Source: a virus
Strand: one strand, 5' to 3'
Virus record (IMG/VR): IMGVR_UViG_3300024308_000021
Location: 69,467-125,585 of that record
Length of the DNA stretch: 56,119 bases
This document shows, piece by piece, positions 1 to 56,119 of this stretch. The notes under the pieces were generated by a model. The model was not told where the DNA came from and did not search any database. It was given only the letters and a program-made list of their open reading frames with translations. Position numbers and translations under genes: made by a program. How positions within the stretch are numbered: the stretch's first letter is position 1; every line of letters begins with the position of its first letter.

Positions 1-303
1 GTAACTAACGCACGGATGTACTACCTCCAGCAACACCAGCCCGTGGTACAAGGATTGCTCTCTGAACTCGTAGAGCATTACGCGTTTCCCATCGCCTCCA
101 CCGAGCGTATCGTAGAGCAGCTCTGGACAGCCCGCTACCAACTCGTACACATCGCCGACTACGCTCAAGACAGCACCCTGGCTTCAGTAGCCATGACTGG
201 CACCGAGACCGACATCCTGACTCCTCGTGTGCGTGAGCTCTATCCGTGTCGTGAACTCGCTTACACAGCGGGTCGCGTGGCAGGTATCCTGAGAGGAGAG
301 TAA
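1..303 (+). CDS. Hypothetical phage protein, probably 5'-truncated by the window edge
   Basis: The frame is open from base 1 through ATG 16 to TAA 301-303. Codon usage is phage-like and the ORF abuts the next gene. Confidence 0.65.
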   Translation, partial: VTNARMYYLQQHQPVVQGLLSELVEHYAFPIASTERIVEQLWTARYQLVHIADYAQDSTLASVAMTGTETDILTPRVRELYPCRELAYTAGRVAGILRGE

Positions 304-305
304 TC

Positions 306-1499
306 ATGGTCGGGCGTAATCGTTTTTTCGACAATGAAATGTTCAAATCGGAACAGGAGTTGATGGTAGAGGAAATCGAGCGTCAGCAGGCGCTCGAATG
401 CGAAGCCACACTGCAACTCGAACACCTGGATCGGTTGTTTGAACTCCAGGGTCTACTCTCCAGCGGTGTACAGCTCAACGACGGGATGCGTTACACCATG
501 GAAGAACACATGGGGTACATTCCAGAGAACCTGAACCTCGCCATGGAAGGGGTAGTCTCGACTATCTGGGAAGGCATCAAAGCCTTCTTTAAAGCCATCG
601 GGAATTTCATCTACACGCTGTTTACAGGTAAGTCCAAGTCCTCTACCAGTCGAGTCGACTCCTACCTGGAAAAGCTCAAGGAGTTCGAATCGAAATACGG
701 AAACTTCGTTCGAGCCGATCTTGAAAACTGGTATCCCGATCAGATCAAATCAACCAAAGCATCTGCTTTGAAATCTTTTCCGGACGACGCCAAACTTAAA
801 GCCAAGATCGAACACCTCGAGACGATCTACGAAAAGGAAGTTTTCAAAAAGCATTGCGCTGTGATGTGTCTTCTCCCTCACTTAAGCATCTATGGAAAAC
901 TCAATTCCATAGTGACCGCTCAGTTGGCTGGGATGCCAGACTTTGCCAAGTACAAAGACGCCATCAAGAACCAGTCGAACGGGCAAGTTGTTTCGTACAC
1001 CCCCCTTAAACTGGACAAGGCTCTGCCCGACGCCATCTACAAGTCTTATGTCGACTTGTTTAAGAACTCTGGGGAAAAGCTTCCGACGGAGTTGGGTGAA
1101 GTCACCGAGCAGTTGCTTAAAAATGCGCTGATAGGTTCATTGGAATCTCAGAAGTTGGATCGCTATGGTGCGATTTTCCGTCGCTGTGTTGGAACACACC
1201 CAATCGATATCATGAAAGACTATCAACAGTGGATCGATCGAACTGCTAAAGATCTTCCCAAAGTCAAGAAAGAAATCGATGACCTTGTTAGCAAAATCAA
1301 CTTGGAAACCCCACCTGGCGTAGCTACTGGTTTACGACAACTTGGTAAAGATGTCAACGCCCAGATCATCGCTATCAACTTCATCCATACCCTACTGGAC
1401 GGGTTGATCGCGAGTTCAACCTACCTCTTGCAGGTGGATAACTCGATCTGCGATCTAGTAGCGTACACCCAAAACCAAGCCATCAAAGCCGCCCCTTAG
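306..1499 (+). CDS. Internal head (ejection-type) virion protein, paralog 1
   Basis: Acidic propeptide ending LNLAME, then an amphipathic helix (GVVSTIWEGIKAFFKAIGNFIYTLF), typical of phiKZ-like head paralog families. GAGGAG RBS upstream. Confidence 0.75.
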   Translation: MVGRNRFFDNEMFKSEQELMVEEIERQQALECEATLQLEHLDRLFELQGLLSSGVQLNDGMRYTMEEHMGYIPENLNLAMEGVVSTIWEGIKAFFKAIGNFIYTLFTGKSKSSTSRVDSYLEKLKEFESKYGNFVRADLENWYPDQIKSTKASALKSFPDDAKLKAKIEHLETIYEKEVFKKHCAVMCLLPHLSIYGKLNSIVTAQLAGMPDFAKYKDAIKNQSNGQVVSYTPLKLDKALPDAIYKSYVDLFKNSGEKLPTELGEVTEQLLKNALIGSLESQKLDRYGAIFRRCVGTHPIDIMKDYQQWIDRTAKDLPKVKKEIDDLVSKINLETPPGVATGLRQLGKDVNAQIIAINFIHTLLDGLIASSTYLLQVDNSICDLVAYTQNQAIKAAP

Positions 1500-1507
1500 G
1501 AGCAGTC

Positions 1508-2665
1508 ATGAAAAACCGTTTTGTAAGCGAAGAAGTAATCAACCCTCTCGTAGACCCACAACTCTCCTACGAGCATCTGGAAACTCTCTTCGAGATACAA
1601 CAAGCACTCCAACACGGTGGGTTCCGTGAAACAATGCTCGCTCAGGAGTCGGCTGAGTCTATCGGTGTAACTTTCACTGAAGAAGGACTGATCGAAACCA
1701 TCTGGAACGGCATCAGAGCTTTCTTCAAAGCCATTGCTGACTTCTTCCGCAAACTGTTTGGTATGAAATCCAAGCAGGAAGCCAACTTCGAAAAAGCAAT
1801 GAAAATCGCAGAAGACCTGGAACATACAGGTATCACCAAGGTACAGCCTGGTGAGATCTGCTCTGCAAACCGTGAGGCCATTCGTAAAGAAGTTTCCGGT
1901 AAACTCGCCGCCGAATTCGCTGCTGACGCCCAGGCTGTGGCGAAGGAGTTGGACAAACTTACCACCGAGTTTGACTACAACCTCCGCATGCTCATCGGCC
2001 TTCAGCGGCTGGGTCTTTTCCCAGGGCATGGTCGGCAACGGACGTTCGAGGCTAATTCATTCTTCGAAGTCTTCTTCGACGATGGTGCGTTGTCACCATC
2101 GCGTGGTCTGAAGAACATCGCAGATACGCTCAAGTACTACCGTGATGATTATGTGCATTTCGAAGTAGCCGTTTCCAGCGGGGATGTGAATAAGATCATA
2201 GCCATCGGCTCTGACTCAGTATATTTCGGCGACAACTTTAGCAAATTCCTTAAACGGATTCACGATGCCGCTGGCGTGGCTATGCCAAAATACCTTAGTG
2301 GTCTGGATCCCAACATCCTCACGACCGCTTGTGAGTGCATTATGCATAAGCAAGCTTTGAATTTCGAAACGCCCAAAGTTTCCGATATTGAAACCGCGCA
2401 CGAAAATAGCAAGAAATTCAGAACCGAGTTTACTCGAAACCGAGAGATCAAAGCTACACTGGATCGCTTTAGTACATTTGACATCAAACCGGCACCCGGT
2501 CGCCCGTACGGTGATCAGTTCGCTGAGCATCTTAAAACGTTGGGTAAGGGCGTCAGGATTTATTTCGCTTTCTTGGAGGCGTGTGATCGACTGGAGACCA
2601 AAGCCGGCGAAGCGTTCGATACCTACTTGAGTATAGCAGTTATGCTCGAGATGGTTCGTAAGTAG
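1508..2665 (+). CDS. Internal head virion protein, paralog 2
   Basis: Shares LxxEHLxxLFE-Q and the post-cleavage helix (FTEE-GLIETIWNGIRAFFKAIADFFRKLF) with 306..1499. AGGAG RBS. Confidence 0.75.
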   Translation: MKNRFVSEEVINPLVDPQLSYEHLETLFEIQQALQHGGFRETMLAQESAESIGVTFTEEGLIETIWNGIRAFFKAIADFFRKLFGMKSKQEANFEKAMKIAEDLEHTGITKVQPGEICSANREAIRKEVSGKLAAEFAADAQAVAKELDKLTTEFDYNLRMLIGLQRLGLFPGHGRQRTFEANSFFEVFFDDGALSPSRGLKNIADTLKYYRDDYVHFEVAVSSGDVNKIIAIGSDSVYFGDNFSKFLKRIHDAAGVAMPKYLSGLDPNILTTACECIMHKQALNFETPKVSDIETAHENSKKFRTEFTRNREIKATLDRFSTFDIKPAPGRPYGDQFAEHLKTLGKGVRIYFAFLEACDRLETKAGEAFDTYLSIAVMLEMVRK

Positions 2666-2673
2666 GAGTTGAT

Positions 2674-4125
2674 ATGGAATTTACACTAGAGGAATTAGAA
2701 CAGGAACACACTGTTCTAATGGGGGAGGCTCAGTCCCTCCTCCTCACCCTGGAGCAGTTAGACTCGCTCCAGTTCCAATACGCCTCTGTAGGCGTTTCAC
2801 GTAACGACGTACTGAGTCTCGAACAGATCTCCGGATCTCCTACAGACCTCAATCCCAACTACTTCACTGAAGTTCCTTCCCAGACCAACCTGAACCTCGC
2901 AATGGAAGGTCTGATGGACAAAATGAACGCTGGGGTTATGGCTCTGTTTGGTGTGGTGATCGGTGTGATCATTGCGGCGTTTGTCTGGATCTCTAAACTG
3001 TTCCGTAGTTCCGACTCCGGCACAGCCTCGGCTAACGCAGCACTAGCAGCAGCTCAACAGCAGCTCAATACCTTAATGGTAGCTGAAGCTGCGCTCAAAG
3101 CCAAGGTCGAAGGCGATAACGAGTCTAAAGTTATCGAGCTCTACAGAAACCTCGTCATTCCACCTCTGAATGATGTGCTGGTAGCCACAACCTTTGCCGC
3201 CCTGGATACCTCAGTGTCGAAGTTCTCCAGCTCAGGTAATCTGGCTTTCGCTAGACAGCATTCTCACGTTCTTCGGTACATTACCGATGGTGTGCAGTAT
3301 ATCAACCCCAACGACGAAATCGTCAAAGGGATGGTTTATGAGAACTTCGAGAACTACCTGACGGCGATGACAGCGCTGATCCAGCCGACTACTCCGACTC
3401 AAGAGACCTACAATCGCCAGCAAACTTCCTTCACGGAAGCTGGTGGACATAACTTCACAGCACAGCCAGTACGTCCGATCCTGGATCTGTTTGCTGTGCA
3501 GTCTGGTACGTCTCGGAAGATCTACGCTGACGGCAATCCGATGTCCGCTGCGGAGTACGAGTCACTCCGCAAGAAGACTATCGAAGAGTTACGTCAAGTC
3601 TCCTCCCCACAGATCACTAAGAACATAAGTGATTTTGATAAGCTGGCTTTAGGTAAAGGTTCTTTGCTGAATCCCGATACTTACCGCCTCAAAGAGGAGT
3701 TTGACAAACTTCTGGCTCGTCAGGCTGAACTCAGTATCTCAGTTTACTTCGATACCAAAGCAGCCTCTGGTCGTATCAACGAGATCGTTAAGAATCTCGA
3801 AGATACCAAAAAGAAAGTGGATCGTATTCGTAACTCAGGCGGTATGCCAGACAAAGCTCGGTTCAAAGCGTTCAAGGACTCCCTGGACTCCGTACGTGAA
3901 GATGCCAAGCTGATGTCGAACTACGCCCTGTTCTACGATAACTTCTACAAGAACCAGGCTAAGTTCTTCAGAACCATCTACGAAGGCATGAAGAACGTAC
4001 AGCGCGAGCTCGAGTCACGACTCAACGAAGAAACTTCAGAATCTCTGAAGCATGCCATCCGGGAATCCAAGAAACATCCCGATGAAATGGTAGATCGTCT
4101 GAAAGCCATCGCGGACAAAATGTAA
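2674..4125 (+). CDS. Internal head virion protein, paralog 3
   Basis: Acidic N-terminus, GVSR..V.SLE and FT..PS.TNLNLAME motifs, then a hydrophobic helix. AGGAG RBS. Confidence 0.75.
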   Translation: MEFTLEELEQEHTVLMGEAQSLLLTLEQLDSLQFQYASVGVSRNDVLSLEQISGSPTDLNPNYFTEVPSQTNLNLAMEGLMDKMNAGVMALFGVVIGVIIAAFVWISKLFRSSDSGTASANAALAAAQQQLNTLMVAEAALKAKVEGDNESKVIELYRNLVIPPLNDVLVATTFAALDTSVSKFSSSGNLAFARQHSHVLRYITDGVQYINPNDEIVKGMVYENFENYLTAMTALIQPTTPTQETYNRQQTSFTEAGGHNFTAQPVRPILDLFAVQSGTSRKIYADGNPMSAAEYESLRKKTIEELRQVSSPQITKNISDFDKLALGKGSLLNPDTYRLKEEFDKLLARQAELSISVYFDTKAASGRINEIVKNLEDTKKKVDRIRNSGGMPDKARFKAFKDSLDSVREDAKLMSNYALFYDNFYKNQAKFFRTIYEGMKNVQRELESRLNEETSESLKHAIRESKKHPDEMVDRLKAIADKM

Positions 4126-4128
4126 TAG

Positions 4129-4156
4129 GAGGAGGAGCCTAGGCTCCTCCTCTTTT
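4129..4156. terminator. Intrinsic terminator between convergent genes
   Basis: Perfect inverted repeat GAGGAGGAGCC-TA-GGCTCCTCCTC followed by TTTT. Confidence 0.85.
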
Positions 4157-7070
4157 ATGCGCGGTTTACTACAAACTCCACAGTAATGTCATCTTCCACA
4201 CGAGTGGTTTCGTCAGCCAATACCACCAGCTTACGACGCACCCCAGTACGCTCGGTCTGATCGTTCAGGATCCAAGTAGTCAGTTTACCATCACTACCTA
4301 CACCAGCGATGTCTACTGGAACAGGATCGTTCCCCAGCTTCGATCGAATCACGTCGTTCATCTCAGACAAACTCACCGAAGCTTTAGTGAGTTGTTCGTT
4401 GATTACTTGTTTCGCGATCTTAGCCAGACCATCCCGGTAAGACTGGTTCTCGTAGTTTACACGAGACAGATAGAACTTCACAGTCCAACTCAGGTTAGCT
4501 GGAAGCGTACGAGTAAGCTGGTCTTCCACCAGTACCGTGATGTTCCCCAGAGTTTTACGTGGAAGGAAGTAAAGCTCAGTCCCTTCCAGTAACTCCTTGG
4601 AAGTCGGCGTGATGTCTTTATCCAAGAACTCAATCAGAGTAGAAGCCACTGCGTTGCGATAAGCTACGTCCTGCGGATTCGTACTGAAACGATAAGCCCC
4701 TTCGATGTAGAACAGATCCACATAGCGTTGCAGTCGACGAGGAGCTGCTATCAAAGGTTCCTTAGTGACAGGATCACGTTTGATCTCTCCGATCTGATGT
4801 TCCCACACAGGACTACCATCGTCTAGCAGTACGGGACTACCTTTCTCGTGAGTAACCTTAGGCTGGTACGACCCATCAGGTTGCAGGTAGAACTTCATAC
4901 TACCATTAGACTCCCGCTCGAACTGAGTTTCAGGCCAGACCTTAGGAACGTTCTCAGACCATCGTTGGTAGTCCTGCGGACCCACTACCGTACGGGCATT
5001 AGCCCAAAGCTTCGTAAGAGCCTTACCGAAGCGTACAGTGATGAGTTCGTGTGTAACACCACGAGCTCGAGCAGGCAGGAACTGACTACCTACCACAGCA
5101 TCCATAGCGGCAGGTTCGTACTTAGCTGTCTCACTAGCCACAATCCCGTGGAAGAGTTCAAAACCTTCCTCTAGCAGAGTACGCGTATCGCTCGCTGGGT
5201 TGTTGAACATACGGAATGTGTTGAGTATCAGTTCGTGAGCTGTAGTGACGTCAAAACTACTACCCAACACAAACTTCCACACCCGCTCACCGTCGATCAT
5301 CCCTTCCAGTACGCCGTTCAGGTAAGCGTAAGTAGACTCACCCGACGGGATGTAAGCTAACTGACACCACACCTCAGCGTCCGGTAGGGATTTGTAGGTG
5401 TCATCACTGACCACAGACACCCTCAGTATGTATCCTACATCTGCTACGTAATCCACAGCAAAAGCAGAGCTACCTACCCCAATCAGCACGGAGGAGTTCT
5501 CTTCTTCAAATCCACGGTTTACCACACTAGGCATACTGAGCTCGTAACCACGAGCATCGAACGTACGACCAGAAGCATCCAGCACGTAATGGAAAGGAGA
5601 GTACAGATAATCCCGAGTGTTGACCAGATTAGCTATCAGCTCCTTAGAAGCCTTAGGATCAGTTACCTGCGCCAGCTCAGAACCAGTTACCGGAACTACT
5701 ACTCCGTCGTTCAAACGCCACAGAGTAGATGGCAGGATCGTTACACGGGATTGGTGATCGTACACCGAATCCAGTAACACTACTTCTTCGAAGGTAAGCT
5801 TCGTAGAAAGTACCGCACAGTTCGCACCAGCATTCAGGAACTCAGAACCTTCTGGTTTAGGCAGCCCACGGATACCCAAATACACTCGATTAGGAAGATC
5901 GTCGATTACTTCCTGAATGGAGTAACCACGAGACTGCATCTGGTATTCCAACTGAGCATCGGTGATAGCTGTACGTCCTCTACCGGCGTTCAGTTGTTGT
6001 CTGGTACGTAGCTCCTCGAAAGTAAGTCCGTTACTACCGCCTACAGCAGCACCTTGAGACAGAACCATGATCTTCTGGAAACTACTCAGAGGAGTGGTGT
6101 AGCGACCTTGGTCAGTGTTATCCAGATCATTCCAGCTCGCTTGAAAGTTCTGTACGTCGTAGCTGTCCAACATCATATCCAGCTTACCGCGAGTGGTGTA
6201 GATATCCACACGCATACTACCACGAGCTAGTCCGTTGGTGAAATAGATGTTAGGAGTTGTAACGCGCAGACGATTACCTTCCACACGCAGTAGCACAGTC
6301 AACACTTCTGGGTTGTAAGTCTGTTCGGAGTGAGTGGTAGAGCATTCCTTCCAGTTCACCCCATCGTCGGCTTGATACACTCGGCAATGATAGAACTGAT
6401 CACTAAACCCGTATTCGTGAGTAACCTGACCACCAGCGCCCAGAGTAAAAGTCTGAGATGCGATCTCGAACTGGTACAGTGGATAGTCGATCACCACACA
6501 CTCACCACCACCAGCTTCCACACGCTCCAGGTTAGCGATCTGATATTCCACTACGTTGGACTCTAGTCCGTACAGTGGAGACTCATCCGATACGTCGTAT
6601 GCTAGTTGCAAACCACCACGAGGCAGTACGCGGATATCCAGCGGATACTGCTGGGTGAACTTTACACCACCCACTTCGATCTGGGCGTGTTTGGGAATAG
6701 TGATCTTACGGACATCCCCCTCACCAGTAGCGACAGCCAGACGCTGAATGTCGTCTAATCCCAGTACCACTTGGAAAGAAGCTCTACTCGGAGTAGCGAA
6801 CCGTCCCACGTAGTCAGCATCGGACATATGGCGATACAACTCCGCTGGGTTGTCGGCCATCTCTGAGTACAAGTAACGATGGATAGCTTCACTGGAGTTA
6901 CAGGCCATTGCCCCTAAGTGCGCAGCTGCTTCCAATCCCAGAATCATCGGGTTCCCAGGATTACCTACCTCCAGCTCTCCGTTAGTAGCTTTTCTTACAA
7001 ACTGCAACGCCAGCCGATGAGCTTCTACTGGATTATTACGAACCAGCATTAGCTGTTCTTGTAAAGTCAT
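4155..7070 (-). CDS. Large virion structural protein, probable baseplate wedge subunit (phiKZ gp87-like by position)
   Basis: About 971 aa. Start refined to ATG 7070, which overlaps the upstream stop (ATGA) and has a GAGGTGGAG RBS. The AVGGSNGLTFEELR motif resembles baseplate J-like proteins. The homolog number is inferred from synteny. Confidence 0.7.
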   Translation of the reverse strand: MTLQEQLMLVRNNPVEAHRLALQFVRKATNGELEVGNPGNPMILGLEAAAHLGAMACNSSEAIHRYLYSEMADNPAELYRHMSDADYVGRFATPSRASFQVVLGLDDIQRLAVATGEGDVRKITIPKHAQIEVGGVKFTQQYPLDIRVLPRGGLQLAYDVSDESPLYGLESNVVEYQIANLERVEAGGGECVVIDYPLYQFEIASQTFTLGAGGQVTHEYGFSDQFYHCRVYQADDGVNWKECSTTHSEQTYNPEVLTVLLRVEGNRLRVTTPNIYFTNGLARGSMRVDIYTTRGKLDMMLDSYDVQNFQASWNDLDNTDQGRYTTPLSSFQKIMVLSQGAAVGGSNGLTFEELRTRQQLNAGRGRTAITDAQLEYQMQSRGYSIQEVIDDLPNRVYLGIRGLPKPEGSEFLNAGANCAVLSTKLTFEEVVLLDSVYDHQSRVTILPSTLWRLNDGVVVPVTGSELAQVTDPKASKELIANLVNTRDYLYSPFHYVLDASGRTFDARGYELSMPSVVNRGFEEENSSVLIGVGSSAFAVDYVADVGYILRVSVVSDDTYKSLPDAEVWCQLAYIPSGESTYAYLNGVLEGMIDGERVWKFVLGSSFDVTTAHELILNTFRMFNNPASDTRTLLEEGFELFHGIVASETAKYEPAAMDAVVGSQFLPARARGVTHELITVRFGKALTKLWANARTVVGPQDYQRWSENVPKVWPETQFERESNGSMKFYLQPDGSYQPKVTHEKGSPVLLDDGSPVWEHQIGEIKRDPVTKEPLIAAPRRLQRYVDLFYIEGAYRFSTNPQDVAYRNAVASTLIEFLDKDITPTSKELLEGTELYFLPRKTLGNITVLVEDQLTRTLPANLSWTVKFYLSRVNYENQSYRDGLAKIAKQVINEQLTKASVSLSEMNDVIRSKLGNDPVPVDIAGVGSDGKLTTWILNDQTERTGVRRKLVVLADETTRVEDDITVEFVVNRA

Positions 7071-8092
7071 ACTCCACCTCTTAGTTGAGCATAGATATCC
7101 TTGCGAACCCACCACTCGAGTTCGTTATCACCTTCTTCGGTAATGTAAGGATAGCCATAAAAGTTGTAGAAAGCTTTCTCTTGCTTATCGAGCTTCACCA
7201 GGTACTGCTTACGAGACGCCTCGGTTTTCATAGCAGCACAGTACATCGCTACTTGCTTGTTGAACTCTTTGATCAGCAAAGGATCGTTGTACTCGAACCC
7301 AGCGCATTTGAAGCTGAAACTCAGCGTGTCGTTATCGACCTGCTTAGACACAGCCTGATCGTAGTTGAAAATCGATGCAGTAGGTAGCGTGTAAGGGAAG
7401 CAGATGGTAGAAGCTATGTGCTGTACGTAGTCCAGATCCTGGGACAGTACCAGACGCCAACATCTACTTACGTAGTCGATCTTGTTTTCAGCTACAGCGT
7501 CACTCCAGGGCCACATAGTCCCTTCGTACATCGCAGTACCGGATTTGATCCAGAGGTTGATCATCCCCAGTAGTGGAGTACCTTTGATATTTCGAGCCTG
7601 TACAGTGAGTTCCCAAACGTCGTAAGACTTGAAATGATCGTCGAACATAGCAAACGACTGACGATACAGACCAGGGTCAGAAGTATAAGTACCTGCTGTT
7701 TTATCAGGCCATCCAGAGGCTGATTGGATGGTGTTCGTAAGCAACGGAATAAAAGGTTGGTTGGGATCCACCAGAGGACTACACCTAGGTCGAACCTTAG
7801 CTGCTCCTATGGGGTCTAGGGTATCGCGAATCATTCGCTGATACGTCACCAAGTTTTCCGTGAGATAAGGAGTCAGCTCCCGATCGGAGGACAAGTTATC
7901 GTATGACAAGTTTAGTCGAGGTTTGCTGAACAGTATCAGACCAGACTGGTCTGTGTTCATTGGTGCTATACTACCGTAACCCCGAGAGTTAAGCCCCAGT
8001 AAGGTTTCCAGCGTAGCCCGCTGCATCCCACCTAGACCCTGCTGTCGTGTCAGCAGGTCTATAAATGAAAAATCAGATAGTTCTGTATCCAT
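7067..8092 (-). CDS. Virion structural protein (phiKZ gp88-like by position; baseplate/tail)
   Basis: 341 aa, translationally coupled to the downstream gene. Carries FSKPRLNLS and FIPLLTN motifs that I recall from phiKZ-like structural proteins. Confidence 0.6.
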   Translation of the reverse strand: MDTELSDFSFIDLLTRQQGLGGMQRATLETLLGLNSRGYGSIAPMNTDQSGLILFSKPRLNLSYDNLSSDRELTPYLTENLVTYQRMIRDTLDPIGAAKVRPRCSPLVDPNQPFIPLLTNTIQSASGWPDKTAGTYTSDPGLYRQSFAMFDDHFKSYDVWELTVQARNIKGTPLLGMINLWIKSGTAMYEGTMWPWSDAVAENKIDYVSRCWRLVLSQDLDYVQHIASTICFPYTLPTASIFNYDQAVSKQVDNDTLSFSFKCAGFEYNDPLLIKEFNKQVAMYCAAMKTEASRKQYLVKLDKQEKAFYNFYGYPYITEEGDNELEWWVRKDIYAQLRGGV

Positions 8093-8117
8093 TTTCTACT
8101 GCCCCTGTGAGGTTGAG

Positions 8118-9398
8118 ATGAATATTAATCCAGTTGTATTAGGTACTGAAGGTACCGTAGGGCTGCTGCAAGGCTTGCTCGAAATCAAACGTCGGATGGG
8201 CGGGCCCTCGAGTCTGTCTGAATTCGCACTGCGTACCATGGTGCGCCCTCGTGTGTTGGTGGAATCTCCGCTGCGTGGTCAGAGTTTCATGAAAGACCTG
8301 CTCCAGCACGCCACCAACACCTTCACCGGTTTCTATACCGCCTCAGCTACACTCTTGGATGCTGATGTGATTAAGTCACAGGTCCTCGATCGGATGGATC
8401 GCCTCAATCCGAATCGCGAACCTGCGCTGGATCTGTTCGTGTCAAATGATGGGATTGCTGTTAACTCGCATAGCGTTCAAGGCGCTGTCGATACCAAAGG
8501 TAATTACGCATACAGTTTCGAAGAAGCTGACTTCGCCGATGGCTTGCCGTTCTCCTCCAAGCTGAGCATGGAGTCTAAGAAGAATCGCAACCACCAACAC
8601 CCTGAACCCAAAATCCCAGAAGCCCCCAACGAACCCAACAAACCAGCCAAGTCCAAAGACGAAGAAAAAATCCAATATAAGAGAACAGGCGACGGCCCGA
8701 CTGTATACGAAAAGGCATCTGATCGTCTGGCTATGGCTACCACGATCACTGCTACAGAAGATCAGGGCCTGGCTGTAGGTAAGATCTTCAGTATGAAGTT
8801 CCGTATCAACAAAGAAGAGCGTGAGCTCCAGCTCGCCTGCGTACTGGCTCCGATGGTTACTGACCCAGCCAGTATGGCTTCTATTCTCAGCCTTTATACC
8901 GCCCGTCAAACTCTCAAAGAGCGCTGGCACGGACTGAAGTCCGGTAGTCTGTCTCCTACCGAGTTTTTGTTCCTGACTGATATCGCCCGTAAACACAAGC
9001 AAACCATGCGCAACGACAAATCCGGCTACTACGCCGAACAAGCTCGTTTGCAACGCAACGGTAAGCTTGCTGGTGTACTCTCCGGCCAGTCTAGCCTGGC
9101 TACTGCTTCTGCGATTATCGTTACCTCAGCTGCTACTATGGCACGTGCCGAGCTCGAAGTAGGTCGTCCGGTGACTGACTTCGAAACTCGCGAAGCTATG
9201 ATGGCTGCGAACAACTCGTTCGTATGGTACATCGTAGACACCGAGTGGGCTACTGTGCGTCAGTACGTACGTGGTATGGAGCAAGGTGCTGAGTGGAACT
9301 TCAACGAACTCAAGAAATCCTCCAAAGGTGATGGCGTGGATGTTGTTGAGTTGGTGAAAGCCTTCTCCTCTGGTCGTCCTCTGGGTCCCTCTTTCTAA
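8118..9398 (+). CDS. Abundant head / inner-body protein (phiKZ gp89-like)
   Basis: 426 aa with strong codon bias. Internal SFEE and LSME sites precede a K/P-rich linker; LAVGK motif. Divergent from the baseplate pair as in phiKZ-like genomes. Confidence 0.65.
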   Translation: MNINPVVLGTEGTVGLLQGLLEIKRRMGGPSSLSEFALRTMVRPRVLVESPLRGQSFMKDLLQHATNTFTGFYTASATLLDADVIKSQVLDRMDRLNPNREPALDLFVSNDGIAVNSHSVQGAVDTKGNYAYSFEEADFADGLPFSSKLSMESKKNRNHQHPEPKIPEAPNEPNKPAKSKDEEKIQYKRTGDGPTVYEKASDRLAMATTITATEDQGLAVGKIFSMKFRINKEERELQLACVLAPMVTDPASMASILSLYTARQTLKERWHGLKSGSLSPTEFLFLTDIARKHKQTMRNDKSGYYAEQARLQRNGKLAGVLSGQSSLATASAIIVTSAATMARAELEVGRPVTDFETREAMMAANNSFVWYIVDTEWATVRQYVRGMEQGAEWNFNELKKSSKGDGVDVVELVKAFSSGRPLGPSF

Positions 9399-9409
9399 AA
9401 GGAAAGGTT

Positions 9410-10300
9410 ATGAAATTTAACATCGCTTCTTATGTAAAGGGGTTGTTCCCCAGTATCTCCTCTTCCGACATCCACGACCAACTCGACTCCATTCGTCGTG
9501 CTGATCGTGATTCAGTGCGTCCTGCGTTGGAGCTGGCTGCTAAGAAACTCAAGGGACGTAAGTTCCAGTCTGAGATGGTTAAGAAGTTCTCCCGAGAACT
9601 CGGAGCTGCTGTACGTCTCAAAGGCGAATGGCCTGAGCAACTCCTCCAACTCGAAGAGAAAGCACTGGTCAAGGTAGAAATCCTGTTCGGTATGCTGGAT
9701 TCGAACTTTGACGCTAAGGTACAGAAATCCTCTGTTACTTTCCGTCAAGCTCAGATCCTGCGTATCATCGAACTTCTGAGTTTCTGGCAGTCTTACGTGA
9801 TCGCAGTAGTCCCTATGCTGATCACCGATGAGATCGCTCAGACCGATGGTACTCAGCGACTGCAAGAAGTTTACACTCCGGGCGAGTTCAAGCGCATGGA
9901 AGCTCAGGCCGGTGACTTCATCTCCACCAGTAAGCTGCTTGTAGAATCCGATGACGCATTCCGTCAGGGTTTGGAAGAGCTACCTACTGCTGTGGTGACC
10001 CGTGAGTCTGAGGAGCTTCTGAGAGCTGCTCAGGGACGCAGTAAGATGGATCCTCTGAGTCTGGGTTTCCTGACCCCAGGGACGTCTCCTATCTTTGCTG
10101 TACTGCGCTGGTACGGTGAACGTCAGGTGCTGCGTTTGCAGAAAGCCGAACTCGAAGCCAAAGACCTGGAACGCCGGATCATCCAACTCGAGCGGATCAA
10201 CGACGGTACCTCAGAACAGCTGCAACGCGAGATCGATTACGATCGTGAGCGTTTGCAAAAGCTGACTGCCAAAATCGCTAAGATGGAGGAGTCGCTATGA
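9410..10300 (+). CDS. Head / inner-body protein (phiKZ gp90-like)
   Basis: 296 aa, DPLSLGF motif, C-terminal coiled coil, AAGGAAAGG RBS, synteny. Confidence 0.65.
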   Translation: MKFNIASYVKGLFPSISSSDIHDQLDSIRRADRDSVRPALELAAKKLKGRKFQSEMVKKFSRELGAAVRLKGEWPEQLLQLEEKALVKVEILFGMLDSNFDAKVQKSSVTFRQAQILRIIELLSFWQSYVIAVVPMLITDEIAQTDGTQRLQEVYTPGEFKRMEAQAGDFISTSKLLVESDDAFRQGLEELPTAVVTRESEELLRAAQGRSKMDPLSLGFLTPGTSPIFAVLRWYGERQVLRLQKAELEAKDLERRIIQLERINDGTSEQLQREIDYDRERLQKLTAKIAKMEESL

Positions 10301-10845
10301 GCACAGTAGTGCGTGAGTCTCCGTGGGGGTTTCGATCCCCACAACCTCTAGCTCCTCAACTGGACTCTCGTGACGGCGTCGACTCAGAACTGATGGTTCT
10401 GTGGAGTGAGTACCAATCCTTCCCTGAACGTTTCCGTAGCTGGGAACACTCCAGTCGAGTAATCGATGCTGCTATCCGACTGTTCGGTAATCCGGAACTG
10501 TGGTTTGGTCAGCAAATCAACAATCCGAATCTGTGTCAGGATCGGGTGGAGTTTCTGCTGGACTGCCTTCGGGTAGTTACAGGCGATAAGCGAGAGCTTC
10601 GTATCGGGTCAAGAGCAGCACTGTTCTCCAAACAGCCTACAATGCGTTTAGACGCATCGGAGCGTCTGCGCAAGGGTCACGAGCAGCTGAAGCTGTATCT
10701 GCGTCCTAGCGTCACCAGACGCGTTCCTGCACTGCCTCCTAATCCTGATGTGTTCTTGCAGGACTGGTTGGTATACGGCGGAGTCGAAGACTTGCTCTGT
10801 AGTCTCGTGGTGCTGTTCGGACCTGACGACGTAGTGATGGGGTGA
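10297..10845 (+). CDS. Conserved hypothetical phage protein
   Basis: 182 aa, ATGA overlap with the upstream gene, GGAGGAG RBS. Confidence 0.7.
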   Translation: MSTVVRESPWGFRSPQPLAPQLDSRDGVDSELMVLWSEYQSFPERFRSWEHSSRVIDAAIRLFGNPELWFGQQINNPNLCQDRVEFLLDCLRVVTGDKRELRIGSRAALFSKQPTMRLDASERLRKGHEQLKLYLRPSVTRRVPALPPNPDVFLQDWLVYGGVEDLLCSLVVLFGPDDVVMG

Positions 10846-10848
10846 GTT

Positions 10849-11949
10849 ATGGGATTGGAATTTGGTAAGTTAATGCAGGAGGCAGAACTCGAAGGCTATC
10901 AGCTAGAAGAGTTCTGTGTGGTGGAAACCGAAGAGGTAACAGAGATTCCTGAACAGATTCGTACAGAGTTTGCTCAGCTAGATCTGGCGTTAGAACAGTT
11001 CATGGAACTGAGCAACGATCTCTACGGAATCCAAACTACCACTCTTACTCCACAGCAGAAGAACATGGTGGTACTGCGCCACAACGCAGTATTCCGTCAA
11101 GCTCCTCAGCTCAAGCTGTCCCAGGAAGATTTCCTGGACGCTACTCTGTCCATGGAGGAAGACTTCAAAGAGCGTTTTGTAAATGGACTGAACGCTGTAC
11201 TGGATTTCATCGGTCCTTTGATGCTTCGAGCGATTGAGTTCGTTAAGGATATGACCGATTCCACTCAAGCAGCTCTGCGCCGTTGCAAGTCTCTGCGTGA
11301 GAAGATCTCCAACTACTCCCCGCCCAGCAAGATCCGTGTGAACAAACGCAGACTGCGTGGGGCGTTTGATGACGGTTATGGTAAGTGGTTGTCTCCTGAG
11401 ACCGTGATGCCACAGCTCCACACCGCTACCAAGCACGTGTTCGGTAACTACTGGCGTGACGTCGATTCGTGGATTCGTTCCGCGAAGACTGCCGAGGCTC
11501 CAGACAGTATGGGGTTAAACACGTATTTTGACCCACTACCGCGTCAGATCCAGTTTCAGATGGTTGCCGAGCGCTATCATTATTTGAATGTTGGTAAGTC
11601 CCAAGTTATGCCTGGGGATTTGTACGTAGACGCTCCTTCGTCATCCAAGCTTAATTCTTTGGTAGATGCTACCGAAGATACTCTGCGTATTTTGCAGAAC
11701 AAGCAAACCGGTGTGATCAGTACACTGAAGATCCTGGAAGCCGAAGGTAGGAAGCTGCGTAAAGCCTTGGGCGGTACTTTGCAGATTATGTTCAACCCTG
11801 ACACAGCTGCTGAATACAAGCTGAACGTTGCGAGTATCCGTGTCAAGTCTCGTTTAGCTATTAATGTTGTGAAAACCTTTGCAGCGTATGCGCTTGCATT
11901 ATGTGAATACTCCAATCAGTATGTTGCGTTAGTACTCGGATCCAAGTGA
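10849..11949 (+). CDS. Internal head virion protein paralog
   Basis: Acidic propeptide with LSQE and LSME sites, followed by an amphipathic helix. Confidence 0.7.
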   Translation: MGLEFGKLMQEAELEGYQLEEFCVVETEEVTEIPEQIRTEFAQLDLALEQFMELSNDLYGIQTTTLTPQQKNMVVLRHNAVFRQAPQLKLSQEDFLDATLSMEEDFKERFVNGLNAVLDFIGPLMLRAIEFVKDMTDSTQAALRRCKSLREKISNYSPPSKIRVNKRRLRGAFDDGYGKWLSPETVMPQLHTATKHVFGNYWRDVDSWIRSAKTAEAPDSMGLNTYFDPLPRQIQFQMVAERYHYLNVGKSQVMPGDLYVDAPSSSKLNSLVDATEDTLRILQNKQTGVISTLKILEAEGRKLRKALGGTLQIMFNPDTAAEYKLNVASIRVKSRLAINVVKTFAAYALALCEYSNQYVALVLGSK

Positions 11950-11951
11950 TC

Positions 11952-11961
11952 TATGTATGAC
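11952..11961 (+). promoter_or_regulatory. Putative late promoter (TATG-type)
   Basis: TATGTATGAC lies just upstream of the leader of a highly biased head gene. TATG is the established phiKZ late-promoter core, but it is short, so this is an inference. Confidence 0.45.
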
Positions 11962-12018
11962 GCAGCTTTTGCTGCACTGGAAATATCTCGTCCATTTCGA
12001 AATGTACTGGAGTCAAAC

Positions 12019-13245
12019 ATGTCTGATCTGATGAAAACCCTGCTGGCCAACGCCGGTCTGAACACTGCTTCCTTCTCTCAGGAAGAGTTCGAAACCCCGG
12101 TTGACGAAGTGATCGCCGCCGCTACCGGCGAAGAAGACGTCCTGGCCGAAGACGTCGCTACCATCGAAGAAGATTCCGAAGAGCTGGACGCTCAGGTTTC
12201 TGATCTCGACACTGCCGGCGAAGCTGCCGAAGAGCTGGATGACGTTGCTATCTCCCTGGAATCCATGATCGCTGACGGCGGCCTGGATCAGCGTACCCAC
12301 GGTTACGTGATGACCACTGCTGCTGCTATCCTGAAGCAGGTCCGCGTGTCTGTACCGAACATCGGCCTGTCCCAGGAATCTTTCGACACCACCGAAGGTC
12401 GTGTGCGCGCTGCTACCATGACCATGGAAGGTTTCAAAGAAACCGTCGCCAAGATGTGGGCTGCTATCAAGAACGGTATCGACAAAGTCCGTACCTTCCT
12501 GAAGAACCTGTGGGTCAAGCTGACCTCCGCAGCTACTCGTCTGCGTAAGAAAGCCATCGCCCTGAACGATCGCGTCAAGTCCTACGGCAACGCTTCCGCT
12601 AACGCTCGTGGTAAGCTGGCCATGCCGACTTCCGTCATGAAAGTCCTGGGTAAAGACGCCACTACCGGCGCTGCTGTTAAAGGCTACGCTGCGGCTCTGA
12701 ACACCGCCACCACCTCAGTACTGGAGACCTACTCCAAGGCTCTGAACACCTTCATCAAAGACGCCGTCGTCTCTGGTAAAGCCGCCGCCGACTCTGGTGT
12801 ACCGGTGCCGAACATCAACTCCGCCGCGCTCCCGCGTGGTCCGAAGTTCGATAAGGCCGGGGAAGAGTCCTTCGGTTACGTTCTGAAGCTGGGCGAGAAG
12901 ACCAGTCTGGATAAAGCTGACAAGAAAGGCGAAGCCGAAGCGTTCAGCGTATCCGATATGGGTAGCATCTGTGTGTCCGTCAAGGCCGCCATGGAAACCG
13001 TAGAACATTACGAGCGTGCCTGGAAAGACACCGATTCCGCGATCGACGCCATGGTCAAGAAGCTGGACGCTCAAGTCAAGGCTGCCGGCGAGTCCGAGAA
13101 GGAAGGTCTGAAAGACAACCTGAAGGCTGCTCGCAAAGCTTCCTCTGCTGCTGCTCAGGCTCCGACCAAGTTCGCTTCCTACGCGTGCTCCATCGCCAAC
13201 GGCTGCCTGACCGCAGTTGCCTGGTCTCTGGGTGCTTACAAGTAA
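12019..13245 (+). CDS. Major internal head protein (phiKZ gp93/gp95/gp162-type family)
   Basis: Start refined to ATG 12019 (GGAG RBS). Very strong codon bias, acidic propeptide with SQE/SLE/TME sites, then EGFKETVAKMWAAIK. Confidence 0.8.
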   Translation: MSDLMKTLLANAGLNTASFSQEEFETPVDEVIAAATGEEDVLAEDVATIEEDSEELDAQVSDLDTAGEAAEELDDVAISLESMIADGGLDQRTHGYVMTTAAAILKQVRVSVPNIGLSQESFDTTEGRVRAATMTMEGFKETVAKMWAAIKNGIDKVRTFLKNLWVKLTSAATRLRKKAIALNDRVKSYGNASANARGKLAMPTSVMKVLGKDATTGAAVKGYAAALNTATTSVLETYSKALNTFIKDAVVSGKAAADSGVPVPNINSAALPRGPKFDKAGEESFGYVLKLGEKTSLDKADKKGEAEAFSVSDMGSICVSVKAAMETVEHYERAWKDTDSAIDAMVKKLDAQVKAAGESEKEGLKDNLKAARKASSAAAQAPTKFASYACSIANGCLTAVAWSLGAYK

Positions 13246-13268
13246 TCTGTTGCAATAACAGAAAACAG

Positions 13269-13292
13269 GAGAGGGCTTCGGCCCTCTCTTTA
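13269..13292 (+). terminator. Intrinsic terminator with UUCG loop
   Basis: GAGAGGGC-TTCG-GCCCTCTC followed by TTTA. Confidence 0.85.
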
Positions 13293-13348
13293 TTCGCTCT
13301 GTATGTATGACAGTCCATTGCGATCATAGCCACGATCGTCTTTTTCAA

Positions 13349-13373
13349 GGAGGGCTTCGGCCCTCTCTTTTTT
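13349..13373 (+). terminator. Second intrinsic terminator with UUCG loop
   Basis: GAGGGC-TTCG-GCCCTC followed by TCTTTTTT. Confidence 0.85.
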
Positions 13374-13415
13374 ACGTCTTGGTCAAATCCTGTGGTTACG
13401 TACGGAGACAGTACA

Positions 13416-13808
13416 ATGAGAATTCATTCATTCAAAACAAGATTCGGCACCCCCAGCTCAGCTTATGTGATCTCGCCTTTCTATTCCGGCAAGAACACTG
13501 AGGCTTGCATAGAGGATTGCCTGAACGCCGGGATAAATCGTTTAGTCATTCCTTTCTCCGATAGTAAGGAAGGATTGGATGGGGTTAAAGAATCAGAACT
13601 CGTAAGAGTTTTACAGTTGCGTTTAGACGTCCTAGAACAGCGCCACAGAAGCAACGCTATGTGCGGGAATACTAGCGCACTAGCCAGCGACCACGATCGC
13701 TGTATGCGCGTCCTAGGCGTTATGCGTAACAGCCTACATTCGTTACTAACTCACCTGGATGAGTACGAGGAACTGGTTTATGCCAAAGATAATGATTCCC
13801 ATCAATGA
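13416..13808 (+). CDS. Hypothetical protein, possible distant Acb2/Tad1-like helical hairpin
   Basis: Start refined to ATG 13416 (GGAG RBS). Motif IPF....EGLDGVKESELVRVLQLRL. The family link is from memory only. Confidence 0.55.
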   Translation: MRIHSFKTRFGTPSSAYVISPFYSGKNTEACIEDCLNAGINRLVIPFSDSKEGLDGVKESELVRVLQLRLDVLEQRHRSNAMCGNTSALASDHDRCMRVLGVMRNSLHSLLTHLDEYEELVYAKDNDSHQ

Positions 13809-15297
13809 TGTATTCACCAGCATCACACGCCCTGTAGCGCTCCAGGTATCTCGTACCGTCACCCGACTTCTGGGACTGTCGCAAGACACCGACTGCTACA
13901 TCCAACAAGACGGAGCAGTGGTACCCCTAGTAGGCTCCACTAACTCAGACTCTGGGGCAGTGGCCAGGTTCTCTCAAAACGAGAAGGTATTCATCGAGAT
14001 TTCAGAAGAGCAACTCCCGAGTGGGCTGATCACGATGTATACCACACAACCTAACGAAGTGCCTGTGTTCCACGACACAGATTGCGGTGTGGTGTTTACT
14101 CCACAGCGAGTCCAAACCAGAATGACTCTGAGTTTGAGACTGCGTAGTCAAGACCGAGCTACTGCGTCCAGATGGAGAGACGCGCTAGCACGACGTATAG
14201 GACAAGACCTCCAAGAGTTTATGTTGGAGTTCACTTATGCGTACATCATTCCTAAGCCTGCTAACGAGCTCGTGTTTCTAACACACGAGCGTTTGCGTAC
14301 CCAGGAGACCATCCAGGAGTACGTACGTAGGTGTTGGTGTCCTAAGGTAGTGACTGTAGCTAACCAAGCTCAGAAGAAGCTACTAGGGATTCGAGAGCGT
14401 CAAGTAGGTGGTACTGGGAGATTCAACTTCGATGTTCCTCCTCGTGAGGAGAAAGGAGACGGCGGCGCTGTGCATGACTACTCCATCGAATATAGCTTCG
14501 AATACGACCAACCCACAGGACTGGTACTACAGTACCCAATCCAGGTCTACAATGAAGCTTACCCCGACGAGTGGATCAACCTACCGCTACCCTACGACCC
14601 TAACACAGAAGTACTGCAAAACCCTACTAAGTCACGCAGCGCTTACACAGCTCTGATGCGGATGCACACTCCAGAGCACCGTCCTCTGGTAGACGGGTTA
14701 GTAGTACCTGAGTACGACGACTGGGTTCCTAAACACCAACCTGGCAAAACCAGTAACTTACTACGAGTGCTGTTGACACTGGATCCCACCAAGCCAAGAC
14801 ACTTATTGAGTCTCACGGAACTAGATCCTCAGTTCGTAGATCCCATCCTACACTGGTGGGCTCAGAATCCCAAAGCGATAGCACACACTCATCTCAACCC
14901 AGTAGTGATCACTGTGTTTGAAGAAGACGAGATGTTAGAGCCTGGTACTTATGCTCTGGACGAATACGGAGACCTGGTCACTAATTTCGATCTAGACCTT
15001 AACAAGAACTATCGAGTACGGTTTGGTATCGTAAACGACCTCAGTATCCTACACGCTGAACCAGAAGCTCGTCTGCGTTTAAATGGGGAGTTAGGACTAC
15101 TGATCCTTACTACCCTAGCGCCAGATCTCGAAGCCATCGGGAAACTACCTAAACTCCACTCAGGTGGAGGTATACGTCGTCCAGACTGGGTAGAGGCTCT
15201 GAAGTGGATTCAGACTACAGCACGCCACTACCACTCTTCAGTAGAAGTGGTGAGATGCAACGTAACACGCTTCTTCGTAGAAACTCACAGGAGTTGA
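13780..15297 (+). CDS. Virion structural protein (phiKZ gp98-like by position)
   Basis: Start refined to ATG 13780 (GAGGA RBS), ~505 aa, first of a coupled four-gene structural block. Confidence 0.6.
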   Translation: MPKIMIPINDVFTSITRPVALQVSRTVTRLLGLSQDTDCYIQQDGAVVPLVGSTNSDSGAVARFSQNEKVFIEISEEQLPSGLITMYTTQPNEVPVFHDTDCGVVFTPQRVQTRMTLSLRLRSQDRATASRWRDALARRIGQDLQEFMLEFTYAYIIPKPANELVFLTHERLRTQETIQEYVRRCWCPKVVTVANQAQKKLLGIRERQVGGTGRFNFDVPPREEKGDGGAVHDYSIEYSFEYDQPTGLVLQYPIQVYNEAYPDEWINLPLPYDPNTEVLQNPTKSRSAYTALMRMHTPEHRPLVDGLVVPEYDDWVPKHQPGKTSNLLRVLLTLDPTKPRHLLSLTELDPQFVDPILHWWAQNPKAIAHTHLNPVVITVFEEDEMLEPGTYALDEYGDLVTNFDLDLNKNYRVRFGIVNDLSILHAEPEARLRLNGELGLLILTTLAPDLEAIGKLPKLHSGGGIRRPDWVEALKWIQTTARHYHSSVEVVRCNVTRFFVETHRS

Positions 15298-15298
15298 C

Positions 15299-16669
15299 AT
15301 GTCCCCATTCAAACCCAAACCGAAACCAACTCCTCCCACTACCCAGGAGCCGTTTGTTTCCCAGAAAGCTCCGACTTTCGTACAGTCGGATTCTCGTACA
15401 GCGAATATAGCTGCACTGCTTCCTTATGTTTCAGGTTACTCGATGCGAGTGCGGTACTACCGCAACTTACTGACAGAAGCTTCGGAGACTATCTCTACTC
15501 AACTGACCTCGGAATTCGTATTCCAGGAATACCAGCGGATAGATAACTTCGAGCTCAAAGTAACCTCCCCTTTCTCTCCTAGCTTTGATACTGAGAAATC
15601 GGAGCACGTAGTGGAAGGTGAAGCTCAGGTCTACGCAGGCTTCCGTCCTAACCGTGGCGACGTGTTCATTGCCGATGCTGGTCAAGGACGTGAGTTCGTA
15701 GTGACCGTGGAGACCGCTGAGCTTCGTAACGTATTCGAAGCCTCGGTCTCAGTGATTACCTACCGAGTAGCAGAGTGGGCTAGTAACCCCGAGTGGATTC
15801 ATGCTCTCGAGGAGCGGGTGGTCAAACGCACTACTTACGTACGTGATGCCCTGCTCTACGGAAACGATCCACTGTTCCTGGAACAAGACTACGACTACTG
15901 GCGTGGATTCCAACAGTCTCGCCTGGAGCTCGAGAAAGCGTTCCACCGAGAGTTCTGGAACTTCGATTCCCAAACTTACCTGGTACCCCAAGACGAGCGC
16001 ACTTACGACTCTTACCTCGTAGGCTTCTTACACGAGTTCCTGGATTATCGTCGTATCGATCCACTGCGTCGTCCTAACGTTTACACGATGGACGGGCATG
16101 AGTGTTTCACACGCACTACGCTTTGGGATCTGATCCGTGATCGTAGCTGGTTTGGTCTACACTCTGTATTGCAGGAGATGGATCGTGCTCCAGTACAGGG
16201 CTACTACCAACCCTACCGATACAACTGCATCTCGTATACCGATACGAAGTACGTAGTCACAGACCCACAGGCTATCTGGGTTCATCGTGAGGAAGTACCT
16301 CCTATGCCACCACACGACGCTTTAGAGTCGGGTATGGAGGGAGATGCCTTGCTGGCCGCTCGAGCTGCACGTGATGCGTATTACGCCGCAGTAGACGCAG
16401 GAACGCTCCCACTACCCACACAACCCGATATCTTCCCAGTAGCTATCGATCGTTACTACGTGCTGTCTGAGCGCTTCTACAAGCGTCAGCCAGGTCTTAC
16501 CAAACTAGAGTGGTTGGTGGAGCGCATGATCTCCAACCAAGAACTCGACTTCGCTGTGCTTCGAGACCTGATTGCTAAGTCCCCGACCTGGCCTCGTCTG
16601 GAGCGCTTCTATTACTACCCACTGCTACTGGTGCTGATCCAGTATGCCCTGATGCGAGTAGGTGCGTAA
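15299..16669 (+). CDS. Virion structural protein (phiKZ gp99-like; neck/tail completion candidate)
   Basis: 456 aa with PNRGDVFIADAG and YYVLS..FY motifs recalled from phiKZ-like structural proteins. AGGAG RBS. Confidence 0.65.
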   Translation: MSPFKPKPKPTPPTTQEPFVSQKAPTFVQSDSRTANIAALLPYVSGYSMRVRYYRNLLTEASETISTQLTSEFVFQEYQRIDNFELKVTSPFSPSFDTEKSEHVVEGEAQVYAGFRPNRGDVFIADAGQGREFVVTVETAELRNVFEASVSVITYRVAEWASNPEWIHALEERVVKRTTYVRDALLYGNDPLFLEQDYDYWRGFQQSRLELEKAFHREFWNFDSQTYLVPQDERTYDSYLVGFLHEFLDYRRIDPLRRPNVYTMDGHECFTRTTLWDLIRDRSWFGLHSVLQEMDRAPVQGYYQPYRYNCISYTDTKYVVTDPQAIWVHREEVPPMPPHDALESGMEGDALLAARAARDAYYAAVDAGTLPLPTQPDIFPVAIDRYYVLSERFYKRQPGLTKLEWLVERMISNQELDFAVLRDLIAKSPTWPRLERFYYYPLLLVLIQYALMRVGA

Positions 16670-17286
16670 TGTGGCAAACAGAAAATGAAAAGAAGGGATA
16701 CGTCCCTAAACACCTCCAGAACGCTGCGTACAAAATCTTCCACTGGCCGTTCGAAGTAGCCATCCCTCAAGGCATGGTTCAGTCCGATGAGGAGATTGCT
16801 GTCCTGGGAGCGTTTACTACAGGCAACCCCGAACAAGACCGTGAGATGATGCAACAACCTTTCTTCTCTTACGTAACTATCGACGCTGTAGTGGAATGGC
16901 AACGTAAAGGGATTAACGTGGAGTTTGCTAATCCTCGCGACTTCAAGAAAATCTACGACATCATCGTGGAGCACTTGCAAGACCTAGCGTTAGCTATACG
17001 CAACGGTTGGATGACTGTAGCCCCACCTGCTGAGGACTTGGAGCTCCTGGAGTTAATAGCTTCACGACTCTACGTTAAAGCTCGTGCCGAGATCATCTCC
17101 GATCAAGGTCTACAAGAAGTCTACAGCTTCCTTACCTTCCAGTCCGCTTCCCCGCTCGGCAACGCTCTGGGTGGTATGGCTGACCGTAAGCGCAAAGAAC
17201 TGCAAACCTCCGAACACCAAGAGATCGTTACATCGAAAGATCTCCAGGTATTGGACGAGCGCATTAAACCTTGGATGGAGGGCTAA
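16669..17286 (+). CDS. Conserved hypothetical protein (phiKZ gp100-like by position)
   Basis: 205 aa, TAATG stop-start overlap. Confidence 0.6.
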   Translation: MWQTENEKKGYVPKHLQNAAYKIFHWPFEVAIPQGMVQSDEEIAVLGAFTTGNPEQDREMMQQPFFSYVTIDAVVEWQRKGINVEFANPRDFKKIYDIIVEHLQDLALAIRNGWMTVAPPAEDLELLELIASRLYVKARAEIISDQGLQEVYSFLTFQSASPLGNALGGMADRKRKELQTSEHQEIVTSKDLQVLDERIKPWMEG

Positions 17287-18713
17287 ACGTGTCTATACGC
17301 GACGTACATGTCTTCGAAGACATCCTAGCTACCTTTCAGAAGCCAGCAACCCTGGCTTCTTTTTCCAAGGAGTCCTGGACACGTCTAGACGACTACAAAC
17401 CCATCTCCGATGGACAGGGACTCAAACCACAACACTCGAAGTACCGTGTAACGATCATCACACCCGTAAAGGAGATACGGGCATTCGAAGTAATCGATGG
17501 TAGTGAGCTGCGCGATTTCGAATCCAGTAACTTCGCCCAGACCAGTATCCGAGTATTACTCACAGCAGGTGTGTACAACCACGAGATCTTCCCTTACCGT
17601 GACCGACTCGTAGTGGTAAGGGAGCGTGTGCCGCTCCAGGAGATCGGTGAAACCCACGACACTCGTCAACCTATCGATGTACAACGTTTCAAAGCTGTGC
17701 TGTTAGACGAAGCTTCTGAACTGATGGAAGCAGACGCCTCACGCAACACCAATCCGTCTCTGGGCGATCAGAACCTACGGATAGTACGTATGCAGCTGAT
17801 CAACCAAGTCGCTGAGCAGCTGCGTTGTATGACGTTTGGAGAGACGTTTCGTAACCACCCTCCGTTTAACATCATCCGTACCAAACTCACCAACTACATC
17901 CTGGGTAAAGTAAAGGTATCGGTACCTCGCCCTCCAGTCGGGATAGACATCGTAGAGCCGGATGTTAAAGCTGTCCGTCCGATCACGATCATTCCTCCTT
18001 CTACTCCCGTAATGCACCTACCGCGTTACATTCAGGAAAACGAAGGAGGTCTGTACAACTCAGGAGTAGGTTGTTATTACCAAGACCGACACCTGTGGGT
18101 TTACCCGTTGTATGACCTTACTCGTATCGACAAGTGCACTAGACCACTTACGATACTCTCTGTTCCTAAAACAGAGATGACCTCTGTCGAACGGACGTAC
18201 CAGATCGAAGGCAGACACCTATTCGTACTGGCCATGGGGGACGTCAAGTACCAAGACCCTAAACTGCGTCAGAACCTCAACCAAGGTAACGGCCGTAGGT
18301 ACACCAAAGCTTCGTCTTTATTCGACGGATACGATGTACAGAACAACCGAGGGACATTCGATCGTAAGAAGAACTCCAACGAGTTTTTGTTCGAAGAGTC
18401 TCGGGACGGGATGCAGTACACCACGATCCACGGAGGTGGTTTTACAGACAACCACGCTAACGCACGTACGCCCCTGGCTCGCCAGAAAGGCACTTACGCT
18501 CAAGTACTGTGGGAGAACTCAGATCCCTACCTGGTGTATCCTGGTATGGGTGTGGAGCTGCTGTACATCCGCAACGGTAAAGTAATCCGGGTACGTGGTG
18601 TAGTACTGTCAGCTGAAGACCAGATCGTTCCAGTGGGTACTATCGCCAAAGTCACACGACACAAAACCAACACAGCACTCACGCTGTTCTTGGAACAAAC
18701 CGAAAGGAACTAA
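17271..18713 (+). CDS. Virion structural protein, possible baseplate hub (phiKZ gp101-like)
   Basis: About 475-480 aa; the true start may be GTG 17289 after GGAGGG. GGLYNSGVGCYYQ and WENSDP.LVYPGM motifs. Confidence 0.65.
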   Translation: MDGGLNVSIRDVHVFEDILATFQKPATLASFSKESWTRLDDYKPISDGQGLKPQHSKYRVTIITPVKEIRAFEVIDGSELRDFESSNFAQTSIRVLLTAGVYNHEIFPYRDRLVVVRERVPLQEIGETHDTRQPIDVQRFKAVLLDEASELMEADASRNTNPSLGDQNLRIVRMQLINQVAEQLRCMTFGETFRNHPPFNIIRTKLTNYILGKVKVSVPRPPVGIDIVEPDVKAVRPITIIPPSTPVMHLPRYIQENEGGLYNSGVGCYYQDRHLWVYPLYDLTRIDKCTRPLTILSVPKTEMTSVERTYQIEGRHLFVLAMGDVKYQDPKLRQNLNQGNGRRYTKASSLFDGYDVQNNRGTFDRKKNSNEFLFEESRDGMQYTTIHGGGFTDNHANARTPLARQKGTYAQVLWENSDPYLVYPGMGVELLYIRNGKVIRVRGVVLSAEDQIVPVGTIAKVTRHKTNTALTLFLEQTERN

Positions 18714-18714
18714 G

Positions 18715-19125
18715 ATGAAACAGTTCATCTTTCTAAATACCGACTTAGGGCTACAAGCCTTAGCTCGGTTTAGTGTCAGTCGTCCGTACAGCATCTCGGA
18801 GTCCGTAGTAGCGGACGTATTCCGAGTAGCTGTGTTCGAACCCAGTCGCGCGGAGCTTACTGAGATCTGTATCCACTACCCACCGATAGGAGATCCCATC
18901 GCTAGCGGAGCTGAGCTACTGTGTAACTGGCGAGACTACGCCACTGTGTCAGAGTGGTTAGCCTGTAACCAGTTTACAGACCCAGTTTGGATTCGCTGGG
19001 CTGTTCCGATCATGCAAGTCCTTTACGCTATGAAGACAGCTTTTCCAGAGATCCGTAGTTTCAGCTACACAGTCGATGAAGAAGCTGGTTTGTTCTTCCG
19101 TTTTTCAAAGGAGAATATCTACTAA
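18715..19125 (+). CDS. Hypothetical protein
   Basis: 136 aa, AAGGA RBS, contiguous with its neighbours. Confidence 0.65.
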   Translation: MKQFIFLNTDLGLQALARFSVSRPYSISESVVADVFRVAVFEPSRAELTEICIHYPPIGDPIASGAELLCNWRDYATVSEWLACNQFTDPVWIRWAVPIMQVLYAMKTAFPEIRSFSYTVDEEAGLFFRFSKENIY

Positions 19126-19430
19126 TGCTGGACTTTAACAAATACGATCCCACTCGCTTAGTGATGACACTGCGAGATGGAAAGAAACTGTACGGGTTTA
19201 ATCTTTCTAAGGAGGGACAAGAACTTTACGATCGTGGTCTGATCAACACAGTGATCATGCGGGCTCGTAAGTTAACGGGATGGGAGGTCATCAACATCGA
19301 TGAGGTGTTGGAGGCTGAACGGAAGTTACCGGAACGCAAAACAGGTTACGTGATCAAGTCGCAGTTCAAGTTCTACTACGGAACTGTGTTTGTACGCAAT
19401 CGCTGGATCTTGGTGGTGTTTCCAGGCTGA
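19125..19430 (+). CDS. Hypothetical protein
   Basis: 101 aa, TAATG overlap, AAGGAG RBS. Confidence 0.7.
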   Translation: MLDFNKYDPTRLVMTLRDGKKLYGFNLSKEGQELYDRGLINTVIMRARKLTGWEVINIDEVLEAERKLPERKTGYVIKSQFKFYYGTVFVRNRWILVVFPG

Positions 19431-19440
19431 GAGGTTTTAC

Positions 19441-19728
19441 GTGCGAGAATCCAAAGAGACCTTAGACCGCATACTGCGGGAGTCTAGGCTTCCATGGAGA
19501 CAGTTAATACGTTACGCCAAGCTCTCTAGAAGCCATCCTAACGCATTGCGTACCGAAGTCCTAAGACAGGTAGGGGATTTCTACCACGATTGGACTGAGA
19601 GCGATCTAGACGCCCTACGAGTGGCTTACGATCTGGAAGAGTTACAACTCCGACTAGGGAAGCGCCTGCATTGCGCTGGAGCAGACCTGGAGCTAGCTAG
19701 TAGACTGGTACAGAAGATCCAGAGCTAG
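19441..19728 (+). CDS. Hypothetical protein
   Basis: Same frame as ORF 19390..19728; the likelier start is GTG 19441 after GAGG. Ends inside the terminator. Confidence 0.5.
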   Translation: MRESKETLDRILRESRLPWRQLIRYAKLSRSHPNALRTEVLRQVGDFYHDWTESDLDALRVAYDLEELQLRLGKRLHCAGADLELASRLVQKIQS

Positions 19729-19749
19729 GGGGTGGCCCCTAGCTCTTTA
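19721..19749 (+). terminator. Intrinsic terminator
   Basis: AGAGCTAGGGG-GTGG-CCCCTAGCTCT followed by TTA. Confidence 0.8.
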
Positions 19750-19781
19750 TGCGTTTACTATCGGAATGCAATTAGTTTCAG

Positions 19782-19792
19782 ACCTATATTCT
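19782..19792 (+). promoter_or_regulatory. Putative early promoter (TATATTAC-like, virion RNAP type)
   Basis: ACCTATATTCT after a terminator. Related motifs recur at 26527, 42355, 46395, 51326 and 54760. Confidence 0.55.
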
Positions 19793-19832
19793 AATAGTGA
19801 ACAAAGGCAACCAAGCTTTTGTTTCTCACACC

Positions 19833-19850
19833 AAACCCTTACACAGAAGG
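19833..19850 (+). repeat. Leader repeat copy 1 (AAACCCTTACACAGAAGG)
   Basis: Identical 18-mer at 20261-20278, with variants at 20950-20967 and 21109-21125. Confidence 0.85.
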
Positions 19851-19858
19851 AACGTTCT

Positions 19859-20233
19859 ATGCGCGAAATAGTCGTAGTTACCAACCCAGAGTTCTCAGGC
19901 GAAATCAGAACCACCGCCACCTACGGAGATTACGTTAGCCCCAGTCAATCGCTCGAAGTTAAGAACATTGTGGCGTGTGGTGGCAAGGTCTTGCTGGATT
20001 TCGGAGACATGAGCGTGGTGACCGTCCCGATGGAAGGAACTTACCTTCTGGATAGCAGTGTATCTACCTGGGATTCTACTCACAGTACAAGACTCTCGCG
20101 TACCGAATGGGATTATGTCAGTGTCTCGAAGGTGGATGTTATCCTAGACGGAAAACTACGCATGGGATACCTTGCATCTTTCGAAGATACACGAGGTAAA
20201 TTCGAGAAAACTTTTTTCAGATTCATCGGCTGA
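19859..20233 (+). CDS. Hypothetical early protein
   Basis: Start refined to ATG 19859, downstream of the repeated leader ending GAAGG. Confidence 0.65.
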   Translation: MREIVVVTNPEFSGEIRTTATYGDYVSPSQSLEVKNIVACGGKVLLDFGDMSVVTVPMEGTYLLDSSVSTWDSTHSTRLSRTEWDYVSVSKVDVILDGKLRMGYLASFEDTRGKFEKTFFRFIG

Positions 20234-20260
20234 TCGATCAGACGTATCGGCAATTACACA

Positions 20261-20278
20261 AAACCCTTACACAGAAGG
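20261..20278 (+). repeat. Leader repeat copy 2
   Basis: AAACCCTTACACAGAAGG, 8 nt before ATG 20287. Confidence 0.85.
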
Positions 20279-20286
20279 TAAATACC

Positions 20287-20922
20287 ATGTTTAATTTCAT
20301 CCGTGATGCAATCGCAGTGTACAAAATCCGCTCAGTAATGGGCAAAGAAGCAAACTGGATCTCCGAAGTCGAGTTCCCCAATGTACAGATCGGTAGTATC
20401 CTGCCAGTCATCATAGCTACTTTCCCAAGTGGCGATATCCGCAGTATTCACTGCTACCGTAACGATCGTCCGAAAGTAATGGACAAGTTCGTGGAAGCTG
20501 GTATCTCGGTAGTAGCCGCTGACCTTGAAGTCGTGAGTCTGCATTCCGGTAAGATCGAAGGGTTCAAACTGATCCCCGATTACAACACCAAGGTGACTTT
20601 CCACAAGTCACCGTCTGTGTGTGAATACATGCGCCTGAACTCGATACTGAAAGATCTCAGCAGTCGTGCTCAGATGGAGTTTGTAGGTATCGGTAAGATC
20701 CGCAACGCTCAAGTAGGTGATGTCCACAACCACCTGTGTATCATTCACCCGAGCGGAGCACACAGCTCCAGAATCATTCGTTGCCCGTCTCTGGAGTACG
20801 GGTTGGTACTCCTGGAAAGCGATTTAGCTTTCTTGAAAGAAGCAGGTTACGATGTCCGCGTAACTCGTGCGAAAGTTACCGGCGTACACAAAGGTCGTAT
20901 TGTCGCTGTTACTCACAACTAA
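20287..20922 (+). CDS. Hypothetical early protein with internal duplication
   Basis: 211 aa. Both halves contain NxQ[IV]G...PSG...EAG...V..[LV]H.G[KR]I. Confidence 0.75.
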   Translation: MFNFIRDAIAVYKIRSVMGKEANWISEVEFPNVQIGSILPVIIATFPSGDIRSIHCYRNDRPKVMDKFVEAGISVVAADLEVVSLHSGKIEGFKLIPDYNTKVTFHKSPSVCEYMRLNSILKDLSSRAQMEFVGIGKIRNAQVGDVHNHLCIIHPSGAHSSRIIRCPSLEYGLVLLESDLAFLKEAGYDVRVTRAKVTGVHKGRIVAVTHN

Positions 20923-20975
20923 TCCCTGGGGAGCTTAGGCTCCCCTTACAAACCCTTTAATAGAAGGTACTGAAA

Positions 20976-21059
20976 ATGAAAACTGCAATCTACTCCGCAA
21001 TCGTATACCCTGGCTTTTTCGCACTGACCTACTGGGCAGGAATGATCCTGACTCGCTGA
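20976..21059 (+). CDS. Small hydrophobic peptide (27 aa), absent from the ORF track
   Basis: MKTAIYSAIVYPGFFALTYWAGMILTR. Leader copy 3 (20950-20967) precedes it at the same 8-nt spacing as for the neighbouring genes. Confidence 0.6.
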   Translation: MKTAIYSAIVYPGFFALTYWAGMILTR

Positions 21060-21070
21060 GAGTATTACTC

Positions 21071-21094
21071 GAGCTTATTCGAAAGAGTAGGCTC
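21071..21094 (+). other. GAAA-capped RNA hairpin in an intergenic leader
   Basis: GAGCTTATTC-GAAA-GAGTAGGCTC. Its G-U pairs form only on the + strand, and there is no U-tract. Confidence 0.65.
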
Positions 21095-21134
21095 TAAGAA
21101 ATACCCACATCCCTTACAAAGAAGGAATACACAA

Positions 21135-21863
21135 ATGCGTAACATCGAATCTTTAGTAAAACCCGAAATGACTGCTTTCCTGGATATGGTACTTCCGAAA
21201 GAAGCCATGGGTGAAGTCCGCAAGGAACACCTCGACGCAATTAACGAAATTGTACCCGACGGCAAGATCACCATGCGCAAGATGATCGAGATGCTGTACT
21301 GGATCCCTGAAATCGGAATCCCTTCTCGCATGGCTGAAGGTGAAGAACTCGATGAGGAGCTTGTGGAATCCACCCTGGAAACCATCTCTACTCTCACCGA
21401 AGCTCTGAACAGCGAGGCGCTTGAAGAACTCAAAGCGCTGTACGAAGGACTGGCTGAACTCAGTCCTGGTGCAATACTCCATGCGAAGTTCCGTCGCTCC
21501 GGCATGATCGACCTGGGCGTACTGACCACCGAGCAAACCCAACTCATTGCCAACGGCACTGGTTACGTAGACGGCTATACCAAGCTGTTTGAACAACGTG
21601 ACGATGGTTGGTACTACCAAGACCAACCCATCACTCACGGCGTGTACGTAGCTCGTGAAGCTATGCCCAAAGATCGCGTAGTGGTGATGGTCTTCCGTAA
21701 AGGTATCCCCATGGGCGCTATGTTCCAACGCTACTCCGATAGTAAGGATAGCTGGGCTAAGTGCGAGCTCCATCCAGAAATGGAGAAGCACTTCGAGAAC
21801 TACACCAACACCCAGATTGTCAACACTCTGGCTGGTGCGTGTGATCTCTACAAAGGTAAATAA
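21135..21863 (+). CDS. Hypothetical early protein
   Basis: 242 aa, strong codon bias, preceded by leader copy 4. Confidence 0.8.
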   Translation: MRNIESLVKPEMTAFLDMVLPKEAMGEVRKEHLDAINEIVPDGKITMRKMIEMLYWIPEIGIPSRMAEGEELDEELVESTLETISTLTEALNSEALEELKALYEGLAELSPGAILHAKFRRSGMIDLGVLTTEQTQLIANGTGYVDGYTKLFEQRDDGWYYQDQPITHGVYVAREAMPKDRVVVMVFRKGIPMGAMFQRYSDSKDSWAKCELHPEMEKHFENYTNTQIVNTLAGACDLYKGK

Positions 21864-21865
21864 TA

Positions 21866-21906
21866 GAGGAGGGCCTTAGGCCCTCCTCCTGTTTCTTTTT
21901 TTTTTT
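21866..21906. terminator. Intrinsic terminator between convergent genes
   Basis: GAGGAGGGCC-TTA-GGCCCTCCTC followed by a long T-run. Confidence 0.85.
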
Positions 21907-21913
21907 GGTTTCG

Positions 21914-23452
21914 TTAAGCAGCATCGTACCAAGCTAGACCACCACCTTGAGCCGCAGGCTTGGCACCTACTTTCAGCAGACTCAGGTCTTCGGAATTCAC
22001 ATCGTCCAGTATCCCACCAGCTTCTTCGAAGCGGAACACACAGAACAGGTCTTTCTCAGCGGTAATCTCGAACTTACGATGTTTACCACGCATGACACAC
22101 AGATACGACACACCATCGCGTTTGACTATGTGCAGGTAAAGCTCCAGGTCAACTTCCTGGTCGATTACACGACACGAGTCCCAGTAACCTTTGTTCGCAA
22201 TCTCCTTAACGAAGTCTTCTTGTGGACGACCATCACGCAGCAGAGCTTTAGCATCAGATGCCAGCTGATGCGGAGTCATGAACAGAATACCGCGTGGGTT
22301 CGTGAAGTTACGTACACGACGGAACAGATCACGAACATCACTCCCCATAGGCCCTTGGTTGCAGCCTTTCTTGGAGATCATGTTCAGGTAGTCAAACAGA
22401 CACGCATGGATTTCGAAACCATCAGCTTCCAGAGCCAGGATTTGATCGAACAGGTCACGATAAGTGTAGTCCGAAGGATTCACCCGCAGCATCTTCACGT
22501 AGTAACCGTTCACACTCAGACGCTCGTTTACGTAACGAGCAATCTCAGCGGGCGGAATACCACGAACGTCGACGAGTTGCTTGGTTTCGTTTTCTTTGAG
22601 GTTTTTGTACAACCACATCAGGTTGTCTTTTACTGAGTTCTCCGTGGAGATCATCAGCAACATCGGTTTCTTTTCTTTGTCCAACATATACGGCTTGTTG
22701 TACAAAGCGAAATGTTTCAGCTGGTTAAGCATCCACCCCGATTTGAAGTTGTGTTGCAGAGCGCCTACTACAGCAAAGTCGCCACGACGATAATAAGTAG
22801 TACCACCCAGCATCCGGTTGATACCCTGCCAGCCAGACATCAACATGCCTTCGACAGTGTTCTCTTCCAGACTACGCTTAACAGCATCTTCCAGTGAACC
22901 CAGGTCACTGAAATCGATTTCATCTACTACACTGGTACGAGTCAGTACACCCACACCTGAACGCAGTGGTTCCAGGTCTCCGATGACTTCATCTACCAGA
23001 GCTTTGAAGTCTACTTGAGTATTGGAGAAGTGAGCAGTGGAGTAGTGTTTTTTCAATACTTCACGGATTCTAAAATCCCGATTGTAGGTTTTCAGCTCGT
23101 CTTGGTAACGCAACACACAGCGTTTGATTTCAGACTGAGCATCCAGTGGTTTCAGAGCACTGGTAAAAGCTTCATACAGCGCTACATCGTCGCCTACTGC
23201 GATGCGTATCCTTTGAAGCAGGTAATCCATATCCACAGCGGCATCGCTGGGTTGCTCTATGAGATGCAACACAGTAGCGCGCAGCGAGATCAACACCTCA
23301 CGGTATTTGTCATGCTCTATACTGGAGTCCGGCAGTTTGATAGTACCGAGCACTTCTTTTACGAATTCTTTGGAGTCGTAATTGCGCTTTTCGAGCTGTG
23401 ACTCTCGAAACAAAAGAGCAATGCAATGCAGAAAAAGAAGTTTGGGTTCCAT
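21914..23452 (-). CDS. dnaB: DnaB-like replicative helicase (phiKZ gp118-like)
   Basis: SF4 helicase layout: SGWQGINRMLGG, variant Walker A GALQHNFKSG, ISTEN, Walker B LFDYL, TPHQL, QEVD, RGKHR. Sits next to the capsid gene as in phiKZ-like phages. Confidence 0.85.
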   Translation of the reverse strand: MEPKLLFLHCIALLFRESQLEKRNYDSKEFVKEVLGTIKLPDSSIEHDKYREVLISLRATVLHLIEQPSDAAVDMDYLLQRIRIAVGDDVALYEAFTSALKPLDAQSEIKRCVLRYQDELKTYNRDFRIREVLKKHYSTAHFSNTQVDFKALVDEVIGDLEPLRSGVGVLTRTSVVDEIDFSDLGSLEDAVKRSLEENTVEGMLMSGWQGINRMLGGTTYYRRGDFAVVGALQHNFKSGWMLNQLKHFALYNKPYMLDKEKKPMLLMISTENSVKDNLMWLYKNLKENETKQLVDVRGIPPAEIARYVNERLSVNGYYVKMLRVNPSDYTYRDLFDQILALEADGFEIHACLFDYLNMISKKGCNQGPMGSDVRDLFRRVRNFTNPRGILFMTPHQLASDAKALLRDGRPQEDFVKEIANKGYWDSCRVIDQEVDLELYLHIVKRDGVSYLCVMRGKHRKFEITAEKDLFCVFRFEEAGGILDDVNSEDLSLLKVGAKPAAQGGGLAWYDAA

Positions 23453-23500
23453 TGGTCAACCTTAATTTGTTAGTAAACTTTTTCAAGGAGTCATAGTGTT

Positions 23501-24142
23501 ATGTTTTTCAAATTCAACCCTATTACCCAGCAACACGAACCCCGCCCGATTGTGGTTCCGTACTGGTTGAAGCAGTACCTCGACGAGGAAAACATCAGTT
23601 TGAATCGTTTCGTAAAAGCCCTGAATGGCATCGACGGGGATCTGACATCTATACTCTCAGAGCAGGACATAAAAGTTTACATCGCCATGCAGGGAGTAAT
23701 CGGAGTCTACGCCGACTATAACCCACTGGCTAGTTTGATCCAGGAAGCCGAGTCTACTGACTCCATCATCCGTCGCACCCTAGCTTCCCCTGAGTGGGTT
23801 CAGGTTGCCACCGGCATGGGAGAGTACCCACCACACACCCAAATGCGTGCTATCTACTATGAAGCGATGCTGGGCGCTAATTTTGCCTATGGTTTTAATG
23901 GCGACTTTAGTGGCAAGGCTTGGCTGACTGGAAACACACCACAGATGAAGCTAACACCCGCACTGGTGGAAGACTGTTTGATTATCTGCGTTGAGCCCTC
24001 CGGCGATCCTATTGATATGAAAGCATTTGCCAGTCAGTGTATTGAACTGCTCTACTCATCTATGAGCTTTTCGCAAATCGTTCGTTCACCCTACATGTCC
24101 TTGTATATGAAGGCTGCACGAGCTTTATTTACTCAAAGGTAA
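23501..24142 (+). CDS. Conserved hypothetical / virion-associated protein upstream of the capsid gene
   Basis: 213 aa, AAGGAG RBS, lies between helicase and capsid genes. Confidence 0.7.
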   Translation: MFFKFNPITQQHEPRPIVVPYWLKQYLDEENISLNRFVKALNGIDGDLTSILSEQDIKVYIAMQGVIGVYADYNPLASLIQEAESTDSIIRRTLASPEWVQVATGMGEYPPHTQMRAIYYEAMLGANFAYGFNGDFSGKAWLTGNTPQMKLTPALVEDCLIICVEPSGDPIDMKAFASQCIELLYSSMSFSQIVRSPYMSLYMKAARALFTQR

Positions 24143-24203
24143 GCAACCAAGCCAGTGCGGCTAATGGTATGTGAACAAATCTCACTTCGTACGGAGAGTA
24201 AAC

Positions 24204-26453
24204 ATGTCTTTCTTTAATAAGCAAAACGAGCAGGAAAAAGGTTTCGGCCACCTGGTAGGTGCACTGCGCTCTAGCCTGAGCGATGGCAGCATCGGTATTC
24301 AATCCAACCACGCTTCCATGGTTTTCTCCACCGAGAGCCTGGACGCTACCGCAGTCCAGGACATGAACCGTCTGGGTTCCACCATCGGTGCTACCATCGA
24401 TGCAGTCCTGTCTCAAGAAGAGATGGAACTGGTTCCTCAGTTCGAATCTGCTGACGGTGCCAAGTCCGACTACCTGACCAAAATGGCAGAGCGCTCTGCC
24501 AACGCAGCTAAAGAAGCTGCTACTATCGCCATGATCGGCGGTAAAGGTAACCCGACCCAGTACGTTGAGCAAGCCAATGCCGTCGGTTACTCCACTGAAG
24601 GCGCTGACGTTGTAACTCCGTATCTGCCGGGTGGTGACTTCGACCTGAACGGTCTGGGTGCCTCCAACCTGACCTACGAAGCTTTCGAAGGCAAAGACTT
24701 CGATCGCGTTGCTGCATGGGCCGGTTCCTGGAACCTGGGCGCTGCTCGTCAGGATACCTTCGTTGAAGCGTTCTTCCCGACCACCGTTCTGAACCCAGAT
24801 CAGAACGCCTACGACATGACCATCAACCGCACCATGACCATGCGTGGCGTACGTCGTAAGCTGTCCGGCGACCCGACCGACCTCGGCTACAAGAACATCC
24901 TGGAAGCGTACAAGAATGGTGCCATGCTGAAGAACCAGCACACCACTCTGACTCCGTACCGCGCTGCCGACGATTCCAACGCCGACAAGTTCATCGACGA
25001 AGCTCTGTTTGCTCCGGAAACCAAGACCATCGATGGCGTCGACTACATCACCGCTCCTCTGGCGATGAACGTACCGGTTGACATCATGGGTGTTTCCCAG
25101 AACCCGAACGTTCTGGAAGGTACCTTCTCTCAGACTGACCAACTCGACGGCTTCATGCGTGTTGACCAGCTGTATATGAAGGTCACTCACACCGAAGGTG
25201 CTGAGACCAAGACCTCCGTGCTGAAGTTCAACACCATTGCCATGGATCGCAGCCAGTTCGTCAAGTCCCCGACCGGTGACTGGATGGAATTCCTGCTGAG
25301 CATGCCGACCAAAGACATCGCTGTTCAGCACGATCAGCTCGACGCCAAAGGTAACGTAGCTGAAGCTCTGGCCGCTCTGAAAGCCGCTGGCTACAACGTA
25401 CGTTTCTCTGTAAACGTTTCCGGTGAAGCCAACGTACAGACTGGTACTGTTAACGTGTTCTCCAACAAGCCGACCGTTGTTGAAGTACGTAACAAGACCA
25501 CTGGTGAAATCGTAGATCACAAGTCCGGCGCTGTTGCTGCACTGCTGGCCAAGATGACCTTCGAATTCGTTGCGTTTGACGGTACCTTCCGTCGTACCAA
25601 CGGTAACCGTCGTACCCAGGGCCTGCTGATCGACCGTAACGTGCGTAAAGTTCGCTACGTCGTGCCCATCGGTGCTCCGATCTCCGTACAGACCACTCTG
25701 AACGAAGCCGAAGATACCCAGAGCATCAACGACCTGATCAACGGTACCCGTCTGCGTAACAGCATCATCGGTGTCGACACCGTCCACGAGAAGTTCGAAG
25801 CTCTGCTCGAACTCAAGAAGAACGCTCCGGAAGTCTTCCTGGGCGAGCGTATTCCTGAGTCTCTGGAAGGTCCTGGTAAGTTCCTGTGCCGTCCGTTCGT
25901 CAAGCACCTGGATCTGGACGTTTACGCCAAGCTGCAGTCCCTGAACTCTGGCGATCGTATCGAAGACCTCAACGCTCTGCTGTGCAACACCATCCGTGAT
26001 GCCGGTAACGAGATGATGATCGACTCGAACTACCTGCCGGTGCTGGCTACCTACACCCAGGGTGCCGAGACTCGTCCGCACATGCTGGTCGGTACTGACC
26101 TGAACATCCCGCAGTACCTGATGACCAAAGGTGATCCGCGTAGCTTCGGTCCGAACCTGGACTCCACCGTGGTTGCCTCTCCGCAGGACTCCATGGAGAA
26201 CTACATCTACCTGGTGTTCTCTCGTGTCAACCGTCAAGGTCCGGATCCCCTGTCCTTCGGTAGCCACCTGTGGATTCCTGAGCTGGTGCAGATCGGTCAG
26301 GTCTACGACGCTGGCGCGAACATCAAGCAGCTCACAGTGTCTCCGCGTAACATCCACACCATGCAGTTGCCGTGTATGTACCGGATCAAGGTCATCAACC
26401 TCCAGAAGGCTATCACCGAGCTGGTCAAGTTCCCGACCAAAGAAATGGCTTAA
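24204..26453 (+). CDS. Major capsid protein (phiKZ gp120-like)
   Basis: About 749 aa, start refined to ATG 24204 (GGAG RBS). Strongest codon bias in the window, propeptide with STE/SQE/TYE sites, AARQD.F.EAFFPT motif, strong terminator after it. Confidence 0.9.
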   Translation: MSFFNKQNEQEKGFGHLVGALRSSLSDGSIGIQSNHASMVFSTESLDATAVQDMNRLGSTIGATIDAVLSQEEMELVPQFESADGAKSDYLTKMAERSANAAKEAATIAMIGGKGNPTQYVEQANAVGYSTEGADVVTPYLPGGDFDLNGLGASNLTYEAFEGKDFDRVAAWAGSWNLGAARQDTFVEAFFPTTVLNPDQNAYDMTINRTMTMRGVRRKLSGDPTDLGYKNILEAYKNGAMLKNQHTTLTPYRAADDSNADKFIDEALFAPETKTIDGVDYITAPLAMNVPVDIMGVSQNPNVLEGTFSQTDQLDGFMRVDQLYMKVTHTEGAETKTSVLKFNTIAMDRSQFVKSPTGDWMEFLLSMPTKDIAVQHDQLDAKGNVAEALAALKAAGYNVRFSVNVSGEANVQTGTVNVFSNKPTVVEVRNKTTGEIVDHKSGAVAALLAKMTFEFVAFDGTFRRTNGNRRTQGLLIDRNVRKVRYVVPIGAPISVQTTLNEAEDTQSINDLINGTRLRNSIIGVDTVHEKFEALLELKKNAPEVFLGERIPESLEGPGKFLCRPFVKHLDLDVYAKLQSLNSGDRIEDLNALLCNTIRDAGNEMMIDSNYLPVLATYTQGAETRPHMLVGTDLNIPQYLMTKGDPRSFGPNLDSTVVASPQDSMENYIYLVFSRVNRQGPDPLSFGSHLWIPELVQIGQVYDAGANIKQLTVSPRNIHTMQLPCMYRIKVINLQKAITELVKFPTKEMA

Positions 26454-26477
26454 TCTCCATTTCGATGTATATAAAGC

Positions 26478-26504
26478 AGAGGGGCTTCGGCCCCTCTCTT
26501 TTTT
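26478..26504 (+). terminator. Intrinsic terminator with UUCG loop
   Basis: AGAGGGGC-TTCG-GCCCCTCT followed by CTTTTTT. Confidence 0.9.
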
Positions 26505-26510
26505 GCCCGA

Positions 26511-26537
26511 TTCGAAAATACCTCAGACTTATATTAC
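26511..26537 (+). promoter_or_regulatory. Putative early promoter driving the RNAP-subunit operon
   Basis: TTCGAAAATACCT-N6-TATATTAC, an exact phiKZ early core. Aligns without gaps to 54741-54767. Confidence 0.7.
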
Positions 26538-26593
26538 ACTAATGCCCCTTAGCTGAAAAACAATAACAATCCTTTTAACCAACGATAAATCGG

Positions 26594-27646
26594 TTGACAA
26601 CTATGCAATGCTTATTGGCTAAGACATTAGAACCAAAAGAAGATTTGCAGTTTTTAGGGAGTCCGAATATAGCTTATACAGCTATTCGTTCGGTAGTAAA
26701 TGAAACCACGGAAACGATTTACGTGGTGGACGGTCAAGGGATACTTACTACAATCCCCCCTCTCGATCCCGTCGAGAACAGATTGCAGTACCCAGGCTGT
26801 GTAACAGTTAGTCTGAAAATGGGCTTTAGTCCTCGCGACATCGACCCACGCAAACCTTCTGTAACAGCTCGAGTACCAGATCGCGTAGCCGACATTCTTC
26901 CTGAAGAGAATCTCAAAGTAGCTCGCCATCTGGCCAACCCCAGTCGCGGTAATCCTAACTGCCATTGGAATCGTCCCGCTGATGTTATTCTACCATCCGG
27001 TATGATGCTGAGTGACAGTGTTATGCACATCACTCTAGATGAGATCAAATCTGACAGCACTAACGCTAAGTTCGTGGCTCAGGTAGGTCTTTACATCGGA
27101 TTGGATGAAGACTTTATGTTGAAAACTACGCATCCGTTTATTGCTATGCGTAATGATCATTGCTTGGAGATGTTGGAAGCAGAACGCAGAGCTTCTTCAG
27201 GAGTGGTGTACGAACTCGTAGATCCCGGTAAAAGATACGGAACGATTTGGTATCTGGAGGGAGAGACCGCTCGTAGTGTAACGGCTTGTCCTAACACACA
27301 ACGAGTAGCTGGGTTGTATATCAAACGTACAGAACACTCCAAAGGTTGGACTGAGCAGCATTTTCCGCTGGAAGGTTTGTTAGATGGTCCAAAAGACGGT
27401 ATCAGGTTTTGGGCTACTGCGGAAGAAGCTAGCAAAAACACAGCCGAGGCTCTTGCTGCTTTAGAGTTGGAAAACACCAAACTCCGAGCAGAGCAAACTA
27501 AAGCACAAGCACGAGTCGAAGCCGCTGAGTTAGATCGTATCAGCGCTGCACGTAAAGATGCTAGTGACGGGATTAAGTTCTGGGCGACATTAGTTACTGC
27601 TTTGGTAACTATTATCAGTGGATTAATTGCTATATTCAGGAGATAG
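26594..27646 (+). CDS. Conserved hypothetical protein with C-terminal coiled coil and membrane helix (phiKZ gp122-like by position)
   Basis: About 350 aa; the start could be ATG 26603. Hydrophobic tail FWATLVTALVTIISGLIAIF. Confidence 0.7.
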   Translation: MTTMQCLLAKTLEPKEDLQFLGSPNIAYTAIRSVVNETTETIYVVDGQGILTTIPPLDPVENRLQYPGCVTVSLKMGFSPRDIDPRKPSVTARVPDRVADILPEENLKVARHLANPSRGNPNCHWNRPADVILPSGMMLSDSVMHITLDEIKSDSTNAKFVAQVGLYIGLDEDFMLKTTHPFIAMRNDHCLEMLEAERRASSGVVYELVDPGKRYGTIWYLEGETARSVTACPNTQRVAGLYIKRTEHSKGWTEQHFPLEGLLDGPKDGIRFWATAEEASKNTAEALAALELENTKLRAEQTKAQARVEAAELDRISAARKDASDGIKFWATLVTALVTIISGLIAIFRR

Positions 27647-27648
27647 TT

Positions 27649-29271
27649 GTGATCGACGAGAATCTATTTGATTTCATCTTCGAGAGTCAACCCAAGTTCA
27701 ACCCAGTATTGGCGAAAGGTATTGCGACAACGGAGCTGCGTGCACCTGAGTTGCTGATCGATCGGACGTGGCGCTGTGCGGCACGTCTTTTCCCGCCAGG
27801 ATTGACCTACGAGGGGTACGAGATCTGTACTCCTCAGGAAGAACTCTTCGAACTCACTCGACGGTCAGGTAAGCAAGCTTACGAGCTTGCTCACTCTGAT
27901 GTGTATCTGGTTAAGTTCAACTTCCACCTGGATGGTAAGTTTCTGATCTCTCGCGGGCAGTACATGCCCGCACCAGACGAAGCGAACGCCATCACACTGC
28001 GAGGATCCAAGTTTACGCTGTCACCAGTCCTCGCAGATCGCTGTCTGTCGGTTTCCAAGGATACTCTGTTTATCCCACTACTGCGTGATCGTCTGAGCTT
28101 CCTACAGCTCGTACACACGCTACTGGTGGATGGTCAACCTAAACAGGTATTCGTGGAGTACTCCCGGATCCACCACCACAAACAACCACCAGAAGTGAAA
28201 CGTTATCCAGGTAACGTGAACGCTTCTACTACACTCGTACATTATCTGTTGTGTATGTACGGGATGTCTGGACTGTTTGCATTAGCCGGAGCAGTTCCTA
28301 TTCTGATTCCAGAAGGAGCTGATGACACTCCTTACCGAGCCGACCACGTTATCGTGGCTTCCAACGGTTGGAGTGACTTGGGGAATCCTTCCCGTCTGCG
28401 TCCACGCGGTGTACGGAATCGGGATTGGCAACCTCCGAAGTTCCGTCTGGCTATCCGTAAGGAAGAGTGGTCTACTACAGTAGAGTCCTTTGCAGCTGGA
28501 TTCTTCTACGTGTGTGACGTGTTCTCCGATCGCATACTGGAATGTGACCTCGAAGACACGCACTTGTGGCGGGTACTGCTGGGGATTGCTATCTTCGGTA
28601 ACTCCGTGTCCGAAGGTAAGCTCTACGAAGACGTAGTAGCTCACCTGAGTTCTCTGGAGGAGTACATCGATGAGATTGCTCGAGAAGATCTCTCAGCTGA
28701 TCGTATCATGGTTTCTTCAGCGTTTGAGTTGTTTGTTTACGTTATTGAAAACATGACGAGCATGGTTGTGTCTACCGACGTTACTAACCTGGAAGGTAAA
28801 CGTCTCGTGACCTGGAAGTACGTGCTGTTCGGATTGATCACAGCTATCTTTAAGTTTGCGTATTCACTGCGTAGTAAGAATCGTAAGCTTTCCGAAAGGG
28901 ATCTGATTACTCGTTTCAACCGAGGGATCACTCCTGAGCTGATCATGCGTATCAACAGTATCACTGGGATTGTTTCCAGTATCTCCTCCCCAGGAGATTC
29001 CATGGTACTGAAATACACTTCCACTGTAATACCACAGTCTTCAGCATCCACGTCTAATCGTGGTAAGTCTGCGGAACTGTCTTTGGATGACCCTACACTG
29101 CGTCCCAACGCTACAGCGCTGTCCGTAGGTAGTTACCTAAACTTACCTAAGAGTTTACCATCACCACTGTCTAAGGCGAATATGTACGGCTTGTTAGGCC
29201 GTAACGGAGAAATCCTGATCCGCGAATCCGATCGGGAATTCCTGGAAAACGTAGACGCCGATCTAATCTAA
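27649..29271 (+). CDS. DNA-directed RNA polymerase beta-like subunit, N-terminal part (non-virion RNAP, phiKZ gp123-like)
   Basis: 540 aa with PKFNP.LA.G, GLTY.GY..CTP.E, SDVYLVKF.F and LRGS.F..SPVL.D motifs, two genes after the capsid gene. Split RNAP subunits are established for this family. Confidence 0.8.
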   Translation: MIDENLFDFIFESQPKFNPVLAKGIATTELRAPELLIDRTWRCAARLFPPGLTYEGYEICTPQEELFELTRRSGKQAYELAHSDVYLVKFNFHLDGKFLISRGQYMPAPDEANAITLRGSKFTLSPVLADRCLSVSKDTLFIPLLRDRLSFLQLVHTLLVDGQPKQVFVEYSRIHHHKQPPEVKRYPGNVNASTTLVHYLLCMYGMSGLFALAGAVPILIPEGADDTPYRADHVIVASNGWSDLGNPSRLRPRGVRNRDWQPPKFRLAIRKEEWSTTVESFAAGFFYVCDVFSDRILECDLEDTHLWRVLLGIAIFGNSVSEGKLYEDVVAHLSSLEEYIDEIAREDLSADRIMVSSAFELFVYVIENMTSMVVSTDVTNLEGKRLVTWKYVLFGLITAIFKFAYSLRSKNRKLSERDLITRFNRGITPELIMRINSITGIVSSISSPGDSMVLKYTSTVIPQSSASTSNRGKSAELSLDDPTLRPNATALSVGSYLNLPKSLPSPLSKANMYGLLGRNGEILIRESDREFLENVDADLI

Positions 29272-29290
29272 AACCGAATAGGAGTAGGAC

Positions 29291-31537
29291 ATGCATCAAG
29301 TTAACACAACTTACTGGCGTCAAGATCCCCTGAACTGTTCAGAGAACTGCTACCCCCTGCCGAATTACCCGCAGGACATCCGGGACTCTCAACCGACCGT
29401 GGAGCGCCTCTTGCGCGCGTACATTCAGAATGAGTCTGGCAAGAACCCCGTACGTGCTAAAACTTACAACGTATTGTCAGATGGCAATTATTCCAGCACC
29501 ATGTGGCAGCAAACCGTAGTATTCGCAGGACAACTCCTGCGTTTCTACTTGAACACACTGGGAAACCAAGTCGATCGCAATGCACTGGCGCAGCGTGCTG
29601 CTAAAGATGCATCGGACTTCATGACTCTCAAGGTCTTCGAAGGATCGCCGGAGTACTGTAACCCGAACTGCCCTCCGGCCATCGCACAAGGCTTTGCTGC
29701 GTTTAAGAACTACATCGGTCAAATCCTCAACCAGATGCAGCAGTCTCAGTGGGGCGGTGGTCAGCAGTCCTCCTGGGGGCAGCAACAGTCGAATGCTTGG
29801 GGTAGCCAACAACCCAAACAAGACTCTGTACTGAGCATGTTCCAGGGAACCGGTGCAACAGCATCAGAAGCTCTGTTCCGTCGTCAGGACGAGTCTGGTG
29901 TAGCATCCAGCGGCAACGCTATGATGGATGCTATCGCCGAGCGGGATCGTTTGCTGGATGAAGCGGAAGCTCGCCGTAAGGAAGCCGAAGCGAAGAAGAG
30001 TCGTGAGATCTTCGGGTCTGGTCTGGACTACGATCAGTTCTCTGGCGGTCCCGACGGCTACAACACCGGAGCTGCGGATACTGGTCACGGATTCTCCGAC
30101 CACTTCCAACCCAGCCAGAGCTCCACTCATCCCGGAGCGCCTGATCTGGATTGGTTGTCTGGTGGTAGCGGTACTACCACCACTACCAGCGAGCAATTCC
30201 CTGACACCACTTACGTACACGACCCCGAAACCGTCGAGATCGAAGACGCAGTACTGGTCGAAGAGTGGGTTCAGACTCCCGTGGGCGATGACGTCACCCG
30301 AGCTATCCACCCAGCGTGGGATCTCAGTATGGGTAAACCTCCGTATCTGCCGTATGTACACGCAGATACTCCTGTACCGAATCCGAAACTGCCTGTACCG
30401 CTGGCTCCTGCTTTCTGCATGGGAATCCGCGTTGCGCACAACATCTACACCCAAGTCGTTCTGGACGGCTGGATCTATTCTGCTAAGGAACTCCACGAGA
30501 TGGACGAAACCAAACATCAACTCCGTTACGACCTCCGCCCGCGTCAGGAACCCGTAGGACGCGTCGTACCGATTTACGAACTGCAACAAGACGACACTGT
30601 AGTAGACCAGGACTTCGTAACCGAAGCTCCGGTCAAACTCGAACAAATCGTCGTAGGTCTGGAGATCGACTCTGCTGCGAACTCCGTGATGAATACCTAC
30701 AACGTAGTAGGCTCCAATCGCCCAGCGCATTTCACCTACATGAACTCCCGTGCGGTTCAAGTAGACCAGCGCTACAACATCGAAGAACTCCTCGGGAACT
30801 TCGTGTGGACTGGTAAACACGCTAACGCGGATCTGTCTGTACTGGCGCATGGTCTCAAAGGACTTCAGGTTACTTCCGAGTACCTGTACGGTCTGCTGAA
30901 CACCTTCGCTACCCAGGCTATCAACCGTGTGCTGCGTTACGAGCTCAACACCATTGCTCGCGTAGAGAGCTTCGCTGACGACTACTCAGAACTCCTGGAG
31001 GTACTGCGTAAGAAATACGGCGACTCCATCCTGCCTGCTCTGGCGCGTTGTGCACCACTCGTAGCGCGTAGCGTAGCGTGTGTCTGCCCGCCTCAGTACG
31101 AAGACCGTCTGTTCCTGACCACAGTAACTCCGTTTACTGCCATGGCCTCGGGCTTCGTGTCTACTCCGAAAGGCGTGGACTACTGCGGTGAAGAAGAGTT
31201 TACTCGTCTGCAAACTGAAATTGGCGATCCCGATACTCCCATCGGTAATGCTTGCAGTTACTTCGTAGGTATGGTACGTCTGAACTACATGGCGTGTGTA
31301 CCTTGGACTGTAGCTGAGATGGGTCTGGGTTCCCTGAAAGCAGGTGAGCGTTTGCTGTTTGCATCCACCAACGAATACCATGCTTACTTCGAGTCTGTAC
31401 TGCAAGAAGCAGAAGCCGGTGCTCCTGTGTCTCGTGTGACTATCGTCACCCCGCAATTCGAAGCAATCGATCTGCATCGCAGTGAAGTAGGTACTCAAGG
31501 CGCTATCGTGGTGGAGCGTCGTAGCATTTTCGGTTAA
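29291..31537 (+). CDS. Large hypothetical protein with Q/S/WG low-complexity and acidic disordered middle region
   Basis: 748 aa, AGGAG RBS, strong codon bias. Contains QQSQWGGGQQSSWGQQQSNAWGSQQ. Confidence 0.85.
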   Translation: MHQVNTTYWRQDPLNCSENCYPLPNYPQDIRDSQPTVERLLRAYIQNESGKNPVRAKTYNVLSDGNYSSTMWQQTVVFAGQLLRFYLNTLGNQVDRNALAQRAAKDASDFMTLKVFEGSPEYCNPNCPPAIAQGFAAFKNYIGQILNQMQQSQWGGGQQSSWGQQQSNAWGSQQPKQDSVLSMFQGTGATASEALFRRQDESGVASSGNAMMDAIAERDRLLDEAEARRKEAEAKKSREIFGSGLDYDQFSGGPDGYNTGAADTGHGFSDHFQPSQSSTHPGAPDLDWLSGGSGTTTTTSEQFPDTTYVHDPETVEIEDAVLVEEWVQTPVGDDVTRAIHPAWDLSMGKPPYLPYVHADTPVPNPKLPVPLAPAFCMGIRVAHNIYTQVVLDGWIYSAKELHEMDETKHQLRYDLRPRQEPVGRVVPIYELQQDDTVVDQDFVTEAPVKLEQIVVGLEIDSAANSVMNTYNVVGSNRPAHFTYMNSRAVQVDQRYNIEELLGNFVWTGKHANADLSVLAHGLKGLQVTSEYLYGLLNTFATQAINRVLRYELNTIARVESFADDYSELLEVLRKKYGDSILPALARCAPLVARSVACVCPPQYEDRLFLTTVTPFTAMASGFVSTPKGVDYCGEEEFTRLQTEIGDPDTPIGNACSYFVGMVRLNYMACVPWTVAEMGLGSLKAGERLLFASTNEYHAYFESVLQEAEAGAPVSRVTIVTPQFEAIDLHRSEVGTQGAIVVERRSIFG

Positions 31538-31570
31538 CTGGCGCGTCCTACTCCAGTTGTAACTAAAGAC

Positions 31571-31596
31571 GAGGGAGGTCGCGCTCCCTCTCTTTT
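31571..31596 (+). terminator. Intrinsic terminator
   Basis: GAGGGAG-GTCGCG-CTCCCTC followed by TCTTTT. Confidence 0.8.
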
Positions 31597-31598
31597 AT

Positions 31599-32029
31599 GC
31601 CCTTTTCTACGGCTGTGTGTTTTAGGACACGTGGCTGTTGTAGGAGTGTTACTGTCTGCGGCCAGCTAAGGGTCGCACCGCAGATTACTTAGTATCTAGT
31701 TGTCCCTGGAACCAGAGCATTCTCCTTATCCCCCACTGGGAGAGGATCGATAGAGCAGTTTGTACCGGAATTAACTGGCAACCGCTGTTCTCAAGTTAAG
31801 TGCGTAGAAGGCAAGAAAGGACAAACGACTAGCAGTAACACTACCAAGTCTACTAGATTACAGTAGGCGCATTCCTTGATCGATTAGATCAAGGGGATTA
31901 CATGGGGTAATCCAGGAGACGTCATCACTCCAGAACTGACTGGCTTTAACTAACGGAGGTATTGCATATGCAACTCGAAATGGTTTCGGGCCTCTAAGAC
32001 TTCGCCACTGGTGGAGTCTTTTTTTTTTT
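31599..32029 (+). ncRNA. Candidate large structured non-coding RNA (~430 nt), family not recognised
   Basis: No credible ORF. About ten helices found by eye, including a 10-bp long-range pair (31645-31654 with 31833-31842). G-U pairs favour the + strand. TATG at 31596-31599 and a terminator at 31996-32029. Confidence 0.75.
31996..32029 (+). terminator. Intrinsic terminator closing the candidate ncRNA
   Basis: AAGACTTCGCC-ACT-GGTGGAGTCTT (two G-U pairs) running into 11 T. Confidence 0.85.
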
Positions 32030-32042
32030 GGCTCAAAGGGAC

Positions 32043-32066
32043 AAAAGAGGAGGCCGAAGCCCCCTC
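32043..32066 (-). terminator. Intrinsic terminator of the portal gene
   Basis: On the minus strand GAGGGGGC-TTCG-GCCTCCTC followed by TTTT. Confidence 0.8.
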
Positions 32067-32073
32067 CCCTAGA

Positions 32074-34839
32074 TTACTCTTCTTCAGTATCCTTCTCATC
32101 GGTAGGAGGTTCATCAGTCTCCTTAGGTTCCTTATCCTCATCCTCTGCTGTAGCGTCAGCGTCCTCCTCGGTTTCTGGAGGAGCATCTGCATCAGCATCG
32201 GCATCCTGGTCGATGCTATCGAAACCACCAGCCTCGTCTTCAGTACCGCCACCAGTTTCAGTGTCTGTACCGTCTGTCTCGTCCTGACCCATCGCATCCA
32301 TCTTGGCTTCGAACTTCATACCACGCTTGCTACATTCAGTAAACAGATCTTGCAGGGTCTTCTGAGTAGAGTCCAGCAACTCCTTCACATCCACAACCAT
32401 ACCACTACCAGCTGTGTCTTGGTTACCCATCAACTCCTGGAGCTCAGGCATGATAGAGTTAGCCACCATGAACTTACGTACGAAATAAGCTTTGACGTGT
32501 TGGAAGAAAGCTTCGATAGCACTGGATTCACGAGAATCAATCAGACCAGAGATCATATCCGCAGAGATCCACTGACGCAGACCTACGTCCAGACCTTCGA
32601 TGTACTCGTCCATCTGCATCTTCTGCATCTCGAACTTCTTAGTATCAGGAGCAGGAAGCGAGATACTAAAACGCTTCACCAACTCGTCAATACAAGACTC
32701 GATCAGCAGCTCAGACTTCGAACGCTTCTCTTCGTTAGCGCGAGTAGCGATGTCCAGATAGTCCATGATTTTAACCAGGTCTTTCTTAGACATCTCCTTG
32801 AGTTCTTCCACCACAATCTCCTGGAGTTCTTCCAGTAGCTGTCCAGAGTTCCAGATGTATTTGTGCATGTGGTCGTTGAACAGATTCGTAGTAGGTTCCT
32901 GGTAAGCCAGGATACGTTTAGCAAACAGCAGATTACTAGACGTGATAGACTGAGCGAACTCCACGTTACCCAGAGAATCCACCAGCTCAGGAGGTAAACC
33001 GAATCCCAAGAAGTGTTCGCGCTTCTTACGCTCTTCCAGATCTTCGAAAGGTTGAGTGTTAGGAATAGTGCGTTCTTCCTGCGTTACAGAAGTCTCTGGG
33101 TAGTTCGGGTTACCGGTCGCTACAATACTCACACCAGCGTTTTGCAAGTAACTCACGAGGTCGTATGCGTTGTCTACAGACAGCGGCATCGACTGACTGC
33201 GAGTACGAGCGAGCTCGTGTCTGATGACTTGCATGGTTTGGTCTGGGTTAGCATCGTCCGGATCCAGAGCAACGTTTACCTGAGTAGAACCCACAGCACT
33301 GCGCACAGCACGCATGATGTTAGCAAACTGCAACGTAGCACGCTGAGTAGCCAGGATCTTGGTTTTGTCCAGCAGACTACGACCAGTCCCGTCTTCGTTG
33401 TAGTCGTATGCGAAATACGTCATGAGTTCCACAGGAACCATCAACAACTGAGTGCCTTTGTTAGCCAGGTGTCGAGCTAGCATGATCTCGTAAGCGTTGT
33501 TGTTAGCAGCGATCTCGAGGTTAGCGTTCACACGACCATTCTTCAGACGAGACAGGATGTCTTGCTGTACCACAGACTGAGCAGTAGCACGCAGCTCCAT
33601 CAGTTCAGTGGAGCTAGTACGCTGACGGTTACCATACACACCACGGTTAGCGATATCTGCCAGTGTGTTGTTCAGGTCTTGACCAGGAGCTTGGGTCTGA
33701 GTGTACTCGAGTTGACGGTAGTAGTCAGAACCCTTAGCACGGTACAACGGAGAACCGTATTCGTCCAGTAGAATCAGATGGTAGATCGGGCACTCAGGCT
33801 TACCAGCCGGGTGGATGTTGATCACACACTCAGGAGGCAACCGCATTACCAGAGGATGTCCGACAGGTTTACGTGAGTAACGATCCATCGGGTGGAGCTG
33901 GATAGTGTAACCTGGACTACTACGATCACGAGCCATCTCGCCACGTATAGCTGCCATCTCTTGGTCACCGAGCTCCAGAGCCTCAGTGTTCCATTCCACG
34001 TTAGAACGAGCACGTCTACCGTAAGCGTTAGACATAGCCCGCTTACGCATCTTGGCCTGACCTTCCTCGAGAGCCGCTGGGTATTTCAGAACGTTCACGT
34101 TGTCAGAGAAAGTCAAACTCAAATACTCGGACTTAGCTTCTTCAGCGGAGAGTAAAGGAGCCAACCCACCGAGCTGCTCTGCTGAAAACACAGGAGCTGT
34201 TTTACGCTCAACCAGTTTGCGTTTACCGTCCTTATTCTCCAGAACGAAATCAGAAGGTCCGAGGAGACCGATACTCGGAGCAGTGCCGGAGTTAGGGTCG
34301 TAGTAGTCCTCACCGAACTCCTCCAGAGACATCGACCCCCCGTAGTTGATCACAGAGTCCAGGCCAGTCTCCGGTACTACCAGCAGAGGATACGAACCTG
34401 TGTTGAACAACGCATCTTCTATCGCGGTGGATATAAAAGAACGGATCGGATAAACGTTTGTGAAGAAATCGGATAGGTGTTTAGACACCCGACTTACCAG
34501 GTTAGTGGGAAAATCGTCAAATGGTAGCTTGTAGTAGATGTCCCTGGAGACCATATCCTGTGGCGACAGAATAGACGACACCAACAACTGCGCTGCCATC
34601 TCGATATCCGGAAGCATCTCACGCAGGTTTTGAGCTGTGGTGATGTCACTACTCAACCGCTTGGCTTGGTTTTGGAGAATCAGACTGTTGGGGTTACGGC
34701 CGTTGGTGCCATTAACCCCCGTCAGGTTCATTGTACGCGCTTCTACGAGCTTGGTAGCGATAGCCGCTGCCTGGTTATTCAGGAATGGTAAACGTTGTCC
34801 AGCGAGAGCTGGAGTGCGTGTAGGCTTATTGGTAGACAT
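32074..34839 (-). CDS. Portal protein (phiKZ gp129-like)
   Basis: About 921 aa, start refined to ATG 34839 (AAGGAG RBS). Motifs LPDIE.A...LVSSILSP.D, GHPLVM.LP.E.VI, G.G.SLL and FGLPPELVD; acidic C-terminal tail. Confidence 0.8.
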   Translation of the reverse strand: MSTNKPTRTPALAGQRLPFLNNQAAAIATKLVEARTMNLTGVNGTNGRNPNSLILQNQAKRLSSDITTAQNLREMLPDIEMAAQLLVSSILSPQDMVSRDIYYKLPFDDFPTNLVSRVSKHLSDFFTNVYPIRSFISTAIEDALFNTGSYPLLVVPETGLDSVINYGGSMSLEEFGEDYYDPNSGTAPSIGLLGPSDFVLENKDGKRKLVERKTAPVFSAEQLGGLAPLLSAEEAKSEYLSLTFSDNVNVLKYPAALEEGQAKMRKRAMSNAYGRRARSNVEWNTEALELGDQEMAAIRGEMARDRSSPGYTIQLHPMDRYSRKPVGHPLVMRLPPECVINIHPAGKPECPIYHLILLDEYGSPLYRAKGSDYYRQLEYTQTQAPGQDLNNTLADIANRGVYGNRQRTSSTELMELRATAQSVVQQDILSRLKNGRVNANLEIAANNNAYEIMLARHLANKGTQLLMVPVELMTYFAYDYNEDGTGRSLLDKTKILATQRATLQFANIMRAVRSAVGSTQVNVALDPDDANPDQTMQVIRHELARTRSQSMPLSVDNAYDLVSYLQNAGVSIVATGNPNYPETSVTQEERTIPNTQPFEDLEERKKREHFLGFGLPPELVDSLGNVEFAQSITSSNLLFAKRILAYQEPTTNLFNDHMHKYIWNSGQLLEELQEIVVEELKEMSKKDLVKIMDYLDIATRANEEKRSKSELLIESCIDELVKRFSISLPAPDTKKFEMQKMQMDEYIEGLDVGLRQWISADMISGLIDSRESSAIEAFFQHVKAYFVRKFMVANSIMPELQELMGNQDTAGSGMVVDVKELLDSTQKTLQDLFTECSKRGMKFEAKMDAMGQDETDGTDTETGGGTEDEAGGFDSIDQDADADADAPPETEEDADATAEDEDKEPKETDEPPTDEKDTEEE

Positions 34840-34860
34840 CAACAACTCCTTGGAGGAAGA

Positions 34861-36948
34861 ATGAACGCCCTCTATCAGATTTTCAGAGACGAGATACACG
34901 TGTTGTGTAACACGCTCGTCTATAAGTCAGTAGCTACGGCTGAGGCTTTAAACCGCGCATTAATAGAAAGGGGTTGGTCGGTTGATCCAGACGATCCTTA
35001 TACATGGAAGTACTACTTAAATTTAGCAGGAAATTACCACGACATCGATCTACCAATGACCGTAGTGTCTCTGGATAACCTGGAAGAGATTGCTTTCACG
35101 AAAGCTAATTTGGCCCAGCATAGAGCCACTGCTAAAGCTTACGCGTATGGTTCGCCATACTATCTGGAATTGGTACGTCGGTATCCCAAGCAGGAAGATC
35201 TGATCAAAGGGATCCTACAACCTATCCCTAGAGCTAAGTCCATCCCAGCCGCAGATCACGAGATCCTCTACTACGACCCCGTACTAGTAGAACCTCAAGA
35301 ACAGAACCTGATTCCTAGATTGCAGCAGTTTATCGATGCGTTCTGGTATAACTGGCACAACCCAGCCTACGCTATCACGCACGACCTGGTAGACGGATAC
35401 AGCATCGGGATACTGGCTACTCAGTTACCTGCTGAGATCGAGCGTATCCGTCTGGATAACGCTCACACCGAACAAGCACACAGCTTCCACATCTGGATGT
35501 ATCTGCGCAGTAACGGACGTCTGGATGAGTTTCGTAACTACCTGACTACGAAACAAGCTCTGTGGTTGTATCGCAACATTCGTTTCCTACAAGCTAACGC
35601 TGGGAAACAATCCACGTTTGAGTTACTGATCGAACACCTGTTGACCGAGCGAGGGTTGCCCGTAGTACACTACGAGGCACAGAAAGACCTCACACCACTC
35701 ACACAAGACCAGCTCGTAGCTAACGTGCAGTTCCATCCAGTGGGGCTGAACCTACCAGACCGTCAGGAAGTAAACCCTACTCCTCGTACTCCGGAGTATC
35801 TGCTCCAGAAAGAATGGCCTCTAGCTCCTGGAAACCAAGATCAGTATCCAGAGTCATTGGCTTTTATTAAAGAGAAGTGGGCTACTACTATCCGCGCTAA
35901 GTCTCCTACGAAAGTATTGGAGTCTCGAGCTGTAGATCGTTCGGGTAACGTTCCTTTCTTGCTGGAAGACGTGGTGGTGAACCACTGGCTGTACTGGGCG
36001 TGTACTAACCGCTACAACGTTATGTTCCAGTTCCAGTCTCCGATCTCCGGTGAGGGTTTCAACCTCAACCCACGTGATGCTTTCTGTTTGTGGGTGTGGT
36101 GTGTAAACCGTGGTTCTGGTAAAAAGGAGGATCGGATCGTAGATTGGGTAGCGGAGCGAGTGCGTCGTAATCGCATGCCGTCGACTGAAGAACTCAGAGC
36201 CCTCGTAATCCCCTCCAGACTGCCTGACACGATGTTTGAGCGTGTGTACAGTAGCATGCCTGCGGTGTCGCCTGTAGTGTCTGTGGATGCGTTCTACAAG
36301 CAGTGTGTGGCTATCCACACCTATGCACTCCAACAGTACGACTACTACACTCAGTTCCAGAACTACCACGACCGTGCGGCTGCTGAAGCCGTAGTAGGAC
36401 ACTTCTACGCCGACGTGGGAGTACCTCTGGCTACCGAAACCACTTACACCCAGTGGTTCCGTAATCGCGGCCTGCCGTTTGACGAGATGTCCCCTAAAGA
36501 TGCCACAGAACTTGGGGAACAAATCGTCAAGCAAGCTACGGGGATTGGTTCTGTGACCACGTACAGCATTCGAGAGATCCAGGAAGCGATGCTACGCTTA
36601 CTGCATCGTTTGAGTTCGTATACCATCCAGTCTATCCGTTCGGAGTCTTCAGACGCTTCAGTGCCTGTGGGTGTACCTATCATCCGTGTAGGAGATGAGG
36701 ACTGTAGCCTGTCTGGTAGCACCCCGGTCCGACTGCAACCGGTACGAGTAGAACACGACGACTCTCGAGTACGTGACGCTCTGGCCGTAGCTGGTCGTCT
36801 GGGTAATCTGACTGTAAAAACGAGCTCTCGCGAATCCAGTGTTACACAGATCGATGTATGTCCCGACATTAGAATCGTAAACTCTCAGACCGAAACCATA
36901 CGAGTGCGAGCAGGTAGTCTCCGCTACCGAGACGTTACTCCAGAGTAA
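34861..36948 (+). CDS. Virion structural protein (phiKZ gp128-like)
   Basis: About 695 aa, start refined to ATG 34861 (GGAGG RBS). WKYYLNLAG.YH and LYRNIR....NAGKQ.TF motifs; divergent from the portal gene. Confidence 0.7.
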   Translation: MNALYQIFRDEIHVLCNTLVYKSVATAEALNRALIERGWSVDPDDPYTWKYYLNLAGNYHDIDLPMTVVSLDNLEEIAFTKANLAQHRATAKAYAYGSPYYLELVRRYPKQEDLIKGILQPIPRAKSIPAADHEILYYDPVLVEPQEQNLIPRLQQFIDAFWYNWHNPAYAITHDLVDGYSIGILATQLPAEIERIRLDNAHTEQAHSFHIWMYLRSNGRLDEFRNYLTTKQALWLYRNIRFLQANAGKQSTFELLIEHLLTERGLPVVHYEAQKDLTPLTQDQLVANVQFHPVGLNLPDRQEVNPTPRTPEYLLQKEWPLAPGNQDQYPESLAFIKEKWATTIRAKSPTKVLESRAVDRSGNVPFLLEDVVVNHWLYWACTNRYNVMFQFQSPISGEGFNLNPRDAFCLWVWCVNRGSGKKEDRIVDWVAERVRRNRMPSTEELRALVIPSRLPDTMFERVYSSMPAVSPVVSVDAFYKQCVAIHTYALQQYDYYTQFQNYHDRAAAEAVVGHFYADVGVPLATETTYTQWFRNRGLPFDEMSPKDATELGEQIVKQATGIGSVTTYSIREIQEAMLRLLHRLSSYTIQSIRSESSDASVPVGVPIIRVGDEDCSLSGSTPVRLQPVRVEHDDSRVRDALAVAGRLGNLTVKTSSRESSVTQIDVCPDIRIVNSQTETIRVRAGSLRYRDVTPE

Positions 36949-36986
36949 CGGTGAATTTATGAACTTCCCATCTTAGGAGTATAGCC

Positions 36987-37874
36987 GTGAGTAATGTAGT
37001 GAGAACGCTGTGGGGGGCTGGACTCCAGTCTTCCTTGTTTTTGAAAACTCAGTACGAGGTACTGCCGTTTACCACTCTCAACGAGAAACACGAGATCCAA
37101 AAAGGAGTATTGCCGGCTCCTGGTGAGACCCCTACCGAGATGTTGTTTGTAATGGGCGTAGGTGGCCACTACTACGAGGACAACGCTACCAGTATCCCGA
37201 AGATCAAGTACTATCGTCACGAGCCAGACCACGCCGCTCTGTTCCGTCAGCTCCCGATGGTTAAGCGTTTGCTCTCCAACGACCTGACTCAAGAACAGCG
37301 CCAACAATACGCTGGTCGTAAGGTAGTTACTGAGAACGGTATCAAGAAAGTCGAGTACTGGGCTAAGCGCCTGAACTTGGCTGATGTAGAAACCAAGTAC
37401 TACCGGATTACCACGATCAACGGTGTGGAAGACATCAAGCCGTATGTGCCTGACTCTACCAACCTGAACCCACAACCCAAGAAAACCCCAGCGGATTCTT
37501 CGATCACCACTTCCAACGTGAAGCTGGCCGTGTCTACTATCGTGAAAATCCAACTGACTCCGTTTGACGTATCGGAGTGGTTGTCGGTGTGTAACCAAGA
37601 ACTCGGTGACGCTGAATTCGGTATCGTGTCTGAGATGGCTATCGTTTCAGGTGTGAACAAAATCGTGCAGTCAGAAGCCTCTGGTGGTGCGAGTTTCAAC
37701 TTCCAGGAAGTGATCGCTCAGCAGATCACCAGCTTCCTGGATGCTCGTTACGACTTGGTAGGCGCAAACCTGGGTGTGGAGAAAGTCCTCGACCTGGGCG
37801 ACGCCGAACTGTTGATGACTGGTGTTACCAACCTGACCGGTGGGACTACTCCTGCCGCATTCAGCGGGACTTAA
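36987..37874 (+). CDS. Virion structural protein (phiKZ gp127-like)
   Basis: 295 aa, GTG start with AGGAG RBS. TTLNEK, G.GGH and NDLT..QR..Y motifs. Confidence 0.7.
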   Translation: MSNVVRTLWGAGLQSSLFLKTQYEVLPFTTLNEKHEIQKGVLPAPGETPTEMLFVMGVGGHYYEDNATSIPKIKYYRHEPDHAALFRQLPMVKRLLSNDLTQEQRQQYAGRKVVTENGIKKVEYWAKRLNLADVETKYYRITTINGVEDIKPYVPDSTNLNPQPKKTPADSSITTSNVKLAVSTIVKIQLTPFDVSEWLSVCNQELGDAEFGIVSEMAIVSGVNKIVQSEASGGASFNFQEVIAQQITSFLDARYDLVGANLGVEKVLDLGDAELLMTGVTNLTGGTTPAAFSGT

Positions 37875-37877
37875 AAG

Positions 37878-38465
37878 ATGGCTGCTCCGGTAGAAGACTA
37901 CATCTACCGGGTGGTTGGGATAGACCCAGGTACGGAAACCCTGGGATGGGCTGTAGTAGACTTAGACTTGAAGCACCGGCAGATTACGATTCGAGCTGCT
38001 GGCACGTATTACGCTTCTCGGCTATCCAGCTCCCCATTCCAGGACTACGAACTAGCGTGCGGTAATCGCCTACAGCGTATCAAGCTGTTAGGGCGAGCTG
38101 TACGCAGTTTACTGGGTTACTACCAACCTCATCGGGTTTTATCTGAATCTCCTTTCTTAGGACGCTTCGCTGCGTCGTATGAGTCCTTAACGCAGTGCAT
38201 GATGTCACTACGCGAGGCTGTGTACGACTACGACCCCAGTACTGTACTATGGGGGATAGATCCGATCTCGGTGAAAAAGAATGTAGGGTTTGAAGTGAAA
38301 CGGAAGATGTCTAAACAGCAACTGAAGGAAGGAGTGCGTGATGCACTTCGTAAACTCAGACTGATTTGGGCTGATGGTGTCAACCTAGAGTCGCTTACAG
38401 AACACGCTGTGGATGCTATCGCAGTAGCGCTGTGGGAGGCTCGTAAATATTTCTGGTGTGGCTGA
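37878..38465 (+). CDS. ruvC: RuvC-like Holliday junction resolvase
   Basis: RNase H-fold catalytic pattern: VVGIDPG...GWAVV, VLSE, P..VKK.V, H..DAIAVA. Confidence 0.9.
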   Translation: MAAPVEDYIYRVVGIDPGTETLGWAVVDLDLKHRQITIRAAGTYYASRLSSSPFQDYELACGNRLQRIKLLGRAVRSLLGYYQPHRVLSESPFLGRFAASYESLTQCMMSLREAVYDYDPSTVLWGIDPISVKKNVGFEVKRKMSKQQLKEGVRDALRKLRLIWADGVNLESLTEHAVDAIAVALWEARKYFWCG

Positions 38466-39082
38466 TGGAAAACAATTATATCGTAGTGGAAGGTTCTGAT
38501 TTCGCAGGTAAGTCTGAGCTGATTGTAAAACTCAAAGAGCATTACGAATCCAAGGGTCGTCGTGTGACTGTGGTGCGTGAGCCGGGTGGTGATCCTGTAG
38601 CTGAGGAACTCCGTCAGATCCTCAAATACTCGAAACATCCGATCTGCAACAAAGCCGAGACTTATCTGTTTATGGCAGCTCGTGCCCAAGTTCTGGAGCA
38701 CGTCGTACTGCCTGCACTGAAACGAGGCGATCTGGTAATCTCGGATCGCGCTTACTACACCACGGTTTGCTATCAGATTGGAGACTACACTTCCTCAGAA
38801 GCAGACCTGGTGTGTGAACAAACCTACAACGTACTGGGTATCGCTCCTATCAATCTGATTCTCAACATCGACTACGAGACACTGCTGGCACGTCAAGCCT
38901 CACGTGGTATCGAGGTCGGAGAACGCATTGAGGCGCGTGGTGAGGAGTTCTTCCGTAAGGCAATACGTCTGTACCAGGAGATCTCTCAAACCTTCCCAGA
39001 CGCTCATTCAATCGATGCTACAGGCAGTCGTGAATCTACACTCGATCAGTGTATCACGCTGCTGGATGCCATAGGGGTGTAA
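38465..39082 (+). CDS. tmk: Thymidylate kinase
   Basis: IVVEGSDFAGKS P-loop, REPGG, LFMAAR, VISDR. Start refined to ATG 38465 (TGATG overlap). Confidence 0.95.
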   Translation: MENNYIVVEGSDFAGKSELIVKLKEHYESKGRRVTVVREPGGDPVAEELRQILKYSKHPICNKAETYLFMAARAQVLEHVVLPALKRGDLVISDRAYYTTVCYQIGDYTSSEADLVCEQTYNVLGIAPINLILNIDYETLLARQASRGIEVGERIEARGEEFFRKAIRLYQEISQTFPDAHSIDATGSRESTLDQCITLLDAIGV

Positions 39083-39083
39083 G

Positions 39084-39659
39084 ATGGGTAAGCTGTTAGA
39101 CATCGCACGTACCGCAGGGGATGCTGCGATTAATTTGATCTTCGGTCCTCGGGTAGCTGATGCGGTGGCTAGCGCTGTAAACTCTGTATCAGATGCTGAA
39201 GACCTAGACCCAGAGTCTGTAACGGGTAATGAATTACTAGCTCACGTAGAGACGCTTCCACCTGAACTACGCAGTACACTCCTAGAACGAGCGTTCGATA
39301 TCGAACAGCTTCGTTTGGAGCAGGAACACGAGATGATGGACGTACTGGCTGATGCCGATAAAATCGGTAAGAGCTTTCGTCCAGCTATCGCTCTGATTAT
39401 GTCTCTGATCTTAGGGGTGCAGGTTGGGGCGATGTCTGTACTGCTGGGGATTATCTGCTACCAGCAACTACGCTTGCCAAACGAGATCGAACTACTGATC
39501 ACGATGGGACCTCCTGCTCTGATCGTACTGACGTACTTCGGCTTCGCTTCTAAGGAGCGTAAAGAGTTCCTGAAGCTGATTACGACTCGAGGGATAGGTG
39601 GTATAGCCACTGGAGCCGCTGGGCTGTTAAACGCAGCTGCAAGCGCTCTGAAGAAATGA
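39084..39659 (+). CDS. Membrane protein, holin-like (3TM / GTA-holin-like pattern)
   Basis: Two clear hydrophobic segments after FRP, followed by YFG and a basic patch. Holin function is inferred. Confidence 0.55.
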   Translation: MGKLLDIARTAGDAAINLIFGPRVADAVASAVNSVSDAEDLDPESVTGNELLAHVETLPPELRSTLLERAFDIEQLRLEQEHEMMDVLADADKIGKSFRPAIALIMSLILGVQVGAMSVLLGIICYQQLRLPNEIELLITMGPPALIVLTYFGFASKERKEFLKLITTRGIGGIATGAAGLLNAAASALKK

Positions 39660-39679
39660 TACACCTATATTCCTAACAG

Positions 39680-39706
39680 GAGGAGCTTCGGCTCCTCTTT
39701 TATTTT
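39680..39706 (+). terminator. Intrinsic terminator with UUCG loop
   Basis: GAGGAGC-TTCG-GCTCCTC followed by TTTTATTTT. Confidence 0.85.
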
Positions 39707-39752
39707 ACGCCTCACCGAAACGATATGACCTTTACCAACGAGGATACTCAAG

Positions 39753-40712
39753 ATGCCTAATCCAAACCAAACTGGCTTTAGCAAGATGGCTGCTGAAGCT
39801 CTGGGGCTCGATCCGGCCGTAACCAAAGAAGTAGCAGATTCCTTCAATGCTTTTTTGAACAAACTTCCCCGTCCCAAAACTGAAGCTGATTTTGATCGTC
39901 AGCAAAACCCTAATGTTTTCGTAGATCAGATCCCCGAAGAGGAGGAACTTCCTTGGGTGATGAACCACCACTCTACTGACTACGGGGTGTGGATTGATTA
40001 CGACGGCAGTCGTTTCAAAGACTATTACGCACTGCGTCTGAAGAACGGTAGCGTGGTGAACCTCGCACTGCCTAACGCTGACGTCTGGATTGCTGACGTA
40101 TTGGCAGGTGGTACTGACCCTAAAGGCGTGGTATGGAACATCCATCCAGGCACTACGTTTAAGGATGACGAAGTCGCTCAGATCCAACTCGTATCGGATG
40201 CTTATCTGTCTACGTTCGCGTCACACGCAGCTACTGGCGTAGAGCGTATCAAACGTAATCGTCAGATGTTCCGTGACAACCTTCTCCCTACCGAAGATCC
40301 TAAAGTAACGGAGCCTGCCAAGATCATGGCGCGTCACTTCGGACTCTACATCGGGGAAGAGCAGATCGCCGGTAGTCATCGTAACCAACTGAAAGGAGAA
40401 CTCTTCCATCGTAACGAAGATGGGACCTGGAGCTACAACTTCAAAGCTCACGTCGATTTCGGAGCTATCTCTGGTTACAATCCCAAACTTATGAAACTGG
40501 TTAAACAGTTTGGGGCTGTACTGCGTTTTCAGATCGATACCGTAGTGACTATTAAATCAGATGACCTGGTCGCTGACCAAGTAATCACTGACGGTAAGTT
40601 CGAAGTAGTGAACCCAGGACGTCGCCCAGATTACGACTGGGCTGCTTACCTGGCTAAGCTACCTCCGATGGTACTGCGAGTACACTTCTCGCACAGCTAT
40701 CGTAAGAACTGA
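39753..40712 (+). CDS. Hypothetical protein
   Basis: 319 aa, GAGGA RBS. Confidence 0.8.
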   Translation: MPNPNQTGFSKMAAEALGLDPAVTKEVADSFNAFLNKLPRPKTEADFDRQQNPNVFVDQIPEEEELPWVMNHHSTDYGVWIDYDGSRFKDYYALRLKNGSVVNLALPNADVWIADVLAGGTDPKGVVWNIHPGTTFKDDEVAQIQLVSDAYLSTFASHAATGVERIKRNRQMFRDNLLPTEDPKVTEPAKIMARHFGLYIGEEQIAGSHRNQLKGELFHRNEDGTWSYNFKAHVDFGAISGYNPKLMKLVKQFGAVLRFQIDTVVTIKSDDLVADQVITDGKFEVVNPGRRPDYDWAAYLAKLPPMVLRVHFSHSYRKN

Positions 40713-40756
40713 TACACAGTACTGCTAGGACACACACTAAGCACGGGAAATGCGAT

Positions 40757-41104
40757 ATGAGTGAAATAGCCGTAGGATACGTAGGAGACCTGGACACACT
40801 ACAAGGACGTGTGCGTTCGGAGTTAGAAGCTCGCCCCTGGTGGGGACACGTAGGGGAACTTCCACGCTGTATAGGCGTGGATGTTTACAACCGCCAACGT
40901 GAACTCATCGAGATCGGGAGTCTAGTACTGATCAACCCCCGAGTGGAGCGAGTGGACATCCACTCTGATTACTCACGTGTAGTTTACGATATCGTGGAAG
41001 GCGTAGGTGCACTCTACGCTAAAAACGTATTGCACGGGAATCTGGGGCTGCTACGTGTCGAGCAACACAATGGAAAAACAAAAGCAACAGTGAGGTTGGT
41101 GTAA
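40757..41104 (+). CDS. Hypothetical protein
   Basis: 115 aa, TAATG-coupled to thyA. Confidence 0.65.
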   Translation: MSEIAVGYVGDLDTLQGRVRSELEARPWWGHVGELPRCIGVDVYNRQRELIEIGSLVLINPRVERVDIHSDYSRVVYDIVEGVGALYAKNVLHGNLGLLRVEQHNGKTKATVRLV

Positions 41105-42090
41105 TGAAAGTTTTCCAAAACTACTTACGGGATATACTAACGAACGGTCGCTACAAACGCGATCGCACAGGCACTGGATGTTATTCTCTGTACGGACCTC
41201 AGTACGTTTACAACCTGCGTGAAGGTCTTCCGGTGATGACCTTGCGTAAGTTCAGTCCTAACGCCTGTATCCACGAACTCATCGGTTTCATCCAAGGACA
41301 CACTAACCTGCGCGACCCGATTTTCAATGGGATTAAGATCTGGGACGAGTGGGCTCTGAAGGAGTCTTGTGTTACTCCTCAGGGCGTGGAGCTACAGCCT
41401 GGTGAAATCGGACCGATGTACGGCCACAAGTGGCGTCACTACAACGGCGTAGATCAGCTCAAGGAACTCGTAGAGAACCTGCGTAATCGACCGAACTCTC
41501 GTCGACACGTAGTGACTGCATGGGATCCTGCTCTACTGCCCGACGAATCGATCTCACCCGAAGAGAACGTGATGTTGGGACGTGGTGCTCTGGCTGAGTG
41601 TCATTGCTTCTTCCAGTGCTTCCCTTACGAGCTCACGCTCGAGGAGCGCTGCGCGATCTCTCCGATGTCTTACTCGGATTACTTCCGTGATGATGACGAA
41701 GTGTTCCCAGGCGCAGCAGATCGCCTCCAGTCGCTTCTGACGAAGTATGACGTACCTGAGTATGGAATGGATCTCAAACTCTACCAGCGCAGCAATGACG
41801 CTGTCGTAGGAGGTCCTTCGAACATAGCTCAGTATTCCGTGCTGCTGCACATGCTGTGTCATGACCTGAACTACGCTGTAGGGAACTTCATCCACTCGCT
41901 GGGAGATGCGCACATCTACTCTAACCACCTGTCTCAGGCTGAGGAGTTACTGCGCCGTGAGCCTCGCGGTCTGTCTCAGATCCGGATCACCGCTCCCAAG
42001 CGTACCAGTATCTTCGACCTGCGGTTTGAAGACATCGTGATCACTACACCAGAGCAACACCCAGCTCTGAAGTGTCCTATCTCGAAGTAA
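41104..42090 (+). CDS. thyA: Thymidylate synthase
   Basis: DRTGTG, IWDEWA, GP.YG..WR, DQL, NSRRH.V.AW, catalytic CH, YQRS.D...G.P.NIAQY, GDAHIY.NH. Confidence 0.95.
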   Translation: MKVFQNYLRDILTNGRYKRDRTGTGCYSLYGPQYVYNLREGLPVMTLRKFSPNACIHELIGFIQGHTNLRDPIFNGIKIWDEWALKESCVTPQGVELQPGEIGPMYGHKWRHYNGVDQLKELVENLRNRPNSRRHVVTAWDPALLPDESISPEENVMLGRGALAECHCFFQCFPYELTLEERCAISPMSYSDYFRDDDEVFPGAADRLQSLLTKYDVPEYGMDLKLYQRSNDAVVGGPSNIAQYSVLLHMLCHDLNYAVGNFIHSLGDAHIYSNHLSQAEELLRREPRGLSQIRITAPKRTSIFDLRFEDIVITTPEQHPALKCPISK

Positions 42091-42100
42091 GGAGGCTGTA

Positions 42101-42325
42101 GTGGACTTGAAACAAACCCTACAGACTCAGCTAAAGTCTGCGAAGTCTGTGAAGATCACTCGTAACGGCGTACCACTGAGTTCTCGTAGCTTCCGTGAAC
42201 AACGTGAACGCTTGATCCAACAGGTTGTCAAAAAAGATGTGTCTGTAGAAGCTATGGAAACTGGTCGGCGTAGTGTTTACCACGTTCAGATCGGTCTAGG
42301 TAGCTACACCGTCGTAATCGGTTAG
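42101..42325 (+). CDS. Hypothetical protein
   Basis: 74 aa, GTG start with a strong AAGGAGG RBS. Confidence 0.65.
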   Translation: MDLKQTLQTQLKSAKSVKITRNGVPLSSRSFREQRERLIQQVVKKDVSVEAMETGRRSVYHVQIGLGSYTVVIG

Positions 42326-42354
42326 TGCTCGCTCTGGGTTGCAGTTGTAAGTGA

Positions 42355-42365
42355 ACCTATATTAC
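42355..42365 (+). promoter_or_regulatory. Putative early promoter (TATATTAC)
   Basis: ACCTATATTAC, an exact core, inside an inverted repeat spanning 42337-42377. Confidence 0.7.
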
Positions 42366-42395
42366 TACACTGCAACCTAACTAAAGGAAAAGAAG

Positions 42396-42968
42396 ATGAT
42401 TGTAACTGCTGTTTGTAAGAAAGGATTTGTGGATCCGGTACTGGTACAGAACTTCGTACTGGTAAATGCCATCGAAGAATTCGTAAAAGATAACCCTGGT
42501 ACTGAGTCGGTACTGAGCTCGTCTTTCCGTACCCTACGCCCAGCTGAATGGGCCGCTGGTCAGCGTGAGTACACTGTACTGCCCTGGACTACCACTCGTG
42601 AGCTGGATTACACCATCGTGTTGTGGATGTCGCCGAACGTACACCACTTCGATCGTCCGGTTAAGAAGCAGTCTGCGAAGACTCGTAAAGAAGGGGACGA
42701 TGCTCGTCTGTATATGACTGCCATGGGCGAAGCGCTGGGCGCTACTGAAGTGCGTCCGAAGTTTGTTGCTATTCGTTTGCCTAACGGCGACCGTGTAGGT
42801 TTTATGATGGCTGTGTTTAAAGGACACCTGCGTCACACCGAACCTGGAACTCCGACTGAAGTTCCAGCGGATTCCGTATTCCATCCAGAACCCGTTACCG
42901 AAGCTCCGGTAGAAGTTCTGGCTTCCACCGACCCCGTACCTCATTCCCGCGATATGGAGGGACTGTAA
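42396..42968 (+). CDS. Hypothetical protein
   Basis: 190 aa, AAGGA RBS. Confidence 0.75.
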   Translation: MIVTAVCKKGFVDPVLVQNFVLVNAIEEFVKDNPGTESVLSSSFRTLRPAEWAAGQREYTVLPWTTTRELDYTIVLWMSPNVHHFDRPVKKQSAKTRKEGDDARLYMTAMGEALGATEVRPKFVAIRLPNGDRVGFMMAVFKGHLRHTEPGTPTEVPADSVFHPEPVTEAPVEVLASTDPVPHSRDMEGL

Positions 42969-43435
42969 TGTCCGTATTGGCTGTATTCATTACACACAAC
43001 GTCACTGCCGAGCAGTTGCTGACAGACAACTACGCCAACTCCCTGGTAGCTGTGTGTCTGGGTATCGATCCGATTCACGTCGACCCCACTCGTATCCGTC
43101 TGGATCTCGAGGAAGTAAATGAGCTCGACGATTCCAAGCGTATGTGTATCTTCTCCTACGATCCTGCTTTTGCCAGTGACGACTCCGACATCACCGCCGG
43201 TATCGCTTACGTAGGTCCGGAGTTGGTCGGTGTAGATCCTTCCAAACCGGAATGTGAAAACGAAGAGTGGTATCAGAACGCTACTTCCAGTATGTGTACT
43301 GTAGCGGCTCTGGTAGGTCTACCCGAAGTCACCCAAGCGGGTGTGATGGAGTTCTTCCACACCACTCGTCCTCAAGAAACCCTACGCTACCTGATCGGTA
43401 TCTCTGGAGCTGAAGATGCAAAACCCGAAGTTTGA
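42968..43435 (+). CDS. Hypothetical acidic protein
   Basis: 155 aa, TAATG overlap, GGAGG RBS. Confidence 0.75.
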   Translation: MSVLAVFITHNVTAEQLLTDNYANSLVAVCLGIDPIHVDPTRIRLDLEEVNELDDSKRMCIFSYDPAFASDDSDITAGIAYVGPELVGVDPSKPECENEEWYQNATSSMCTVAALVGLPEVTQAGVMEFFHTTRPQETLRYLIGISGAEDAKPEV

Positions 43436-44057
43436 AACCGTAACTACCTGCAAAACAGTAGATCGCCTGGCGATGACTGATCACGAGTACCTCGTGTGGT
43501 GGGCTGAGCACTCCAGTGAACATCGTTGTGCTGACCTCTCCTCGGCTGGCGTAGATATGACCAAGGAACGCGAGGGTTACCTCGTACGTTACCAATCCGG
43601 TACTGACCAGGAATACTACTCCTGGAGTCCGAAAGAGATCATGGCTGCTGCGGTACTGCCGCCTCTGATCAAGATCGATCTCGAAGCCTTGGCTGTGGAT
43701 CCTGGTTTTCAGGAAACCGTCACACGAGTTCGCAGTAGACTCCTCGCCGTTCAGCGTGATCTCGAGAAAGCTCGAACAGCTACTTTCACACTGCCGGAAA
43801 ACTGCACCGACCCCAGTGAAATCATTCAAGCCCTGCTGACGAGTCTTTCAGTAGCGCCGAAAACTATCGAATCTGCGTGTCCCAAAATCAGCGAAGTTGC
43901 TGACACATCGGTTCGGCGGTGCGAGCCGAACTTCAGTCCTCTGTTTGAGAAAGTGCACGCCGAGTTCCTTCGGAAACTGAGCGTGACTTCTCTGCCTCAG
44001 GCTCTGGAAGCTGCGCTGATGGTTTACACCGATGGTCTGACCTACACCGAAGAATAA
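43416..44057 (+). CDS. Hypothetical protein with N-terminal MT..EY...GYLV.Y...Y.SWSPK domain and C-terminal coiled coil
   Basis: 213 aa, GGAG RBS. Its N-terminal domain is paralogous to 44108..44455. Confidence 0.75.
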   Translation: MQNPKFETVTTCKTVDRLAMTDHEYLVWWAEHSSEHRCADLSSAGVDMTKEREGYLVRYQSGTDQEYYSWSPKEIMAAAVLPPLIKIDLEALAVDPGFQETVTRVRSRLLAVQRDLEKARTATFTLPENCTDPSEIIQALLTSLSVAPKTIESACPKISEVADTSVRRCEPNFSPLFEKVHAEFLRKLSVTSLPQALEAALMVYTDGLTYTEE

Positions 44058-44064
44058 CCTAACC

Positions 44065-44093
44065 AGAGAGGAGGCTCGAGCCTCCTCTCTTTT
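44065..44093 (+). terminator. Intrinsic terminator
   Basis: Palindrome AGAGAGGAGGCTC-GAGCCTCCTCTCT followed by TTT. Confidence 0.8.
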
Positions 44094-44107
44094 GCACGGA
44101 GTTACTA

Positions 44108-44455
44108 ATGGACAGTTTAAACTTTGTAAAGATGAAGGTAGAATTACCAGTAGAGTGTGTACCGATGACTGACATCGAATACCACGGTCACTACGTTACA
44201 GGTAAAGGTAAGTTTATACCACCAGCCCTCGGTAGTCTGGATCGTAACAATCCTCGGGATGGCTGGTTGATGCGGTTTAACTCAGGAAAGTCGAATGAGT
44301 ACTACGCTTGGTATCCACTGCCAGAGCTCGCCGAACAGTTATCTGTAGAGTTTTCTAATCAGGCAGAAGCTTTCGATGGACTGCGACAAATGGCCAGTAG
44401 CGTCCTACAACAAATCCAATCCGGTGTAAGCTATTACGACGTCTTCAAGAAGTGA
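44108..44455 (+). CDS. Hypothetical protein, paralog of the upstream N-terminal domain
   Basis: 115 aa. MTDIEY...RDGWLMRFNSG...EYYAWYP aligns with MTDHEY...REGYLVRYQSG...EYYSWSP. Confidence 0.75.
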   Translation: MDSLNFVKMKVELPVECVPMTDIEYHGHYVTGKGKFIPPALGSLDRNNPRDGWLMRFNSGKSNEYYAWYPLPELAEQLSVEFSNQAEAFDGLRQMASSVLQQIQSGVSYYDVFKK

Positions 44456-44504
44456 TTTAATACGCTTACGACAACTTTATGTTCACTAATAAGGGGTTTT
44501 GTAA

Positions 44505-44996
44505 ATGAGAATAGAGTTACGACATCAGTTCTCCAGTATCGACTCAGTGGAGACTTTACTGCAAGCTATCACAGCTAACGTACTGGATGCACTGCAACAT
44601 CCACATGTCGGGTATTTCGAGTCTACTGTCATGTATTCTTCAGGTCCTGGTCAGCGATTCGAAGACCATTACTACGACCTGGCTGTAGTGTCGCAGGTAG
44701 CGCCTTCTGTGCGCATCTACGCACAAACCATACCTACCCATTACCGACTGGATCCGGAGTTACTGAACAAGATCTGGGAGCGTGTGAGCGGCGTCCAGGA
44801 TGTTAAGCAAATCCCACTGGCTCTGCGTGGGTTTGATTCTTGGTATTGGAACCTAGCTCAGGTAGCTTGGATGGCTGCTGATCGACTGGGTGCAGATCCT
44901 ATCCTGACCTATGTACTTCCAGCTGTGGATTACGAAGGTACTCCACTACCGCCTACCTTTATAACCGTATATGTAAACGTACCAGAGGAAGACTGA
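44505..44996 (+). CDS. Hypothetical protein
   Basis: 163 aa, AAGGGG RBS. Confidence 0.7.
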   Translation: MRIELRHQFSSIDSVETLLQAITANVLDALQHPHVGYFESTVMYSSGPGQRFEDHYYDLAVVSQVAPSVRIYAQTIPTHYRLDPELLNKIWERVSGVQDVKQIPLALRGFDSWYWNLAQVAWMAADRLGADPILTYVLPAVDYEGTPLPPTFITVYVNVPEED

Positions 44997-45535
44997 TGCG
45001 CTTAACCATTCTCTTCCACGAGACCACGTATCCTAACGAGGTTACGGAGATCCTGCGTAAACTCTTACCGGACGAGCCTAATGTGGAATCCATACACCAC
45101 GTGCCAGATGATGGTGTGAACATAGCCACTTACAACCTCCCATGGCGTAAGGATCCTGATCTGGTAGTGGGAGTCTTCCCGGAAGGTACTCCCGTGCGGT
45201 TTATCGCACAGCGTGCTTTCAGCGAATGGCAACGCAAGTTCCCAGACGCTCGCACTATCCAGCTTCAACAACAAATCCCTACGCTCGAAGAAACCAACCC
45301 CATCCAACACCCAGACCCAGTACTGCGTACCATCGGGAGTATCGTGGTGTCTGTACTTTATGTAACCTTCTCACTTACTTATCGTAAGGATTTGTGTGAG
45401 TTACTGACAGGTTACCCCGAGAATTGGTTGGTGCTAACCGATCACACCGACGGAGGTGTCGGGAAGATGTTTCACATCCACGCTGAGGAATATGATTCCG
45501 AAATAGAAAGTAGCAACCCCGGAGTAGTCCACTGA
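44996..45535 (+). CDS. Hypothetical protein
   Basis: 179 aa, TGATG overlap. Confidence 0.7.
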   Translation: MRLTILFHETTYPNEVTEILRKLLPDEPNVESIHHVPDDGVNIATYNLPWRKDPDLVVGVFPEGTPVRFIAQRAFSEWQRKFPDARTIQLQQQIPTLEETNPIQHPDPVLRTIGSIVVSVLYVTFSLTYRKDLCELLTGYPENWLVLTDHTDGGVGKMFHIHAEEYDSEIESSNPGVVH

Positions 45536-45617
45536 CACATTCCGTGTCTGGAACTCCCGCATGGGTGGGTACGGCAGTATCCCACCCCCTTCCAACCCTC
45601 TAAAGGAGATCGTAAAA

Positions 45618-46253
45618 ATGCGATATTTGCTGCCTATGCTGTTTGCTCTGTTGAGTCTGGTAACTACACCCACTCAAGCCTACAGCTCTACCTCCGGCTG
45701 GTCTAGCCAGTCTCGTACCATCGTACTAGCAGCCGACCGAGTCGGCGTAGATGCTACTACGCTTTCCGCTATCGGTTGGATTGAATCCAGGTTCAATCCT
45801 CGCGCTGTAAACCGACACACTCAGGCTACTGGTATGTTCCAGTACAAAGCTTCCACCTGGCGATCGCATACCAAACGCTATGGGCGAGCCTACGGCATCA
45901 CGCCAGGCACTCCTCGTACCAATGCACTAGCTAACGCTACGATGGCTGCCATCGACCTCAAGCGCCACCAAGACGCACTCCAGCGCGTCCTAGGACGTCC
46001 TCCTGTTCCAGGGGAACAGTATATGGCACACTGGTTGGGCTTGGGAGGAGCAACTCGTATTCTCAAAGCACCTGGGTATCGTAATGCGGCAGTAATGTTC
46101 CCAGCAGCGGCATCTAAGAATCGTAGTTTGTTTTACACTTCCAAAGGCAAGCCTCGTACCGTAAGACAGTTGCGTGACTACGTGAACTGGAAATTCGGAG
46201 TGATTGGGGCTCAATTCGAACAAGATGTAGAGATCCTCACAGCGAGGTTGTAA
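45618..46253 (+). CDS. Lytic transglycosylase (SLT-type) / endolysin-like protein with N-terminal signal peptide
   Basis: Start refined to ATG 45618 (AAGGAG RBS). Catalytic IES.FNP.A, ATGMFQ....TW, YMAH.LG.GGA and AA..N..LFY, as in the phiKZ gp144-type catalytic domain. N-terminus MRYLLPMLFALLSLVTTPTQA. Confidence 0.9.
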   Translation: MRYLLPMLFALLSLVTTPTQAYSSTSGWSSQSRTIVLAADRVGVDATTLSAIGWIESRFNPRAVNRHTQATGMFQYKASTWRSHTKRYGRAYGITPGTPRTNALANATMAAIDLKRHQDALQRVLGRPPVPGEQYMAHWLGLGGATRILKAPGYRNAAVMFPAAASKNRSLFYTSKGKPRTVRQLRDYVNWKFGVIGAQFEQDVEILTARL

Positions 46254-46264
46254 TGTTACTGACA

Positions 46265-46333
46265 CACGGCGTACCGCTGGTCATCCCAGCCCCTAGTGTA
46301 AGTGATGAAGAACTAGCAGTACAGCAAGCCGTG
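46265..46333 (+). ncRNA. Structured RNA element (three-way junction with complementary loops) in the transglycosylase 3' region
   Basis: CACGGC/GCCGTG, GTAC/GTAC, GCTGG/CCAGC and CTAGT/ACTAG helices; loop TCATC is complementary to loop GATGA. Confidence 0.5.
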
Positions 46334-46344
46334 ACACTACATCT

Positions 46345-46371
46345 GGAGGGAGCCTAGGCTCCCTCCCTTTA
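46345..46371 (+). terminator. Intrinsic terminator
   Basis: GGAGGGAGCC-TA-GGCTCCCTCC followed by CTTTA. Confidence 0.8.
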
Positions 46372-46394
46372 TGTCCGAATGGAAATAAATAAAA

Positions 46395-46405
46395 ACATAT
46401 ATCAT
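46395..46405 (+). promoter_or_regulatory. Possible early promoter variant
   Basis: ACATATATCAT in an AT-rich gap after a terminator; two mismatches to TATATTAC. Confidence 0.4.
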
Positions 46406-46438
46406 TTCCGTGTGAACCTAACAATAAGGGATTTTAAG

Positions 46439-46837
46439 ATGGAACGTTATTATTTGTTTGTTGGAACTGTATCTCGAGCCAAACCTCCCCTGATAGAAAA
46501 TCTTCGCGAGGTTAATCTGGAAAGACGCACCATCGGTATAGATGGAAAGAGACTTGCACTTATACTTACCGTAAGCTCCAAAACCGATAAAGTTTTAACA
46601 TTTTATTTCGATGCCAGCTATATGTCGGAACCGGCACCTGGCGAGCAGTTTTTACTCGAAGAGCAAGAATGCATCTTTATTCATCCCAAACATACCAGCG
46701 GCAACACCCCGCTAACAGTTAGTCTTGGGCAATTGATGAGCCGCAACGGTTCTGAATCAGACCTATACACCCAAGAGAGTTTCGATGCTACCTATTCTGT
46801 AGATTCCTTTAAACGACTGACACTGAAAGGAAAGTAA
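46439..46837 (+). CDS. Hypothetical protein
   Basis: Start refined to ATG 46439 (AAGGGA RBS); AT-richer than its neighbours. Confidence 0.65.
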   Translation: MERYYLFVGTVSRAKPPLIENLREVNLERRTIGIDGKRLALILTVSSKTDKVLTFYFDASYMSEPAPGEQFLLEEQECIFIHPKHTSGNTPLTVSLGQLMSRNGSESDLYTQESFDATYSVDSFKRLTLKGK

Positions 46838-46838
46838 C

Positions 46839-47108
46839 ATGGAAAACGAAATCGATCTCGTACCTGTTCCTGTTAAAGGACGTATCGTACGTCGTGACGG
46901 CAAGTACCACGTCGTACTGACTATCGATCGTAAGACTGGTAGCTTCTTTCTGTGGTGTCGTCGCGGTACTCATGACCGTAAGGTCTCAGGTCACACACTG
47001 ACACTGGAAGCCGACGACGTAATCACTGTTAGTCGTACTGAGCAGTTCCCACAAGACACTCTGAGCGCTATGCGTTTGGAAGAGTATTACCCAGTAACTA
47101 AGGATTAA
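46839..47108 (+). CDS. Hypothetical protein
   Basis: 89 aa, AAGGA RBS. Confidence 0.7.
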   Translation: MENEIDLVPVPVKGRIVRRDGKYHVVLTIDRKTGSFFLWCRRGTHDRKVSGHTLTLEADDVITVSRTEQFPQDTLSAMRLEEYYPVTKD

Positions 47109-47110
47109 GC

Positions 47111-47734
47111 ATGCAAGTCACAATGAAGCACTACACCTCTACTCGCTACACTAAGGATCAACTAAAATCTCTGCGTCAGCGTATCCAGATCGTTTCTAGC
47201 GCTCCAGTGAATTTCTTCTACAAGGGGGAGAAACTCGAGATTGACCACATCGGCGTACACCTGACGGAACGTCGTTATGGGTTTGATCTGACCTTCGCCA
47301 AGGTGCTGGAATTCCCCGAGATTCCAGAAGGGCACGAAGTCACCATCCAGATGATCAGTACCCACGGTGACCCTGACACCGAACGACACATCGGTAGTTT
47401 CAACATCGAGATAGCTCTCCCCACACTCCAGTCTCGTTTCCACGAATACTTCACCAAAGACGTAATGCCAGTACCGCTGTCTTCTACACTCGGGGACGTC
47501 GCTGAAGACGTGGCTGAACTAGCCCAACTGACCGGTCATTCCAAATGGAATTTCGGAAAGACCACCACCGAATATGAAATCCAACTTGATACGCATCTCG
47601 CGGCTGTCGGAACTACCTTGGAACAAGTTCACTCGGAGTTCCTGCGGGGAGTGGTTCTGTCCGCGCGTTATCCGGACGAAACTCGCTATCTGAACGGTTG
47701 TTTGTCTTACGGAAGAACAGGTAAATGTCAGTAA
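47111..47734 (+). CDS. Hypothetical protein
   Basis: 207 aa, AAGGA RBS. Confidence 0.75.
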   Translation: MQVTMKHYTSTRYTKDQLKSLRQRIQIVSSAPVNFFYKGEKLEIDHIGVHLTERRYGFDLTFAKVLEFPEIPEGHEVTIQMISTHGDPDTERHIGSFNIEIALPTLQSRFHEYFTKDVMPVPLSSTLGDVAEDVAELAQLTGHSKWNFGKTTTEYEIQLDTHLAAVGTTLEQVHSEFLRGVVLSARYPDETRYLNGCLSYGRTGKCQ

Positions 47735-47925
47735 TCACTCTACGTGTGTCCCGTAAAGGAGTCTGGGCATACCGAATGTTTTTACTTACGCTTGTAGCGC
47801 TTACTGTGTATCACACCTACCAGTTCCTACAGCACACTCCCAACCACCCCAAACCAATACCCAGTAAAGTAATCGACTCTACTGGTGATGTAATCTACTA
47901 CCCAAGCACTCACGAGGTAAAATAA
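47725..47925 (+). CDS. Small single-pass membrane protein
   Basis: 66 aa with hydrophobic stretch MFLLTLVALTVY; fills the operon gap. Confidence 0.6.
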   Translation: MSVITLRVSRKGVWAYRMFLLTLVALTVYHTYQFLQHTPNHPKPIPSKVIDSTGDVIYYPSTHEVK

Positions 47926-47926
47926 A

Positions 47927-48166
47927 ATGGCCGATCTCGACCGCAACGTAATGCTCTCCACTCAAGTCGCTTTCGCAGACCAGACCGAACTCGAGCAGTT
48001 CCAATCCACTAACGTACTGCCGCGCGAAGTTATGGAGCGTGGTATTGTGGTGAACCGCTACGGCCACCAGGATACCGTGACCCAACAAGCTTTCGAGCTG
48101 CCCGACGAGCTCGAAATGGTGATCTGTGAAATCGATGAAGTCGATGATGAACCGGAGGATGAATAG
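47927..48166 (+). CDS. Small acidic hypothetical protein
   Basis: 79 aa, GAGG RBS, D/E-rich C-terminus. Confidence 0.7.
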   Translation: MADLDRNVMLSTQVAFADQTELEQFQSTNVLPREVMERGIVVNRYGHQDTVTQQAFELPDELEMVICEIDEVDDEPEDE

Positions 48167-48168
48167 TA

Positions 48169-48456
48169 ATGTCTGTCCAAATCGATCCCAAGTACGTTAA
48201 GAAACTGGCTCGCAACCGGGGTACTGTAAAGCAGTTGGATCCGCTGATGGTAGCCTGCCCTAAAACCGGCTTGCTCTACCCAGTCACTACTGACGCCCCC
48301 GTGAACTACAACATCGGTGACGTACTGGAGTTCTCCTCCAGTGGCGACCTGGTAGCTCACACCCCGAAAAAGACCAAGGCTCGTTCCAGTAACGCTTCCT
48401 CTGGTATGACTCTACACACCACCACGTTCTCCAAAGACAAGTGGCTGAGTTGGTAA
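48169..48456 (+). CDS. Hypothetical protein
   Basis: 95 aa, GGAGG RBS. Confidence 0.7.
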   Translation: MSVQIDPKYVKKLARNRGTVKQLDPLMVACPKTGLLYPVTTDAPVNYNIGDVLEFSSSGDLVAHTPKKTKARSSNASSGMTLHTTTFSKDKWLSW

Positions 48457-48475
48457 GGAAACCAGGGTATCTTAG

Positions 48476-48505
48476 GGAGGGGCTTCGGCTCCTCCTTTTT
48501 ATTTT
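48476..48505 (+). terminator. Intrinsic terminator with UUCG loop
   Basis: GGAGGGGC-TTCG-GCTCCTCC followed by TTTTTATTTT. Confidence 0.85.
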
Positions 48506-48516
48506 GTTTCAGGGGG

Positions 48517-48930
48517 TTGTGGATGATAGACCCAGCTACTTTGGAGAGTTGGTTTGGAGACGAAGCTGGTCTTCAGATCTGGTATGACGTAGAAGAGTTC
48601 GCAAGACTACCTGATGGTGGGTTTCTAAACCACTGTACATCAGGAGCTCTGTATATACAGTCCGTATTAGGAGAGGGAGAGATCTACGGGTGGTTTGAAG
48701 GTACTAACCCAGATCGTCATCCCAAGATCTTAGGTGGTCACGACTTCCTAGTGTATCGTGATAGATGGATAATCGATCCGTGGTTGTCGGTGTATCGTTG
48801 TATAGCCCCTAAAACGGTTTGGGACTTACACACTGAGTTAGACACCATACGTGCATACTACGGAGATCCTACGACCTGGGTAGTACTACGTCCCGAGGGC
48901 TTCGTAAAAGTAGAAGGAAAATGGAAATGA
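48517..48930 (+). CDS. Hypothetical protein with putative Cys-His-Asp (papain/transglutaminase-like) triad
   Basis: NHCT...GGHDFL...WIIDPW. The start is TTG 48517 or ATG 48523. Confidence 0.65.
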   Translation: MWMIDPATLESWFGDEAGLQIWYDVEEFARLPDGGFLNHCTSGALYIQSVLGEGEIYGWFEGTNPDRHPKILGGHDFLVYRDRWIIDPWLSVYRCIAPKTVWDLHTELDTIRAYYGDPTTWVVLRPEGFVKVEGKWK

Positions 48931-49412
48931 GTTTGATCGCATTGGATCCTGAATGCGTGGTATTTGATACCTCGTTTGTTACCAGTAAAGGTTTTATAAT
49001 CCAGCAACCCAAAGGACGCTGGTATCCTGAAGATAAGATGTGGGTACTGGGGTGTGGTGGGATGTTCAACGAAGCTGCGTATGAAGAGATACGCCAGCTC
49101 GCTAAGGAGTATCTGGCTACTGGTGTGGCAGTGGAACACAAGAATGAAGAGTTGTTCTTCCATCCGGCACTGATCACTACACCAGATCGTGCGCTACGAC
49201 TGCATTGTGGTAAGCTACAGGAGGTAATCGAGCCTGAGCAGTGCGATGGTATCCTGGATCGTAGCTGGATTTTGTGTCAAGCCCAGGGACTCGGTTACTT
49301 GGAAACATTTCGGGTGATGTCTGTGGTGTGTCCTACGCTGCGTTACATCGCACATTATTCCCGTCTAACTGGTGAGATACAAGGAGCTTTCGATGCAACT
49401 ACTGGTATGTAA
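48927..49412 (+). CDS. Hypothetical protein, possible degenerate Ntn-hydrolase/HslV-like paralog
   Basis: ATG 48927 (ATGA overlap); N-terminus MSLIALDPECVVFDTS. Confidence 0.6.
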   Translation: MSLIALDPECVVFDTSFVTSKGFIIQQPKGRWYPEDKMWVLGCGGMFNEAAYEEIRQLAKEYLATGVAVEHKNEELFFHPALITTPDRALRLHCGKLQEVIEPEQCDGILDRSWILCQAQGLGYLETFRVMSVVCPTLRYIAHYSRLTGEIQGAFDATTGM

Positions 49413-49974
49413 TGGTGCGCTGTGGATTCCCACAAGCGTGATCCCTAACCCCACTACCGTACAACACCTAGACCCCGGTACGTTCTACACCGAGTATGGA
49501 CTGGTGGTGGCAGCTAGCTGGAATGGAGCCGAGGTGTTCAGAGAGTACCTCGAAACAGGGCACTTTAGTACAAACCTCCCCATCGAAGCTCCGATGGATC
49601 TGGGGGTAACCTACGGACACGACCAGAAACTCCGTGTATGGCAGCGTATCGGTAAAAAGATCATCTCGCGTGTACTGCCGGTAAACGAACGTATTCCGAG
49701 AGCTGTGTTTGGGTTTCAGGATGAAATCGAACCGTTAGATCTGGCTACCGCTGTAGCGTTGCAGCAGTTCGCTGTAGAGGGGATGGACTACGACGGAGGT
49801 TTCCTGTCCAGAAACCCGAACTGGACGTGTCACGTTCCTATGTTGATCGACACGCTCTCAGCCAACATACTGCTGGTACGACCTAGCAGAGAATGGACAG
49901 GGGTGTCGCTGATGAGGCTTGGAAGTGATTTTAAACCGATCCCTGTAATAGTAGGGAAGAAAACGAAGGGATAA
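49393..49974 (+). CDS. Hypothetical protein, possible degenerate Ntn-hydrolase/HslV-like paralog
   Basis: Start refined to ATG 49393 (AAGGAG RBS); N-terminus MQLLVCNGALWIPTS. Confidence 0.6.
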   Translation: MQLLVCNGALWIPTSVIPNPTTVQHLDPGTFYTEYGLVVAASWNGAEVFREYLETGHFSTNLPIEAPMDLGVTYGHDQKLRVWQRIGKKIISRVLPVNERIPRAVFGFQDEIEPLDLATAVALQQFAVEGMDYDGGFLSRNPNWTCHVPMLIDTLSANILLVRPSREWTGVSLMRLGSDFKPIPVIVGKKTKG

Positions 49975-49978
49975 GGTA

Positions 49979-50638
49979 ATGACAGTCGTCGTAATAAAGG
50001 ATGGCATACTGGCCATCGATCGGTGCGTTACTTCCTCACGCGAGGGGAGATTTGTTTCTAAAAAACCGCAAACAAAAATGTTGGAGTTTTCCAAGGACAG
50101 TGAACTTACTATCAGAGGAGAACCTCTGGTCAAAGCTTTCATTGCTGGTAGCCTGACCAACGCACACACGATCCTCACCGCAATACATTCAGAGAAAACT
50201 GCGAAGTCTCTAGAGCAGTTCCTGGAGCTACACCGTCTCTACAGTGTCACTATGGCTGGGATGTATTGGTTCATCCCTTCCAGTAAGAAACCAGGAGTCT
50301 GGTGGATTGTAAACTGGAATACTGGCGTAATACGAACAGTACCACATACGGAAAGCTACGTTACTCGCCCTACGGACGCCAACGCTACTGAGCTGGAAAA
50401 GTGGTTTGACACACCAGAAGAGGTCGTGTGGTTCTACAACAAGCTGAGCTCCGCGTGTGGGTTTGGTGTAAACATCTACAATCCTTGGACTGGAGTACTC
50501 GAGCAGATAGACGAGCCTAGTCCTGAGGTAGCTGAGAAAATCAGACAAACACTGATACGCAGCATAGACCTCTGGTTCCTGCGAGAACCAGAACCTAATG
50601 CAGAACTAAGTGCTGGAGATAAGGAGTTGGTTAAATGA
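49979..50638 (+). CDS. HslV/proteasome-beta-like (Ntn-hydrolase) protein
   Basis: MTVVVIKDGILAIDR..T N-terminus, conserved K, AG and CG.GV near the C-terminus. Confidence 0.6.
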   Translation: MTVVVIKDGILAIDRCVTSSREGRFVSKKPQTKMLEFSKDSELTIRGEPLVKAFIAGSLTNAHTILTAIHSEKTAKSLEQFLELHRLYSVTMAGMYWFIPSSKKPGVWWIVNWNTGVIRTVPHTESYVTRPTDANATELEKWFDTPEEVVWFYNKLSSACGFGVNIYNPWTGVLEQIDEPSPEVAEKIRQTLIRSIDLWFLREPEPNAELSAGDKELVK

Positions 50639-51303
50639 CAATTTCTGTTTACTGGAAGGGGAAGTTTGCAACGGATCGGCAGATAAGTATAACAAAGGCC
50701 GGGAAGACTGTAGGTAAGTTGAGTCAAACGAAGATCAGAACGTTTGATGAACATAGTCCTTTTCTGTTTAATGGACACCACGTTCGCGCAATAGCTGTGG
50801 CTGGAACCCCTGCTGAGTTGGATGAAATTCTAACGGATGTGTCAGTTGAGGACCGTCCATTCCACGAAAAGGTAAACTACGATTTACTAAACTACTACTG
50901 TATACGTAAAGAAGGGGGTGGTAAATACGACATCCTCACGTGGATTTTAGCCGACAAGCTGTATCGCGTCAACTGGACTGCGTTTACTTGTCGAACTTAC
51001 CGGAACGATAGCATAGATACAACTTTATTTATTTCAGAACCTTCAGACGTACAGTTACCACTTGAAACTATCAGGTGGTGTAATTCAGCAGAAGAGATAG
51101 CGTGGCTTTACAACGCCTTCTCACGTGGTTGTGGTTACGGTGTAGATGTGCTGGACATCCACACTGGGGAGGTTACCTACCACCCTTACCCTTCCGAAGA
51201 CACCAGACAGCGTATCCGTCGTACGCTGCTGGACAACTTGGATCGTTTCTTCTGTCCCCCTATTCCAGAGGACCGTGAGGAACTACTGGTTTACGAAGTC
51301 TAA
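50635..51303 (+). CDS. HslV/proteasome-beta-like (Ntn-hydrolase) protein, tandem paralog
   Basis: MTISVYWKGKFATDRQ; shares QTK, AG, VNW, W....EE..W.YN..S..CG.GV and PS......IR.TL...D.FF with the upstream gene. Confidence 0.6.
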   Translation: MTISVYWKGKFATDRQISITKAGKTVGKLSQTKIRTFDEHSPFLFNGHHVRAIAVAGTPAELDEILTDVSVEDRPFHEKVNYDLLNYYCIRKEGGGKYDILTWILADKLYRVNWTAFTCRTYRNDSIDTTLFISEPSDVQLPLETIRWCNSAEEIAWLYNAFSRGCGYGVDVLDIHTGEVTYHPYPSEDTRQRIRRTLLDNLDRFFCPPIPEDREELLVYEV

Positions 51304-51325
51304 TCCAGGCTCCATTGGATCTGAA

Positions 51326-51336
51326 ACCTAAATTAC
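51326..51336 (+). promoter_or_regulatory. Putative early/middle promoter
   Basis: ACCTAAATTAC (one mismatch to TATATTAC), followed by the hairpin GTGGTTCT/AGAACCAC. Confidence 0.5.
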
Positions 51337-51403
51337 TTTAATGACTTGTGGTTCTTTAGAGAACCACCATACCTACGTAGCCTACTAATAAGGAAATATC
51401 GCT

Positions 51404-51763
51404 ATGTTCGAATCAATACGTAAAGCTTACCACCTTCTGCGTTCCTTCCCGATGATCCGTGAAGTTTGTCGGCTCGGATACGATCTGGTTCCGGCCGGGT
51501 CTCAACTCCACCCCAACCCCGAGGTACGTCGTGAACACTATCGGGGGTTCCGTGTGATCGACTCCAAAGGTCGTGAAGAGATCTTCCGTCCTACTCGTGA
51601 ACTCGGGATTGTAGAAGAGAAGCGCATCCTGCAAACTCTCTATGATCGTGGTTACACCGTCGAGTGTGTGTGGGTGGAAGAACAATACCGCTCTCGTGAA
51701 TGTATCGATTGGGTTTACGAAGAGCGCTACTACAACTTCTGGGGCTATATCCACAATGCTTAA
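51404..51763 (+). CDS. Hypothetical protein
   Basis: 119 aa, TAAGGA RBS. Confidence 0.75.
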   Translation: MFESIRKAYHLLRSFPMIREVCRLGYDLVPAGSQLHPNPEVRREHYRGFRVIDSKGREEIFRPTRELGIVEEKRILQTLYDRGYTVECVWVEEQYRSRECIDWVYEERYYNFWGYIHNA

Positions 51764-51986
51764 ATTCGTAGTATCCCGACTCGTGGGGTGGGAACCCCAC
51801 GGTCGTATTGCTTGGCTGATTGCTATTCGCGTGGTATGGTTTCGTTTGCTTATAGCCGCAAGCATGGCTCTCGCCTGGAACTCCGACTACGGTTGGTTTA
51901 CTAAGGCGGTAGTAACCCTGGTACTGATTCTCTTCTGGTCTGCGGAACGTCGTGGACACTTACAACAACTGGAGCGTATACAATGA
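51756..51986 (+). CDS. Small membrane protein
   Basis: Start refined to ATG 51756. Two hydrophobic segments; its stop overlaps the ligase start (ATGA). Confidence 0.6.
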   Translation: MLKFVVSRLVGWEPHGRIAWLIAIRVVWFRLLIAASMALAWNSDYGWFTKAVVTLVLILFWSAERRGHLQQLERIQ

Positions 51987-53944
51987 CTCTCGAAGAACTC
52001 CGTACACTGACCGATACGCTTCGTTACTACTCGGATGCGTATCACCTACGCAACGAGCCTCTGATTTCTGATGCTGAGTACGATGCTCGGTATCGTTTAC
52101 TGGAAGCCGCTGAGGCGATCCACGGAGCTCTCCCCAACTCTCCTACCCGACTCGTAGGGGGCGCTGTTAAAATCGATTTCAGCACTGCTCAGCATCGCAT
52201 TCCTATGCTCTCACTGCGAGACGTCTTCGTAGCCGAAGAACTCGTGGAGTGGTTGGAGTGGTGTACTCGTCAGTCTCAAGACCAAGCCTGGTTTATTGCC
52301 GAACCTAAACTCGACGGTTTGGCTCTGAGTCTGACCTACGAACACGGACGCTTGGTACAAGCTCTGACTCGTGGTGACGGGACTACTGGTGAGTTAGTAA
52401 CAGCACAAGCCATGGCTATCCAAAACGTGCCTCTGCGTATTCCAGCTCAGGAGCGCATTGAGTTCCGTGGTGAAGCTATGCTCACTCGTCAGCAGTTTGC
52501 TAAGCTGCGTACCAAAGGCGTAGAGCTCGCTAACTGTCGTAACGGAGCAGCTGGTGCTATGCGTAACAAAGACCCACGTAAGACTGCTGAACGTGGTCTG
52601 CGGTTCTACTGCTACCAAGTACAGCGGGACGTAGTAGGAGCTACGCAACAAGCTGAACTCGCTTTCGCTAAAGAACAAGGCTTCGAGATCTCGCTCGATC
52701 TCCTCTCCCCTTACGTAAACCAAATCGTAGGACGTTCTCGTGAGTGGTTGCTGGCTACTGTAGCTACCGTTAAAGAACGTCGCGATGAACTCCCGGTGGA
52801 CATCGACGGGATAGTGTTCAAAGTCACTTCCATTCCACTTCAGTCTGCACTAGGTTGGGTTTCCCGTACTCCTAAGTGGGCTGCTGCTTGGAAGTACTAC
52901 GGGGACACAGCTGAGACTACGCTGGACGACATCGTAGATCAAGTCGGACGTACTGGAGCTATCACTCCTCGTGCGGTACTGCAACCCGTTCGCATCGGCG
53001 GTGTTACGGTTTCCTCAGCTACGCTGCACAACTACGACGAAATCCGTAGACTCCAAATCCGTCCTGGCGTCAGAGTCCTACTGGAACGAGCTGGCGACGT
53101 TATCCCGAAGATCCGTGGTGTGGTGGGACATCCTAGTAAGGTAGTGTACACACCTCACGCAGAGCCTACTGAGTGCCCTGCTTGTGGTATTGCTTTAGTG
53201 CGTGCGGAAGGTGAAGTAGCGCTACGCTGTCCTAACGCGTCAGGCTGTCCCGCCCAGTCCCTACGTAGACTGATGCAACTCGTGTCTCGTAAAGGATTCG
53301 ATGTGGAAGGAGTGGCTGAAGCTACTCTCATCCAGTCTGGAGTAGACATCGCCAATGCAGGACTTCTGTGGACCTACGACGCAGCGAAGTGGCAGTCCTT
53401 AGGGTTGGGTCCGGTAGAAGCTCAGAACGTTGTAAAAGCGTTCCAGAGCCGTCTGGATATCCCTGCGCACCAGTACTACTTCGGGTTAGGTATTCCTGGA
53501 GTAGGAGAGTCTACCGCGAAGCTTTTCGCTAAGCATTATCCGAATGTTCACGCTCTAGCTAAAGCCGCTATCGACGGAGTGCTGATAGCTCTGCCAGACG
53601 TAGGGGTAGTCACCCAAGCTTCTGTGTGTGAGTTCTACGAAACCAACCGAGCTTTCCTGGAATCGTTAGACACAGTAGGAGTTACTCCTGTAGTGACTAC
53701 CACTGGAGTAGAACAGCGCTTGGCTGGTAAGACCTACGTAATCACCGGTAGTTTCACCAACTACACTCGTCCCGAGATCCAGACCGCACTAGAAGCTCTT
53801 GGAGCTAAGGTTTCAGGTTCGGTCTCTAGTAAAACCACAGCAGTGTTTGCAGGTGCAGACGCTGGTAGTAAATTAACCAAAGCCCAGGAGTTGGGAATCC
53901 CAGTCCTGGGAGAACCCGAGCTCATTCTGGAGTTAGGAGCTTAA
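51983..53944 (+). CDS. ligA: NAD-dependent DNA ligase
   Basis: ISDAEYD, adenylation motif EPKLDG, TRGDG..GE, DGIVFK, QVGRTG.ITP, ATLHN, RAGDVIP, C4 zinc finger, HhH repeats and a C-terminal BRCT domain (GSVSSKT, AGSKL.KA..LGI). Confidence 0.97.
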   Translation: MTLEELRTLTDTLRYYSDAYHLRNEPLISDAEYDARYRLLEAAEAIHGALPNSPTRLVGGAVKIDFSTAQHRIPMLSLRDVFVAEELVEWLEWCTRQSQDQAWFIAEPKLDGLALSLTYEHGRLVQALTRGDGTTGELVTAQAMAIQNVPLRIPAQERIEFRGEAMLTRQQFAKLRTKGVELANCRNGAAGAMRNKDPRKTAERGLRFYCYQVQRDVVGATQQAELAFAKEQGFEISLDLLSPYVNQIVGRSREWLLATVATVKERRDELPVDIDGIVFKVTSIPLQSALGWVSRTPKWAAAWKYYGDTAETTLDDIVDQVGRTGAITPRAVLQPVRIGGVTVSSATLHNYDEIRRLQIRPGVRVLLERAGDVIPKIRGVVGHPSKVVYTPHAEPTECPACGIALVRAEGEVALRCPNASGCPAQSLRRLMQLVSRKGFDVEGVAEATLIQSGVDIANAGLLWTYDAAKWQSLGLGPVEAQNVVKAFQSRLDIPAHQYYFGLGIPGVGESTAKLFAKHYPNVHALAKAAIDGVLIALPDVGVVTQASVCEFYETNRAFLESLDTVGVTPVVTTTGVEQRLAGKTYVITGSFTNYTRPEIQTALEALGAKVSGSVSSKTTAVFAGADAGSKLTKAQELGIPVLGEPELILELGA

Positions 53945-53945
53945 G

Positions 53946-54410
53946 ATGTCATACGCAAAACCAATGAGTGAGCAGGAAGTTGAATACATGCGGGGTCTAG
54001 AACCCCGCGATCTACTGACAGCTTCTATCCAAGACTGTCGTATCCAGTCTGATCCCCGTCAAGCCCACAAGCATTCCCGTAAAGTAGATCTGTTTATCCG
54101 GGCAATCCAACCTACTGGGGAAGTGAAACTCTACACCTCTCCTAAAGAGTGTATTGAGCTGCTGGAGCTTGCGGCTAAAGCGTTCGAGGGAGGAGACTAC
54201 CGTAACCTTACCGACAAACGCCAAACCTCTTACGATCGCACCTACGCTCGTAAGAAGACCTGCAAAACCCGTACTACTATTCTGGAGTTCGACACCTACC
54301 GTCAGGTCGGTGAGTTAAAGAAAACAGATGTGCAGTATTTCGTGAGTATTACCACCCCGACCGTATTCGATGACCCAGGTATCGAACTCGGCCCTGAAGA
54401 CCTCAAGTAA
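53946..54410 (+). CDS. Hypothetical protein
   Basis: 154 aa, AGGAG RBS. Confidence 0.75.
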   Translation: MSYAKPMSEQEVEYMRGLEPRDLLTASIQDCRIQSDPRQAHKHSRKVDLFIRAIQPTGEVKLYTSPKECIELLELAAKAFEGGDYRNLTDKRQTSYDRTYARKKTCKTRTTILEFDTYRQVGELKKTDVQYFVSITTPTVFDDPGIELGPEDLK

Positions 54411-54426
54411 CTGAAAGGAGTTTTAC

Positions 54427-54735
54427 ATGAATCGTTCCGCTGTAGCAGTAGCCCGTCGTATCGTTTCGGTAATGGAAAAGCAAGAGCGTACTCTGGTACA
54501 AATCCCCCGAGAGGAATTCAAACAACTCTCGGGCCGTAGTCAGCTTCGTAAGTCGTTTGAACAAGAAGTGCTGGGCCATCTGGCCGAGCAAGGTTACCTG
54601 GGTGTATTCGGTGACTCGTCGGTATTGGTATCCTACGACGAACTCCAACCTGAGCTTCAATTGGAGCCTGGTAGCCTCCAGTTCCGTCGTCGTAAGCGTA
54701 AGTTCCGTAAGCCCGCCGCTGTAGCGGCTGAATAA
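54427..54735 (+). CDS. Small basic protein, possibly nucleic-acid binding
   Basis: 102 aa, AAGGAG RBS, C-terminal RRRKRKFRK. Confidence 0.75.
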   Translation: MNRSAVAVARRIVSVMEKQERTLVQIPREEFKQLSGRSQLRKSFEQEVLGHLAEQGYLGVFGDSSVLVSYDELQPELQLEPGSLQFRRRKRKFRKPAAVAAE

Positions 54736-54740
54736 GTCGG

Positions 54741-54770
54741 TTCCAAAATACCATAGGTACATATTACCTA
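54741..54770 (+). promoter_or_regulatory. Putative early promoter
   Basis: TTCCAAAATACCA-N6-CATATTAC, colinear with 26511-26537. Confidence 0.65.
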
Positions 54771-54828
54771 AGTGCAATTCTGATTGTAAATGCGCTAACG
54801 CGCCCAACTGCTAATAAGGAAACTCGTA

Positions 54829-55215
54829 ATGAATCGTCATGACAACATCGGTTTTGAAGTAATGCTCAACCTGGGTACTCTGGGTAACGCCAACCAAGGC
54901 GGCGGCGCTTGGGTAACTCGTCTGTGTGTGGTAGTAGACGCCCCCACTGTTGGTGCGGATGGCGTCGACAAAGCTGGTAAGGTGGTTGCTGACTTCATCC
55001 GCAAACAGACTGACGTGTGCCCGTATCTGAACCTGGGTGGTGGTGAAGTCGCAGCGGAGCAAGTCGGTAGCTGGTTGTCCCAGGTAGCTGACGCGGTGGA
55101 GGAAGAACTGCTTCCTCGCTGGGGGTTCTTCGGAGCCGAGCTCCAGCATGAGAACTACGAAGGTAAGTTGGACAAAGCTGTGCTGCGCATCCAGCCGCAC
55201 TGGCATCAGTTCTAA
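54829..55215 (+). CDS. Hypothetical early protein
   Basis: 128 aa, TAAGGA RBS, biased codons. Confidence 0.75.
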   Translation: MNRHDNIGFEVMLNLGTLGNANQGGGAWVTRLCVVVDAPTVGADGVDKAGKVVADFIRKQTDVCPYLNLGGGEVAAEQVGSWLSQVADAVEEELLPRWGFFGAELQHENYEGKLDKAVLRIQPHWHQF

Positions 55216-55239
55216 CAGCTACTGCGCATAAGCAGTACC

Positions 55240-55279
55240 GAGTGTAGGGGGCTACCCCCTACACTCTTCTTTTTCTTTA
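55240..55279 (+). terminator. Intrinsic terminator
   Basis: GAGTGTAGGGGG-CTA-CCCCCTACACTC followed by TTCTTTTT. Confidence 0.9.
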
Positions 55280-55292
55280 TCGCAAAGGAGTC

Positions 55293-55781
55293 GTGATGAG
55301 CAAAGTTCCTCGTCACCAGTGGCCTATCTACCAAATCGATGATGGTCGTCCTTGCCGTATCCAGGGTTTCCATTACTCTGAGACACCGCTGGTAGGTACT
55401 CTGAAACCTCAACCGATGTTTGTGTCAGACCACCCCACGGAGTATGACGCACCGTGGCTTAAAACCAACCGACCGGAGTGTTACACCGGGTGGTTTGAGT
55501 TACGTCAACCTAAGGTGGTAGAGTCGCGTACTCCATTCGACCACTTGGGCAGTATCACTGACTGGAGTGAACAAGGTTACGATTCGGTGGTGTGGCGCGA
55601 CCCACTAGCTGAGTCAGCTCAGTTCCCCGCCGAGATCTGGTTGTTTAACGCGCAGGACGCGCAGATGACCCCGATGTTCCCAGTGGTCCCAATAGCTAGA
55701 ATCATCGCGGAGCAGTCCCCGCCTCCGATGTTTACTCCACCAGAAGACTCGGAATACGAATACCTAGTACAAATCGTCTAA
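55293..55781 (+). CDS. Putative ADP-ribosyltransferase-fold protein (ART-PolyVal-like pattern)
   Basis: FHYS...MFVS...GYDSVV..D...EIWLFN, AAGGAG RBS. Confidence 0.5.
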   Translation: MMSKVPRHQWPIYQIDDGRPCRIQGFHYSETPLVGTLKPQPMFVSDHPTEYDAPWLKTNRPECYTGWFELRQPKVVESRTPFDHLGSITDWSEQGYDSVVWRDPLAESAQFPAEIWLFNAQDAQMTPMFPVVPIARIIAEQSPPPMFTPPEDSEYEYLVQIV

Positions 55782-55795
55782 TAAGGAAATACATC

Positions 55796-56119
55796 ATGTA
55801 CCAAGATTCCACCAAGCCCGCGAAAGAGTTCCAACCACCTAAAACTATCCTAGAGACAATCGGTTACCTGCGTCGACTACTGCAAGGTTCTACTCGCATA
55901 CATTCCCGCTCACCACACACGTACCAGTACCGGTTGGCTAGTGGGGTTATGTGCGTACTTTCTAGTTGCAGTGACCCAGAAGCCCGTTACGAGAAATTCG
56001 AGCGAACAGTCTGGAAAAGATTGTTCGAACGTCCTACCCTACGGATCTGGGTGAAGAGTTTTCCGGGGCTTAGTTTGCTCGATCTGATAACATTGGTTAA
56101 CGGTGAGGTCGATTTGTCG
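55796..56119 (+). CDS. Hypothetical protein, 3'-truncated by the window edge
   Basis: ATG 55796 after TAAGGA; the frame (MYQDSTKPAKEF...) stays open to the end of the window. Confidence 0.6.
   Translation, partial: MYQDSTKPAKEFQPPKTILETIGYLRRLLQGSTRIHSRSPHTYQYRLASGVMCVLSSCSDPEARYEKFERTVWKRLFERPTLRIWVKSFPGLSLLDLITLVNGEVDLS

Follow-up and report, generated by a model that had tools for sequence, protein, structure and literature searches.

Large structured non-coding RNAs are, to our knowledge, uncommon, and a function is known for only a minority of their classes. CsrB, RsmY and RsmZ are trans-acting RNAs that mimic ribosome-binding regions by means of many single-stranded GGA motifs. ROOL and GOLLD are large, many-helix RNAs encoded by phages; their function is not known, although GOLLD, whose 3′ part is conserved and 5′ part variable, was pulled down with ribosomes (PMC12286853, in part). 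OLE is an ornate chromosomal RNA of ~600 nt, found mostly in Bacillota and served by Oap partner proteins, with an internal helix resembling a Shine-Dalgarno/anti-Shine-Dalgarno duplex; bS21 binds at this duplex mimic (PMC12054373, in part). Nucleus-forming phages have their own non-coding transcripts. Those described for phiKZ and 201phi2-1 are ~70-250 nt long with two stem-loops, and some are processed from untranslated regions (PMC8545117, PMC10914365, PMC11512511, each in part). A 180-nt phiKZ RNA runs partly with 30S fractions (PMC8545117, in part). Finally, phi29 prohead RNA, restricted to phi29-like phages and needed there for packaging, holds its structure at low sequence identity (PMC5066667, in part).

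The RNA that we describe here is predicted from the genome of an uncultured, nucleus-forming jumbo phage. The contig (125.6 kb, ~45% complete) encodes chimallin, a tubulin-like protein, a phiKZ-type capsid protein and RNA polymerase subunits among the 131 ORFs examined. Cultured relatives are distant, the best portal match being 32.6% (among 287 records). By the window we mean the whole 56,119-nt stretch of DNA that was analysed. The gene-free stretch considered here, or part of it, recurs in 20 of 24 runs among the matches listed, from nine studies of mainly wastewater and the subsurface; one of these runs may be the source of the sequence.

How does this RNA compare? We propose that it, too, mimics a ribosome-binding region, but unlike CsrB, RsmY and RsmZ its GGA motifs are barely above chance and paired; a CsrB-type decoy was rejected on GGA counts of 10 and 9 against 6.8 and 6.6 expected, with 0 and 1 fully unpaired. 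It resembles ROOL and GOLLD in its many helices, but there is no sequence or model match, its ~430 nt compare with 659 nt for a ROOL example and often >800 nt (PMC12286853, in part), it lies away from tRNA islands, and it is known so far from one clade of nucleus-forming phages. Like OLE it would contain an internal Shine-Dalgarno/anti-Shine-Dalgarno-like helix, but it has no Rfam match, and here a start codon follows the signal at normal spacing. The two RNAs of this group known from Grad-seq, in contrast, carry no strong Shine-Dalgarno signal (PMC8545117, PMC10914365 and PMC11512511, each in part), and the phiKZ genome has no match to our covariance models R1 and R3. Prohead RNA shares the habit of keeping structure while losing sequence, but the RNA is missing from most relatives of our phage, and interlocking loops were not seen at the mapped positions of the two sequences compared.

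The gap and its fold

A first-pass annotation had placed a highly structured RNA in the largest non-coding gap of the window, bounded by terminators. Its sequence and coordinates hold, and the gap (31538-32073, 536 nt) is the largest; two apparently larger ones were an artefact of greedy ORF picking inside a 717-aa ORF. Upstream lies a phiKZ gp124-like gene of 748 aa (29291-31537, + strand; phrog_15010, E 2.3e-9, and phiKZ gene order), whose protein matched no Pfam family and which is a possible source of read-through. Downstream, and convergent to the RNA, is the portal gene (32074-34836, - strand), the phiKZ gp129 orthologue (PDB 11ed_J, portal gp36, E 3.9e-86; 9xpe, PHIKZ129). Terminator-like hairpins are indeed present on each side. 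The element itself ends in an intrinsic terminator with an 11-bp stem and a long U run (31996-32029, + strand), and the portal gene has its own terminator on the - strand, near 32043-32071.

All ten nested helices that had been read by eye can form where they were placed, and RNAfold recovered helices 1, 2, 3 and 5-10 together with the inner half of helix 4. Repeated GATTAC units, another feature considered, were dropped, the third copy not being kept in place. The suggested comparison of folding energy with shuffled sequences gave a modest result: with the terminator z was -2.84 on the + strand and -1.78 on the - strand, without it -2.39 and -1.89, and 2 of 18 coding control windows folded equally well. 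Folding energy alone is not decisive; the proof of structure is comparative.

Known families offered no home for the element. Against Rfam 15, whose models include tmRNA, RNase P, SRP, 6S, group I and II introns, riboswitches, ROOL, GOLLD, OLE and HEARO, the best E around it was 0.36, and nothing reached the gathering score in the window or in the diverged relative described below (L008). The absence of tmRNA hallmarks was borne out by ARAGORN, which finds no tmRNA in either sequence; a tmRNA-like tag was ruled out on the same ground and on linker codons that vary between lineages. A hammerhead-like core was rejected on inspection by eye. Group I introns were set aside as well: the element is intergenic and has no RF00028 match, while the genome's own intron scores 45.3 bits. 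So were retron, DRT and OMEGA-type RNAs, the flanks being the gp124-like and portal genes and no reverse transcriptase or RNA-guided nuclease occurring among the 131 ORFs of the ~45% genome.

These searches bear on a broader alternative, namely that the element is a ribozyme, what is left of a self-splicing or reverse-transcribed element, or else a structure of single-stranded DNA, for example an origin. In its favour, a long-range helix, a hairpin and a possible pseudoknot follow one another in an order loosely like that of a group I core, single-stranded DNA also allows G-T pairs, and the junction accepts insertions. Yet Rfam reports no intron or ribozyme at the element, although it does detect the true group I intron of this genome (E 1.9e-9). 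None of the 131 ORFs of this partial genome belongs to a reverse transcriptase, Cas or TnpB family, and the element is single-copy and ended exactly by an intrinsic terminator. We regard this alternative as very unlikely.

The rest of the genome has features of its own. The group I intron, which has no gene of its own, lies at G000:C1 ~64656-64984 on the - strand (L034:857-1185; RF00028, 45.3 bits, E 1.9e-9). An 893-aa ORF (L038:601-3282; G000:C1:54601-57282) contains a LAGLIDADG-like domain and is probably an intein or homing endonuclease insertion. ARAGORN calls a tRNA-Val at 53982-54074 of the window (- strand), inside a 154-aa ORF of the opposite strand; the call is probably spurious, and Rfam did not confirm it at gathering score. 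After the tubulin-like gene, outside the window, an ORF-poor stretch (G000:C1:29411-29895; L032:400-900) folds strongly (z -5.14) and ends in a terminator, with no match to Rfam or to model R3. Also outside it, a 794-nt ORF-free gap (G000:C1:20730-21523; L033) has AT-rich and purine-rich tracts and several hairpins; it is origin-like in appearance only and has no Rfam match. Within the window, positions 28001-28397, inside an RNA polymerase subunit gene (27649-29271), fold with z -5.2 against 30 shuffles.

Compensatory change in a diverged relative

The comparative evidence comes from L008, a metagenome locus of a diverged relative whose portal is 82% identical over the matched part. Its gap is 545 nt long and in the same place. 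Four-fold sites of the window and L008 are 46-55% alike. Across the junction, identity is 92% over 31535-98, falls to 54% over 31599-31893 (shuffled control 50%, maximum 53%) and returns to 86% over 31894-31995. L008 nevertheless folds independently into the same order of helices, with z -4.70 on the RNA strand and -2.86 on the other. When 97 pairs were compared, in registers partly set by hand and anchored on shared letters, 59 were unchanged, 6 had changed on one side and still paired, 30 were double changes and 2 were broken; all 30 double changes fall within the 5′ domain. A covariance model made from the window core only finds the L008 core, on the matching strand only, at 34.2 bits and E 3.8e-9 (as a control, its own reverse strand scored 20.9). 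In the model-made alignment, which leans toward the model, 26 of 56 pairs are double-changed against 2-5 in slid controls. A position-tolerant shuffle test separated only weakly, the observed 57 of 62 pairs exceeding the null maximum, 56, by one pair (0/500).

The claim that mismatches resolve as G-U on the + strand was upheld: in paired columns G-U outnumbers A-C by 18 to 1, so + is the selected strand. Within the 5′ domain, mapped positions are alike at 54 of 72 unpaired and 75 of 141 paired sites. Close variants of the window add at least 13 substitutions outside hairpin P8, of which ten are unpaired, two turn G-U into a standard pair and one breaks a pair. Contigs from two more runs show the L008-type replacement of the 5′ domain, and another run shows its ends. 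All the deep covariation comes from a single sequence pair, the window and L008. Taken with the fold and the model match, it makes a structured + strand RNA under selection very probable. The stretch is likely to be a real structured RNA of an undescribed family, ~400-430 nt long, with predicted ends and transcription.

In the window this RNA would occupy 31599-32029 of the + strand (~430 nt including the terminator). It opens with P1, a 13-bp hairpin (31609-31638) in which 6 of 13 pairs are double-changed and 1 is broken; in close variants one of its G-U pairs becomes G-C and another breaks. The core domain (31643-31845) is closed by P2 (31645-54/31833-42, with two G-C pairs beyond a conserved bulged A), where 7 of 10 pairs are double-changed and none is broken. 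At its inner end P2 meets P3, a small hairpin and P4 in a four-way junction, which has no linkers in L008. P3 (31655-31684) has double changes in 4 of 6 pairs, while the interrupted P4 (31696-705/31819-32), which closes an inner junction with P5 and P6, has 5 in 10 and no broken pair. Two invariant parts of the 5′ domain lie here, an 11-nt motif at 31716-26 and the 5-bp P5 (31719-23/31743-47), both identical in L008 (31716-31747 overall). The motif is an anti-Shine-Dalgarno-like pyrimidine run, unchanged inside the region of 54% identity, which could pair alternatively with 31914-19 (P10) or 31955-59. P6, with its inner stem (31752-31791), shows 3 double and 2 single-side changes in 6 pairs. 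A conserved, mostly unpaired segment (31793-31810; 13 of 18 letters alike, ungapped) is a candidate for a tertiary contact.

Beyond the core come hairpins P7 (31848-68; 2 double, 1 single and 1 broken among 7 pairs) and P8 (31874-94; 3 of 7 double), P8 having in close variants a second allele with two paired double changes. P9 and P10 (31895-31931) are nearly invariant, with 37 of 38 letters alike over 31894-31931; their structure is predicted, with no covariation. Neither of the two pseudoknots proposed earlier is established. The first, 31665-70/31688-93, has no counterpart in L008, where the matching bases are occupied by other helices. The second, 31799-805/31867-73, re-forms five pairs in L008, two of them double changes in a hand-set register, and variant X8 breaks its middle pair.

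The 86% identity at the 3′ end may have a second source. Recombination may have contributed to it: a window-like variant carries an L008-like P8 allele, and in the upstream gene four-fold-site identity, 46% at first, climbs to 64% as the gene's end is approached.

The junction, its distribution and transcription

The first-pass annotation had also looked to the neighbouring genes for a function, proposing a packaging RNA like that of phi29 on the strength of the adjoining portal gene, or else a partner for the upstream 748-aa protein. Relatives that keep the gene order tell against both. Their junction is a bare terminator gap of 46-63 nt (L007, L004, L043) or 150-220 nt long (L039, L041), or it carries unrelated inserted genes (L002, L003, L006, L012, L040); in phiKZ it is rearranged. 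Orthologues of the 748-aa protein occur without the RNA, and so do orthologues of the portal. The portal neighbourhood is a variable insertion site, and adjacency to the portal is therefore no argument for packaging; the RNA has the look of an accessory confined to one clade, at a site prone to insertions. It is true that pRNAs, too, hold structure at very low sequence identity (PMC5066667, in part). But relatives with an orthologous portal lack the RNA at the junction and, within the reach of the models, elsewhere, and pRNA is known only from phi29-like phages in the same partial source. A search for interlocking loops, as loop-loop helices of at least 5 bp with double changes, found none among the mapped positions of the two sequences. 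A role in packaging or assembly is, in our view, highly improbable.

In Xanthomonas phage Xoo-sp14 a 277-nt gap follows the gp124-like gene (L002:12042-12318, - strand), with z -5.0 including two terminator-like hairpins. It has no match to models R1-R3, and may be a different structured RNA, unrelated to ours, that occupies this junction in a cultured phage.

The element is narrowly distributed. Against 50,697 phage records, blastn of the gap returned 25-nt terminator matches only, in 16 of them. Protein-guided scans found no locus in viral contigs with single proteins, 2 loci there with an alignment, none in genome contigs and 17 in metagenome contigs; of these 17, L008 carries the element in diverged and L009 in identical form. 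DNA patterns gave 0, 0 and 4 matches in viral contigs, the four sharing only the pattern itself, and 5 in genome contigs, all in open frames and without model support. Searches with models R1-R3 brought up no homologue in 12 other records of related phages, within the limits of two-sequence models that may miss distant forms. Whole-record scans covered 12 records and the phage's own genome for R1, 5 for R2, and 9 and its own for R3, the L008, L012 and L024 records being left out. R1 gave two weak matches (E 0.16 and 0.26), unfiltered scans of 6-7 loci a best E of 0.027, and R1 and R3 show the RNA in single copy in its own genome. Its motifs are absent from seven supplementary files of a survey of viral structured RNAs (PMC10690425, in part); that search did not extend to files 1 and 2, which may hold the candidate sequences. 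We found no published description of the RNA in a literature search that took in little of the subscription literature.

At its 5′ boundary the RNA is preceded by two hairpins on the + strand. H0a (31535-31559), at the stop codon of the upstream gene, has all 7 of its 7 pairs unchanged in L008. H0b (31571-31599) is terminator-like, with a short U run and the tail TATG (TATC in L008). Their loops are predicted to be able to pair in both sequences, with one G-U change. At 92%, the hairpin pair (31535-98) is more alike between the window and L008 than the flanking genes are, and it could be part of the RNA or play a role in its processing.

The tail is where the TATG at 31596-99 had been described as the established core of the phiKZ late promoter. 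The letters are there, but TATG is a common terminator tail and is TATC in L008, so that a late promoter here is at most a candidate. A hairpin with a TTATG tail makes up 8 of the 68 terminator-like hairpins of the genome, and at least seven mapped phiKZ terminators have one (T051, T057, T059, T060, T070, T071 and T076); T057 has no start listed beside it in the part of the supplement seen (PMC10914365). In phiKZ, TATG is necessary, not sufficient, for a late start (PMC4666361, in part). The tails look lineage-specific, TTATG being common in the window phage and phiKZ and TTATC in L007 and L008. As for early transcription, a motif of the early-type consensus stands at 26530, heading the upstream operon, and none was found near the RNA. 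Read-through of that operon followed by processing is as likely as a late start of the RNA's own. The phiKZ supplement rows call no + strand start or stop between 121 and 130 kb, so the silence of phiKZ at the gp124 junction is uninformative. A metatranscriptome (X20) yielded four low-depth contigs, two of L008 type touching the element and none on the portal end. One of the L008-type contigs runs from the upstream gene to ~74 letters past H0b. Strand and level cannot be read from the X20 contigs and DNA may be present, so that they were not counted as evidence of RNA; runs X12 and X17 are probably DNA.

The 3′ start signal and its meaning

The conserved 3′ module (31955-31994, + strand) looks like a place where translation should begin. 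It has a consensus Shine-Dalgarno (31955-60) with an ATG seven bases on, and pairing with the anti-Shine-Dalgarno motif is predicted at about -11 kcal/mol. The start codon (31968-70) sits in a palindromic hairpin (31962-73), which is followed by a second hairpin (31974-90), and P11 (31956-59/31991-94) is predicted to fold the Shine-Dalgarno against a pyrimidine run, with pair probabilities for the signal of 0.55 and 0.31. Counting both strands, the 125.6-kb genome contains GGAGGT-N5-9-ATG five times, or 0.009 per 430 nt; recognition of the signal here was post hoc. The window, L008 and close variants all retain it, and the loose end of a third lineage keeps the purine run. At the start codon a single kind of change was seen, ATG to GTG in a variant lineage; two contigs show it, probably from one event, and a neutral loop change would fit too. 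The module has zero double changes. What follows the start codon is not conserved as a peptide: the micro-ORF has 9 codons in the window (31968-31997), and the L008 frame has no stop before the terminator. A dual-function sRNA or leader peptide was rejected on this comparison, no small ORF being conserved.

We favour action on translation over packaging because the conserved 3′ end has a ribosome-binding signal without a conserved protein; the translation machinery is most likely the better candidate for a target. Our preferred reading, to which we give roughly one chance in three, is a stable, trans-acting non-coding RNA of ~400-430 nt that mimics a translation start site. Transcription of the RNA would start at the junction (31599), or the RNA would arise by read-through of the upstream operon and trimming. 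Its 5′ domain would fold compactly and serve as a scaffold, with a partner bound by the conserved junction bases. The 3′ module would present a helix of the Shine-Dalgarno/anti-Shine-Dalgarno kind, or else the signal in opened form; with this it would capture 30S subunits, or a protein able to recognise such sites (bS21-like, or a translational repressor), and thereby tune translation during infection. The pyrimidine motif at 31716-26 might swap partners with the 3′ purine runs and so couple the two domains. OLE with bS21, GOLLD with ribosomes and the 180-nt phiKZ RNA in 30S fractions offer precedents. Against the reading, the signal is predicted to be paired, and no bS21 gene was found in the 45%-complete genome. 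The start signal could also be the leftover of a lost inserted gene, relatives having genes at this junction.

That last thought leads to a cis-acting leader or riboswitch-like switch, in which a ligand or protein sensed by the 5′ domain gates the start signal of the micro-ORF, or once gated that of a gene since lost. The conserved junction bases resemble a ligand pocket, the invariant pyrimidine motif has three alternative purine-run partners in both sequences, and relatives express inserted genes at the junction. What such a switch lacks is a conserved target (9 codons here, an unstopped frame in L008), and a strong terminator lies within 30 nt downstream. Nor would 30 compensated pairs outlast their gene, unless both lineages had lost it recently. 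We think such a switch quite unlikely.

The start signal would be incidental if the RNA were a decoy or scaffold for a protein outside initiation, such as a host defence protein, a nuclease, or a nuclear-shell or RNA polymerase factor. The protein decoy of the first-pass annotation is close to our start-site reading. The short, sequence-invariant helices P5, P9 and P10 do resemble protein-binding sites, and the narrow distribution suits a host-specific accessory function, but no partner gene was identified among the 131 ORFs, and the RNA is not CsrB-like (0-1 unpaired GGA) and has no repeated units. A decoy of this sort is an unlikely explanation.

The palindrome at 31962-73 invites a third idea, a ROOL/GOLLD-like RNA that assembles through self-complementary loops into an RNA-only oligomer or cage. 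The 12-nt palindrome is conserved, its predicted dimer (-16.6 kcal/mol) is far more stable than its hairpin (-2.4 kcal/mol), and its loop variant still self-pairs through G-U. The multi-junction fold, with a variable 5′ and a conserved 3′ part, recalls GOLLD (PMC12286853, in part). The RNA is, however, below the size of ROOL and GOLLD, without an Rfam match and without an adjoining tRNA cluster (the one tRNA call in the window is 22 kb away), and a covarying loop-loop pair was not found. We would call this somewhat unlikely.

The start-site reading has a bolder form, which we hold to be doubtful: a new class of large phage RNA in which a ~300-nt sensor domain switches an internal anti-Shine-Dalgarno strand between partners, uncovering a start site without a peptide at which 30S subunits are caught. 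If true, it would be an RNA-only trap for host ribosomes, used in trans by nucleus-forming phages.

We rate the RNA as a new family within a known kind, the large, ornate phage RNAs, a claim limited by its narrow distribution. At ~430 nt, rich in junctions and with 30 compensated pairs, it stands apart from the short two-hairpin RNAs described for nucleus-forming phages in the sources as far as seen. It can be produced in vitro, so that its fold, oligomer state and binding to 30S and bS21 are accessible without the phage. Nucleus-forming phages separate transcription from translation, and for this reason an RNA that mimics a start site would, if our reading is true, be a new way for such phages to steer the ribosomes of their hosts.
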